Made by a program: the position numbers and the translations under genes
Shown: positions 1 to 64,000 of the stretch, piece by piece
Numbering within the stretch: position 1 is the stretch's first letter
How the letters are laid out: every line of letters starts with the position of its first letter
Notes under the pieces: generated by a model
The model's input: the letters and a program-made list of their open reading frames with translations, nothing else
Databases searched by the model: none
Told to the model about the DNA's origin: nothing
Source: Utricularia gibba
Lineage: Eukaryota; Plantae; Magnoliophyta
Direction: 5' to 3'
DNA length: 64,000 bases
NCBI GenBank assembly: GCA_002189035.1
Contig: NEEC01000007.1
Span: 2,728,001-2,792,000, forward strand

Positions 1-249
1 TCTGGAGAGCCCAACCAGCAATGAATTCCAAGAGCTGACATATCTAACAGACAGATCGTCGAAAACTTGGTGGGCGAGATCAATATTACTCGTCCTGGCA
101 TACGAAGCGATTAATAGCGAGCTGGAGTTTCCCTTTGGAAAAATACCATTTTTTATGATCGCAGCGTGGATGCTTGAAATGGCTGCTGCATCAGGGCAAG
201 CCGATAGTAAACACTTCAAATCATTGAGAAACCTTTTTCGCCCAAGCAT
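1..249 (-). CDS. PLS-class pentatricopeptide repeat protein, N-terminal part (runs off the left edge)
   Basis: Open minus frame from ATG 249: MLGRKRFLNDLKCLLSACPDAAAISSIHAAIIKNGIFPKGNSSSLLIASYARTSNIDLAHQVFDDLSVRYVSSWNSLLVGLSR; 'LI..YAR...ID.A..VFD.L..R.V.SWNSLL.G' is a typical PLS-PPR motif; no introns. Confidence 0.85.
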   Translation of the reverse strand, partial: MLGRKRFLNDLKCLLSACPDAAAISSIHAAIIKNGIFPKGNSSSLLIASYARTSNIDLAHQVFDDLSVRYVSSWNSLLVGLSR

Positions 250-639
250 TTCTAGCGACCCACTCTCGATTCCTGCTCATGGTCTGAACAATAAACATCA
301 TGATTTCGTTTCCTGCTTATTTCGGCAGCCGGCAAAATAACCATGAATACTAGATAGCTCGTGCAATACCTGGTTCAAGCAGCTTACCACGGGGGCAAGC
401 TCTGTAGAAAGCACGGACCAGGTAGGCGCCGAAAGCGCATCCGTAATTGGGTCGTCTGGCAAGGACACACCCAAATCCAGGCTCTCGAAAAGAAGGGGAT
501 TGTGTTTGGGCTCGCCACGGACGTTGCAGCCCACATCAGCAGGCCACGTAGATGACAAAAAGGTCAATTAAGCCCATTCTCATGGCTTGGACACAAGTCC
601 AAGTTTTAGAGTTTGTTTAATAGTTGTATATAGTTTAAT

Positions 640-870
640 TATGTATGTATATATTTAATTGTATATAATATTTAATATTCAATAATAGACGCTTGAGTAT
701 ATAAGTAGTATATAGATATATATATACATATAATATAATATATATATAGATTCTACTTTCTTCATTTATGTATATCACTTTATATATTCAAAAAATATAT
801 ATATAAATAATATAATTATACGATATTAATATACACATATTAATAAATCAAATAATGATATATGTATAAA
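640..870. repeat. AT/TA-rich low-complexity tract
   Basis: Runs such as tatagatatatatatacatataatataatatatatataga. Confidence 0.6.
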
Positions 871-1168
871 TTTGAATATAAATCTTTTATATCCAACTAT
901 CAAGAATCATTAATGATCATACACACTCATCACCATAATCTCAAAAGTGAAATACTCTAAGTTTGGTTTTCATATGGTTACTCATTGATATACACATTTG
1001 CATATAGTATAGTTTGGTTTCGAATTTTCAATACTCGATTCAATTGCAAATTTTCGCCATTTCTTGCCTCTAAATGGACTCCAAACTCAAAATCTGTAGG
1101 CACATTATGCTGAATCTCCACTGCTACAACAAAAAAGTCAAGCTCAGCAGTAAGAGCAGAGCGCCATC

Positions 1169-2989
1169 CTAAGCATAGATCACTCCACTGCCCTCCACAA
1201 CCTCTCCAATGCGGTAGCTTTTCCAACGCTCATCTTCAAGTATCCGTCGCCCTGCTTCTTTATCCACCACCAGAACCATTCCAATCCCCATGTTAAAAGT
1301 GCGTCTCATCTCATCAATCCTGACGTTCCCAGCCTATACACATAGCGTTCCAGAGTGAAGATTTTGATGTTGTTTCAAGGAAGAACTGGCCAGGAGTCTG
1401 CGTGTAGCAGTATAAACAAGCCATCTCACCTCCTGAATCCAGTTGAAGATGGGAAGAACGGGCCAGGAGTCTGTGTATATCAGAGCACCGAGGCCATCTG
1501 GGAATACGCGGGGTATATTATCAGTGAAGCCTCCACCGGTGATGTGAGCTATCCCCTTTACGCCGCCGCCGTTTACGATATCCAGAACCTGTGATCCCGA
1601 AGAAAATAGCTACGGCTCTGACTCAGGAAATGAAGCTGGTGGATGAAGGCTTACTTGGTTGACGTATATGATAGTTGGTGCCATTAGAGCTTCAGTCAAA
1701 GTAAGGGATGATCCTGGTAGAGACTGGTTTAGACTATGGCCGCTTTTCTCTATGACCCTGAGAATGAAAGAATCATCATAAGAAAAGCAAGGATTTACTG
1801 GTTCAAAAACAGTGCATTATCTGCTGGATGAAACCTTCTAACTAAAGAGAATCCATTGGAATGAACCCCACTTGATGGGAGTCCAATAATGGCATCTCCA
1901 ACTTCAATGTTTTTTCCATCAATTACACAGTCCTTCTTCACAATGCCAACTGCAAAGCCACTGAGATCATACTCTCCCTCTGCGTAAAAACCAGGCATCT
2001 CGGCTGTCTGAAATGCGTGGTCAAAACACCAGTCACGCGAAGATTAAATTAGCATAAAAAATCAAGACTTGGAGAGGGGAGCCCTTTGGATTACCTCTCC
2101 CCCAAGAAGAGCACAGTTTGCCTGCTTGCAGCCATCAACTATGCCACTAATAACCTGCAATAAGCTAAACACATTGAATGAGATATTATGCAAGAAGAAA
2201 TGGAAGAATTTGCTGATAAGTACAAGTGTTGAACCTTCTCGGCAAGATCAACATCGAGATGGCTGGTAGCAAAGTAATCCAGGAAAAACAAAGGCTTTGC
2301 GCCAGAGGTGACTATGTCGTTAACACTCATTGCAACCTAACAACAAGATTAATGTTAGTGCTGGAGAAAATTAGGTAAACAGATCCCTGTTTTCTTACCA
2401 AATCTACTCCAATACTCTCATGAATCCCCGTCTCAAAAGCTAGTTTGAGTTTTGTCCCAACACCGTCTGTTCAGCCACAAGATATGAATCCCCTGCAAAG
2501 ACAAGAAGAAGGATGGTAAATGAAAAACAGACATGTCATACCACAGCAGGTTATGGATAAATAACATCACAAAAATACAAAAGTATGGGATGCATGCATA
2601 AGGTAAGCATCAGTTTGCCACAGATAAAAGCTTGATACGAAAATTAGACAAGAGAAGAATACCCAGAGGGAAGAGCCCTCCAAAACCTCCGATTCCAGGA
2701 GTCATCTTAGCAATCCGTCTAACCAATTCTGAACCAGCATCAATGTCAACACCAGCGTCTTTGTAAGTCAAAACATCAGGGCCATGGTTGTCAGTTGCTC
2801 GGCTTTTGGCACTACTGCTGGACATTGAGATAATCCTACTGCTTTTCCCCGTTTTCCTTTGTTCAATCTTTTCGAAACAAATGACAGAACTCCTCTACTG
2901 ACATCATGATGCGTCTTGGAGAAATCTCCACTCGACGTATGTGCAGTAAAGTGTGTTTGCTTTAAACCCAATTTGCAACAAGTGTCCAT
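1169..2989 (-). CDS. PUR5: Phosphoribosylformylglycinamidine cyclo-ligase (AIR synthetase), multi-exon; apparent 1-bp frameshift in the transit-peptide region
   Basis: [108 protein letters not shown]; ends [11 protein letters not shown] at 1169; upstream ATG 2989 is out of frame with ATG 2825 by one base. Confidence 0.95.
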
Positions 2990-4158
2990 CCAAAGCCTGC
3001 CAGAGAATTGAGTAAATTATCATACGCACACGAATGCCAACGTTTTTTCTTAGTCCGCCTAACATAGCAACACACGTAACATCTCAATACTACTCATTCA
3101 TGAAAATACAGAAACCATAAACCCCAATTAGCAAGATTTATCGCTTCCAGTGGGAAAACAGAATAAAGATTGAATCTTTCAAAACAAAGTGGCAAAGGAA
3201 CGATTCAATATTCTCAAAGAAACAACGCAAAGATTCAGTCTTGTAGATTAACCATAACAAAAGAGTGACAATCACCAGTTCACAAAAAAAAAAAAAAAAA
3301 AGAATTTTGAAGAAACGCGACCTGAATCATATCCGAGTAATTTGTAACGGTGAAAATTCGTAAAAATTCATTAAGCCCGCTCATGATGATCGAAAAGTTT
3401 TCAAATTTTCCATACAGTAGCCGATATCAGACACTAGAAGCAAACACTTAAACGGAAAGGAAGTTGAATCCAATCAGCAACTCGAGTTCCCCGCCCTTCC
3501 CCACCAAAACAAACGAACTTCAATAAGAAATGAAGGTTTGATTAATGTTCACCTGATTCGAGTAGCAAGTTGGGAAGAAGGTGAAGAACCAGCGTGCTTT
3601 ACCGCATGAAGGTGAAGTGGGATGTGGACTATAGCCCATCCCAAGAAGACGAAGGCAGAGTTAAGGCCAGATCCAAAGATGGCCAGCGAGACCCATGAAG
3701 AATCAAGCCCAAAACACTGTGAGAGAAGAAGATGCAAATCAATCCGAAAAACCTGCAAAACAGTCACTACACGCCTACAATCAATATATAGCGCATAATA
3801 GAGGGCGAACACGTGGCCATTGATGAATGGAGGTGCGACATACGGACATATTACATTTATCTTTGCAACCCTGTCCACCAAAATTTAATAGTGCGGTTCT
3901 GAACTTGGAAAAAATCTAGAGAGTTTCAAGTCACTCTTCAATAGGTGTTTGGGTCATCTTCCTTCTTGCGAGTACATTCACCTATCATTTTCAAAAATAC
4001 ATTACAATGGTACTTGGATTATGATTCCATTCGAAATAAAAAAACAATTAGAAAAATAATAAATAATATAATTTGCAACATTAAGTTTCTTAATTGGTAC
4101 AAAATATCTCTTCATACTCAATATACTATCCAAGCAATATCTAAGATATAATATCTTA

Positions 4159-4803
4159 AAGAAACCATTCTTTTCCATTGATTCCAAATTAGATGCCTCA
4201 TCCACTCTGGTCCTAGAGAATGGAGAAAGATTGAAGCCCAATCTTGGAGTTTATAATATAGTTCAGCAACTAAATGCTTTCAATCTTCTGGTTGGGTAAA
4301 TGTTGCAAATTCCCTTGAAGAATCTGACTTGAGGTACGATTTGCATATACTTCTCCACCAATAAAAACAATGTTCTGATCAAGGATCTTGTTTTGTTCCT
4401 CAACCGATCCTCAAAGGGAATCATGAACAACATGTTCTTCACCACAAATGTTGCTCAATCTCATGCTCCGGTAGAGAAGGCATCGCTTTCTATCACTCTT
4501 GTCGGAACACACAACAAATAACAAGATGAAGAACTAGTGGATTAGGTTTTGAAGGAGTTAGAGAACTAGTTTGGGAATGAAACTCTAGGTTCATGGGCAT
4601 ACCTCTGACTATATCAGATATGTTTTGCTCAACCAAACCAGAGTTCGTCAACAAACCTACTGAAGAATCGAAAGGTGAAAGATGGGTTGTAGGTTTGTGG
4701 GGATTATGTTATGAGTGCAACATTTGATGGGGTATTGTCATCTAGAAGAATGGTTGCTCGAGCTCTATTGAAAAATAACGCAATTGTTGGAGAAAGAGTT
4801 TGA
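4159..4803 (+). pseudogene. Decayed flavin-containing amine oxidase / FAD-dependent oxidoreductase (At3g09580-like), C-terminal half
   Basis: One frame reads GTICIYFS...DLVLFLNRSSKGIMNNMFFTTNVAQSHAPVEKASLSITLVG...VLKELEN*FGNETLGSWAYL*LYQICFAQPNQ...VCGDYVMSATFDGVLSS, with at least 7 in-frame stops. Confidence 0.85.
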
Positions 4804-5129
4804 ATTAGTATGATATTTTATTACTTTTGGAATACTATTACTTGTGGTTTGATTCTCAATTTGGGTTCACATCTATGCATTTATAGGTATTCACTTACCT
4901 ATTTTGATTGCTATGTCAATACTTCCTTGTAAGGATCGACCTAGCAGTCGTCCTTCTTTGCCACCATTTTCCATCGATCCTCAAACTCCTTCATCTCACA
5001 TAATGACTTGATTCATACCTAAATTATGAAGTGTGAGTTAGGACAACGATTTTTATGCATTGAATGTGGATTTGAGAAAAGCTCATTTTGATTCTATGAT
5101 CAGCCTTGTTCAAAGTCAAACTTTTTTGA

Positions 5130-6000
5130 AAGGTGGAATGTAACTATGGTCATTTCCACCTGAGTTTCTTCAATGGTGAAGAGACGAAATAAGAGTATAG
5201 TATATATATATTTATATACCAGTTTCTTATCAGCAATGGTTCCAATATTGGGGAGCCCTGCATGGGCTAATAGAAAAAGATACTGGTATTATCAGGATGA
5301 AGAAATTGTTTTGCAAACCAACTACAAAGTTTTTTATCCAATAATATACAGAAGTGAGGCCATTGTATGCTATGAAGAAGGAGAATCAGGTATATAAGGA
5401 ATTTAACCATTTTGTTTCTTTTCTATAGAAATATGGATGACTTTATCATTCCATTGTTGATCCTTCAATTCATCCACTCGACCATCATAGTGAAAAATCA
5501 CCATATAGATGCACTGCAAGAAATCAAGGTATAAGATGATTCTATATGAATAAACTGAGACATCAACTAAGAGATGCACAATATAACTTTTTAATAGTTT
5601 TCCTTATCAAAGATTTTTTCTTAATCCCAGTAGACACAGTTATCATTCATTGATGGAAATGGAGCAAAGTAGCTATCATGGGAGAGGTTAGAAGACCATA
5701 AGATTACTCATGCTTCCATCATGGTCACAAGTAATCCCATCTTAAAATTCAAGACAATTGATTTTTTTTTTCTTTTCTCCAAAGAACCAAGATAATGATG
5801 AACACTTTATAATACCTCCCTGAAGAATACTTGAGATTGGACACTCATCATTCTAGAAGTGTTCAATTGAGACTTTAGAGGAGGAGAAGTTAATCCATTT
5901 AGGGTAGACAAAATATATTACCTACATGAAATTTGAGGATAGTTGATATTCTACTTAGCATAACAAAATATTTAATATCAATTGAATGTTCCAATAGACA
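5130..6000 (+). pseudogene. Unidentified decayed multi-exon coding relic
   Basis: Exon-like blocks ending in GT donors (..KKENQ|gtat, ..LQEIK|gtat); protein-like text YQQWFQYWGALHGLIEKDTGIIRMKKLF and DFRGGEVNPFRVDKIYYLHEI interrupted by stops; family not recognised. Confidence 0.35.
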
Positions 6001-7685
6001 CTCTCATCCCACTCTATAACAATGGAATATAGAGATGACATCGGATTTTGACTAAGTGACTCTAATTATACTCGGTTTGAGCTTCATATAACAATCTCCA
6101 ATCACACGCTATCGCATGATCAACTTGGAGGTCAATTTTGGTTAACTCGTTATCTCTATTGTAAAAAAAAAAATGATTCTCCATATAAATTAACTTTATC
6201 CCTATTCTTTGATTAAACATATAAATTAAATTGTTATACCCAAAAATAAAATAGCACATGAATCATTCCAATCAACGTCAAAGGGAACGATGAACCCATT
6301 TTCCACAAGATTCCCACAAATTTGGTGAAACCCGATCTCAACATCCCTCATGAGAAAAAAAGAAAAAAGAAAACGTACACCAATATTCTAAAATCAATAT
6401 TCAATTAAAAGGTTATTTTTGATTTAATCAAAATACATGAATTATATTTTTTAAAAATACTTTAAAATATAATTATTGAATAGGATTCAACCTATTTCAT
6501 AAAGTATTTAATTCAATAAATAATTAAATGGGAATAAGATTTCAAATCATAACACATTGTTCCTGCTGACGTGGACCTCAGCCAGGCCACGCAAATGGGT
6601 GGTCATGCATGTTAGAATCAGGACAGAGTGTGATGCGAGTGGGGGCCCACAGCCAGCTACAAAATGCAGCGGATCCTACTTTCTTTCTTAATAAATTTAA
6701 TAATTATAAATATTGATAAATATCACTATCCACGTCCACTTCAGTTAGGGAATGAATATACCATTCAACAACATCACCACAAGGGTCGCTGGCCGCATCA
6801 TCGACCCCTCAAAATTTATTCAATATTTAATGCATTTTAATAAATGTCACAACAAATGGGACAAAATGTTGTTTGGAAATGTTAAAATGTTGAATTCAAC
6901 TGGGGAATGAATTCAATTCAAATTAATTATTAAATTATTAAATTATTAAATAAATTCAAAAGTAATATAGATAATGTTTGAAAAAATCCATTCAAAATTG
7001 AAAATTTTAATAGAATGAGAATTGATATAGATTTGAAATTACTTTTTTAAAAATAATTATTATAGAATTAATTAATGTTTGGAATGGAAAAAAAAATAAA
7101 AAGTGATATTTATAAGCAAATTACATATTTACCCATATTTATTAATAATCATATTTTATAAATTGATTTAAATAAAAAATATTATATAATATCAATGTTT
7201 ATCAAATTTTTAACTAATATATCGAAGTAGTATTTATTTTAAAATGATATTAATTGTAATTTTGTATTAATAAATGAGTATAATAATAATTAATTTGTTA
7301 AAATCAATTTTTTTTAAAAAAAAAGCTATAGATCCATCTTAGAATTGATTTGATTCTCTAAAATCAATTCTCATCAAATAGAATCAAGTACATATTCAAA
7401 AAGTAAAATCAATTCTTTGAGAATAGAATTGAAGTTATAACAATTAAATTGGTTTTCAAAGATTGGGATATTTTCGACTGATCGGGTAGGTAGAATTGAT
7501 TGGGGTTTTTTTATTGGTAGTTGTGTGTGCAGGAAAGAAAAAAAAAAAGAAAAGAATTGACTACTCTCGGTGTGATTTATTTCGTAACCGGCCCCCAGTT
7601 AGTTGCCAAATTGCAAAACGGGCCATAAAGTTCTATAAATCACGGCACGTTCACTCCTCCTCTGCCTCACCACATCCCCTCAAAA

Positions 7686-10600
7686 ATGGCAACAAACACG
7701 GATCTAAAGAAGGCGTCACGGAGTTCTCGCTGCCTCCACGAGACAATCGCCGCTGTGTGCGACACGTTCTTCCCCTCCATACATCTCTCCGCCGACGCTG
7801 GTGACCCCTCCGTCGTCCAATTTTACGGCACCAGCGCCTCCGCCGCGGGAGTTCCGGAACGCGTGAGTAGTCTCGGACCGAATCCTATGCCCTAATTACG
7901 ACTCATCTACAACTTTGTAACAGCGATATGGTCTCGGATCAGGTCACGGAGTACTTCCAGGGGAAGGTCCGGCATCCGAAGATCGCGCTTGCGAGGCCTG
8001 CGCTTTTGCTGCTGTCGACTTCCGTCGGATCGTTGATCCTCTGCGGGAGAAGATGCCTGTCTCTGACTTTTCCCTACTTCCGGAGATTCTCTCAGCTTTC
8101 GCATGAACAGCGCGAAGACATACTTCTCTCGTGGTCGACGCACTGGTTTTTTCTCCTGAGGATTCTGTACACTTCCCTCAAGCTATTCACACATCTCCTC
8201 TACTTCACCAAGGTAACCAAAAAACTAACTCATTTTCGTGGTTTTTTACTGCAGTTTGAAGGAATTAATTTTTTCTAAAATATTTTTTTACAAATAAAAA
8301 TCTAAATATAGTATTTGGTAAGGATATTTTATTTAAATAGAATGTTTTATATAGGCATTTTAAAATTCATTTTAAAATTTATAAATGAGAAAAATTATAA
8401 TTAAAATATTATTACATATTAAATCCATCTATCCAAAATATATAAATTTAAAAATGATCTTTTAAACTAGGTATATCCCAAGCCAATAGTGTGACGGGAA
8501 TGTTGGTCTTGGAATCTTGTACGGTCTCATAATGAGTACCTCTTTTTTATTTTTTTACCCAAGGTGATACTAGGGGCATTGCTATGTTTGGTAGCTACTC
8601 TCTCAAACTTCGAAATCACAAGGGTTTTTAGGTCCATAGATCTCGCCGGTGCTCTGAATTTACTCCCGGGGAGGGTGGGGCATATCATGAGGAGTACTGG
8701 TTGGCGCTGCCAGGAGTTAATGCATGAAAACAACGTTGGTATCATAACGTGGATGAATTATAAATCTGGTATGTGTCATATATGAAATTGGTAATATATA
8801 ATATAAATTTTTTAACTTAGTGTATATGAGAGATTGTACATATGATCATTTTTCTAAATGTCCTGTTATAATCTACCATTTTGTGAGAAATTGAAGGGTG
8901 TGTTAGAAATCTAATCATACTCTTTATAATATGCGATGAAAATGATAATACTTAATTACAAATTTGTATTTGTGTGTGATAGAATGTGACAATTCGCACT
9001 TTTGTTAATGACCCAAATTCAAGACTTATGTAATATAGTTGGGCAAACAGACCACACATAAACTAATTTCCAATTAGATAAATGGACAAAAAGGTTTTTT
9101 TTAATATACATTAAGATGGGAAATTAATTTTTAATCGAAAATTTACCTCTCATGGGTAGAGGGAAGTGTACAGTGGTAAATATTTATGAACATGGGCAGG
9201 CTATTAATTTTTTCTTTTTTGAATCATCAGGTGGACGACAGAAACGACAACGTATCCTGGAGAGCCATAGGCTACAGGGTTCCGGACAGCACAGGCGCTG
9301 AAGCCCACCAGGAAAAAGGGAACCCTGAAGAAGGGCAGGGACCTCTCTGTAAAGGGATCATCGACACGCGGCAGCCTAGAGAAAGAGTGAAGCGTGGTTT
9401 AGAGAATGCGGGGTTTACGGTTGTTTCTAGTAGTCCGTTAACCGTCAAATGCGACGCAGTGGTTATCGGTTCGGGTTCCGGGGGCGGGGTGGTGGCCGGA
9501 GTTCTGGCAAAAGCGGGCCACAAAGTGGTGGTGCTTGAGAAGGGAAGCTACTTAGCGAGAGGCGATCTCACACTTCTTGAAGGGAAGGCATTGGAAGAAA
9601 TGTACCTGGAAAATGGACTCCTTGCGACCAACGACATGGAAGTGCTGATGCTTGCTGGTTCGACGGTCGGGGGAGGGTCCGCGATCAACTGGTCTGCCTG
9701 CATCAAAACTCCGACCCATGTTAGGAAGGAATGGAGCGACAGGTAGTTTCTTATACGTGGAAAGAAACACACACAATGCACGTTGCAGATCATACATCCT
9801 GTAACTGAGACTAACCTTTCACCAACTCTGTTCAAAAAAGGTACTTTCTGAACTTCTTCGACACTAAGGTGTATGATCATGCACTGGATGTGGTGTGTGA
9901 GAGAATGGGGGTTCAGGAGGTGGTGCATGATGAGGGGCTCCTGAACATGGTGCTAAGGAAAGGGTGTGAAAACTTGGGGTACCCTGTTGAGAACATCCCC
10001 CGGAATGCACCTTCCGATCACTACTGTGGGTGGTGTAGTTTCGGATGCAGAGATGGAAGAAAGAAGGCTACTTCAGAGACATGGCTAGTAGATTCTGTTG
10101 AATCAGGGAATGGTGTGATTCTTCCTAAATGTGAAGCTATCAAAGTGATGATCAGCAAGGTTACCGGGGGAAGGAAAAGGGCCGCCGTCACCGGAGTCGA
10201 ATTTGGATTCCAGAATGAAGATGGTGGTCAAGAAATAGGGGTGGTGGAATGCAGAGTGGTGGTTGCGGCTGCCGGAGCAATCTGCACTCCGCCGCTGTTG
10301 AAGCGGAGTGGATTGAAGAATCCTAGTATAGGAAGAAATCTTCATCTTCATCCGGTGGTGATGGCCTGGGGATATTTCCCGACGACGAGCCCATGGCCGG
10401 AGAGTGACAAAAATAGCTACGAAGGTGGAATCATGACTGCAATGAGTAAAATTGTGGCGAATTTTGAAGATTCAGGGTATGGGGCAATTATACAAACACC
10501 TTCCCTGCATCCCGGAATGTTCGCCGCTTTAACCCCCTGGGTTTCAGGGAAAGATATCAGAGACAAAATGACGAGATTTTCAAGAACAGCCCACGTATTC

Positions 10601-11074
10601 GCACTCGTGAGGGACGTGGGATCAGGGACGGTGATTTCAGAGTACGATATAGCCTACAAATTAGGCGGATTGGATAGAGACAACATACGTAAAGGTATTG
10701 AGCAGGTGCTGAGAATTCTAGCAGCCGCCGGCGCGGAGGAGATAGGGACACAGCACGCCGGCGGACGGGTCCTGAAGGTGAATGAATGTGACGAAGAGGA
10801 GATGGAGAGGTTTGTGAAGGAGGAAAGCAAGAGGCCGTTTAAGAAGCTATCTTCCCCGATTTGCTCGGCGCACCAGATGGGGAGCTGTAGAATGGGAGTG
10901 GATCCACGGTGGTCGGCGGTGGATCCAACCGGGGAAACATGGGAGGCCGAGGGGCTTTACGTGGCGGATTCCAGCGTCTTCCCCACGGCGCTCGGGGTGA
11001 ATCCGATGGTCACCGTCCAGGCCATCGCTTATCGTACTTCCCTCTCTATACTCGATTCCCTCTCACGCCGGTGA
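7686..11074 (+). CDS. FAO4A: Long-chain alcohol oxidase (GMC oxidoreductase), 4 exons (7686-7862, 7943-8212, 9231-9742, 9841-11074), ~730 aa
   Basis: Rossmann motif DAVVIGSGSGGGVVAGVLAKAGHKVVVLEKG, AGSTVGGGSAINWSAC, HYCGWCSFGC, SAHQMGSCRMG, VADSSVFPTALGVNPMVTV; splice phases join in frame. Confidence 0.95.
8564..8768 (+). pseudogene. Stop-containing exon-like gene fragment inside FAO intron 2
   Basis: GC-richer island flanked by tttttacccaag| acceptor and |gtatgt donor; one frame reads GDTRGIAMFGSYSLKLRNHKGF*VHRSRRCSEFTPGEGGAYHEEYWLALPGVNA*KQRWYHNVDEL*IW. Confidence 0.4.
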
Positions 11075-11249
11075 TAATATCCTCTGTGAAATCAACTCAA
11101 TTCTCCCATGTTCTTATTTTCCAATAATCTAATTCTCTTTAGTCAAATAATAAAAAATTAGTCGTCATAAGCAAATAGTTCGAAAGAAATCAGCACTTTT
11201 TTTTTATAATAATAAATAAAATACCTTCCACTGCAAACATGGCCATCAT

Positions 11250-12099
11250 TCATGAATTCTGTGGTGTATTGCCAACTTCCGGGCCTCCAGGTCTCATGGT
11301 CATGGCTGAGGCAAGGACCAAGCCGAGGGCGAGGAAGCCGAGAACCGCCGAGCCGCCGTAAACACCGCTTTTCACTAAGTAGCATTCACCATCCACCCAT
11401 CCCTCGCCGAGTGGCTGGCTTTGGCTAATAACGGTTGCTGAGCTCAGTAGGAAAACTGTAAGCAGGAAGATCACCCTACGCGGAAAATACAATTAGATGA
11501 AAAATAAAGACATCATGATACACCAAATTGATAGAGCAAGAACAAGAAAATTTAATATTTTAATATTTATTTCAAAATAAAACTAAATCCATTAATTCAT
11601 TGGGACCACTATGATAGCGTCGTTTTAGATGTCTTCCCCCTAGTCTCCCTGTTACGCTAGCGCTCCAACTGAAGCTGTAATTTGCATTTAAACCAGGTTG
11701 GTTAATCATTACCAAGAGATGCCGAGTAACACGTACGGAACCGCGTGCGTCGTATTTTTCCGGCGGCAGCGGCGATCCGAACAAAGCTGAAAGTAAACGA
11801 AGAAATTAGCTGTGATTTGACCGGTAAGTAGACAGATCAACGCCGCGATTCCCAATCCAAAAGCCGAGCTCTGTCCCAAGGAACAGATCTTCCCATCGAA
11901 TCTCAGATCATTTTTCTGCAGAGAGAAAAAAAAAAAAAACGAAGAGCACTCAATCGCTCATCGAATATCAAAACACGACGAATCATCTCGAGAGACAAAG
12001 AAGCACCATGGATTTCCTGAATTCGGCGACGATGCAGAGTGCGGCGGCGGCCGTTCCTGTTAAGAGCACCACGATGATGTACCAAAGTGCGGTTCGCAT
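11250..12099 (-). CDS. MWL: DUF1218 family membrane protein (MODIFYING WALL LIGNIN-like), 3 exons (12099-12007, 11915-11713, 11475-11250), ~173 aa
   Basis: LCIVAEFRKSM|KNDLRFDGKICSLGQSSAFGLGIAALICL and QPLGEGWVDGECYLVKSGVYGGSAVL; lies next to FAO4A as At4g19370/At4g19380 do (recalled). Confidence 0.88.
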
Positions 12100-12406
12100 C
12101 TAAATCTACGTATCTCAAACATCGCAGTTGGACATTGAAATTCCAGGGTTTTGGATTTGGGAGCTGGATGCGGGCATCGGATGCTCTCTCGCTTTTATAC
12201 TTTCTTTTTCTCTCGTCTGGGAAACTGCTCACGGCAACTGGATAAAATCCGCTACGCGGCGGCTGTTTTTTTTTCCAGCTAATTTAAGAATTTACACCCT
12301 AATATTAATTTATAACAAATATTAAAATAATATTTATTCAATTTTTGAATTTTGATTGTGACTTTGAGAGAATAACCCCCAACCAATAAATATGCAGTAG
12401 TTCGTT

Positions 12407-15400
12407 TCAGCTGTCGTTCCTCAGAAATTCCTCCGCGATCGGGAAGCGAGGCGATATATCCACCGGAACCTGAGAAAAAGAGATTAAGCTTTGCTCCGAT
12501 GAAGTGCAGAAATTGTTGATGAGGTTCGGATTTCAATCCTTTTCCCCTTCCTGCTCAAGGAGCCACAAGGAATGCATACACGGCGTACCTGAATCGTTTC
12601 GAGTCGATCGAGGGCCTGTTTCAGAGGTTCTGTGATCACACCATGAGCTGAGAGAAGAGCTCGCGCTGCTGCTTTGTCGCCTTGTCCTTGTATGGTCAAG
12701 ATCGTCCTGCTTAACTTCTCAACAGCATCTCCAATCTTCAACGCCAGGAAGATGAAGACATTTGGGGTCAAGTCTCCGATCAACGTGTTGGTGTTAAGGA
12801 GGGTGAAGAATGCACCTACCTTGTCGAAATCGACGGCGAACTTGCCATCTTGGTGCAGAACGAAGCCACCCTTCTCAAACAAGTAGTTGAACTGCAATGC
12901 TTGCCCTTTACTGAAGGGGTCAAGTGATCTTTTGAGTCCCCTAATTCCACACAAAGTGCCTTGCTATGTAACAGTGAGAAGCAGGGCTTACCCGTGAGCT
13001 TCCTCTAGGCCAAAGCGTATTGAACGGAAACAGCCGGCGAGGAACGAAACGTACATGGATTTCACCAAGCTCTCTGGGAGTATGTTCTGTTGGATATTCA
13101 TTCAGCAACGGGCGTCAACATGAAAAAGGAAACTCATATGCATCACCTTGTTTACAAGAAATCCTAGTGCCCAAAGGCCAACAATGTCGGCTTTAGCTTC
13201 CTCCATTGCTGAGTGAAGTTCTTGCAGCTCCTGATTTGTACAGAAAAACAAAATGTATTAACTTTTTTTTTTTCAACAATGCCCAGTAAGTGGATCATAG
13301 TAGATGAAATGCAAGATATTGTCGAGGAAGTAAGTGCTCATAGATGACAAAGCTGAAAGGAAAAACATACCAATCTTACAGTAGATCGCTCCCCATCCGG
13401 AAGCACTATGGTATGAGGTCCAATTCCATGGCAGCACTCATGGCATATGGTGTGCGTGAAGAAAGAATTGAAATCAACATATCCACACTGTTCTTCTGCT
13501 ATGCATATGCTGGCTATGGGTTGAAGAATGAGCTTGAACCTGATTTCAGAACAGTCTATCCATTAAGAAAGTGAAGCATTTGAAAATTGCCTCCACAGAG
13601 ATCATGAGAGGGAAATGTACTTTGCTTCTGAAACATTCTTGAGCATGACCATAGCAGTTCCGCGATCATTTACTATGCGCTCATCATTTGGAAGATTAAA
13701 AGCAACAGTCTGTGGGCCTTTTACATCCTATCATAAAAAAGATTATGGGTGGATGAAAGCCTGCGTTATGAATATGTAAACACTCACCCCAGCATTGTAG
13801 ATAAGATTGACGACTCGGATTGGGGCAGCAACGACATTCTCAGATTTATAAGCATCATCCATTGGAAGATTCATCTCTAAAACCTAGAAATTTATATATG
13901 TTAAACGATACCAAATGAGATAATGACTGTTTAACGTTGGCAAGGAATTGGTGCACCTGTAAACTGTCCCCAAATAATTTCAATTGTGCTGTTGCCTCAT
14001 CATCACGAATTCCAATGAATGCCTCAAAAGTAGCCTTTTAAAAGTAACCACAGAAGCACCGACAGAGCATTGAATACGCAAAATACTGGATGAGTACGGC
14101 TCACCAAAGAGAACAACAGAAGCATGTACACATACCTTGTACCCGAATATTCTATCTTCATAAGTCTCATACGGACCAATGGTAATATCAAGCTTTGAGT
14201 CCTTGTAGATGAAAGCAATAGAAGTAAGAAAACACTTAACTATGCTTAGGCATTCGAAAAAGTAAATTATGCCCTTCTATGTAATACAGAAATAAATAAT
14301 AAGATATCAATATCAAGATGCAGTAAATTATGTTAGGATGTAAAAAGAACTAACCAATTCCATCCAGGCAATATCTGAATCATGGTAATCATTCGACAGG
14401 AAGGATTGAGCTCTACTGTACAAAAACTTCTTCAAGCTGCAGCAACAAACTTTTCATTTGTTCCCTTCCATTTTCCACTCCCTTGGAATGTTAAGAATAT
14501 GCAGGTCATTTACCTAGAGGAACTGGCGAGGTCCCCAGCCTTGGTGATTAGGTCAGAAGCTTCTGTAAGTAACTCCTTGTATTCTTCAGAGTATGGAACA
14601 ATAAATAGATCGTGTGGATTCCTGGTTCTTCCTTTAGTATTGACATGGGATTTGTCTAATAGTCTCTCGCTTTCCCTTTTGATAACAGAGAAAAATCCAG
14701 TAGCCTCATTCTTCTTATCTTCAGGCAGAGAGTTTTTCCACGACTCAAATTCCTGCCAAAAAAAGTAGCTGCTCATGATGGGAGAAGATAACATGTCGGA
14801 AAATGTAAATGCGTATTTCCTCCAAAGAAAAAAATAAGTGTTCAGTACCAGTTTGTCCATATCTTGTGGATAGAAGTTAGCACCAGCTGGTTTTTCTAAA
14901 GGAAAAGCAATCCTGTATTCAAATCCCTTCCAGTTTGCCGTTTGCTTCATAGCTTTAGGAAGCAGCTTCAAGGCCGAGTCTGCAGTCGTTAAAAATGCCT
15001 CATTTTCATCCAAAGAGGACCTTAAAGGGAAAAAAACGTAGCTTCAGGTGTATAATAATAAAAAAAAACAATGCATTCGTAAGTATAGTTGTTAATGAAA
15101 ACCACTGAACACCTAAAATATGTGAGAATGGCACCGGAACTTCAGAAATCATGATGATTCAGCATACCATGGACTTTTGTTGACTAGATAATACAGCCAT
15201 TTGTATTTGTTAAATGTAGATTCCTCAGCATGCCCTTCTAGCCAATCTCTCAAGGCTAGGTTGCTCGGCCAAACCTGGATTCGCCAAAAAGAAATAAGCC
15301 AAATCAGTAGTATACAGACAATGCAGAAAACAGAACAAATCAAATATTTTCACAAAATCCAGGAAAGAAGAACAAAAAGGGTAGTAAACCGTGATTACAA

Positions 15401-17393
15401 AATTATTTAATCTACGGTTCTCATATCCTCACAATTGGAGATGTGCATATTTGTATCCAAACTACATATGGTTCAGAACACAACCTGCTGGAAGAAAATT
15501 TCGTCCATTATTTTTGCAGCCTTAATGAGTAATCTCAGAGCCTCATTATCTTCATTGCGGAGGCCAGACAACTGTTGGTGAGAAATGACCAAATAACAGA
15601 TAAATAATGGATCTTTTACCACATGAACTCGTATTAACAATGGCATAAGACTTGCCCTACAATGCTGACAATCTTAAATTTTTAAACCAGGTATTGTCTG
15701 GTGAAAAAATAACGCCTGATAGGAAACTTCTAGCAGATTCAAACCTCAGCATCTAGGGAGACAACAGCGTAGCGTTTCAGAAGGTTATCCAGATTTAAAG
15801 CACGTGATTCCACATCTTTTGTGTACCTAGAGTCATAAAAGTAGAGTCATATGTGAAAAAGCATGAATACACATTCGTTTACCAGTGAAACGACAAGCCA
15901 CTGAATGATTTTCATGTTTATAAACGCCTTAGAGAATTAGTTGTCATACCTACCTTTCTGACAAAACATCAAACAGACGACCATACTGTCCATTGACATT
16001 ATAAGGAACATATTGAGGATCCTGTTTTTCAAGCAAGCTTCTATACTCCATGTAAGGTATATACTTCACAGCTGATACTTCAGATTCCTTCACGCACCAT
16101 GTTCAAAATACAATAATTGGCCTTGCTTCAAAGAATGAGGTATATGAAACACTGTCTTTAAATATGACACAAACATGGCAAGCTAGCTTGAACGCTAAAA
16201 AAATGAGGGCTACTTCATTCTCTTTTCCATGTTTTAAGTTACGGAATAGTATACTAGGTAAAAATTAAAGGCCAAGTGAAAAGGCTTCCGAAGGCCCATC
16301 ATAACTTATGATTCGGGCTGAGAATCAGGATATCGCAGAATTATGAACGCAAACTTCCTGACCTGGAGTGTTAAGGCTTCCAAGGGGATTGGATCTGTTG
16401 TGGTAACAAGATATACATCATTGTATTCGTTATTAATGAACTGTCCGCCATTGGTTACACTACAAAAATGGCATAACTTTACACAATTTACTATGGTGCT
16501 CAATCAGCCTGTAATCTACAAAAATAAAATCAGGCATGTAATGAAACAGACAGCGATTAACAATTGAATATAAAACGATTCAAATATTCTCCACTCAAAG
16601 GCATGCAAAACTGCACCCATGATAGTTTTAAAGCGAGAAAAACGAAGGTGAAAACTCAAAGTTCATATCCAGTAAAAAATAACGTGAGAAAAAAGATAAA
16701 GCTCACAAGAATCAATACTACAATTTTCAGTAACCAACCTTTCTTCAAGAAGAACATGCAGCAGCTCAAATGCATCTGCAGGGAGTACAATTCCAAGCTC
16801 TTCATGAAGCTCTCTCCTGTCATCACGATCAGTATTAAGATCCACCCGACATCAACCAAGCAATCTCCGATCAGCATAAATTAAAAAAAAATTATATATA
16901 TGTATTTGGTACTGTTTTCAATTCTTCAAAATTGAAGAACAAACTCAATGTTATCAGTTACTATTATGTAATAGGGATTCCAAAATACGTTATTCACTGT
17001 TAATACCTGGCAGTGACAAGAGATGAGTCTCCAGCAGATATATGTCCAGCACTAGAAATATCCCAAAACCCAGGCCACGAATCTTTGCATTCTGCGCGCT
17101 TTTGAAGGAGAAGTTCTCGTGTACTCTCACAAAAAATCCACACATGAACAGCTCGATGATAGTCTCCATCTCTATGGACTTGGCTCCTAAGAAGAAACCC
17201 AAACACCGAACACAAAAATCAAAATTCATCCATCTGATATATGCATAAAAAAAACGGTTGCATTGCAACTCATTCATCTACCAAATTTGTTGAAGAGAAG
17301 TCCGTACCTTGGCTTAGAGAAACCCGTTTTTTCCCCAGTTTTTGTGAGAACATCAAAATACTCCTCTTCCACAACTTGCTGCTGCTGATCCAT
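12407..17393 (-). CDS. NUDT3: Nudix hydrolase 3 (Nudix domain plus peptidase M49/DPP III domain), many exons
   Basis: Starts MDQQQQVVEEEYFDVLTKTGEKTGFSKPR; VHRDGDYHRAVHVWIF..LLLQKRAECKDSWPGFWDISSAGH; RELHEELGIVLP; HTICHECCHGIGPH zinc motif; ends VPVDISPRFPIAEEFLRNDS*. Confidence 0.95.
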
Positions 17394-18819
17394 TGTTGCA
17401 GCCATTTTGGGGTAGCCGTGTAAACGCCGTGCAAACTGCAAATGGCCTTTTCACGTGTAGGGAAAATTATATACAACATCCCTACTATTTCACATAATAT
17501 CAAAAATGATCCCCAAATTTTCATGTAAAAAAAACGATTATTTTCCATTGCCAAAATTAATCCCCATACTTTTATTATTATTTATTACACATTCATGTTC
17601 CCCAACATTAGTTGGACCCCAATTTTCAGATGTTTGGCATTATTAGTTCCCATAATTTGCATACCAGCCCTCGTTGTTCAAAAGTCAAAACATTATTAAT
17701 CCGTAATTTTTGAATGTTTTGCCTAATAAATCCAGATTATCTGAATTCAATTAATATTTAATTAAAACATGTTGTGAACATGTTTATTTTATATTTTAGT
17801 ATGTTAGTAACATATTATCAAAATAAATTTTATAATGAAAATATAATCTAAAATAAGAAATTCAAATTAATATTTTATAACTTTTAAAACTATATATTAT
17901 GTTGTAAAGTAATAAATCAATTTATAATAATATAAAAATTATGATTCATATCAAATATTTGATATTTAATTCGTTAACATTTTAAAATTAAAAAATTAAA
18001 AAAGAATTTAAAGAAATAAAGTATTTTTTGAGAAAAAATAACGTTATTAGAAGAAAAATTGTTAGAATGATAATAATAAATCAAAATGAGTAAATTGCAT
18101 TAGGGTTATTTTTTAAAATAAAAAGTTTACATTTTTATTATGAAAAATGAGAAATAACTCTATTCAATAAAGCTATTAATTTCTTATTTTTAAAATAAAA
18201 AAATTATTAATTTTTTAGGTATTACAACTTATAATCTTTTTATACGATATTATTTATTTTAAATATTAAAAACTTACGATCTAACCTTCTTTACTTTAAA
18301 AAAAAAAATGTCTCCTATAAGGTGAGAAGAACATTTTTTTTTACACATTTTCACTTTCATATTCATAATCAATATGAAATATTGTCACTAACCTTCTTAT
18401 TTTATATTCTGTCCTATTTAGTCACTCAGAGTCCTTAGTTAGTGCATTTATGTTTGGTTGTAATACAAATATCAAACTTACACTCTTGATATCATATTGT
18501 TCATTTTAAACACATAATTTTCATGATTTTACATTTTTTTTCGAGTGAAATACCTTATATAAGATTAATAGAATTTATTTATTTAAATACATTATCTTTT
18601 TTGTCTGTCTGTAATTAATTTAAATAATGTCACAGGCCCCTAAGCCTTACAATACATGCGTAACATAGTCTAATTTGTTTTTTTTTTTTTCTTGTTCATT
18701 TCAATTCATTATTCATTCAATTGAAAATGAGAATGAGACCTTCCCTTTATTTTTACTATGAAAATTTATTCTCTTCTCTCTAAAAATTCATACTTTCTTC
18801 TCTACTCAAGAAGTCTAGG

Positions 18820-19413
18820 TAGAGCTGGGTACGAGTCCGGGTCAACCCGTCCGACCCGTGGGTTGACTCATAACAAGTCAATCCGTGACTCATACTCGTC
18901 ACTGGATGGGTACGGTGAGAGTCGAGATGGACGGGTATGGGTTGACCCGTCAACCCGTACCAGTGTACCCACTTATTCTCAGAAGAGGACAAAAACATTG
19001 AATAGTAGGATCAACTATTTATTTACTTCTTCTTGGTTGTCCACCATGTGGCATCCACTGTTGGGTGGGAATCATTCCATTTTACAGGTGGGAACCCGAG
19101 GGGAGAAGCCTCGGTCCCTCTATGTCGGCAACATAAATATTATCCAGGAAGCAACGTAGGGGGCTGCTGGGGCTCATGGGATTGCTGATGAGCATAGGAA
19201 GGTGAAGAGGGAAGTTAAGTGGAGGACAAGGGCACTTCAACCCGGGTACAGTTAAGTGGAGGAAGCAACATAGGGGGTTCATGGGATTACAGTTAGTTTA
19301 CCTCTCTTTCAGATCCACCCGGATACGAGTTTTACCCGCACGAGTTTGACCCGCCGAGTCAGCCACTTAATTTTTGATCCGGCGGGTCGGACTCGTACCC
19401 GTACCCAGCTCTA
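18820..19413. mobile_element. Non-autonomous hAT-type DNA transposon (MITE-like), 594 bp
   Basis: Perfect 14-bp TIR TAGAGCTGGGTACG / CGTACCCAGCTCTA; 8-bp TSD AGTCTAGG at 18812-18819 and 19414-19421; subterminal ACCCG/GGGTACG repeats. Confidence 0.93.
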
Positions 19414-20866
19414 AGTCTAGGTCAAGTGCTAAACAACTTTAGACTTCTTCTTTTTGTTGTTTACCAGATTTGCATATTGCTAAATTTCAATCTCAGCTTT
19501 TATTTCATTGATTTTGGCTTGTTATAACAAAAAGTGTGTGTTTTAGGGCAAATATGTATCTAGGTTCTTTTTATTCTTGTTTTTTACATACATATTTGTT
19601 TTTCCTAATTCGTGATTTTACATCATTGTCTATTTTTCGTATTCCTTCATTCCTATGTTATTGGTTAAATAGATAATATTCATATTTTTTATATATCATA
19701 GAAAAGGTAAGCAAATGTAAATGAGTAAAATGTAGAAGAAGATGATTTGAGAGGATTGATGCATAAAAAATATTCATTAAATTGTGTGTTGAACAACTTC
19801 AAGCTAAGAATAAGTCAAATAACAATTTCAACAAAATTGGATGTAGTATTGTAATCGGTTCGAACTGAAAGTATAACTGTACGATTTTGGTTTGGTTCAA
19901 TATATTTCAAACTGTAGAACTATCGGTTTCAACCCGTGCAAAACCAACGGTTTCAATAATATGTTTCAATTGCAGTGTAAACCATTTTACATTGAATTCT
20001 TTTTTCTAAAACTCATGATAAAAAATTAGTATCTAAATATGTTAATACCATATGTTTCATGATTCCATTTTGTGGATAATTTGATAAAGTTGGAGAGAGT
20101 TGTTAAGAGACATGAAAATTTGAAAGATTGATTCAATTATAGGCATTTATTTTTACCTTGTATTATAGTAAATTTCATATGATTAATGATATTCCTGTAA
20201 ATTATAAATACAAAGATAAAGTCAAATTAATAGTGTAAATAATGGCGATAAGTATAATGACTCAATAAAACTGACATTTGGATTAGATATGGAGTGATCA
20301 AGTCAGATGAATAAAGATAATAAAACAGATACTTTTGATGATAAGATGAATGATTTTGGACAAAAAATATATTCGTGATTTCGCATATGATTATAAGACT
20401 AGATTTATACTTTAATTATATTTTTATCATGTATTCAAGTATTGTATACATATTTTAATCTCATGTTTTTAAATTTATTCAAAATGTTAGCTTATTTTTC
20501 ATTATTAATGTCAAAATGACATTATTTATTTATTATTTTCAAAATTGGATTATTAATGTCAAATCCAAGATAATAAAATATTAAAAAAACAATACATTTT
20601 TCAAATATAATGGGCCCTGAAGTTGTCGTTAATTCCCCGTGGACCCATGAGCGCGGAGTGCGAGGAAGAAGAATGACTGGAGGAGTTCACATGGCGGCGT
20701 GTTTTCAAGGTCACTTGTAGCCGTCGATCTTGACCTGCTTTTGTGAGTGGATGGAGGCCTGTCGTAATGCCTGCGTTTGCTTTCTTTTTTAGTTCAGTTC
20801 GATGACTGGTTGATCTAATCCTGTTCTTGGGCCAATCGCAGCAAGCTGTGTAGGAGGGAGGGAGTA

Positions 20867-23237
20867 ATGGCGGCACGAGCAATCATCACTCTGATTATAT
20901 TCGTTCTGTTGACGGAAAAAGCAGCCTCGGCTTCAGCGCCAATCATCACTTTAAGCTCTTACATCACCGCCAACAACGCCACAAACTCCACTTGGGTTTC
21001 TCCTTCCGGGCGAATTCGCCTTTGGTTTCCGGCGAGTGGCGCCAGCGGGTTACTTGCTAGCAACTTGGTTCGACGGGCTGCCGGAGAAGACAATCGTCTG
21101 GTCGGCAAACCGCGATAACCTTGCCCCGGAAGGATCGAGAATACAACTCTCTTCAGATGGCAGATTCCGGCTTGATGATCCGAACGGACGAGAAATTTGG
21201 AGGGCTAACGTCGCCGGTGTTGTCACCTACGCGGCAATGTTGGATACTGGAAATTTCGTTCTCTCGAACAATTTATCGAACACCTTGTGGCAAAGTTTTG
21301 ACGAGCCAACGGACACGCTGTTGCCTTCCCAGATATTCCGTCGAGGAAGCACATTAATCGCCAGCTTCTCAATGACGAACTACTCCAGAGGAAGATTCAT
21401 GTTACGGCTACAAGATGATGGGGATCTTGTGCTCTCCACAAGAAACGTCACCGCCGTCCCTGGCGTTATCATCTACTGGAGAACAGATACTTCACGAACA
21501 AGATCCCAGTTGATATTCAACCAATCTGGGCATGCTTACCTCGCGAATCAGAACAGTTCCACTCTCGCATCTCTTTTTCCAGACCACGATTCAACTGGTG
21601 ACCTTTACCGGAGAATAGTACTCGAATATAATGGGGTTCTCAAATACCAGACGCATCCGAAACATGCCAATTCTTCGAGCTCCTGGGTTTATGGCGTCTC
21701 CTTTTTGCCTACCGACATTTGCGATCAAGTGACGAACGGCAACATTACAGTGGCCGCCGGTGCTTGTGGTGAAAACAGCATCTGCTCATACGGATCTGAT
21801 CACGGAAGACCCAACTGCAGTTGCCCTCGAAGCTATTCCTGGGTGGACTCAACCGATACATTGGGTGGATGTAAACCCGATTTTCAACTGCAAAGCTGCG
21901 ATTTCAACGAAACCGGGAATTTCTCCTTGGTTGATTTGAGCAATACGAATTTCTATTACGGTGATTCTGGGGTGTTCGGAGATACCGACGCCTGTAGGCG
22001 ATCATGCCTTGAAGACTGCGGCTGTGCTGCGGTGGTGCAGGATGGCATTCGTTGTTGGAAGAAGAAGTTCCCTCTTATGTACGGGAGAGCTCATTCTGGA
22101 GTGTGGACATTGGCCATGCTCAAAATCAGGACAAGCAACACTACTGTGATACCTGCCAGACATGGAACTGGTCGGAGTAACAGAGGTTCAGTGATGGCGA
22201 TCATCGGATGGGTTCTATTTGGGAGTTCGCTTCTTGTAAACTTGGCATTGATTTCATTACTGGTCTTTGCTCCTCGGAGAAAAAGGTGGAACAACAAGAG
22301 TGGGGGAGGAGGAGGATACAGAGGTCTGCACCTGAGGTGGTTCAGTTTCAGGGAGCTGGAGGAAGCTACAGATGGATTCACGCAGGAGCTGGGGAGAGGG
22401 GCATTCGCAATTGTGTATAAAGGGATTATCGAGGATGAGAATGGGGAGAGGCCTGTAGCTGTGAAAAGACTGAAGAAGGTGGAGTTAGAACAGGAATTTG
22501 TCTCCGAGATCATGTCAATCAGCATGACCAACCACAGGAATCTTGTCCAACTGATAGGATTCTGTGATGAAGGTGAAAACCGGATTCTGGTTTACGAGTT
22601 CATGAGCAATGGCTCTCTGGCAACGCTTCTGTTTGGGGGTGCCTCCCCATCACCGCCCAGTTGGGATACCAGAGCTCAGATTGCAGTAGAAATAGCAAGG
22701 GGGCTGCTGTATTTGCACGAAGAATGCAACTTCCAAATCATACATTGCGACATCAAGCCACACAATGTGCTGCTGGATGCATCCAATGTCGCAAAAATCG
22801 CAGATTTTGGACTGGCCAAGCTTCTGATGCCGGACCAAACGAGGACCAGCACCATGGCGAGGGGCACAACAGGGTACATGGCTCCGGAATGGCTTCGGAG
22901 TGGACGCATCACTACCAAAGTGGATGTGTACAGTTTTGGGACCATGCTGCTTGAGCTCGTCTGCTGCAGGAAGAAGTACGAGGCAGCTAGTAAAACTGAG
23001 AATGAGGTGATCTTAGTTGAGTCTGCATATGAGTACTGTCAACAAGGAGAATTGCATTTGTTAGCAATGGAGGACGATGGATCAAGAGATGACATTGAAA
23101 GGTTTCAGAAGTTTGTGATGATTGCAATTTGGTGCATGCAAGAAGATCCATCTGCGAGGCCCACCATGAAGACGGTTGTGAATATGCTTGAAGGTTCCAT
23201 GCACGTCCCGCTTCCTCCTGGCGTCTCAATAGCTTGA
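20867..23237 (+). CDS. G-type lectin S-receptor-like Ser/Thr kinase (bulb lectin-EGF/PAN-TM-kinase), intronless; +1 frameshift near 21008-21010
   Basis: Signal peptide MAARAIITLIIFVLL..WVSPSG in one frame; EFAFGFR..WFD..TIVWSANRD, AAMLDTGNFVL, WQSFDEPTDTLLP, GRGAFAIVYKG, VAVKRL, HCDIKPHNVLLD, DFGLAKLL, RGTTGYMAPEW in the next frame. Confidence 0.9.
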
Positions 23238-23491
23238 ATCATCATTTCTTTTTAAAATACTCCTATCAGTGCAAGCCCCTGAGAAATCAGCTTTCAAATT
23301 GTTGTGTTGGTCTCATCGCCCTCTTGTGTTGTAGAGAACAGCGCATGTTGTCCCATAAATGGCTACCTATCACAAAGAGTGTAAGTCAGATTGTTTGTTC
23401 CAAAACAGCAGTAGAGTCTATGAAAATATCATCATCTTGCAAAGAAAGACGGATCAATATCATCTTTTTGCTACAAAGTACCTGCTGATGA

Positions 23492-25472
23492 TTATCGTTT
23501 TGATGCTGAAGTGTCACGGCGATACCGATCACCATGCCTGTCTCTAGCTCGTGGATGTTCCTCATGCTCGGACATGGAGTCATCGGACTGCCTGGAGTGA
23601 TGACGATGATGCCTATGCCTTCTTCTTCGTTGGCTTTCATTTCTACTCCTAGAATGCTTGCTTTCTAAGCTCTCAGATGAACTTGACTCGCGATGCTTTC
23701 GCTTTTCCTTCTTCTTTTTCTTCTCATGTCCCCTTGATGATCTTCTCCTTCTATCATCTCCATCGTCATCATCATCAGAAGATGATGATGATTCTCTGTC
23801 TTTTAGTTTATGGGTAGTCGAAGACTTCCTCCTTTTCTTAGACTTCTTGCTCTTGCCCGGAAATTTGGTTAACAAATCCGGCATGCCGCTAGCATCGACT
23901 AGAAACCCTGGACTCAAATTGAATACAAATAGTTTAACATTGGCAATCTGTAAATGGCAACGGCAGAGAGATGTATTGGTATCAAGCTTTTCACCTCCAT
24001 ACTCATCGAAAACCTCTCCAGCAACTATCTGCTGGTTGGGGTCATCACGGTCGAAGCCACCATGTGGAGGGCTCATTCCTGGCGCCTGCTTCAGCTCCCA
24101 CTTCAGGGGCTGCACAACAAGATGATGAAAATAAGCATAGCAAACGTAAGTAACTAGCAGAACATAATCTGCAGATTCGGATGAAAGTCACCTCGACTGA
24201 ATCTGTTTGAGCAAGTATTGCTGTCAAGGGATCATCACGCTTCAACCGGTTTTCCTCATTTGCTGTTATCGCATTTTTAAGTGGACAATCTCGATCGCCA
24301 CTTTGATGACCGAAATTCCCACATCTCAGACATTTGACATTTCGAATCTCGACTCCAAATGGCTTTGCCCTCCCAGCCACTCCAGTATCTAACCTACAGG
24401 AAAAATTTCCAGTAGTATCAGGAAAATACAATTTAACGTAGAATAGCACACAAAACCAAGACACAAGAGAGGGGTCATCATAAAGAAATATTTCACATGA
24501 TTCCCAATAAATGGAAGAGGAGAAAAGCATCACAACGCACTTTGGAGCATTTTTTAAAACTTCAAATTGTTCTTCTGTTGGCAAAACACGACCAAACACG
24601 TCTTTTGGCCGAGATTTCTTCTTCTCCACAGCGGGGGGTGCACCTTCCACTTGCCTAGCAGCACAGAATCATTACAGATTCTTGATCAATGAACAACAAA
24701 AAGAGAACAAAAGACCATGTTACACGAAATAGCAGGTCAAAATTACTGAATACTTGGAAAACAACTAATTACTTTGAAGATGACGCCCCAGGTGCCTGAG
24801 AACTGTTTTCACCATCTGTCTTCTTCTTCTGAGATGAAATCTCGGCTTCCTTCGCGCTCTCCGGATCGTATCCAGGAGGCTTTACATACATAAAGCTTAC
24901 AGCCCTCATCATTTCCAACTGAACACATGAAAGAGGCAAAAAAGAGAGTGTGAATTCAGTTGTTGAACTGTTCATAAAAATCAGAACGCACGAAGAACAA
25001 ACCCATCCATCAACAGGAATCAGAAAGAGCTACCCTTTCTTTCTCCTTCTTGTTAATAAGAGCAGTCTGGCGTAGAAATTCCTGCTCTTGAGCATACTGT
25101 GACCAAAGAGGAAACATTGCATCAAAACATAAGTTTCAAGGAAATAAGGATCCCAGAACCAGCAAAATCCAGGCTTAATAAAGTAAATTTGAAAACGAGG
25201 GATCTGAAAGAAGCAAACCCAATTTTCGCAAACTGAACTCCACGAAGCCTCACCTCGCGAGCGACCTCTTCCGCGCGGCGCTCCTTCTGGGCATGGGTCT
25301 GCTCCGCGATCCACTTGCGGCGCTGGTTCGGGTAAGAGAGCGGATGCCATGGCTTCTGGTTCAGAAACGAGTGAGACCACGCGGTTCCAGCCTTCGTTCT
25401 GTAATCGACTTCACCATCTTTCACAGTCGACTTCTTTCCCATTCGGAATCCTCCGCCTTCGCCGTCCTCCAT
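23492..25472 (-). CDS. CBF1-interacting co-repressor (CIR N-terminal) / CCHC zinc-knuckle protein (At4g19190-like), multi-exon
   Basis: MEDGEGGGFR..DYRTKAGTAWSHSFLNQKPWHPLSYPNQRRKWIAEQ, AVSFMYVKPPGYDPESAK, PFGVEIRNVKCLRCGNFGHQSGDRDCP; basic Ser/Arg/His-rich tail. Confidence 0.9.
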
Positions 25473-25717
25473 CTCCGACAGCGGTTTCAACAAAGGAGAG
25501 ATTCAGAGTAGAATACATTCTATTTCTGCTCGCTTTTTATTTGGGGCCTGGGGCCATAATAGAAAAGGCCCAATTCAATGAAGGCTTGGGCTTTACAAAT
25601 GTGATCTGGATTCTCACCAAAGATTCTGAAAGATTCTTTTTCGTTTTACTGAAATTTTTCTGCACATAAATTTGGCCAACAGAACAAGTGGACAAACAAA
25701 CAAGCATTCCTCAGTCG
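25473..25717. promoter_or_regulatory. Compact bidirectional promoter with site II-like (GGCCCA/TGGGCY) motifs
   Basis: 245 bp between divergent ATGs; ggggcctggggccat, aaggcccaa, cttgggctt clustered at ~25540-25595. Confidence 0.5.
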
Positions 25718-26959
25718 ATGGGTTCCTCTTCTCCGGCAACGGCTGCGAATGTTTTCGTTTACGGTAGTCTCCTCGCCGACGAGGTCGTTGGCGCACTCCT
25801 GAATCGTGTCCCTCCATCTTCGGTTGCTGTTCTTCCTGACCAGTAAATTTTTGCTCCAATCCCATAATCTTTACTCTGTATATGAATAGATGAAATTCTG
25901 AAATTTGTGAATTATGCGCTTCTGGCATCTGGTTTTTCATGGATTTTCATGATTCGTTTCAGTGATCCATCCTTCTGTAATAACGGATACCCAGCTCCTT
26001 AACACTGAACAACTTGCTGCTTGTTTCTTTATAATGTTGGTTTGTAGCCAGAGATTTAGCATCAAGGGACGTGTTTACCCTGCAATTGTCCCCGTGAATG
26101 AAAAGCAAGTTACTGGAAAGGTTTTTCGTCTTCTCCAATGGATTTTGATGCTCGTTTCGTTTAGAAGATGGCTATGCATGATGGTCGTCTGGATATGCAA
26201 CTGATTTCAATGCAGGTACTGTTTGGTGTAACCCTCAATGAACTTCATATTTTGGATGAATTTGAGGATTATGAGTACGAAAGAGCGAAGGTTGAAGTTT
26301 TTCTCCAGGTATACAGATTTTCTTAGCTTTGTTATTTGCCTCTTGGTATTACGCATAACATTGGATTAAGGTCAGGGATTAGAGTGATCCCATATGCTCG
26401 GATAGCATGTTTTATAGTTGCATTCAGAACAGTTTTTTCTAGAAAATGGAGTTAACCTTCCTTTAAACTACTTTTTACAATACTACTTTAAGGAGTGTCT
26501 AGGACGAAAAATCTGTTGCTACAGCAAGAAGCTGAGCTGATAAGCTGTATGGAGGATCATTCCCATGTTACATTGCGTTGAGTTGAGTTGTAGGTCGCGT
26601 ACTTGGAAAACTTAATCATTACACCGTACATTGGTTTTGGCAGGATGGTTCACTGAAATTGGAAGCATTCGCTTACGTATGGCAGAATAAGACAGATCCA
26701 CACTTGAATGGTGAATGGAATTTTGAGGTATTTCATTTTGATTTACACAGCAGCACCATGGTTTGAGATGCTGGTTGATCTTGTAGGCTGACTGGCTAGT
26801 AATGCTTATTCACAGGAGTGGAAAAGATTGCACATGGAGAACTTCTTGAACATGACCAATGAATTCATGGAACAAATTAAGGTACCACATTCAAGGACTC
26901 GAGTTGCAAGCTATGAGTCTTTCTACAGAGGATTAAATGGCACGTCTCAAAATGCTTAA
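25718..26959 (+). CDS. AIG2-like (gamma-glutamylcyclotransferase-fold) protein, multi-exon
   Basis: MGSSSPATAANVFVYGSLLADEVVGALLNRVP, RFSIKGRVYPAIVPVNEKQVTGKV, ELHILDEFEDYEYER, AYVWQNK, GEWNFEEWK. Confidence 0.92.
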
Positions 26960-27595
26960 AATGGTATAATCTCAAAATGGTCTTCTTGAAAGAGTTAATC
27001 CTTCTTCTTTAAATGAATTCCGAAGATCTTGGGCAAATCCAAAGCGGGTTTTCCTGTACGTTCATCACGAAAGAGTTCTAGATCCCAATAGACCCAAACT
27101 TATGTCGAACCCGTCATTTATCAATTATTTCATCAAAGCAACTGTGAGAGTCTAGCTCATTCAAAAGGAAAAAACCAGATCAGCCCATTCATGTCTTTTT
27201 TTTTTCCCTTTGCAGAGGTCACAAAGCAGCAGTAGCAGCGGGCATCTGCCTAACAAAGTTTGAGACAGGGTGGTGAGTTTAGTCATGTCTTCATATATAA
27301 CTACGATCAGTGCCAAGTTCGACCATCCATCATGTACTCTTCTTTGTGGTCTGGGGAGATCAAGGGTGATGACCATTGGGGGAGTTAAGAGCCTCTATAT
27401 GGTAAATAATCAAATGGTATTGAATATCAAAGACGTGTAATGGTGTTTTCAGTGAAACCCCTGCTGCTATTGACTAAAACAAACAGGGTCGTTCACTAAG
27501 GAATTGGAAGCTCCATCACTTCCAGAACAATTACTTCAGAAGTATTCAAACCTAACGAAAGGAAAATTGATCAGTAAACGAAGGAGACCATGCTC

Positions 27596-28170
27596 TCAGT
27601 AGAATGCATCATCATCAGTCATCTGGAAGCCGCTGGTTTACAGCATGCTGAAAATCCTCTTCATGCCTGCACAAACACCAAAGAGATAGATGCACATTCA
27701 CTAATATGGTTCCATTATCAATCGGCGAAACAAAGGGTGGGGGCAGGCGCAGGGGACTCCACAAAGTGCAAGTTAGAATCACTACAACAAGATGAAACAC
27801 GCAAAAAAAGTAGCAAAATCTTGCTTCTCAGGTTTCCTAGCGAGGTACATGAAGGGCTTTTGGAATTTATTATTGCTTTCACAGACATATCATAGCACTG
27901 AAGCTTCTTTTTCCCATGAAAAGTGACTTGTTTGGGGGGTATTCTCACCTACATCAACCTTGTTCCCACAAAGCACAATAGGGATATTCTCCCACGCCCT
28001 AAAAGATCAACAAAATGATGCTACTTTTGTGTCACTACCAAGAAAGGTTGGGATAACCTGAAGCAGATACCAAAAACTACCTGCAGAGATCACGGTGCTT
28101 GACTTGAACATGGTTGTATGTTTGCCGAGCAGTGACACCAACACATGATTATTGCGCGCTGTACATGATG
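27596..28170 (-). pseudogene. RAN: Ran GTPase relic (C-terminal exons with introns retained)
   Basis: HVQRAIIM-GVTARQTYNHVQVKHRDLCR | ENIPIVL..GNKVDV, KQVTFHGKKKLQCYDMS, FQKPFMYLARK | SNLHFVESPAPAP | HEEDFQHAVNQRLPDD-DDDAFY*; several frameshifts; no P-loop exons. Confidence 0.9.
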
Positions 28171-29406
28171 CTGCAACATTACTCCGACAGCGGGGGAAGC
28201 GGGGAGGGGGAGACTTGAGACGCAAGTGACGATGGGTGAGTAGCGTCACAAATTTCAAATCCATGTCGGCAACAGTAGCTCGAGTCTGACGCGATGATCT
28301 GGACATCGCTCACCCTACACGTGTCCCGATTCTGGACAAGTCCCCAAGTTTAGAGCACCCCCCCCCCGGGTCTCCAGGAGATCCGACCGTTACCCAAGTT
28401 TTGGACAAATTTTGTTTTTAGAGTTGTCTAAAACGGCGTCGTTTAAGCGCATCTGGCAGCGTCTATAAAAAATACACACGACGACACTCCCTGTAAGAAG
28501 CCATCAGGTCCATTGGGATGCCACATTTGTGCAACAACCGCAGCAGCACAGAGGGACCAACGCAACTAGCGCACACAGCATCCACACCTCCCGGAAGGCG
28601 CTCTCCAACAAGCGACCATCCACACACAAGAAAGGAGCAAAACCTAACTTCCCACCATTGTTTTAATAGTAGCAAACAAAGCATGCACCATAAAACAGGG
28701 GAAGCCTGCCAACTAACCGCACGGGTAGAGATTCAAGGAACATACTACACCGTGGGAGCAACAAACTCAACAAAATGTAGACCAAAATACCTGCCGGCGA
28801 CGTGTGTCGTAGGACCATCAGCAACAAAACTAGGTATAGGCCACAAGTTGTTCCGGTGTACGGCACTGCCGAGTCAAAGGGCCACGAAAAGAGGAATCTA
28901 GCGGGGTAGCAAGTAGCATACGAAGACGAAGCCAATGTGACGATCCTTAAATCTAATCAAATATGACAACGATTTGAGGAGAGACCCCGTCATGGCCGCA
29001 GACATACATTCAAAAGAAGCATGTAGCAGAGTAGCCAGCTAGGATCCGCAATCATTCAAATCGAAGATCCCACAGAAGGGCAGTGAAGTGCAGAAGCACA
29101 AAACGATGAAGGCAGTACCAGGAACCTCGACACGAAAACAATATGGTTAATACAAAAAAAGATACCAAAAAAACTAGTGGCTTGACATACTGACAAATGT
29201 CTCACACTCAACCGTAAGAAAAAAAAAAGACGGGAAAATAAGATGAAGTGACAAACCTAATACTGAAGTAGTAACGACTTAACCAAATCCGTGGATCCAC
29301 GATGAGGCGTTGCCCCAGTTACAGTCATTTGCAAGTGGAAGCACAGTAAAACACAAATATTGAAAACCTTGGCATGATTCAAGAGATCCGGCTAGTCCTT
29401 CTTGGC

Positions 29407-30780
29407 TTAGCTCCTGCTTCTGCTCCTGCGCTTCTCACTGGCACCATTCCTGGAGAAATGTTCAAACAAAACATGCATTACAAATAACCTATTCATATCA
29501 TAACTAAAAATAGGGTATATCACGTAATCAAATACAACCTGGACTTTCTCGAACAACTCACACACATTCAAAAAACATGGACATATTATTCTTGAAGTTC
29601 ACTTACCCATTGGCATATGGGGCCTCATCTCGAGAGCGATGAGCAGGAGACCTACTGGGACTGCGACCCCTTGGTGAAACACTGCGACGAGGTGACCTCC
29701 CACGAGGACTGTAACTCCTGTGGCAATGTTTGGGCAGCATACAGTAAGTGGAAATCAGGCATCTATTAATGCTTTTGATAAGTTAGACAATCAGTAACAA
29801 TCCCCATAATGTCTGGTATACACTTTTTTCGTTCAATATTTTACCTTCGACCATAGCTGGGACTACGACGATACTTGGGAGGACTTCGGCGGTACTTAGG
29901 GGGGCTGCGACTCCTACGCCTCCCAGAACCTACACGCATCCTGCACTCACGAGCAAAATGACCGGGCTCCCCACATTCATAACACTTCAGATCAGAACCA
30001 GAGCGTCCACGACCACCTCCACCACCACCACCACCACTACCACCACCACCACCACCACCACCACCACCACCACCACCACGGCCACCTCCACCATGAGATA
30101 GCTCAACTCTCCAACCATTTTTCCCTGTTCAGAAGAAACGCACGGGGACCTCAAAAAAAATTCAACAAGTTAACCTAAGTAGCTTTGCACGAGCGGGTCT
30201 CAGGAACGCTAAGATAAAATCAAAGCATACACAATAAAACATGGATGTCTCACCATCAAGTTCTCTTATGGCATCTTGTGCATCTCGTCGGTCATCAAAA
30301 TCAATGAAAGCATAACCAGGGGGCCTTCTGGCAACCCATACACTGCACAGACCAACAATCCCAAGCAGGAGTAAAGAGGAAAACTACGAGGCACCACAAT
30401 AAATATATACAAGAAAAAGTTAAGACTTTTAGTTTATCATAATACAAATTAACTGTACTAGGAAAAATCCACACAAGGAGTTGCGGAGCGAGAAAAAAAA
30501 CACCAAGGACAACTAGAATATGCAAATCTCGCCGTGTTTTAACATTCATTGAAAAGAAAGGTGGAAATGCTACCAGAACGAAACAAACAATTTCGCCAGG
30601 CCTCGTGAGAGAAACGTCTAGTACCGCTTAGTACACAAAAGTCACGAACATACGAAGAGAATATCTTTTATGCCAACATTCATCTCGCTACCTTCTGATG
30701 ACACCGAAGACGCGAAATTCATCCTCCAGTTCGCGTTCAGTCACACGAGGATCGAGGTTTCCGACATAAACCCTGGACAT
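29407..30780 (-). CDS. RSZ22: Serine/arginine-rich splicing factor of the RSZ subfamily (RRM, CCHC knuckle, RS domain)
   Basis: [71 protein letters not shown]; ends RRSRSRS*; RSZ21 versus RSZ22 not resolved. Confidence 0.95.
30012..30095 (-). repeat. (GGT)n trinucleotide repeat encoding a poly-Gly linker in RSZ
   Basis: (acc)n on the plus strand; translates GGGGR-G13-S-G8-R. Confidence 0.9.
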
Positions 30781-31049
30781 CTTGAATTGCAGTGCCTGCA
30801 ACAACAGCATACAAAACACGAATAAAATGCACAGATCAGCGAAAATTCTCCGTAAACATTACCAAAAAAAGGCATAAACCTAATAAAAGATAATATGTGA
30901 TGATCAATTCAAAGACAAAAATGAAGATGCTGCGAGAGCCGAATCGCTCAAATCTTCGAGGCACCGACGAACCTGAAACCCTAATTTTTGGGTGTTCGAA
31001 ATATGCCCCGCGAGATCCAACCAAACCGGACAAGCTCAGCCCATCTTAT

Positions 31050-31720
31050 CTAAATGGAGTGATGGGGATGCGAATTTCCATAAATACCCACATACATGGA
31101 TTTTTTAAAACTATCTAAAAAAGGATTGTCAAAAATAATTATTTTATATGAATCCGATTACCCAATTATAAAAAAAATAGGCTACAAAATCGAAAATATA
31201 TTATATGGAAAAATAAAAAATATATTATAATATAAGATTAAGAATATTATCTCACCATATCATATTAGTTATAAACAAAAATAGATAACGTAATTAAATA
31301 GAAGAATAATTCTAATTTTGTATGAACTCTTTTTTTTAAAAGAAAAGAATGTAAATTATGAGGATTAAATGTCTAAAACAGATAATATCGTATAAAAAAA
31401 TAAGTGTATCATTACATTTAATATAAAAATTATATTTGGTAAGTGAGTTTTATTTATTAACAATGCATTAACTAGTTGTAATCCAATTGACGTCGTATAG
31501 TATAAGATTTTCGGCTATTCAATAAATTGGGTGTCATTTTAATAATCATTATTTCTTTGGGAATAATATTATATATTTCCAAAATTTGGACATGGGAAAA
31601 GTTTAATTGGGCTCATTTTCTTATATATTTTCATTTTATTATATATTCCAAAAGAAGCCCATGAAGATTAACCGGAAGCTGCTCGCCAATTCCGTTTTGG
31701 GGCCACCCGCTGACAGTTTC
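31050..31720. promoter_or_regulatory. Divergent promoter region between RSZ and DCL3
   Basis: AT-rich spacer with TGACGT (~31489) and site II-like ttgggctc, aagcccat, ggggccac (~31608-31705). Confidence 0.45.
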
Positions 31721-32014
31721 CGGCCTCGTCTGCTCTTCCGGGAACTCTCACGCCGTACAAGATTCTAGGCGTGTTCTTTAAGTGAGTCTGTCGGAGTTCT
31801 TTGAGCTAATGATGCTCTTGTTGCCCCCTTCCTTTGCATTTTTGTGGGTTTATTTTTATGTTGTTTTGGGCCAGGTGGCTCAGTCCTCTATTCGGTGCAT
31901 TTCTATCAGACAGTCATCATGTGCATTGATTTTCTCAGCAGTTGCTTAACTGACTGTAGAGGAGTAGAGTAACGGCTTAAGCCATTGAAGAGAAGATTTT
32001 TGGCCATTTTACTC

Positions 32015-35000
32015 ATGGCGGAGGACCTGGAATGCATAGCCGTGGCGTATGCTCTTCCACCATTTTTTTTTTTTTTTTGCTTTGTATTAAAGGGAAAGAA
32101 TGATGACTTACTATTTTTTTCTATTCTTGTTCTTAATGATGTAGCCATGGTGGCTTAGAAGTATCCAAAGATCTTGGTAACTTGAATCCATGCGAGGAGT
32201 TGCATGAGAAGGTGGATCCAAGTTGTGGAATGCTTCCTTATGGTAAGGAGAGTTCTAAGAATTCTCCTATTTCACCTGAACAACAATTAGCTTCAGGAGC
32301 AGGTAGCTTCCTATGCTCATTCATTCTTGTGCTGATTTTTTAGTGTCCTTGATAACTGGTTCTTTGTTGGGGTGGGCAGGGACAACGAAGAGGAAGGAAT
32401 TGCATGGTTCAGTTGGTGTCAGTGCTCTATGTGGAACCTGGGGACAACAACTACACGGTTCCTCATTCTATGCATACAAAATGGTTTTCTCTTGTAATAT
32501 TCCTGCACAAAGATACTCCAGTTATGTTCTACTATTGGAGACCAAGCTCGAGGATGACGTGGGCAACATTGAAGTCGATCTATTCTTGGTATCAAAGTTT
32601 GTCAGATGTTCTGTTTGCTACTCTGGGCAAATATATCTTGATTCCGAGCAGGTTGTTCCATACATTTTAGATTTAAAACCGTCACAGTTTTTTTTTTCCC
32701 ATATGGTTCCAAGATCCGGTTATTGATATTCCTCTGTTGTAACAGGTAGCTCAGGTGAAACGTTTCCAAGAGCTGATATTTAATGGTTTGTATGGTAAAT
32801 TGTTTGTTGGCGCATCAGGAATCAGGACATTTTTGCTTCATGCAGAGGATTCGTTATGGACTTCATCCAATATGTATTTGCTTTTACCCCTTGAGTCAGA
32901 AAATGGTGCTGGTCAGGGAAAACTGAAGATTAGCTGGACGGGGATAGAATCCTGTGCTTCTGCTGTAGATTTTTTGAAAAAAAATGCTTTATTAAATCGA
33001 CCTAATGTATGTGGTGACAATTCATCGACTGTGGCTGAAACTGGAATTGTAAAATATGATGGAAATTTCATTCACTTGGCCAATAAATCTGCACCTCTGG
33101 ATAGCCTTAATGGGAGGATGGTTATTGCCATACACACTGGAAGAATTTATTTAGTTTTTGATGTCATAGTGAATTCCTCTTCCAGAAGTCCTTTTGAAGA
33201 AAATGCTGATACTGAATATTCATCCTATTCTGATTATTTCTTCAAGAAGTACGCAATTCCAACTACATTTTAATCAATTTCATTGATTTGCATGTTCCTT
33301 AATTTTGTTACTCACAGGTATGGTATAGAACTAGAGCATCCAGAACAGCCTTTGCTTCTTCTGAAGCAAGGCCATAACTCGCATAATCTGCTTGTGGATT
33401 TTAGAAATGAAGGTTGGTATTGTTGGAATATGAGCTGCATCAGAGCTATCATGCACATACTGCTACTCTCAATTAAGTTGTCTTCTGAATAGTAGAGTTA
33501 GTACATTAATTTTTTCCTAGTGACATGCAGAGGATAACCTGTCAAGTTAAAAAGCTCCAAGCTACTTTCATTCTGCATGTTCTCAGGTGGGAAAATGGCT
33601 GTGGAGAAAAAGCCACAACAACATGCTCGCTTGCCTCCAGAACTTCTAGTTGTAACTGATATCAGTACTGATGTCTTGAAGCCCTTCTACTTGTTTCCTT
33701 CAGTAATGCATCGATTAGAGTCTTTCATGTTGGCCAGCCAACTTAGGAAAGAAATTACCGATCATATTGGAAAATGGAAGATTTCTTGCTCACTGGTATC
33801 TTTTCTTTTCTCTTTCCTTTCTCGCTCTGACTTTGTGCAGCAATACAAACTCTGTGTAAATTTGGGAGTTTCCTTCAAACTAAATGGTCTATTAATACAT
33901 GAATATTTCTGCACATAGATTTTGGAGGCCCTAACCACTCTAAGATGTAATGAAACGTTCTCCATGGAGAGACTAGAATTTCTTGGGGATTCTGTTCTGA
34001 AGTATGCAGTAAGCTGCCACCTCTTTCTTAAGCATCCTAAGGAGGACGAATCACGGTTGAGTTCTCGCCGCACAAGGGTTATTAACAACTCATACCTCCA
34101 TAAATTGGGAGTGGATCGCAAATTACAGGTACACAATACTTTGCCTGTGAGATTTATTTCATGTTATTTTTGTTGCTTTTTCTTTTCCCTTATTTGGTTG
34201 CCAAGCTTTTTTTGCATAGTTTACAATTTTCTTAGGTTTACATTCGGGATTGTGCATTTGAACCAAGACGATGGACTGCTCCAGGGCAGAGGCAAATGTG
34301 GCTTTCTCCATGTCAGCATGGCATAGATAGTAGAGAAGTACCTTTTGAAAGCAAGTTCATTAGCGAAGACAAAAGTTTAGTGATTGGGAAAACTTGCAGT
34401 AAGGGCCACAGATGGATGGGTTCAAAAACCATTTCAGATTGTGTTGAAGCTCTAATTGGAGCATACTATGTGGGCTGTGGCTTGTCTGGTGCCATTGATT
34501 TGATGAAGTGGCTTGGAATAGAGACTGCTGTTGAGCCATCACTGATAGAAGATGCCTCCAAAGTTGCTTCACTTCATTCTGTTACTTCAAAAGCCAACGA
34601 TATCAGTGCTGTGGAGTCAAAACTTGGTTATAAATTTTCTAACAAAGGATTGTTGCTGGAAGCCATAACCCATGAAACGCAATCTGTTGATTATTGCTAT
34701 CAGGTATGCAAATATCCTTGGAAGGTCTATTTGCATGTTCTTGATTGCTGATCAAATGGATGATTCTTTTTCTTCAATGGGTGCTAGCGACTCGAATTTC
34801 TTGGTGATGCCGTGCTTGGGTTACTCATCACTCAACATCTCTATGAAAATCACAAAAACATTGATCCTGGAGAGTTGACTGAACTGCGTTCTTTAGCTGT
34901 AAGCAACAATAATTTTGCAATGGCCGCTGTGAGAGGGGACCTTCACGCACACCTCCAGCATAGATCCATCGTTTTTGAAGGTCAGATATTAGAATTTGTA

Positions 35001-36270
35001 AAGTATGTTCGTGCTATGACAACTACATCACTGAAACCAGATGTTATTGCTCCCAAGGTAAGTAAAATTTTGTGTGGGTGCTCTTTTCTTTTTTTTTTTG
35101 GAATTTTCAGTTTCCATCTTTTCTTACTTTTGCCTTGTGGTTAGTACTTGAGATTCTCACATGAATTTGTAGCAATAGAGGCTTTGATCGATCTTGTCTT
35201 GCTTTTGCCTTGTGGTGTTTCATTTAGGTAGGCTCTTGGGGACTTGGTGGAAAGCCTAGCTGGTGCTGTGCTAATTGATTCTAACCTGAATCTGGCTGAA
35301 GTTTGGAGAGTATTTGAGCCTCTTTTATCTCCCATTGTGACCCCTGAGAAGCTCGAGCTTCCGCCTTTTCGTGCACTGACCAATCTCTGCGATGATCTTG
35401 GTTACTACCTCAAAGAGCGTTTCACTCAAAGAGAAAATGCATTTCATCTAGAGCTGAAGCTGCAGCTTGAAGATGCCCTGTTGACCAGTATGGGCATGGC
35501 AGCCACCAAGAAAGCTGCAAAGGGAATGGCAGCCATTCAAATGTTGAAGAAATTACAGGTTTATCTTCATATGTAGATTCCACCTGACTTTTTTTTTTCT
35601 TTTGCATTCCCTCTCCTTTTCAACCAGTTCGGATTTCAGGACAAGGGAATTTCATGCAAAAAGGCTACAGAGCACGCAGACGATGTCGTTGTTATGGAGA
35701 ATCCGAGAAAACAGAACCCATTAATCGTTTGTGAGACACCAGAGGCTTCGACTTGCAACAACAACGCGGATGTTCCAGGTATTCTGTTTGAGCCTATAAA
35801 AGCGGATGTATTGTTTCTCTTGGTGCTTTGACACATCCGCAAGATGCAGATATTTGTACCTAATGTTTGGTTCTTGCAGTGCTGCAAGCGATCGACACAG
35901 TGAAAGGCGGACCGCGCACAGCTCTATTTGCTGTTTGCAAGAAACAGCAATGGCCCAGGCCAACTTTCAATACAAAACAAGAAAACTCAAGGTCAGATTC
36001 TTCACTAGGAGGGTGACTTGTGTTGTTTTCTTCTAATACCTCTCCTAAACTGATGCATTGTTTCTTGAGCATAGAGTACCCATCTGCATCGGTAATGCTG
36101 TTGGCTTCAATAGTTTTGAGTCAGAAATCAGCCTGACGATACCGGATTTCAGAACTATCCAAGTCACTGGAGAAGCAAGGGCTGACAAGAAAAGCTCATT
36201 TGATTCTGCTGCACTTTTGATGCTTCATGAGCTTCAGAGGATGGGAAAGATTGTGATCCAGAAGCAGTAG
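32015..36270 (+). CDS. DCL3: Dicer-like 3-type endoribonuclease lacking the helicase and most of DUF283; 13 exons, ~996 aa
   Basis: DCL3 signature ASGAGTTKRKELHG; PAZ (VIAIHTGRIY..YSDYFFKKYGIELEHPEQPLL); RNase IIIa ERLEFLGDSVLK..TISDCVEALIG; RNase IIIb QRLEFLGDAVL..KALGDLVESLAGA; dsRBDs KGGPRTALFAVCKKQQWPRP and ADKKSSFDSAAL; exon lengths sum to 2991 nt in frame. Confidence 0.92.
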
Positions 36271-36502
36271 TGATAAAACCAACTTCCACCTCTCTAACAT
36301 CAGCTATTTCTGACTCCGATTTATTTCACAAATAAATCAATGCAACATGTTACTCTTCAAGTCAAACATGCCAAGTTTATCCAAACATGCAAGGTGTTTC
36401 ATGCTGCGTGGCTAGTAAAAACCTTGTCTGAATCCTATCTCTAGTTAGCCATCTTCTCATAAGTAGAACCATGAACCATTTAGGCATCCACAGTAAACCT
36501 GG

Positions 36503-39306
36503 TTATACGTCTGGCTCTCGTACAGAAACTGGCAAGTCGAGCTCTGGTTCGACTTCACCCAGAGGAGAGAAGAAGGAAGCCACCATGTCGTCGCTAACTT
36601 CCTCCAAGGTGGGTGGATTCCACTGAAAAGTGATACAGGAGAGAGGCTCCCCATGTTGACCATTACCTTATGTTTACATGTAACTGTGTTTACTAGAGAG
36701 AGACTGCATACCTTAGGAGCAAAATCCTTATCTACCAATCTTGCACGTATGCCCTTCAAGATAAAAGGGAAACAAATTGAGCGAGGTTTTGTTTTTACAC
36801 TCCAATTGGCTAACAAAACAAGACTGATATTCGAACAAGAATGATCATTTTGAGGTCAAGAAAAAAGGATACCTCACAGAAATCATCTGACACTCGTCTT
36901 GATATGAACCTAAGAGATATGCGATACTCGCGAGTGAGGCATTGGTCAAGGGTCTGAAATCTACCTTCACGAATCTTAAAAAATGGCATGAAAATATGAG
37001 TTAAAATTAACTAGAGATAGAGGAGATGATGGTGTGCTAGCACAAGAGAGCATACTGATTGTAAAGCCACTTTCAAGCTCAATGGGGATGCTTCCTTGAT
37101 TTTGTCCAGCACAAGAGCACACCACTTATCACTGGAACCAGAAGCTTTATCCTCCTTCAGGACAATATAAAACGTAGCAGAATGTCTTGACAGAAACAAT
37201 ATACTATAGAAGATTCATCTAGGAATTACCAGTGCTGTAACAATTTCCTCCACTGTGTCATGGCAGAAAACTTCATCAATTGCTTCCATCCTAAATTATG
37301 TTAACGTTTTTTCAAGTATAAAAAACCAAAAATACACAGTGGTAGTATTGCAGGTACCATACGCCCAAAGGATGAGAATAGAAAACTTACTTATGAAGCA
37401 CACTTGTCTTTTCTGGATAGACTAAGCTACCATATTGAGCGAGAGAACTCCCAATGACAGAAGGATCATCAGTTATTAATTTACCTAGGCGTTCTTCAAT
37501 CCATGGGAGTTTCTGTCAAGGAAACTAAGTTACTGATAGCATCGATACACAAGTTCCAAGTAAAATGGCCTGAGTTGTATCAAACATACTTCCTTAGGTG
37601 AGTAATGTGTAGCAAGACTACAGCCCATCATGTCAGCGCCATTCAACTTATCCCCTGTAAGAGCTAGATATTCACCTATGGTCACAGATCATCAGTCAGT
37701 TGTCCGTTGGAGGTGTTCAGCAGGGGGGGGGGGGGGGACAAGAATGCTGGCTGTTAGCGGTAGAGACTCAATGTCTAATTCCTAAAACATTCATTTTGAA
37801 ACACAACGGTTTTTGTAACTTGCACAAAAGCAAATTTTATCAAATCAGAACAACACCTAAATAGCCAGGAAGGCGAGAAAGGTAGTACGAAGACCCAGCA
37901 TCCGGATGGAAACCCAGTTGAACCTCTGGAACTGAGAAAACCTGAAATTAGAGGCCCAAATTCAATGGTCAGAAGATTAGAGAAATGTTCTTAACAAAAA
38001 AAAAACTGATGGCAGGCTGATAAAAAAATGAACAACATGCCGAATCTCAAACAACGAATTTCATACAGTTCTATCAGTAACGATGCGGAACATCCCATGA
38101 ATTGGAATACCTCCTCCGCCTCCCATTACAATACCGTCCATTACTGCAACCTGAGAAATGGCAGAATCACCAAACAATTCAGCTACAGTACTTTAGGAAC
38201 AGTTCAGCCGACAAAAACAGGATACATGAAGACTCTCATGTCAACAAGGCATGTATTTTCCCTGCCAACCTTCTTAACAAGAACATGACAAAACGAGTTG
38301 ATTTAGATTTCCAACTCAGGATGCAGAATTGCCTCTCATACTAAACATAATGATTTCAGGAAAGAAAACTCACATGCGGCCTGAGATATGTACCCAACAC
38401 ATAGACAAATTTGTACAAACTCCGAAAAAACTCCTTGCATGCATCAGTATTACCTGAAAGTAAATTAAGCAATTGAAAGAATAACCAAGAGTCATTACCT
38501 TAAGGAAAAAATTACATTAAGGTGCTTTTCGAACAAACATGCCTTTAGGAAGTAGCAAATAAAATAATGATAAAAAGGGCGCTTATCACAATGAGCATGA
38601 AGATAACCTTCACTAATTTTCTTGAACAGCTCAACGACATCAGTTCCAGAGCAGAATGCCTTCCCACTGGCTCCCTTCAAGAACAACAAAAAAATTAGGA
38701 GAAGTCCAAAATGTATTTTTCAGTAGCAGAATTACAAAGTCATCACCTTCATTGTGACGAATCCAATGTCTGAATTGTCCTCCCAAGACTCATATAAACG
38801 ATTCAATCGAGCCACCTGTAATTCAATGCGTGAAATATGGAATGCATAAGCAGTTCATTTGAACTCCTAAAACATAAAAAGACATGGATGAACAACAGCT
38901 ATTTTGAATTTATACAGGAAGTTAATTGAACAAGAACATGCTTGACTATAGTTTCCCAATCTAAAAGCAGTGCATATGATGCATACAACTCAATGAGTAG
39001 AAAACAGGTAGCGAAATGAACCTGACCATTGAAGATGAAAGAGCATTCAGTGAAGATGGCCTGTTGAGAATCGCGGCCCTTGAATTAGCCCTTCCTTCCA
39101 CTAACACCTGTACGTTTAATGAATTAGAATGACAAAAAGCTATCTAAAAAGGTAACACAGGCAGATAAAGACAGCAATTTGAGCAAAATATCATCACATA
39201 TGCCTCCTTTAAACCTCAGTACCGGGTATACGACAAAATCACAAACCAGGGCGACACTGCTCCAACAAAAACACGGCGCATTTGTCTGATGCCTGAACTT
39301 TGACAT
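36503..39306 (-). CDS. 3-hydroxyisobutyryl-CoA hydrolase-like protein, mitochondrial (mS47/At4g31810-like); exact N-terminus uncertain
   Basis: VLVEGRANSRAAILNRPSSLNAF, VAVMDGIVMGGGGG, PEVQLGFHPDAGSSYYLSRLPGYL, KEASPLSLKVALQS, GIRARLVDKDFAPK; ends ELDLPVSVREPDV*. Confidence 0.9.
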
Positions 39307-39889
39307 TGCCCCAACCGGAGAGCCCACAAATTTGAAGTATCCCGAATGCAATACAGAGAATTACAAAACCCCAAAAATGAGAGGAAGAGAAAAATCAATC
39401 CTTGCCTCTTGTTGCAGACAATCGGGCTGCGCATAATTGGGAAGAGCAGAAAAGCTTCTCCTATGCCATGAACCGACGCCACCCTTATTCCAACGACTCA
39501 GGTGAAACAAGAACCTCCCCTTCGCCATTCTCACAAATGATTAAGATTTCAGTTCATTCAGGCTGGGGATCCTTTTTCTTTTATATTTTCGGCTTCTTTA
39601 GAGCGGCGGCGCGTGAACTCCCCAGCAAAACCAACTATTCGTTGCTCGGGAAATTTTACTACACATCCCCCAAAATATATATAATAATAACACACCGTGG
39701 AATTCTCGCATTTCGAAAATTCCTTTTACGAATATAATATTTCGAAATAAATATTGAAAATTCATTTATCGACATACTTTTTTTTTTTTTGTTTTTACTA
39801 GCATTACCAATGTTCTGGAAAACAATAATAGTTTTTCACAAATTTTGTATATTTTATGAATGAAAAGTTAAAGTTTGTGCTTCTTAAAC

Positions 39890-41337
39890 CTCACATTTTT
39901 TACAAACTTCAGAATAATCATCTAATGTTCGAATCAAGACGCTGCAGGAGGATGAAGAATCAGCTCCAATGCATGGGCAACGAGCAGGTTAAAAGAAGCA
40001 GGAGAATAAAGCAAATGGGAGGACAAGGAGAGCTTTACCTGCTAATGATGATGGGATGAACTGCTTGAAACTGCAGCTTGAAACAGGAAAGGAAAGTTGG
40101 TGTATGAGAAATGGCTCAAGTTCTGAGCATATGATGAACTGGTAGTCGTTTATGGCTTGCTAATCTAACCAGCAGCCAAGACAAACCAGCCCACTGTCCA
40201 AACGAAACGAAAAATTCAACGCAATGAACGTAAATATGGATCTAGTATGCTCCACAGAACAGAACTTTCAAGAAAACTAACCAGGAGAGGTTGAGGAATC
40301 AGGTAGAGTGATGAAAAAGCTCAAGGTAAGTGCATCCATGGAGGGGAAGAATGTGGCTTTGATTTCTATGGCCATATAATGAGGGGAGAGTATAGCAGCA
40401 GGTGGCATATTATGGCGATGTGTATGCTGCCCCATTCATGTAAACGAATTGTAACTGCTGTCTCATTTGGAAGGAACTGCTTTCTCTAATGTAAACCATT
40501 AGAGAAATATACCATATTTTGAAAACAACTTGCTTTCCGCAAGAATGTATCTCCTTTTTCAAAGCATCACCAGTAGCAAAATCGAGAAATCGAAGGACAC
40601 CATGATTACTATATTTCAAAAGTATCAACAGATGCGGTACTTAATTCGAAAAGGGAGAAACTGTTAGCAGTAGCCTACATGAGCATTTGTATTGAAAGAG
40701 AGTATTTCCCAGTTGCCTGAGACACTGGCACATCAAAGCCTCAGCACCAAAAGATGTCCTGAAACAAGGGAAACAGTACTAGATTCCAAAGGCCATGGGA
40801 TTGAATGAAATGCAGTCAATCAGAGAGCAAAAAAGCCATGAAAAACTGCTTTAAAAGAAATGATTGTTGGTCAGGCTCTCTGCTTCCAATTTCGTATACT
40901 TTTCTCTTCTCAAGCAATCCTTAGTCATTACCTCAGATCAGCCCCAATTGGCTGTCTTCTCATGAATCAATCAATTCTATTCTCCGACAAACATAGAGCA
41001 ATAGAAACTGCGAAAAGAAAAATCCCCTGGACCAAAAATACTGAGAATTTTTTTACACACCGCCTCGAGAATTCCGTGCATCAAGTGGCCCGTGGCAACT
41101 TCACTAGTGAGATTTCCTTCTCGATTGCTGTTTATCAGTTGCTAACCTGTAAATCCAGTAAACCTAGGGAAAGAAAAACCTCAGAATCAAACAGATAGTC
41201 GGTGAAACAAAAAGTTGTCATCAAGAAACAAGGATCCAAACCAATGCGAGCAAATGAGCGAGAACCAGCATGACGATCATTAGAGGAACGAAATCGAGAA
41301 ACCATGGACGAATCGGAGCCTGATGCGGATTCGCCAT
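39890..41337 (-). other. Spliced-looking locus without a long ORF (lncRNA, small-ORF gene or pseudogene)
   Basis: Canonical exon blocks 41337-41303, 41146-41061, 41007-40932 and a ~90-nt GT-AG intron near 40037-39946; only short ORFs. Confidence 0.35.
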
Positions 41338-41764
41338 TGCAGTTGCTCCACTGGCGCGCAATTTGCTGCGAGTAGAACGAACTAAATAGAAAATGATAAA
41401 ATAAATTCGGATAAATGGAAAGAAAAGATGCTTGAGGGCATTAGTGTAATATATTTTGAAATTTATATATTTAGTAGATTTTCAATTTGTAATATAATAT
41501 ACATACTCATTTCAATATAAATAATTCAATTACATTATTAATTCAACTATCTTAATAAAGTACTTTTAGGTTTAGACTCATTTAAATGTCCACCTTTGGG
41601 CATTGAACCAGGAAACCAGGAAACAATCACAGCAACATATGATCACCTCATGCTTCTACTTATGATGCTATATTGTCAAACATGCAATCCGATTCTCGAA
41701 AAGATGAATTCACTTCCGATTACACTTGCAGTGCAGTCATCTTCTAAGGATCCAAGGGCCGGGT

Positions 41765-42563
41765 TCATGTGCTTTGGGGCAAGTTTCTCGGCCTCCATAG
41801 CCCAAGTCTGTACTTGTGGGCATATTTTAGTATCAGCTTTCTCTGCAGCAAAGAAAGAAGCTTCCATATAAGAATTTCTCCAATGTAGGGTACTAGTAAG
41901 TTCCACAAGAAATATGAAATCAACCATCGATTTAGAAGAAACTATACAAGAGTGGTGCAGCAGACAAATAATGTCAAGAAGGTAAGAAATGAAGTGAAGT
42001 GGGAAAAGGAACAAAACTATCGGTCAGAAAAAAGGGCTACAAATTTTCTCAAGGATCATAAATCATGTCATGCTAACAGTCATTACTCAACGATAGCAGA
42101 AACGGAATCAAGTCGAGCACCAGATAGGTGTTACTGATACATGCACAAAAATGTTCTTTCCTTTCTTTCAAGAAAAAAGTTGAACAAATAACTCTTCTTA
42201 CATCTTGGCAACGGATTCCAAGTCTCTTAAGTTTGATGGTCCGCGTGACAAGCAGCCTCTGCAAGTCCCCGATCTCTGCTTCGAGCTTTTCAGTGTGTGA
42301 CTCCAATCCTTTCCCTACACCCTTCAAGAATTCTGGGATCCCAACCTTCACTGAAACACACATTTTTTTTTGGAAAATATAGAAGGTCATGAATGCTTCA
42401 TGCATCACGTAAGTGTGATAATAATAAGAACTAGAAGGGACAGAAAAATACCCATGTAATCGCCCATTTTGGAGTAGAATCTACCCAATCCAGGTTCAAG
42501 ATTCTTATTTCCAATGAAAGACGATGACCTTGTACTCCAAAAAATTAGTTGCCTCCAAGCCAT
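41765..42563 (-). CDS. IGR-motif mitochondrial ribosomal protein (mS41-like), 3 coding exons
   Basis: MAWRQLIFWSTRSS..KVGIPEFLKGVGKGLESHTEKLEAEIGDLQRLLVTRTIKLKRLGIRCQD|RKLILKYAHKYRLGLWRP; matches recalled At5g26800-type proteins. Confidence 0.88.
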
Positions 42564-44781
42564 TCGTAAAAGTAGTGTACAGAAACCTAAAATGTTAATG
42601 GGTACACCAACCTGAAAACATAATGAAAAGCTTAAATACACCATATGAAATATGAGACACCAAAGAAGCAGTAGTTCATGAATACTGTCCTGTAATCCTA
42701 GACTCCGAGAAGCTCGATAAACATCCCCAAAAGACTCTACTCAATAAGCTACAAATTACTTCAATTTCTCGCTGCAGTACCCATGCGGCACCCAGAATTC
42801 ACTTCCCAAGTAAAGCCAATCACATCCTCAACATCCCAAAATAATGAATGTGGGCATAATTAAGGAATAACAGAGTTTCAAGCCTCCATTTACACCAGCA
42901 TTCCCCGGATGCAAAATTATAAACACAAACGAAAGCAAATAGGCTGTGTATATTACATCCACTTAGTCACAAATCTCCATTTACCCAAAGATTCTACCGT
43001 AGATGTCGAAGGAAAACGCCTACTCTTCCCCTTTTGTACGAGATATCTCCACCCCCACGGCCACGGGAACGCCGAAATCGCAGATTTGAGGAAGATGACC
43101 CTGTCGACTGGTGTGTGTTAAGTTTCGTTCACAGGCCCAATTTTACTGATTTTCAGTCTAACAGGTCGGCCCATTTGATAAATATATCTGATCGGTTCTA
43201 ATATGTATTCCAAATTATATATATTAAAATCAATTTTAAAATTAGCTTTTAAATTTTAAAACTGTTTTATAAAATAAATTATATTATAAAAAATTCATAT
43301 ATATTAATTATATAATTTAATAAGAATAAATAGAGATATTTTTAAGGGATGTATAAAGTAAATATTATAATTTTTCTATTGAATCTTTTATCTAGTCATT
43401 AAAATGAAGATTAAATATATTTGATAGTTTTTTCATTAAATATAAGAATGGGAATTTATAAAAATGAAATAAAATCATTTCAATAAATTTAAATCACATA
43501 ACCTACCCTTGTTTTAGATTTGGAGAATTTTGATTCGAAAACCGACAAATACAAATAGGCAATCATTCCTTCAATCACTGTCTCTATCGGTAAATGCACA
43601 TGCATTAATACATGCCCAGTGAAATACCGTAAACGCCCCTACGTCATTAGTAGGTAGGTACCCCTGCAAGGGTAGCTACTCGAAACAAAAGGATGACTAC
43701 CCTGTTTGACTTTAGAAGTTAAAATTAAATGTTTGGTAAACTGCTTTAATTAGTTCCATAGTAAAATTAATTGAGATTAATTTACACAAAAACGAATATT
43801 TTAAATACATATGGATATGTTTTATAGAAATTATTATTTCATAAATATTTAACATTTTCTTGATATAAAGTTTTAACAAACTTGAATAATAATTAAAACC
43901 AAAATCTTTTTGAAATATAAAAATAATATTTATTCCATTATCATTATATTAATTAAATTGATTAATAGATATTATTTATCGTCAATGTTTGATGAAGCTT
44001 CACATCAGCCCTAACTAGACGCGGGGGAGCCTGTGACCGTTGCATCTTTTGCTTTCGAAAAGCGGAAGCTTTGACATCATGGCAGCGTTCCGGTCTTTTT
44101 CTGTAGATTGCTCAGGTTTTAAGGTTATTTTCGTTTAAGGTCGTCGGCGTCCTTGTCCTGGAAGAGCAAATCATTTCACGAGCTCGCTCTCCACCGTAGC
44201 ATGCCAGTGGTTGAATGAATTGTGTACATCACCGCATTTACTGTGGCGTCTGTGACTGGAGATTGGAGACGTCGATGCCCCCTTTTCTTTCCCTCTCTGC
44301 GTGCCTCCCAGTACCTCCATGTGGCAGTGACAGAATTCTTGTCCCCTGATCTTTTTCCCCTCCACGCATCTTCTCAAAAGGTGAAAGGAAAGGATTTTTG
44401 CATTTGAACTCTTTGTTGGTTATCTCAAAGAATCTGTATCTGTCTATTATTCCCTAGTGCTCGATATCTGTGATAGATGCAGGTGGGTATTGTGATTTTA
44501 CATACAGATTTTTTTTTTTTTATGCTTGATGTTGGTTATAAAGATTTTTTTTTGTCATTGGCATTTGTGCATTGTTTTTGGGTGTGCTGGGATAGATCTG
44601 TTTAATTTCCTTGTGCAAACCCCAAATTCGGAAAGCCATATGTGAACATGTTATCTCAGCTGTGAAAGAAAGCATTCTTGTAAGTTCTGATTTTTATACT
44701 ATTTCCGATTCTCTTTTGTTTGATTTCGTTGTATTTGCTTATCTATATGCAGATTGTTTAAGGGAGTGTTAGAAAGTTAAT

Positions 44782-47214
44782 ATGGGTTGTGCTCAGTCGA
44801 CGGTAGATAATGAGCATTCAGTGGCTAGATGTAAGAAAAGGAGGAATCTTATGAAAGAGGCTGTGGCTGTGAGACATGCTTTTGCAGCAGCCCACGCTGG
44901 TTACACTGTGGCTCTCAAGGAGACTGGTGCAGCTTTGAGTGATTATGCTCAAGGTGAGTTTCCTGCTCCGCATCCTGAGGAAGGAGTGCCGTCTGAGTTG
45001 CCAGTTTCGGAGAAGCCACGGCCACCTCCACCACCTCATGTGGAATCGAGCCTTCCCCCTCCTCCACCGCCCCTTCCAACCTTTTCTCCTGCTGCGCCTC
45101 CACTGAAACGTGCTACTACAATGCCACCAGCATTGCTGCATTCCGAGAATGTGAAGAGAAGTATGAAAGGTGGTGAAAATGGTGAGAGTGTTGTCTATGA
45201 TGATGATGAGGAGGAGGAGAAGGGAGGATTACATAGGAGGAAGAAAGGAGTTGGGAGAAGGGCAATGGAGGCGCCTCAACAGACTTCACCCAATCCAGAT
45301 ACTCCACCTGAAATAAGGGGAGTGGTATGGGATTATTTTTTCAATGACGAAATGCCCCAACCAACAGTGGATGAGGTTCAAGAGGAGGAGGAGTATATAG
45401 AAGAGCAAGCTCAAAATGCTAAGGTGAACTTTAATGACTTTGAAGAGAATGGTGACTTCACAACACCTGAAAAGCAGGGAAAATATGAAGAGGTTGCCGA
45501 AGATTTTATGACACCTGAAAAAGCATCCGCAACTGTCTCCACGGAGAAACAGTTTCTGCATACGATTTCAGCACCACCCACGGTGAGTCAACTCGGCACA
45601 ACAAACAAAAATGTGGTGAGAAGGAATAATGCTGGAGAGCTGCTGAGAATGCTGAGTCAGATTGATGATCAGTTCCTCAAGGCATCTGAAAGTGCACAGG
45701 AGGTGTCTAAGATTCTTGAAGCTATAAAACTGCATTATCATTCAAATTTTGTAGATAATCGAGGTTCTCAATCAGATTCTATAGCATTTCTTAGATACTT
45801 TCAACGCATTAATGCTTCCTGTGATTTCAAAGCTCACGGTGATGCTTGATATTTTCAGGACACATTGACCATGCACAAAGGGTTATGCAAGTGATTACCT
45901 GGAATAAATCTTTTAAAGGTGGTCCAAATGGTGATGTGGCTACAAACAGCGGTGAGGCAGAGGACACTGAGACACATGCCACTGTGTTAGATAAGTTGCT
46001 GGCATGGGAGAAGAAGCTATTTGAAGAAGTAAAGGTGAAGCTTATTTACATCTGGTTGAAACCTCATTCTTGGTTTTTAGCTCATATGGATTCCCTTCTT
46101 GAATGTTTCCACAGTCTGCTGAGCTAGTTAAGCTTGAATATCAGCGGAAAGTCAGTGTGTTGAACAAACTGAAAAAACGTAGTGCAAGTCCTGAACAACT
46201 GGAGAAAGCAAAAGCTGCTGTGAGCCATTTGCATATGCGATATATAGTCGATACGCAGTCGTTAGATTCGACTATATCAGAAGTGACTGACATCCGTGAC
46301 AAGCAGCTGTATCCTAAGCTTGTGTCCCTTGTTCAAGGGTGAGTTCCCATTTTCACCTTCAAGTCTATCTTTTGTTCCATGCTTTAGTTTTCTTTGAATC
46401 TTGAAGGATGGCCACGATGTGGGAATCTATGTGCGAGCACAGCGACAGCCAGTTGAAGATTGTCTTCGATCTCAAGGTGATAGATGGAGCTGCAGTTCTC
46501 TTCGAGACGACGAAAGGACACCATGAGCGGACTAAGCAGCTTTCTGCAGCAGTTGAACAATGGCACTCCCAGTTTGATAAGCTTGTGACCAGCCAAAGGC
46601 AGTACATCAGCACCCTCAACAACTGGCTGAAGCAGAACCTTGTTCCAATCGAAAGCACACTGAAGGAAAAGCTCTCCTCGCCTCCTAGAAACCCAGCACC
46701 ACCAATCCAGCGATTGCTCAGCTCCTGGAATGACCATCTCGAGAAGCTCCCGGACGAAGTGGCGAAGATCTCGATCTTTTCATTCGCGGAAGTCATAAAG
46801 TCGATATGCATTCATCAAGAGGAGGAAATGAAGCTTAAGGAGAGGTATGAGAATACCAGGAAAGAGTACATCCGCAAGAGACAGGCATTTGAAGACTGGT
46901 ACCAGAAGCATATGATGAAGCATACACCACCTGATGAAAGCAATCCCGAAAGGGCTGTCGATTTGGGTTCGAAAGACCCCATTGTGGAGAGACAGACCGC
47001 TTTGGAAAGCTTGAAAAAGAGACTGGACGAGGAAGCAGAGACTCACAGCAAGCATTGTCTTCAGGTTAGGGAGAAGTCTCTAGCAAGCTTGAAAATCCGG
47101 TTACCGGAGCTATTCCAAGCACTCTCCGATTACTCGCATGCTTGCTTCGACTCATACAAGAGCCTCCGGCTGCTTTTACAGTCGCAGCATCTGAATCAAG
47201 GAGCAAGACAATGA
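44782..47214 (+). CDS. DUF630/DUF632 protein (APSR1/NRG2/REL2 family), 4 exons (44782-45763, 45859-46034, 46115-46338, 46407-47214)
   Basis: [94 protein letters not shown]. Confidence 0.93.
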
Positions 47215-48528
47215 GACTTGTGTTCGAATGTGAAGTTGTTTTTGCATTTTGCCCCCAGTATTTTGTTATATTTCGAAAGTGATCTAATGAATATATTTGT
47301 GAATTAATTTAATTTGAATATATATTCTCTAATGAATTAATTAAAAATGAAAAATGAAAAATGAAAATTGTGAATATTCAAAACAGTACGCCATTTTTTA
47401 ATTGAATTTCCATTTTAGAAAGTAGAAGTCGATCGGGGCCATTGGATCGGAAGGGGACATCTCAGCCGTCGGATTCACCAAGTAGTTTTTAATTTAACGT
47501 TCGTCCCCCTTCTCATGTTTTGAAATCTTTCATTACCGTTCTTGCACTTTTCCTCTCATTTCTCAGGGCATTCTCTATCAAGATTCGTGCTCTGTTACTC
47601 GTGCCTACTACAGATCCGCTATCTCTCGTTAGGCCAGTGGATTTCGTGTACCTGTTTGATTTTCACACGAGATCTTCGCCTGCTAATCGAATGATGTGAA
47701 TGCTTTTGGTGTTGGATTTGAGGTTTAAGTGAGCTAATTGAGGTAAGTTTCTGGAATGAAGCATTGAATTGGAATCTTTTTGGTGTTTTTGAATGTGGGG
47801 GTAGTTTTGGTTTTTGGAGTAAGTGATTCAAACTTGCATGAGTGGTTTTAGGAAGTTGGTTGATGATTTTCCTTGTAATTTTGTTTAGTTTTACCTAGAC
47901 TTTTTACTCATATTTCAGTTTTCGTATGTGGGGTTGTGCTGTGATTATTCTTTTGAATGTTTTTTTTTTTTTTTTGAAACCCGTAATTGAAATTATCCTT
48001 GAATGCTGAGTATTCAAATGGGTATTCTTATTGTTCTGTCACTGGGTATTCTTAGTTCATGTTACCGTGTTCAAGTGGTTTCAGTGGCAATGTTGGCCTG
48101 GTAATTATGTTTCACAGTCGTGTTTGAACGTTTACTTACCGCATTTTGCAGGTACTCTCTTATCTTCATATTAGTCGAAGAGGTGAAATAAGTAGTTTTA
48201 TGATATATGGCTCTTTCACAAAGAGCATGCTGTGTTTGATTTGCTCAAATCAAGCATATGAAGGTGATAATGGTTGCTATGCTTTTATAAACATTGCAAC
48301 TTCTTGATTTCTTGAAGTATGATTAATCAGGTTCGATTGCGCATGCTCCAGTGATTTGCATCTCTGTTATGCTTTTCCTGGCAAGATCTCTTTTCTTATT
48401 ATTTTATCTGATCCCAGGCCGACAACCCCTCTTGTGGTACGGTATTATAGGAATGATTACCAGACGACCTGTTGAGGAACTTGCTCGTAACTTCAGCATC
48501 AGTTACTGTTCTCCTTTCTTAAGTAATT

Positions 48529-51500
48529 ATGGGAGGTGATAGAAAAAGCACCAAGATCTCATCTGATGACCCTAAAAACAGTTCAAAAAGAACTCGGCCA
48601 TCCATTGGGTAATCTTTAAAGATAGTGGCACGACTACCCCTTGGATAGTTTATTTCTTTTTGACATTTTCTTGGAGTGAGCAATATTTTCCCTGCTTGCG
48701 GCATACTGGCCGCACTTGTTTTTAACTGGCTGGGTTTTTTAGATGCGTTGTAATATTTAATTCACAATAACTTGAGGAAATATCCATGTAATACGATCTT
48801 TTTCTCCTTTTATGCGTATTCAGGAGGACAAGCGGCCCCACTAGGAAGTCCACAAAAGGAAAATGGACGCCTCAAGAGGTGGGAGTACTTCGATCATTTT
48901 TTGTAAATTTGTGTAGTTCATGTTATTATCATGAAGTGAACTTTGTTGTGAGATTTCCATATGACTGAATGTGATCATGATATTTTAATAGCAGGGATAA
49001 TGTGTTACTGCATTTTAGTAAGCATGATTTATGGGTATCTAGAAGATTGATCCGTGCATTACACGCTCCTTAAAAGGATGCAGTTGGATATTTTCTGAAG
49101 CTTGCGAAACAGGCTGTTTACCTTGTTTAATGGATCAGTCTGAGCAACCTTCGGGTGTGGCCGTTTTATAGCATTAGATCATTGCATCTAATGACCTGTT
49201 GCCTTATAGAGACAACTGGCGTAGATTTAGTGATTAAGAAGTCTTGTTGTTGCAGGACGAGGTATTGCGAATGGCTGTTCAACGGTTCCAAGGGAAGAAC
49301 TGGAAGAAGATAGGTAAAACATTATTTTCTCCTTACGTAACTGGAAAGGTTAAGCGTGCCTTTGAAGCCTAATAATGAATCTATTCACAACTAGCCTGAC
49401 GCCATTGACAACATCCCTTGGTGCTCCCCCTTTTACGAGATCTATATATAAAGTGCATATCAAGTGTTTAATAATTCATATCCATAAGTTATTAGTCATA
49501 TTCTAGGAGGAGACTCATCCATGTTTATTTGGAATTTTTATTGCTTCATTCTAGCGGAATGCATTAAGGATCGGACAGATGTGCAATGCTTGCATAGGTG
49601 GCAGAAGGTCCTTAATCCCGAGCTTGTTAAAGGTCCATGGTCCCAGGAGGTAAGGATTTTTTTTTTCTTAGATTGTCGTTGTTTTTTTCGTTATGTTATC
49701 AAAAAGCTTGCCTCACTTTGCTAATGTTGATAAGGAGGATGAAATCATAGTTGCCTTGGTCAAAAAGCATGGGGCAAAAAAGTGGTCTACCATTGCACAA
49801 CATCTTCCAGGGCGTATAGGGAAGCAGTGCCGTGAGAGGTAGGGTAATGAAGGCTCTAGATAAACTGTAACTGGCAGTTTTTAGTGTTTATATTCTGATG
49901 TTATTGATGATAGATTCATTAACACATTCCAATTAAATATTCCACCTTTTTGTCGTTATGGACTGTCTTTAATGGTGAGTGGTTATCAGGTGGCATAATC
50001 ACCTAAATCCCAATATCAATAAGGAAGCCTGGACTCAAGATGAGGAGTTGACGTTGATTCGTGCCCACCAACTCTATGGCAACAAATGGGCAGAGTTGTC
50101 TAAGTTCTTACCTGGGAGGTATTCCTCATTACATATAGCAAGGCCTAATAGATATGTTTCAGAAACATGCAATTTCTTCTTGCTGTTGCTCACTTTCTTT
50201 CATTCCATCTCTTCCCAGGAGTGACAATGCCATAAAAAATCACTGGAATAGTTCAGTAAAAAAGAAGCTGGAAATGTACATAGCATCAGGATTACTTTCT
50301 CAGTTTGAAGGCTTTCCTCTCGTGAGTCATCAAGACCAGTCACTTGCTTCCTCTCCATCAAAAGCACTGCAAAGTAGTGATGCCAATAGCTTTCATAAAA
50401 TGGAATTGGAGGAAACCTCCGAATGCAGTCAAATTTCAGGTTTTCTCGGTGCATCTCAATCTACAAGCTATGCAACCACGCATCCTGGAGAATGGAGATT
50501 GACTGAAGAGTCAAGTTCTATACAACAACATGATGGCTATTTTCCTGAATTTGAAGAACCCACATTTACCCTACTACCGGAAGAACAGAACGAAATGGAC
50601 AACAAGTTTTCTGAACATGATTTGTCCTTTTGTTTGGAAACTTTATCTGGGAAAGATTGGCAAGTGGGCCCAAGTAAGCTTCCAGATATGGCTTTACTTG
50701 ATCTCGTTCAAGAGCCACATGAATTACCCTTGCCAACTGACCCTGATAATCATGAAGTGATGATGTCCTTCCCCGTAGATACTTCAGCTGGTTTAAGTTC
50801 TTCTACATCCTTTGTTGGGATGCTTATGGGCGCTGACATACCAGCTTTGGTAGCTAACTCAGAATGCATGGTGGATTGCTCTCAGGCAAGCCATAATGGA
50901 GCTTGTCCCTATGAAAGTCATACTTCCGAGGTCGCAAATACATTGCTTAGCACTTCAGCCACTCAGATCAATGAGGTATATTCTTCTAAGTCATATGATG
51001 TCCCATCTGATTCTTCTGAAAGGTCACCTTCGCAGTCCTTTCCTACATGTCCTTCATCCTTGCTACCTCCTACACATGATGGCTTTATCTACTCAAAGGA
51101 GTCTGAATCCTCTCTCGTTGTAGAGGACTGCTATGAGAAAAATAATTCCCCCAGACAGGTCTCCCCTAATCAATTTGTTTTGGCGCCTTCAGAAGCCTCT
51201 CCGTGTTCCCCTTCCAAGAAAACAATAGAAAATAAAAGAAATGAGCAGGAAGCTGGAACTTTATGCTACGAGCCTCCTCGTTTCCCAAGCTTTGACATGC
51301 CATTCTTCAGTTGTGACCTTGTCCAATCTGGAAATGACTTGCAACAGGAGTTCAGTCCCTTTGGCATTCGCCAGTTGATGATGTCTTCTCTGGCGCCAAT
51401 AAAGTTATGGGATTCACCATCGAGGGATGATACCCCGGAAAAGGTTTTGAGAAGTGCTGCCAAGACCTTTTCCAGCACACCATCAATACTTAAGAAAAGG

Positions 51501-53015
51501 CATCGTGATTTTGTCTCTCCATTGTCAGAAAGGAGGACTGAAAAGAAGCTCGAAAGAACTTCAAGGCAAGAGGCGTTATCTAGTTTGTCTGGTGCATTTT
51601 CCAGGTTAGATGTGATGCTTGATGAATGTGTATGCAAGTCAGGGCCCCCGCTGCCGGTATCCCCCAAAAAAAGAAGCATGGAAGTGTCGTCTTCAGAAAA
51701 CAAAAATGTGGTTCCTACCTGCCCCCAGATAGAGAATGAGGGAAGCAGAAGCCTTGTCATCTCTGAATGTGAGATTTCCCCGAAAGAGGTCAAAAGAGTG
51801 AGTTACTTTCATTATTTTCATTGCTACGGTCAAAACCAACATGAATTTAATGAATTTTGAACATTCTGCTTTGCTTCAAATCATTATGCAGGAAAAAGAT
51901 TTAACTGGCGTTCTTATTGAACATGATGTAAATGACATCTTGATCTCCTCGCTTGATCAATTTGGAGGTAAGGGTGGTGGTGGAAAAAGCCCGAGTCCCA
52001 GTAAAACTGGCCATCAGTGTCGGCGGAAGCTTGGCTCTATTTCAAATCACGTTATTTTCTCGACCTCTGAGAATTCATGTTTGCCGGTGACCTCACCTCA
52101 TCATAGCGGAAAGAAGGAAGGTGCTAGCTTGCTCCTAGCTGCTTCTTTGCCGTCATCTAATTCTGGAGATACAGTTGAGACTACACGCAAAGGTGCAATC
52201 CCTGAATGCAGTGGCATGTAAGATGATTACAGTACATATTCACCCCATCCCTACTTTTTCTCTTTTTTTTATGCATATTTTCTTCTTCTGTGGTTACTCA
52301 CTCCACTAAACAGGTACATAGACACACCACTAAAGAGGATCATGGAATCTCCTTCTGCTTGGAAGTCCCCATGGTTTCTTAAAACATTCGTTCCCGGGCC
52401 TAGAGTTGATACAGAGTTAACACTTGAGGTCTGCTGAAAAATTCCACGTACAGATTCATCCTACTCACTTTTTCATTCTTGGCATAAAATGTATCCCTTT
52501 ATAGGACATGGGCTATTTTCTGCCTGGAGACCGCAGTTACGATGCCATTGGGTTGATGAAGCAATTAGGGGAACATACTGCTAGCACCTTCGCTGATGCC
52601 AAGGAAGTTTTGGGAGACGAGACTCCGGACACCATCATGAAAGCAAAACGCATCCCCTTTTCAAGTACAGAACGGAACAACACCGCAAACTCTGGTCCTG
52701 ACTCCCAGAAAGATCAGATAACTTCCCACCCACCTTCAAAGTTCACGGTATGCATGCATGCTCACTAGTTTCTCCCACCCAACTACGCCCCATCGATGAA
52801 CTTTACAGCTTTGCTGTTACAAAAATGATGCAGAGGATCCTATCCATGATTTGCATTAAGATTGTGGCGTTTGTTGTCCCTAAACCGTGCAGGTGGAGCG
52901 GCGGGCACTGGACTTCAGCCAATGGGGGTCACCTGAGAAGAAGCCCGTGAAATCAAATAGTGGTGGTGGAACTTCCTCGAGCCAGTGCTCGTATCTTTTG
53001 AAGGGATGCAGGTGA
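48529..53015 (+). CDS. MYB3R: R1R2R3-MYB transcription factor, activator (A) type
   Basis: RTSGPTRKSTKGKWT, RTDVQCLHRWQKVLNPELVKGPWS, GRIGKQCRERWHNHLNP, SDNAIKNHWNSSVKKK, LCYEPPRFPSFDMPFFSCDL, AAKTFSSTPSILKKRHR; C-terminal SYLLKGCR*. Confidence 0.95.
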
Positions 53016-53245
53016 AGTGAACGCCAGAAGCGAGATAAGTTCATCGTAATTATGTCTATTTATAATTAATTAATTGTCGTATGTGTGTATCCATCATAGA
53101 TGTCACACTATATGCACTGGCCTGCCAAGCAGCTTCTACCCCAATACGGGGTACAGCCAATTATTAGACACAATTTTTACAGATTTGGTTGCAATATGAG
53201 AATCCGAATTCCTTCTTGCCCATCATATGAGCTTCTTAACAGCCT

Positions 53246-53842
53246 CTATAACTTGGAGCCCTGTCTCAGTACTCCAGGATTGCTCCCATGATAAAAGCAG
53301 AAGATGTTAACTCTGGATGAAGCAATCAGAGTCCTCGTCTCATGATCCTCTTTCGTGATGCGCACATCCCACACCTGATGAACGAGTTGACAGGTTGTAG
53401 CCGCTAATTGTGTAAGGAAAACAGGCCAACTATTCTACTTACATGAATAGATTTGCCCATGCTGACTGGGGTGGCCTCTGCAACTATGTAGTCGCCTGCC
53501 TTGGCAGATTTGAGATGGTTGATGCTGAGCTGCGCTCCTGCTACTCGCCTGCCTCCCGTAGCAACGGAAGCTCCCATGCTGGCGATACCCTCGGCTATCA
53601 TGGCCGAAAGACCTCCATGAAGAACATGAAATGGCTGCTCAACGTGTCACAAATGAACTTGGTTTCATTAGCTCATAGACAGCACTGTGATCAGCATCAA
53701 GAAAGCTCACCTGACAGCACCTTGGAGTGATCAGGAGGTGCCCAGAGACTTTGGCAGCCGAGATTTCGTCAAATTCAAACCCATATCTAATCAGCAGAGG
53801 GTCCACTTGCCGAGAATCGAATTCCTTTGGTGGTTCACTCAT
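53246..53842 (-). CDS. DHNAT: 1,4-dihydroxy-2-naphthoyl-CoA thioesterase (hotdog fold), 3 exons, peroxisomal PTS1
   Basis: VDPLLIRYGFEFDEIS..CCQ|PFHVLHGGLSAMIAEGIASMGA..VAGAQLSINHLKSA..|VWDVRI..IASSRV; ends SKL*. Confidence 0.88.
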
Positions 53843-55483
53843 TGTTCTTCACCCTCTTCTTCAGATTCGCCTAAAACCAAATGAAGCAGGTTGGTATCCA
53901 CAGGGGCAAATCGGCAAGGAACACAAAGCTATGAACGAAGCAGCATGCTATTGATATTACCACTGAAACAAACTCGCAAGATAACACCAATCCGCCAAAA
54001 ATAAAAATCCATGAAAACCAGCATTGCAAATCAAAAACCAGTACCCGGATCAAGTTAGAGTGAAAACCTGTGTCGACGTATTTACATTGATTGAACAAGC
54101 GGAGCTGTTCTCATAGGAAATGAAGGATTCCGCGTCAGGAACAGAGGTCCCATATCCGATTGTTTGCCTAATCATGCCCCTTGACGATCCGATCTGGTGA
54201 ACATATATGGGCCTCTCTACCATAACTCCATCTTTTTTCTTTTTTGAATTTTCACCACACACGTCAAAAACCGCAACGGCTACCGGCTACGAACAAAATG
54301 GGCCTCTCTATCTTCATTTGGAGCCGCTCTGTTTTGGGCCTAGGCCCGTATCCTTTTCAAGAACACGCGATTAAGCAAATCCAATAAAGAAAACTAAATT
54401 CGAGAATACTATTTAAAAAATCATGATTTAATTATTTTAATTCATGAATAATTTAAACAAGAGTTAAATTAAATTTAAACCAATTTCAAATAGAAAAATG
54501 AATTACGATCCCATAATAGTTCAATCACAATTCGATTACAATTCAATTACGATTTAATGTTTTTTGTAAAGAAAGTATTAAAAATTCTTTAAAAAAATTC
54601 AATTATGATTTAAATCACAAAAAAATTATTCAAATATTAATCATTATATAAATGTTTTATGATTTTTATCATTTAAAACATAAAACAAGTACCATATGCC
54701 ATAATTTCCAGCTGCTCTTTTTGAGTGAACTTTTGACTTTTTTCAGGTAATCAGTGAACTTGAATTTAATCATTATTGAATTATATTATTTTTAATACAA
54801 CTCACCGACACCTTAACCATATAAAAAATTTTATAAATAATTCATCATTTAAAATAATGGGGGCGGCACTGTAGACCGTCACGCGAAGCTCTTGCCTTTC
54901 AATTAAATACATCCAAAATAGTTCAAGTCAAATAAGTGGGGTCCATTACGATTAAACAAAATCAAAATGAAATTAATTTACAGCTCATCATCCACCACCC
55001 CCATCCCGTTATGATGATTCATTTCACCATTTGGGGATGTCGAGGGTGAAAAAACAAAAGTATTTTTGTTCGGCAGTTTGTGTTTGTTCCTGATTCCTTT
55101 CAAATGGAACATCATTGAAGGGTAAAGTCGTCTTTTCCTTAAGATGCTCAATCATTCCTTTTTTTTCCACTAAACAATATTTTTCCATGAGAAAATTACA
55201 ATAAAAATATTTAAGGTTTCAATTAGTATAAAAAGTTTAATCTTTAAGTTTCAAAATTATAAAAAAACACTCCAAATTAACAAAATCATGCAATGAACAC
55301 TTAAATGGTTTATGGTGCCTTAAGTCGACTCTAATTTTAAATCTAAAAAAATTTCATATGAATTCTTCATGTTCACATCTGTATTCAACAAATTGAATGA
55401 TACTCATTTTAGTGTTATATTACGTCTCATATAATTTAAAATGATAATAGTTATATCACGTCTATATTTACGTTTTATATGAT

Positions 55484-56596
55484 TGATAAGTGATTTTATG
55501 TCGTTCCAAAACATGTTCTTCCACTACTCTTGAGTGTTGTTTTTACTTATCTTAGATTCCACTTTCTCATTATTCTCAATTAATTTTGCATCTTTCGCAT
55601 TACTTTGATCTTTTTAGAGAGAAAGTGTATTTTATGGATTTTTAGGGTACTTTTGGATCAATTTGAGAAGAAATCAAGATCTACCAAATTATAAACTTGA
55701 TGTACCACGAATCTCAGCCCAAGACTCGATCAAATGATGAAGATTCGATCCAAGTTTCGTGAATAAGATAGAGATATGAAAAAGATCTTCGAAGATTTGG
55801 ATAGAAGATCTTATCCAAACTAATCGAATAAGCCTAATATAAAGACTTGAATCTACTTTCCTATAAATAACTCACTCTCTCAATTATTAGAGACGTCTTT
55901 GACCACTTTTTCTTTGTATTTTTCCTATTTTCGTGTCTATTTTCATGTTAGAGTCAAATTTGCACATGTAGTCACTTGCGGCTAAGGATCTGCAGTGAAG
56001 TCTTGCTTGCGCAAGTCCTACGCGTGCGATTGTTTTACTATTTTTTTCGACATTTAAATTGAGGTTTAATTCTGTTTTTCGCAACGTTTTCTTTACCAAC
56101 GTGCTCTTTAGTATCACATAACCCGAAAGGAGTGTGAGAGAATCAAAAGTTGGCCTCAATCACCTAAGTAGAAGGGTTCAATCAAACATCGTTGGTAAGT
56201 CACATTCTGTCTAATTTGTCTGCGAGGTGTGAGGTGTAAGAGTTAGATTATGGTGTAGGGAAAACATGAGTTATCATAAGAGGTGAAATCGCTCTGATGG
56301 CGTGGTTGATTCTATAATCCCACAAAACAAGGAACGATGCTATAATGGTCATCGAGTAGCACTATTTTAGAATAATACTTTCAAGGTTTACATACATAAG
56401 TTTGAGCGAGTTTTAAGCAAGGTGAATCCTGAATCTAAATCCAATTTTCTTATTATTTTTAAAATCAAATATATTTTTTTGTTTTCGTTCTTTTTTCGGT
56501 ATTTGTTTGAAAATAAAATTCTAATAACAATTCCATATGAATACGATCTTATTTTATTACCTCGATAGTTTCTGTGCACTTGCAGAATTACCATCA
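55484..56596 (+). mobile_element. Solo LTR (Ty3/gypsy, Athila-like), 1113 bp
   Basis: Starts TGATAAGTG, ends TTACCATCA (TG..CA); 5-bp TSD ATGAT at 55479-55483 and 56597-56601; internal CTATAAATA near 55861; 3' end gtgcacttgcagaattaccatca resembles Athila-type LTR ends; no adjacent internal coding region. Confidence 0.85.
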
Positions 56597-57113
56597 ATGA
56601 TGCATTGTTATAACATTGTTAGGATTAAAATCAATTAATTTTGATGACATGAAAGTTTAAATATATAATTTTATAAATTTGAAGTAAAACTATTAAAAAA
56701 AAATAAGTTTATTGACATATGACATAATTTTGAAACTTATCATTTAAACTCTTTATATTAACTATAAATTGAATTTCTATCGGCAAACTATACCCTATTT
56801 TTCATGTACTAAAAATCATTACAAATATATAATTATTTTCTGATTATTATTTAAAATTAAATAATTTAAATCATGTTATTTTGATGAGGCTAGCGAATGT
56901 GCCATAATTGATTTTGAAGGTTCATCTGGATGGTGTTTACTGGTGTTGTATAATTCCAAATTCAGAATATAATTTTAATTCTTGTTGTCTCCCACTATGT
57001 ATGGAGAAATTTATTTGTATTTTTTCGAGTATTTTTGTTATTATATATAACACCCACCACCAACGCCCTTCACGTACAAAGAAGAGACGAATAAACAGCA
57101 CTACTCCGTGATC

Positions 57114-58008
57114 ATGGCGAAAATCGCTTTCGGATCCGCCGGAGAAGCACTCCATGTAGACTGCATACAGGCGCTGATTGTCGAGTTCATCTGCACTTTC
57201 CTCTTCGTCTTCGCCGGAGTCGGAGCCGCTATGGCGAGCGGTTGGCAACACTCTTAGGTCTATTTCGATGTACAGCTGAGCAAAGGAATGTCGTCATCTA
57301 TTCCCTTTTCTTTTCGCAGATAATTTGAGTGCGAATCCATTGGCTGGACTCTTCTTCGTGGCACTGGCGCACGCGTTGGTCGTGGCGGTGATGATTTCCG
57401 CGGGGCTTCGCATCTCTGGCGGCCACCTTAACCCTGCCGTGACGATAGGACTCTGCGTCGGCGGCCACATCACGGTGCTCAGATCGGTGTTGTACTGGAT
57501 CGATCAGTTGCTGGCTTCTGCCGCCGCCTCTGCGCTGCTTTATTATCTGACCGGCGGAGTGGTAAGATTCTTCTTCTGCTTCTTCGTCGTCTTCCTTTCG
57601 CGATGCATTGCCGTTAATCTGCTCCGTTGATAGGCGACCCCGATCCATTCGTTGGCCCAAGGAGTAGGCCCAATTCAGGGCGTGATCTTCGAGGTGGTCT
57701 TAACGTTTTCCCTTCTGTTCACGGTGTACGCCACCATCGTAGACCCAAAGAAGGGAAGTCTTGATGGGCTGGGCCCGTTGCTTACTGGGCTCGTTGTGGG
57801 GGCTAATATCATGGCCGGAGGCCCGTTTTCTGGGGCCTCCATGAACCCGGCCAGGTCATTCGGGCCGGCCCTTGTCAGTGGAAATTGGACCGACCATTGG
57901 GTTTATTGGGTGGGCCCTCTCATTGGGGGCGGCCTCGCTGGATTCATTTTCGAGAATTTCTTTATTCGCAGATCACACGTGGCGCTCCCTCATGAAGATG
58001 GCTTTTGA
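57114..58008 (+). CDS. TIP4;1: Tonoplast intrinsic protein (aquaporin), 3 exons (57114-57240, 57320-57561, 57634-58008)
   Basis: [69 protein letters not shown]; ends [13 protein letters not shown]. Confidence 0.95.
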
Positions 58009-58821
58009 ACGGGTCGATGTAACTTGCAACTCATCCCAGTGTTTTATGACCAATAAAGTAAATCGTTTCAATGTCAGTTGTAGCAGTGGACGCAGTTATT
58101 TTGTATAGGGAGTGTGGTTTTTTTTTTTTTTTTTTTTAAGTTTAAAAAAATCATATAAATGGAGAGAAAGTAATTAAATATAAGGATTCAATTAATATAA
58201 TATAAGGTTTTTTTTGGAAATATATAAGATTATGGGTTTTTTAATAGATAATTAAATCCATAATTTAATTTAAAATTACTTCTAGATAAATATAAACTTA
58301 TTACTGTGTTTATTAGAAAGAAGATAGAAGGTGTATTTTACGTTAATATATTCAACTACGTTGCGCAATTCCCTTCCATTCGTGGGAAACGAGTGCGTGC
58401 AAAATGCGTGATTTTTAATTTGCTGTTGTATTTGATAAATTAATTTTGTTTTGAATTGTAATTATATTAATTTATAGTGTATATTTTTTAAAATAATGCA
58501 TACTAAAAATCAGATTCTTAAAATCAACGAATCTCACACCCAAACATCTGGAATCTCGCACCTTGCACCCATTTTGGTGCGACCTAGATATTTAAATCAT
58601 TCTACTAAATATGTTTTAAATTCAAGGGAATAATGGGCCAAGGCCGGAGTCTCGTTAGTGGAGAATTGGGCCTATAGAGGGGATTGTGGCCCATTCGCAG
58701 TCAAAACGGCGGCGTATTGTTTGTCCTTCGCATCATGGTAGAATTCTGCCGAGTCAGATAGTGTTATGCGCGCGGGTTACGTGAGCTTGAGCCGCACCGA
58801 AGATATTTGAGGATTTGGATT

Positions 58822-60157
58822 ATGGGTTCCTTCACGAATCCTTCTCCCACCTCCAAGAATGTAAAGTGAAGAAGCAGAATGCGTTTTTATGTTTAACCTT
58901 TTGGATTTCATAAATCTATTGTTTTTTGTGCAGCAAAAAGAGGGAGGTGGGAGGTTGGGAGTGAGTTTCAGGCCAGAGAATTTCATCCCTGGTCTCATAA
59001 TCGGCTTTATTGTTGGGCTTTTTTTTGATTTATCGAAGGATAAGAAAAATTCTGGCGGAAGGATGATTATTCCGATGCAACCAATTTCTTTCTCTGGTAG
59101 CTCGGATGAAGAGCTCAAAATGGTACTTTTACCTGCTTTGGACATTCGTCTTCTCTTATTTTTGGATGTGGGGTTTTCAGATAATGCCGCTACTTGGAAC
59201 AGTGATGATGAGTAGTCATGTGGTAGAAGTTTTATTAGAAATGCTTCCAGCAACTGGATTATTACCGACTCGCCCTTATCATATTAGATTGCATTTGGTC
59301 TTCCACGGCCGTGGGTTTGAATCTAGTTTAGCAAGACCTGAATTCTGGACCATAACTTTGTTCTGAATTCTGGTCCCCAGGTCCTAGTTGTTAGGCAAGA
59401 CCTGAAGATGGGAGCAGGCAAGGTTGCTTCTCAATGTGCCCGTAAGTTGGTGATATGCTTGTCATGTTTTGTGTATTATACTGTTCTTCAATTGACTGCT
59501 GGGCTTGTGTATGTTTTCAATATTCTTATCTCGCTGTACAGATGCCGCAACTGGTATTTATTCCGAACTAATACAAAGGTTTGATCTTTTTCACTCCCTG
59601 CGTTGCTCAATCGTAGCAAAATCTACTGTTTCAAATATGAGCTGCATAATCTTAACTTGCAGTCACCGAGCTTTCCTTCTGAGACAATGGGAGCGGTGTG
59701 GGCAACCAAAGATTGTTGTTACATGCAAGAATCAGCAAGAAATGTAAGCAGGTGACCTTTCTCTATGCGTGTGAACCTTTTTACCTTGTCCAAAGGATAT
59801 ACCACTTCATGTAAGCAAATGTCATACAACGATTGGGAGTACTGTTAGGAGCAAGTTGAAGGATGCTGCTGAGAGCATCGGCCTCCCTACTTTTGTAGTT
59901 GCGGATGCAGGCCGAACACAGGTACCTTTCAGTATGAGTCCGAGAACTTACTGGGGTTCTGCGCCTTCATCTGCATCTTCTTTTCAGGTTACATCCGGAT
60001 CAAGGACTGTTCTTGCCATCGGACCAGGTTTGTTCAAATCCCAGTTTGTGTGTCCTCTGGTTAGCCTCTGTGTGCATTCCAGTTTTGAGTAGTGTATTCA
60101 TTCCCAGGAAGTAAGTCGGCTGTAGATTCAGTAACTGGAAAGCAGCGGTTGCTCTGA
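58822..60157 (+). CDS. PTH2: Peptidyl-tRNA hydrolase II, multi-exon
   Basis: FRPENFIPGLIIGFI, EELKM|VLVVRQDLKMGAGKVASQCAH, WERCGQPKIVVTC, VADAGRTQV, SRTVLAIGPG, VDSVTGKQRLL*. Confidence 0.93.
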
Positions 60158-62654
60158 AGTTATTCGAGGATAAATTGTGAGATTCTAGTTTCAAAATAGG
60201 CATTGGATGTCACTAGTTCCCACACTTCGGAGGTTTTGCAGAATTAGTCTCCATTGATTACTGCCTATGTTGAGTGTTAAAACGATTTGGGATAATTAAT
60301 TTCAAAATAATGACGTAATTGGTATCCAATATCTTGTAAATTAGTACAATTAGTTTTCAACAATTTTATAGACACTATTGATATACATAATTTGGTAAAA
60401 ATACTCATTCTTTAACACAATTGATATAATTAATTTTCATTTATTTACATATCTGATAAATTAAATTTCCAAAAATGTTTTATAAGTATATCATTTTTAT
60501 CATTATCATTTATATAACTTTTATATTTCAAATGGAATTTTCATTAAACATTCAATCATATTGTTAAAGTAAAAAATATCCCGTTACGCAAACAATATCC
60601 TACAAATATGTGACACCAAGTAACACCCATTAACCACATTATCTATTTTTTTAAGAAAAATGAAAAATATAGAAATTATAGTGGTAAGTGTAACATTTCA
60701 TTAATATTAAAATAATGATTAAATGTGCATATTAGAAGATTTTCTCACATGTATGGATCACAAAATGAAGATTACATGACTCATGAAAGCGAATCCAATC
60801 TTGTTTCAAAAGCAAAGGAAATTATGTTATTTGTTTAAATCGTAATATGATGCAAATAGGATTTTATAACAACATTTTGAAGTTTACAAAATATGGATTT
60901 ATATAAACTCCTTAATATTTTAAATAATTATTATACTAATTATCTGCTAATGATATTTTAATTTTATAGAAAAAAAAAATATAAAATTTGTTAAGAAATC
61001 TAAAAACTAAGTGGAAAATGATCGAGTATGTAATCAATAATGTCTTTTGCTTCAAATTTCTTAAAAATGATAATTATCGTTCGTGAATAAAATGCACAAA
61101 AGATAATGTTTCATCATATGAATAATTTGTAAATAACTCAAATAGAAGTATCGATAATCCTTGAATTTTAAAAAACGTTATAGCACATTCATCTCACTGT
61201 TCTTAGAATACCAAAAACAAACTTATTAATGCCTAATTAATTCATAAAACAATTACAATCAACAACTTGTCAAGTCACAAAATAAAAAAATCTCAAAATT
61301 GAAAGGTCATTGAAGAGGAACTAGATGTAAAAATCTTAACACATAAAGTGCAACATACAATAATGAGAGTAAAAGCCACTAAACTATTTATGAATGTTTA
61401 TTGGATGTTATTGAGTGAAATACCCGAATTTGAGTTTTGATTTTAATGAGTACCATTAAACATTCTCTTTATAAGTGTCATCGAGTGTTTTTTAGTGTAA
61501 GAGTATTTCAAAAATTGTACAAAAGTGTAAGTAATATATTGATGATGAGAAGTTTTTATAAGCAATACAATTTCATAAAGGATTAAAATACATTTTATTA
61601 AAAAAGTTTATTTTAATTATGCCATTTTTTCCAAAAAGGGTAAATTGTTTGGTCAAAAGTTCCATGTTAATAAAATTATAGGATCAAATATGTTAATAAA
61701 ATTATAGAATCAAATATGTTAATAGAATAAATTTTCATGATCCAAACTGAATTTACAATATAATAATTATAGCGATTTTCTTAATAAGTATATGAAAATT
61801 TCCAAAATGATTGATATATTAAAACTATGATGGTTACTTTGTTAAAAATACGAAAACAATGAGGTTGAGATTGTCAATTCTTCATTAAATTATATTTTCA
61901 AAACTATTTAATCTATCTAATTTTCTATTAAGATTTAAATCGCTAATAGATGAATTTTTCAAAATTGTTTAGATATGTAATTCTTCATATTATATTAATT
62001 TAACAAACGTATGATTAATATATAATATTGAACATAAAATAATATTTCATATTCTAATTATTACAAATTAGAAGAAATTGTATGTAACTTTAAAAAATCA
62101 TTTATATTCATTACACAGAATATATATAGATTTATAAGATAGAGAACAAAAAAAGTATAAATATATTATTTTACAATTTTAATTTGTAAAATACATATTT
62201 TTTATTTGAGTTGATAAAATACGAAAAAAATTATAAAATACATCAATTGATGTTTTTAATTTGTAAAATATATTCTTTTGCTTTTAGTTTGTATAATATA
62301 TAATTTTATATTTTTTTGTTTACAAAATACATTTTAACATATTAAGTTTATTAATAAATGTAATTAACAATCAAAAATATATGAACACTTTTACAAAAAT
62401 ATTTTTTATGAATGATATACCTTGTGGATTATTTGAACAGTACTATATGGTTGGTTGAATAAAAAATTCTTTCTATATTTTATTTTGATTAAACTATTAG
62501 AAATGTATGAACATAACATATGAATGACTAATTCAAATATACTTAGATGATTAAATATTAAATGATGTCTCAATTTCTCTTTGATTAAATTGACTTCTTC
62601 TTCATTTCCACACTTTCCAACTATATCCTATGTTTAGTTTACTCCAAGAATTTA

Positions 62655-64000
62655 TTGCACGCAATTACCATGTCGAATGTTTCAATCAGTACATTCTCTG
62701 ACGGAAATATCATGAGAAATCAATATTTCAATTCTATTATATATGATTGTGAAGGCATAAAGGTGGTTCTAATGAAATCTACAATATCACTAGAATGGTT
62801 TATCAAGATTTATGAGCATGAGATAAATATAATTTTAAATTTTCATTTTATTCATATGAAAATAATATTTTATGATTTCAACACTCACAACTTCAATTTC
62901 TTATTGATTTAGGATGAAGCCGAGCTACGGTACAACTTCAATCCATTAAACTCACAATACGATGTATACTTGTATATTATTGACGATAGCATGGATCAAA
63001 ATGTTTCTTCTAGTTTTGTCATAAGTACAATATTTTAAGAATATGATTTTATTTTGATTTTTAACGCATTAAAACTGCAAATTTATATTATATTATATTA
63101 TATATATATATATTAAATTTTTAATATATAATGATATAAATACTTATTATAGGATTATGTAATATTTTATTAATACACACGATTCATTAAATTCACAGTT
63201 ACATTATCAATATACTAGCATGTCATGTTAATATGATGATAATATTTCTTTTTTTCATTAATGATTAACTTAAAATACTTAGATAATTGATTTTAAAAAC
63301 TAATTTATTATTAATATCAAGTTAATTTGCATAAACGAAGAATAATTTCCATGAAAATAATAATTATGAAAATAAAATTTGTAAAAAGATTTGAGGATTT
63401 TAGTAATAAAATATTGATATAAAAGTATAAACTATTTTAGATAATTAAAAAAATTAATAACTATTTAGATTAAAAAAAAATTATTAATTTACAATAGGAA
63501 AATTATTAATTTTGAGAATTGTTCCTAATTATTCATTTTTCTAATAATTTTTCATGAATAACAATTACTTAATTGATTCGATACCAATAATATTTCAATG
63601 AAAAATACTATCAAAATTTGTACAACTCGCTTTCATCGTTTTACACACAATGAGATTTAGGCTCGTTTGAGTTTCCACATCCTTAACCATTCGAGCTACA
63701 TGACGAAAACACTCCTTTCGTCAATGACCCCATGGAGGAGGATTAGGAATTTTAGAGTACAACGACGATAAAAATTTAGATTATACTGTAGATACTACCA
63801 AGAGTGACTCCAATAATGAATTCAACTTGATATCAAAGGAGGTGGCTATGGCAATAGGCGCATTGCACGACGGAGACATAGGTGATGCACTCCTTGTTTG
63901 GGTAAATGACAATGAAGCAATTTTTTATGACTTGGAAGAAAGTCTCTCCATAGATTATTACAATCGAATCCCACTTAAAGATATACAACAAGCAAAGGGT
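62655..64000 (+). mobile_element. Possible decayed Mutator-like (MULE) coding relic, running off the right edge
   Basis: YDCEGIKVVLMKSTISLEWFIKIYE resembles recalled N-terminal regions of plant MULE proteins; an acidic frame is open from 63728 to the window end; no catalytic motifs visible. Confidence 0.25.

What the first reader, a model, noticed from the sequence alone, without database searches (positions are those of the whole stretch)
32015..36270. Intact helicase-less DCL3 ('mini-Dicer', ~996 aa)
Seen: 13 exons join in frame with intact RNase IIIa and IIIb catalytic signatures, Platform/PAZ and two dsRBD-like regions. The protein starts only ~60 aa before GTTKRKELHG, and that stretch (SKDLGNLNPCEELH) looks like the last helix of DUF283 (recalled DCL3 consensus SKQLVCLEACKKLH). 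No DExD/Helicase-C exons are visible upstream, where the opposite-strand RSZ gene, a Ran relic and AIG2-like lie. Established: plant DCL3 proteins are roughly 1600 aa with an N-terminal helicase, and Arabidopsis DCL3 dices short Pol IV/RDR2 duplexes by end-measuring with Platform-PAZ without needing ATP; Giardia Dicer is a natural helicase-less Dicer. Inference: this could be a streamlined but active 24-nt siRNA Dicer. The flanking RSZ, mS47, MYB3R, TIP4;1 and PTH2 genes suggest an ancestral eudicot block, so this may be the true ortholog rather than a stray fragment.
Basis: partly seen in the sequence, partly recalled or inferred. Interest (0 to 1): 0.85.

Follow-up and report, generated by a model that had tools for sequence, protein, structure and literature searches.

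The report
Published helicase-less DCL3 of Utricularia gibba
This is the truncated, helicase-less Dicer-like 3 gene of the bladderwort Utricularia gibba, already published in 2021; new here is that the kept part has stayed under selection, while public transcript assemblies show a splice form that breaks its reading frame.

Summary
Thirteen GT-AG exons (32015-36270, +) give a 2991-nt CDS and a 996-aa protein with Platform-PAZ, RNase IIIa and IIIb with all catalytic acidic residues, and C-terminal dsRBD regions. No helicase or DUF283 exon lies anywhere in the 64-kb window.

It is not new. Cervantes-Perez et al. 2021 (PMC8333044) describe UgDCL3 (unitig_37.g12915.t1) as 996 aa, 2991 bp and 13 exons, with only PAZ and two RNase III domains. 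They confirmed it by RNA-seq and 5' RACE.

Added here:
- RNA contigs show the gene has its own spliced leader and no upstream exons.
- On the U. gibba branch, dN/dS is about 0.2 for exons 3-13, the same as in full-length orthologs. It is about 1.3 for the DUF283 stub. So the helicase loss looks old and the remainder stayed constrained.
- Exon 10 carries a 4-nt insertion absent from five orthologs. The annotated in-frame acceptor was created by that insertion. Transcript contigs from the two informative runs use the ancestral AG instead, which shifts the frame and removes half of RNase IIIb and both dsRBDs.

The "ancestral synteny block" idea found no support. Whether the protein is active today remains untested.

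The parts
31650..31781 (+). Non-coding leader exon; the 5' end is approximate
   Evidence: RNA contig depth is zero from 31087 to 31647 in all four runs and begins in the 31648-31834 bin. The donor is 31781|GT. The paper's 5' RACE also found no helicase exons.
31782..31938 (+). Leader intron, with an alternative acceptor at 31873-74 (exon then starts at 31875)
   Evidence: Joints 31781>31875 and 31779/81>31939 in run X1. The GT..AG borders were read.
31939..32046 (+). Exon carrying the start codon (ATG at 32015; CDS exon 1 is 32015-32046, MAEDLECIAVA). It has no detectable homology to DCL3 N-termini.
   Evidence: The 108 unplaced letters at the end of X1 record 1 equal the length of 31939-32046.
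32145..32302 (+). CDS exon 2: relic of the last DUF283 helix plus linker, evolving neutrally
   Evidence: It aligns to Sesamum and Paulownia DUF283-end exons. dN/dS is 1.3 on the U. gibba branch, and 5 of 10 conserved columns are lost, two of them to proline.
32380..33795 (+). CDS exons 3-6 (32380-32651, 32746-33248, 33318-33412, 33587-33795): Platform, PAZ and connector
   Evidence: Matches 7vg2 DCL3 residues 767-937 at E 3e-34. 80 of 85 columns conserved at >=95% are kept, and the losses are conservative. Introns 2-5 are confirmed by RNA contigs.
33919..34703 (+). CDS exons 7-8 (33919-34128, 34236-34703): RNase IIIa (E440, E443, D447, D561, E564) and the IIIa-IIIb linker
   Evidence: Pfam PF00636 at 48.7 bits; motifs located; intron 7 confirmed in four runs.
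34788..35057 (+). CDS exon 9: N-terminal half of RNase IIIb (E652, D656). An alternative donor after 34980 is seen in run X2.
   Evidence: Pfam PF00636 at 57.2 bits.
35226..35231 (+). Tandem acceptors AG 35226-27 (ancestral position) and AG 35230-31 (annotated, in frame), produced by a 4-nt insertion specific to this lineage
   Evidence: Five orthologs carry a single acceptor directly followed by GTACTYGG or GCTCTTGG. X1 and X2 contigs join onto 35228, which is +4 nt and gives a stop after 16 shifted codons (X1 form: 755 residues), with the stop as codon 756.
35232..35558 (+). CDS exon 10: C-terminal half of RNase IIIb (D743, E746) and the first dsRBD-like region
   Evidence: It is in frame only through acceptor 35230-31.
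35640..36270 (+). CDS exons 11-13 (35640-35778, 35880-35991, 36075-36270): variable linker, second dsRBD-like region, and stop codon at 36268-36270
   Evidence: Introns 10-12 are confirmed by RNA contigs.

Best explanation
The locus is DCL3 of Utricularia gibba (UgDCL3, unitig_37.g12915), the Lamiales DCL3 ortholog. Everything 5' of the last DUF283 exon has been lost from the genome. The remainder is transcribed from its own promoter through a new spliced leader and a new 11-codon first exon.

The annotated product (996 aa) is a Platform-PAZ-RNase IIIa-RNase IIIb-dsRBD module with every catalytic acidic residue in place.

Inferred mechanism: like Arabidopsis DCL3, it would bind the ends of short Pol IV/RDR2 duplexes in the Platform-PAZ pockets. 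It would then cut both strands at a fixed distance with the paired RNase III domains, giving 24/23-nt siRNAs. Arabidopsis DCL3 does this without ATP.

The selection pattern (neutral DUF283 stub, constrained remainder) indicates that the helicase-less protein worked for most of this lineage's history.

Today its output is probably reduced. A 4-nt insertion at the start of exon 10 left the ancestral acceptor in place, so the assembled transcripts are frame-shifted there. Only splicing at the new AG, 4 nt downstream, yields the full enzyme. This would make UgDCL3 a natural hypomorph, which fits the low but non-zero 24-nt siRNA level reported for the species.

Shown: gene structure, absence of helicase exons in the window, transcription and splice junctions, the insertion, and the dN/dS values. 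Inferred: dicing activity, hypomorphy, and the age of the truncation.

The confidence of 0.6 is for the whole statement, including present-day partial activity. That the locus is the published truncated UgDCL3 I put at about 0.95.
For: Identity:
- The model has 996 aa, 2991 nt and 13 exons. Those are exactly the figures for UgDCL3 in PMC8333044 Fig. S17, which also reports only PAZ plus two RNase III domains and confirmation by 5' RACE.
- The best relatives are Lamiales DCL3 at 57-61% identity, and the protein nests in core Lamiales on a long branch.
- Intron positions are collinear with Sesamum.

No helicase:
- tblastn is blank for residues 1 to ~600 of 11 DCL3 proteins.
- RNA depth is zero upstream of about 31650 and no loose ends appear at the leader.

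Constraint:
- U. gibba branch dN/dS is 0.18-0.21 for exons 3-13, against 0.17 for Sesamum and 0.145 for Paulownia.
- Exon 2 gives 1.3, with pN 0.40 close to pS. Fisher p is 0.007 for N:S counts and 0.0006 for conserved columns lost, 5/10 against 19/264.
- A divergent accession (X1) differs by 8 synonymous and 6 non-synonymous changes.

Frame-shifting acceptor.

Plausibility of activity:
- AtDCL3 needs no ATP, and its IIIa/IIIb glutamates E1146 and E1329 are the catalytic ones (PMC8846587).
- The PAZ domain alone sets end preference in DCL3 proteins (PMC9071481).
- U. gibba still has many 24-nt siRNA loci in TE-dense regions; 24-nt reads are 14.4% of sRNA reads.
Against: - No biochemical or genetic test of UgDCL3 exists.
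- The authors of PMC8333044 read the low 24-nt siRNA level, low methylation and ovule defects as loss of DCL3 function or a dominant-negative effect.
- The annotated 35057|35232 junction was not seen in any of four RNA runs. The +4 form lacks D743, E746 and both dsRBDs.
- Contigs drop minor variants, so the share of the in-frame form is unknown.
- The exon 2 estimate rests on 26 codons.
- U. gibba synonymous sites are near saturation (pS about 0.5), which blurs dN/dS.
- Downstream of the insertion, the X1 differences are 3 non-synonymous to 1 synonymous. That is too few to judge (p 0.24).
- The organism is inferred from the exact match to the paper's figures. No tool named it.
Confidence: 0.6

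Rival explanations
1. UgDCL3 no longer works as a Dicer. It is either a young pseudogene whose ORF has not yet decayed, or its products only interfere with other DCL complexes (the dominant-negative idea of PMC8333044).
For: - The assembled transcripts of X1 and X2 are frame-shifted at exon 10 and would end after 755 or 723 residues, without the second half of RNase IIIb and without dsRBDs.
- The 4-nt insertion is absent from five orthologs.
- The species has few 24-nt siRNAs, low CHH methylation and dcl3-like ovule defects.
- Non-synonymous differences dominate downstream of the insertion in X1 (3:1).
Against: - dN/dS is about 0.2 over exons 3-13, including 0.19-0.24 for exons 10-13, on a long branch with pS about 0.5.
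- 245 of 264 strongly conserved columns are kept and all catalytic residues are intact.
- All 24 splice sites are canonical and there is no stop in 996 codons.
- 24-nt siRNA loci persist at TE-rich regions.
- A gene dead since the truncation should look like exon 2 throughout.
Confidence: 0.27
2. The main product is the 755-residue protein from the +4 splice form (Platform-PAZ, RNase IIIa and half of IIIb). It has a non-dicing role, for example as a dsRNA-end binder, a nickase, or a regulator made by alternative splicing coupled to mRNA decay.
For: The +4 junction is the only one seen across intron 9 in the assembled transcripts of the two informative runs, which come from two studies. The upstream AG sits at the ancestral acceptor position behind the pyrimidine tract.
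Against: - A half RNase IIIb domain is unlikely to fold against IIIa. This is an inference from the known intramolecular IIIa/IIIb dimer of Dicers.
- The stop lies more than 50 nt upstream of three further junctions, which is typical of an NMD target.
- Exons 10-13 remain constrained, which a protein ending before them cannot explain.
Confidence: 0.08
3. The truncation is an assembly or annotation artefact, and the helicase exons exist upstream or on another contig and are spliced on.
For: Helicase-less DCL3 gene models are common in other annotations and are often split models. A genome-wide search could not be run here.
Against: - No helicase or DUF283 similarity exists in the 32 kb upstream or 28 kb downstream.
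- RNA contigs start at a leader about 350 nt upstream of the ATG, with zero depth before it and no loose ends.
- The paper's 5' RACE and RNA-seq on a PacBio assembly agree.
- The DUF283 stub has decayed, with prolines in the helix.
Confidence: 0.03

Closest known systems
UgDCL3 (unitig_37.g12915.t1) of Utricularia gibba, Cervantes-Perez et al. 2021, Sci Rep 11:15725 (PMC8333044)
   Same: It is the same gene: 996 aa, 2991-bp CDS, 13 exons, PAZ plus two RNase III domains, about 600 N-terminal residues missing, transcribed, and 5' RACE-verified.
   Different: In what was read of the paper here, it treats the protein as non-functional or dominant-negative, and no mention was seen of the 4-nt insertion and tandem acceptor at exon 10, the frame-shifted assembled transcripts, or the contrast between a neutral DUF283 stub and a constrained remainder.
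Arabidopsis thaliana DCL3 (PDB 7vg2/7vg3; Wang et al. 2021; Loffer et al. 2022, PMC8846587)
   Same: Homologous Platform-PAZ (E 3e-34), paired RNase III domains with the same catalytic motifs, and C-terminal dsRBDs. AtDCL3 dices short duplexes by end-measuring without ATP.
   Different: AtDCL3 has an N-terminal DExD/H helicase, Helicase_C and DUF283 (about 1580 aa). The window gene has none of these apart from one decayed helix.
Mouse oocyte Dicer(O) isoform (Flemr et al. 2013; cited from my own knowledge, not checked here)
   Same: A natural Dicer lacking the N-terminal helicase part, driven by a new promoter and first exon, and still active (more active on long dsRNA).
   Different: Dicer(O) is an alternative isoform of an intact gene, driven by a retrotransposon promoter. 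In U. gibba the helicase exons are gone from the locus, and no transposon origin of the leader was found.
Giardia intestinalis Dicer (MacRae et al. 2006; cited from my own knowledge, not checked here)
   Same: A minimal Platform-PAZ-connector-2x RNase III ruler that measures from the end without a helicase.
   Different: Giardia Dicer also lacks dsRBDs and is an ancient lineage feature. UgDCL3 is a secondary truncation of a canonical plant DCL3 and keeps its dsRBDs.

Membership tests
Plant DICER-LIKE 3 (DCL3) | Orthology: groups with DCL3 proteins at the species-tree position and shares their intron positions | tested here: met
   57-61% identity to Lamiales DCL3. Nested in core Lamiales with 100/99 support. 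Exons collinear with Sesamum, Paulownia and Buddleja.
Plant DICER-LIKE 3 (DCL3) | Platform-PAZ cassette of DCL3 type | tested here: met
   Exon 4 matches AtDCL3 7vg2 residues 767-937 at E 3e-34. 80 of 85 strongly conserved columns are kept in exons 3-6. Pfam PAZ on the single exon is only 12.3 bits because introns split the domain.
Plant DICER-LIKE 3 (DCL3) | Two RNase III domains with catalytic E/D...D/E residues | tested here: met
   PF00636 scores 48.7 and 57.2 bits. The motifs are at 440-448, 561-569, 649-657 and 741-750. This holds at the DNA level and for the annotated splice form only. The +4 transcript loses D743 and E746.
Plant DICER-LIKE 3 (DCL3) | C-terminal dsRNA-binding domains | tested here: inconclusive
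   Exon-wise Pfam hits are weak (dsrm E 0.07; DND1_DSRM E 0.001). The protein aligns to the end of full-length DCL3s, and 21 of 22 conserved columns are kept in exons 12-13.
Plant DICER-LIKE 3 (DCL3) | N-terminal DExD/H helicase plus Helicase_C | tested here: not met
   No tblastn match to residues 1 to ~600 of 11 DCL3 proteins in the 64-kb window at E<=10. Transcripts start at about 31650.
Plant DICER-LIKE 3 (DCL3) | DUF283 / Dicer dimerisation domain | tested here: not met
   Only the last helix remains in exon 2. It has lost 5 of 10 conserved residues (two replaced by proline) and shows dN/dS 1.3.
Plant DICER-LIKE 3 (DCL3) | Produces 24-nt siRNAs from Pol IV/RDR2 duplexes | not testable with these tools
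   Indirect only: U. gibba has 24-nt siRNA loci in TE-dense regions, but 24-nt reads are only 14.4% of sRNA reads (PMC8333044).
Naturally helicase-less Dicers (Giardia type, mouse Dicer(O)) | Platform-PAZ plus paired RNase III, without a helicase, shown to dice | tested here: inconclusive
   The architecture is met. Activity is untested, and the assembled mRNA form seen here is frame-shifted in RNase IIIb.

The most novel reading that the evidence does not exclude
UgDCL3 has worked as a helicase-free, ATP-independent 24-nt Dicer for most of the history of its lineage: the retained domains show dN/dS about 0.2 and the DUF283 stub about 1. Its output is now throttled by a frame-shifting tandem acceptor created by a 4-nt insertion, so only a minor splice form encodes the full enzyme. 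That would make it a natural DCL3 hypomorph, explaining the low but non-zero 24-nt siRNA and CHH methylation levels of this compact genome.
Probability: 0.3. Interest if true: 0.6.

Novelty: already known. Interest (0 to 1): 0.3.

Why it matters
The helicase-less DCL3 of U. gibba is already in the literature, so the core finding adds nothing.

Two open points are sharpened here:
- The selection pattern argues that a plant DCL3 can do without its helicase and DUF283 for a long evolutionary time. That fits the ATP-independent, end-measuring mechanism shown for Arabidopsis DCL3 and gives a natural test case for what the DCL3 helicase is for.
- The published 996-aa model may hide a splice-dependent frameshift. 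If the frame-shifted form dominates, the weak RdDM of this species would owe more to that lesion than to the missing helicase.

Both points can be checked cheaply with existing reads and a dicing assay.

Tried and rejected
- Profile search from fragments: I aligned the exon peptides with a Sesamum DCL3 piece to build a profile (A1). MAFFT scattered the fragments, so the alignment was not used for searching.
- Close relatives: searches for Lentibulariaceae relatives found none. The exon 4 query gave at most 55% identity among 92-292-aa proteins. Two searches with full-length-sized queries listed no protein closer than other Lamiales, and not the window's own protein. So I could not test whether the truncation or the 4-nt insertion is shared with Genlisea, Pinguicula or other Utricularia.
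- Missing record: Sesamum indicum DCL3 (P0099) was not on record for a locus.
- Origin of the leader: I looked for a remnant of the ancestral DCL3 5' end or N-terminus in 31000-32400 with blastn against the Sesamum 5' region and blastx against ~200 DCL3 proteins. Only poly-T matches appeared.
- Synteny: five DCL3 loci share no neighbours with the window.
- Tying the window to unitig_37: neither of the two unitig_37 miRNAs listed in the paper's supplement is in this window, and the supplement holds no UgDCL3 sequence or primers.
- Whole-protein tools: the spliced 996-aa protein could not be passed to Pfam, structure prediction or cluster look-up, because it has no single reference and I did not type it in.
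- Read-level support: only one read-laying run was allowed and the runs are stored as contigs, so splice-form ratios could not be measured.
Full report
WHAT IS THERE

I rebuilt the gene from the sequence. Thirteen exons between 32015 and 36270 on the + strand, all with GT..AG borders, join into a 2991-nt CDS. It encodes 996 residues with a single terminal stop.

Domain evidence:
- Pfam on single exons finds Ribonuclease_3 above threshold on exon 7 (48.7 bits) and exon 9 (57.2 bits). PAZ and dsRBD signals are weak because introns split those domains.
- Exon 4 matches the Platform/PAZ region of Arabidopsis DCL3 (7vg2, chain residues 767-937, E 3e-34).
- The four catalytic motifs are intact: ERLEFLGDS at 440-448, DCVEALIGA at 561-569, QRLEFLGDA at 649-657 and LGDLVESLAG at 741-750.

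NO HELICASE

- tblastn of eleven full-length DCL3 proteins against the whole window, both strands, E<=10, finds nothing for their first ~600 residues. Homology starts at about residue 607-676 of the full-length proteins, which is residue 15-17 of the model.
- Against the Sesamum alatum locus, collinear homology begins at the exon encoding the end of DUF283 and runs exon by exon to the stop. The 6.5 kb of Sesamum helicase and DUF283 exons have no counterpart.
- The region 31000-32144 shows no similarity to DCL3 5' regions or N-termini. The leader and the 11-codon first exon are therefore new or unrecognisable.

ALREADY PUBLISHED

The nearest relatives are Lamiales DCL3. In a maximum-likelihood tree the protein nests inside core Lamiales (100/99 support) on a long terminal branch of 0.68, against a median of 0.17.

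Cervantes-Perez et al. 2021 (Sci Rep 11:15725, PMC8333044) describe Utricularia gibba DCL3, unitig_37.g12915.t1, as follows:
- 996 aa, a 2991-bp CDS and 13 exons.
- Only PAZ and two RNase III domains.
- About 600 N-terminal residues missing.
- Confirmed by RNA-seq and 5' RACE.

All three numbers equal those of my model. I take the window to be that locus. No later primary work on this protein turned up.

TRANSCRIPTS

Contigs of four public RNA runs of the same organism were laid on 30900-36500.
- They confirm introns 2, 3, 4, 5, 7, 8, 10, 11 and 12 exactly.
- Introns 1 and 6 fall in skipped low-complexity stretches, but they agree with contig lengths.
- Depth is zero from 31087 to 31647.
- A leader exon ends at 31781 and is spliced to 31939, or alternatively to 31875.
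- No contig carries foreign sequence upstream.

So the gene has its own start about 350 nt before the ATG, in line with the paper's 5' RACE.

A HIDDEN FRAMESHIFT

Across intron 9 the annotated junction 35057|35232 is never seen. X1 joins 35057 to 35228, and X2 joins an alternative donor at 34980 to 35228. Record lengths fit only these forms.

The DNA reads tttag|GTAG|GCTCTTGGGGAC. Sesamum, Paulownia, Buddleja and potato have a single acceptor followed directly by GTACTYGG. Cacao has one followed by GCTCTTGG. U. gibba thus carries a 4-nt insertion, and that insertion created the second AG (35230-31) that gene models use to keep the frame.

Splicing at the ancestral AG (35226-27) adds GTAG and shifts the frame. 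The X1 form ends after 755 residues, with the stop as codon 756. The X2 form ends after 723 residues, with the stop as codon 724. Both lose D743, E746 and both dsRBDs.

Two limits apply. Contigs keep only the dominant path and prove presence, not absence. X3 and X4 are uninformative at this junction. The share of the in-frame form is therefore unknown.

SELECTION

I took codons from the Sesamum, Paulownia and Buddleja loci. The ancestor was defined as codons identical in the outgroups; the tree shows Buddleja branching outside. Nei-Gojobori counts on the U. gibba branch give the following:

| Region | dN/dS on the U. gibba branch | Comparison |
|---|---|---|
| Exons 3-13 | 0.18-0.21 | Sesamum 0.17, Paulownia 0.145 |
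| Exons 10-13 | 0.19-0.24 | |
| Exon 2 (DUF283 stub, 26 codons) | 1.3 (pN 0.40, close to pS 0.33-0.47) | Sesamum versus Paulownia over the same stretch: 0.25 |

The exon 2 contrast is significant for N:S counts (Fisher p 0.007). It is also significant for columns conserved at >=95% among 106 DCL3 proteins: 5 of 10 are lost in exon 2, against 19 of 264 elsewhere (p 0.0006).

A divergent accession (X1) differs from the reference by 8 synonymous and 6 non-synonymous changes. Seven of the synonymous and three of the non-synonymous changes lie upstream of the insertion, and one synonymous and three non-synonymous lie downstream. That split is too small to test (p 0.24).

Inference: the stub has drifted neutrally for about the whole branch, so the helicase loss is old. 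The rest of the protein stayed constrained during that time, so the truncated protein had a function. The 4-nt insertion is either recent, or it is tolerated because the new AG is used.

MECHANISM

Arabidopsis DCL3 needs neither ATP binding nor hydrolysis. RNase IIIb cuts the measured 24-nt strand and IIIa cuts the partner strand, with E1329 and E1146 as the catalytic glutamates (PMC8846587). In DCL3-family enzymes the PAZ domain alone sets end preference (PMC9071481).

All these parts are present in the 996-aa product, and the few conserved columns lost in Platform-PAZ are conservative changes. U. gibba still has many 24-nt siRNA loci in TE-dense regions, although 24-nt reads are only 14.4% of sRNA reads.

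The best reading is a helicase-less DCL3 that can still dice short duplexes but is now a hypomorph. The rivals are complete loss of function or dominant-negative action (the authors' view), a non-dicing role of the 755-residue product, and an artefact. The artefact reading is largely excluded.

SYNTENY

The three Lamiales loci share a 3beta-HSD/reticulon gene downstream of DCL3. Potato and cacao have other neighbours. tblastx of all ten 10-kb flanks against the whole window gives no hit of 40 bits or more.

Orthology rests on the tree and the shared intron positions.

VERDICT

This is a real feature, correctly described, and already published. New but provisional points are the old, selectively maintained truncation and the splice-dependent frameshift at exon 10. 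Interest is low to moderate.

Noticed in passing
window 35226-35231: The published and predicted 996-aa model depends on an acceptor AG created by a lineage-specific 4-nt insertion. This looks like a case where gene prediction hides a frameshift by moving a splice site.
   Followed up: yes
window 34980/34981: Alternative donor inside exon 9 (GT at 34981-82), used in the X2 contig. It removes 77 nt of the N-terminal half of RNase IIIb and is frame-shifted with either acceptor.
   Followed up: partly
window 30972-31006: A 35-nt stretch is matched by a highly covered RNA contig (depth 140 in X1) whose flanks do not match the window.
   Followed up: no
window 31661-31768: An ATG-initiated 36-codon ORF lies in the leader exon. 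It would be an upstream ORF if transcription starts before 31661.
   Followed up: no
window 32145-32298 (run X1): The divergent accession X1 differs at 4 of 154 positions in exon 2 (2.6%), against about 0.5-0.7% in the other coding exons. This fits relaxed constraint on the DUF283 stub. The positions were not listed by the tool.
   Followed up: partly
proteins P0089, P0092, P0094, P0104, P0117, P0174, P0232: Other annotations also hold DCL3 models without DEAD/Helicase_C domains: Penstemon davidsonii 1131 aa, P. smallii 1027 aa, Primulina huaijiensis 'DCL3b isoform X1' 1098 aa, Forsythia ovata 910 aa, Escallonia rubra 1039 aa, Gastrolobium bilobum 1039 aa and Dionaea muscipula 1195 aa. They may be split gene models or real short forms.
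   Followed up: no
L001 24591-29659, L002 30159-36780, L003 23201-29910: A 3beta-HSD/reticulon gene on the opposite strand is the conserved downstream neighbour of DCL3 in Sesamum, Paulownia and Buddleja. It is absent from the U. gibba window.
   Followed up: partly
window 60001-64000: The last 4 kb of the window is very AT-rich (GC 0.23-0.25, against about 0.40 elsewhere).
   Followed up: no
window 31330-31401 and 18234-18306: A 73-nt inverted match (78% identity) links the putative UgDCL3 promoter region and a site 13 kb upstream. Both are AT-rich, so it may be a small repeat or chance.
   Followed up: no
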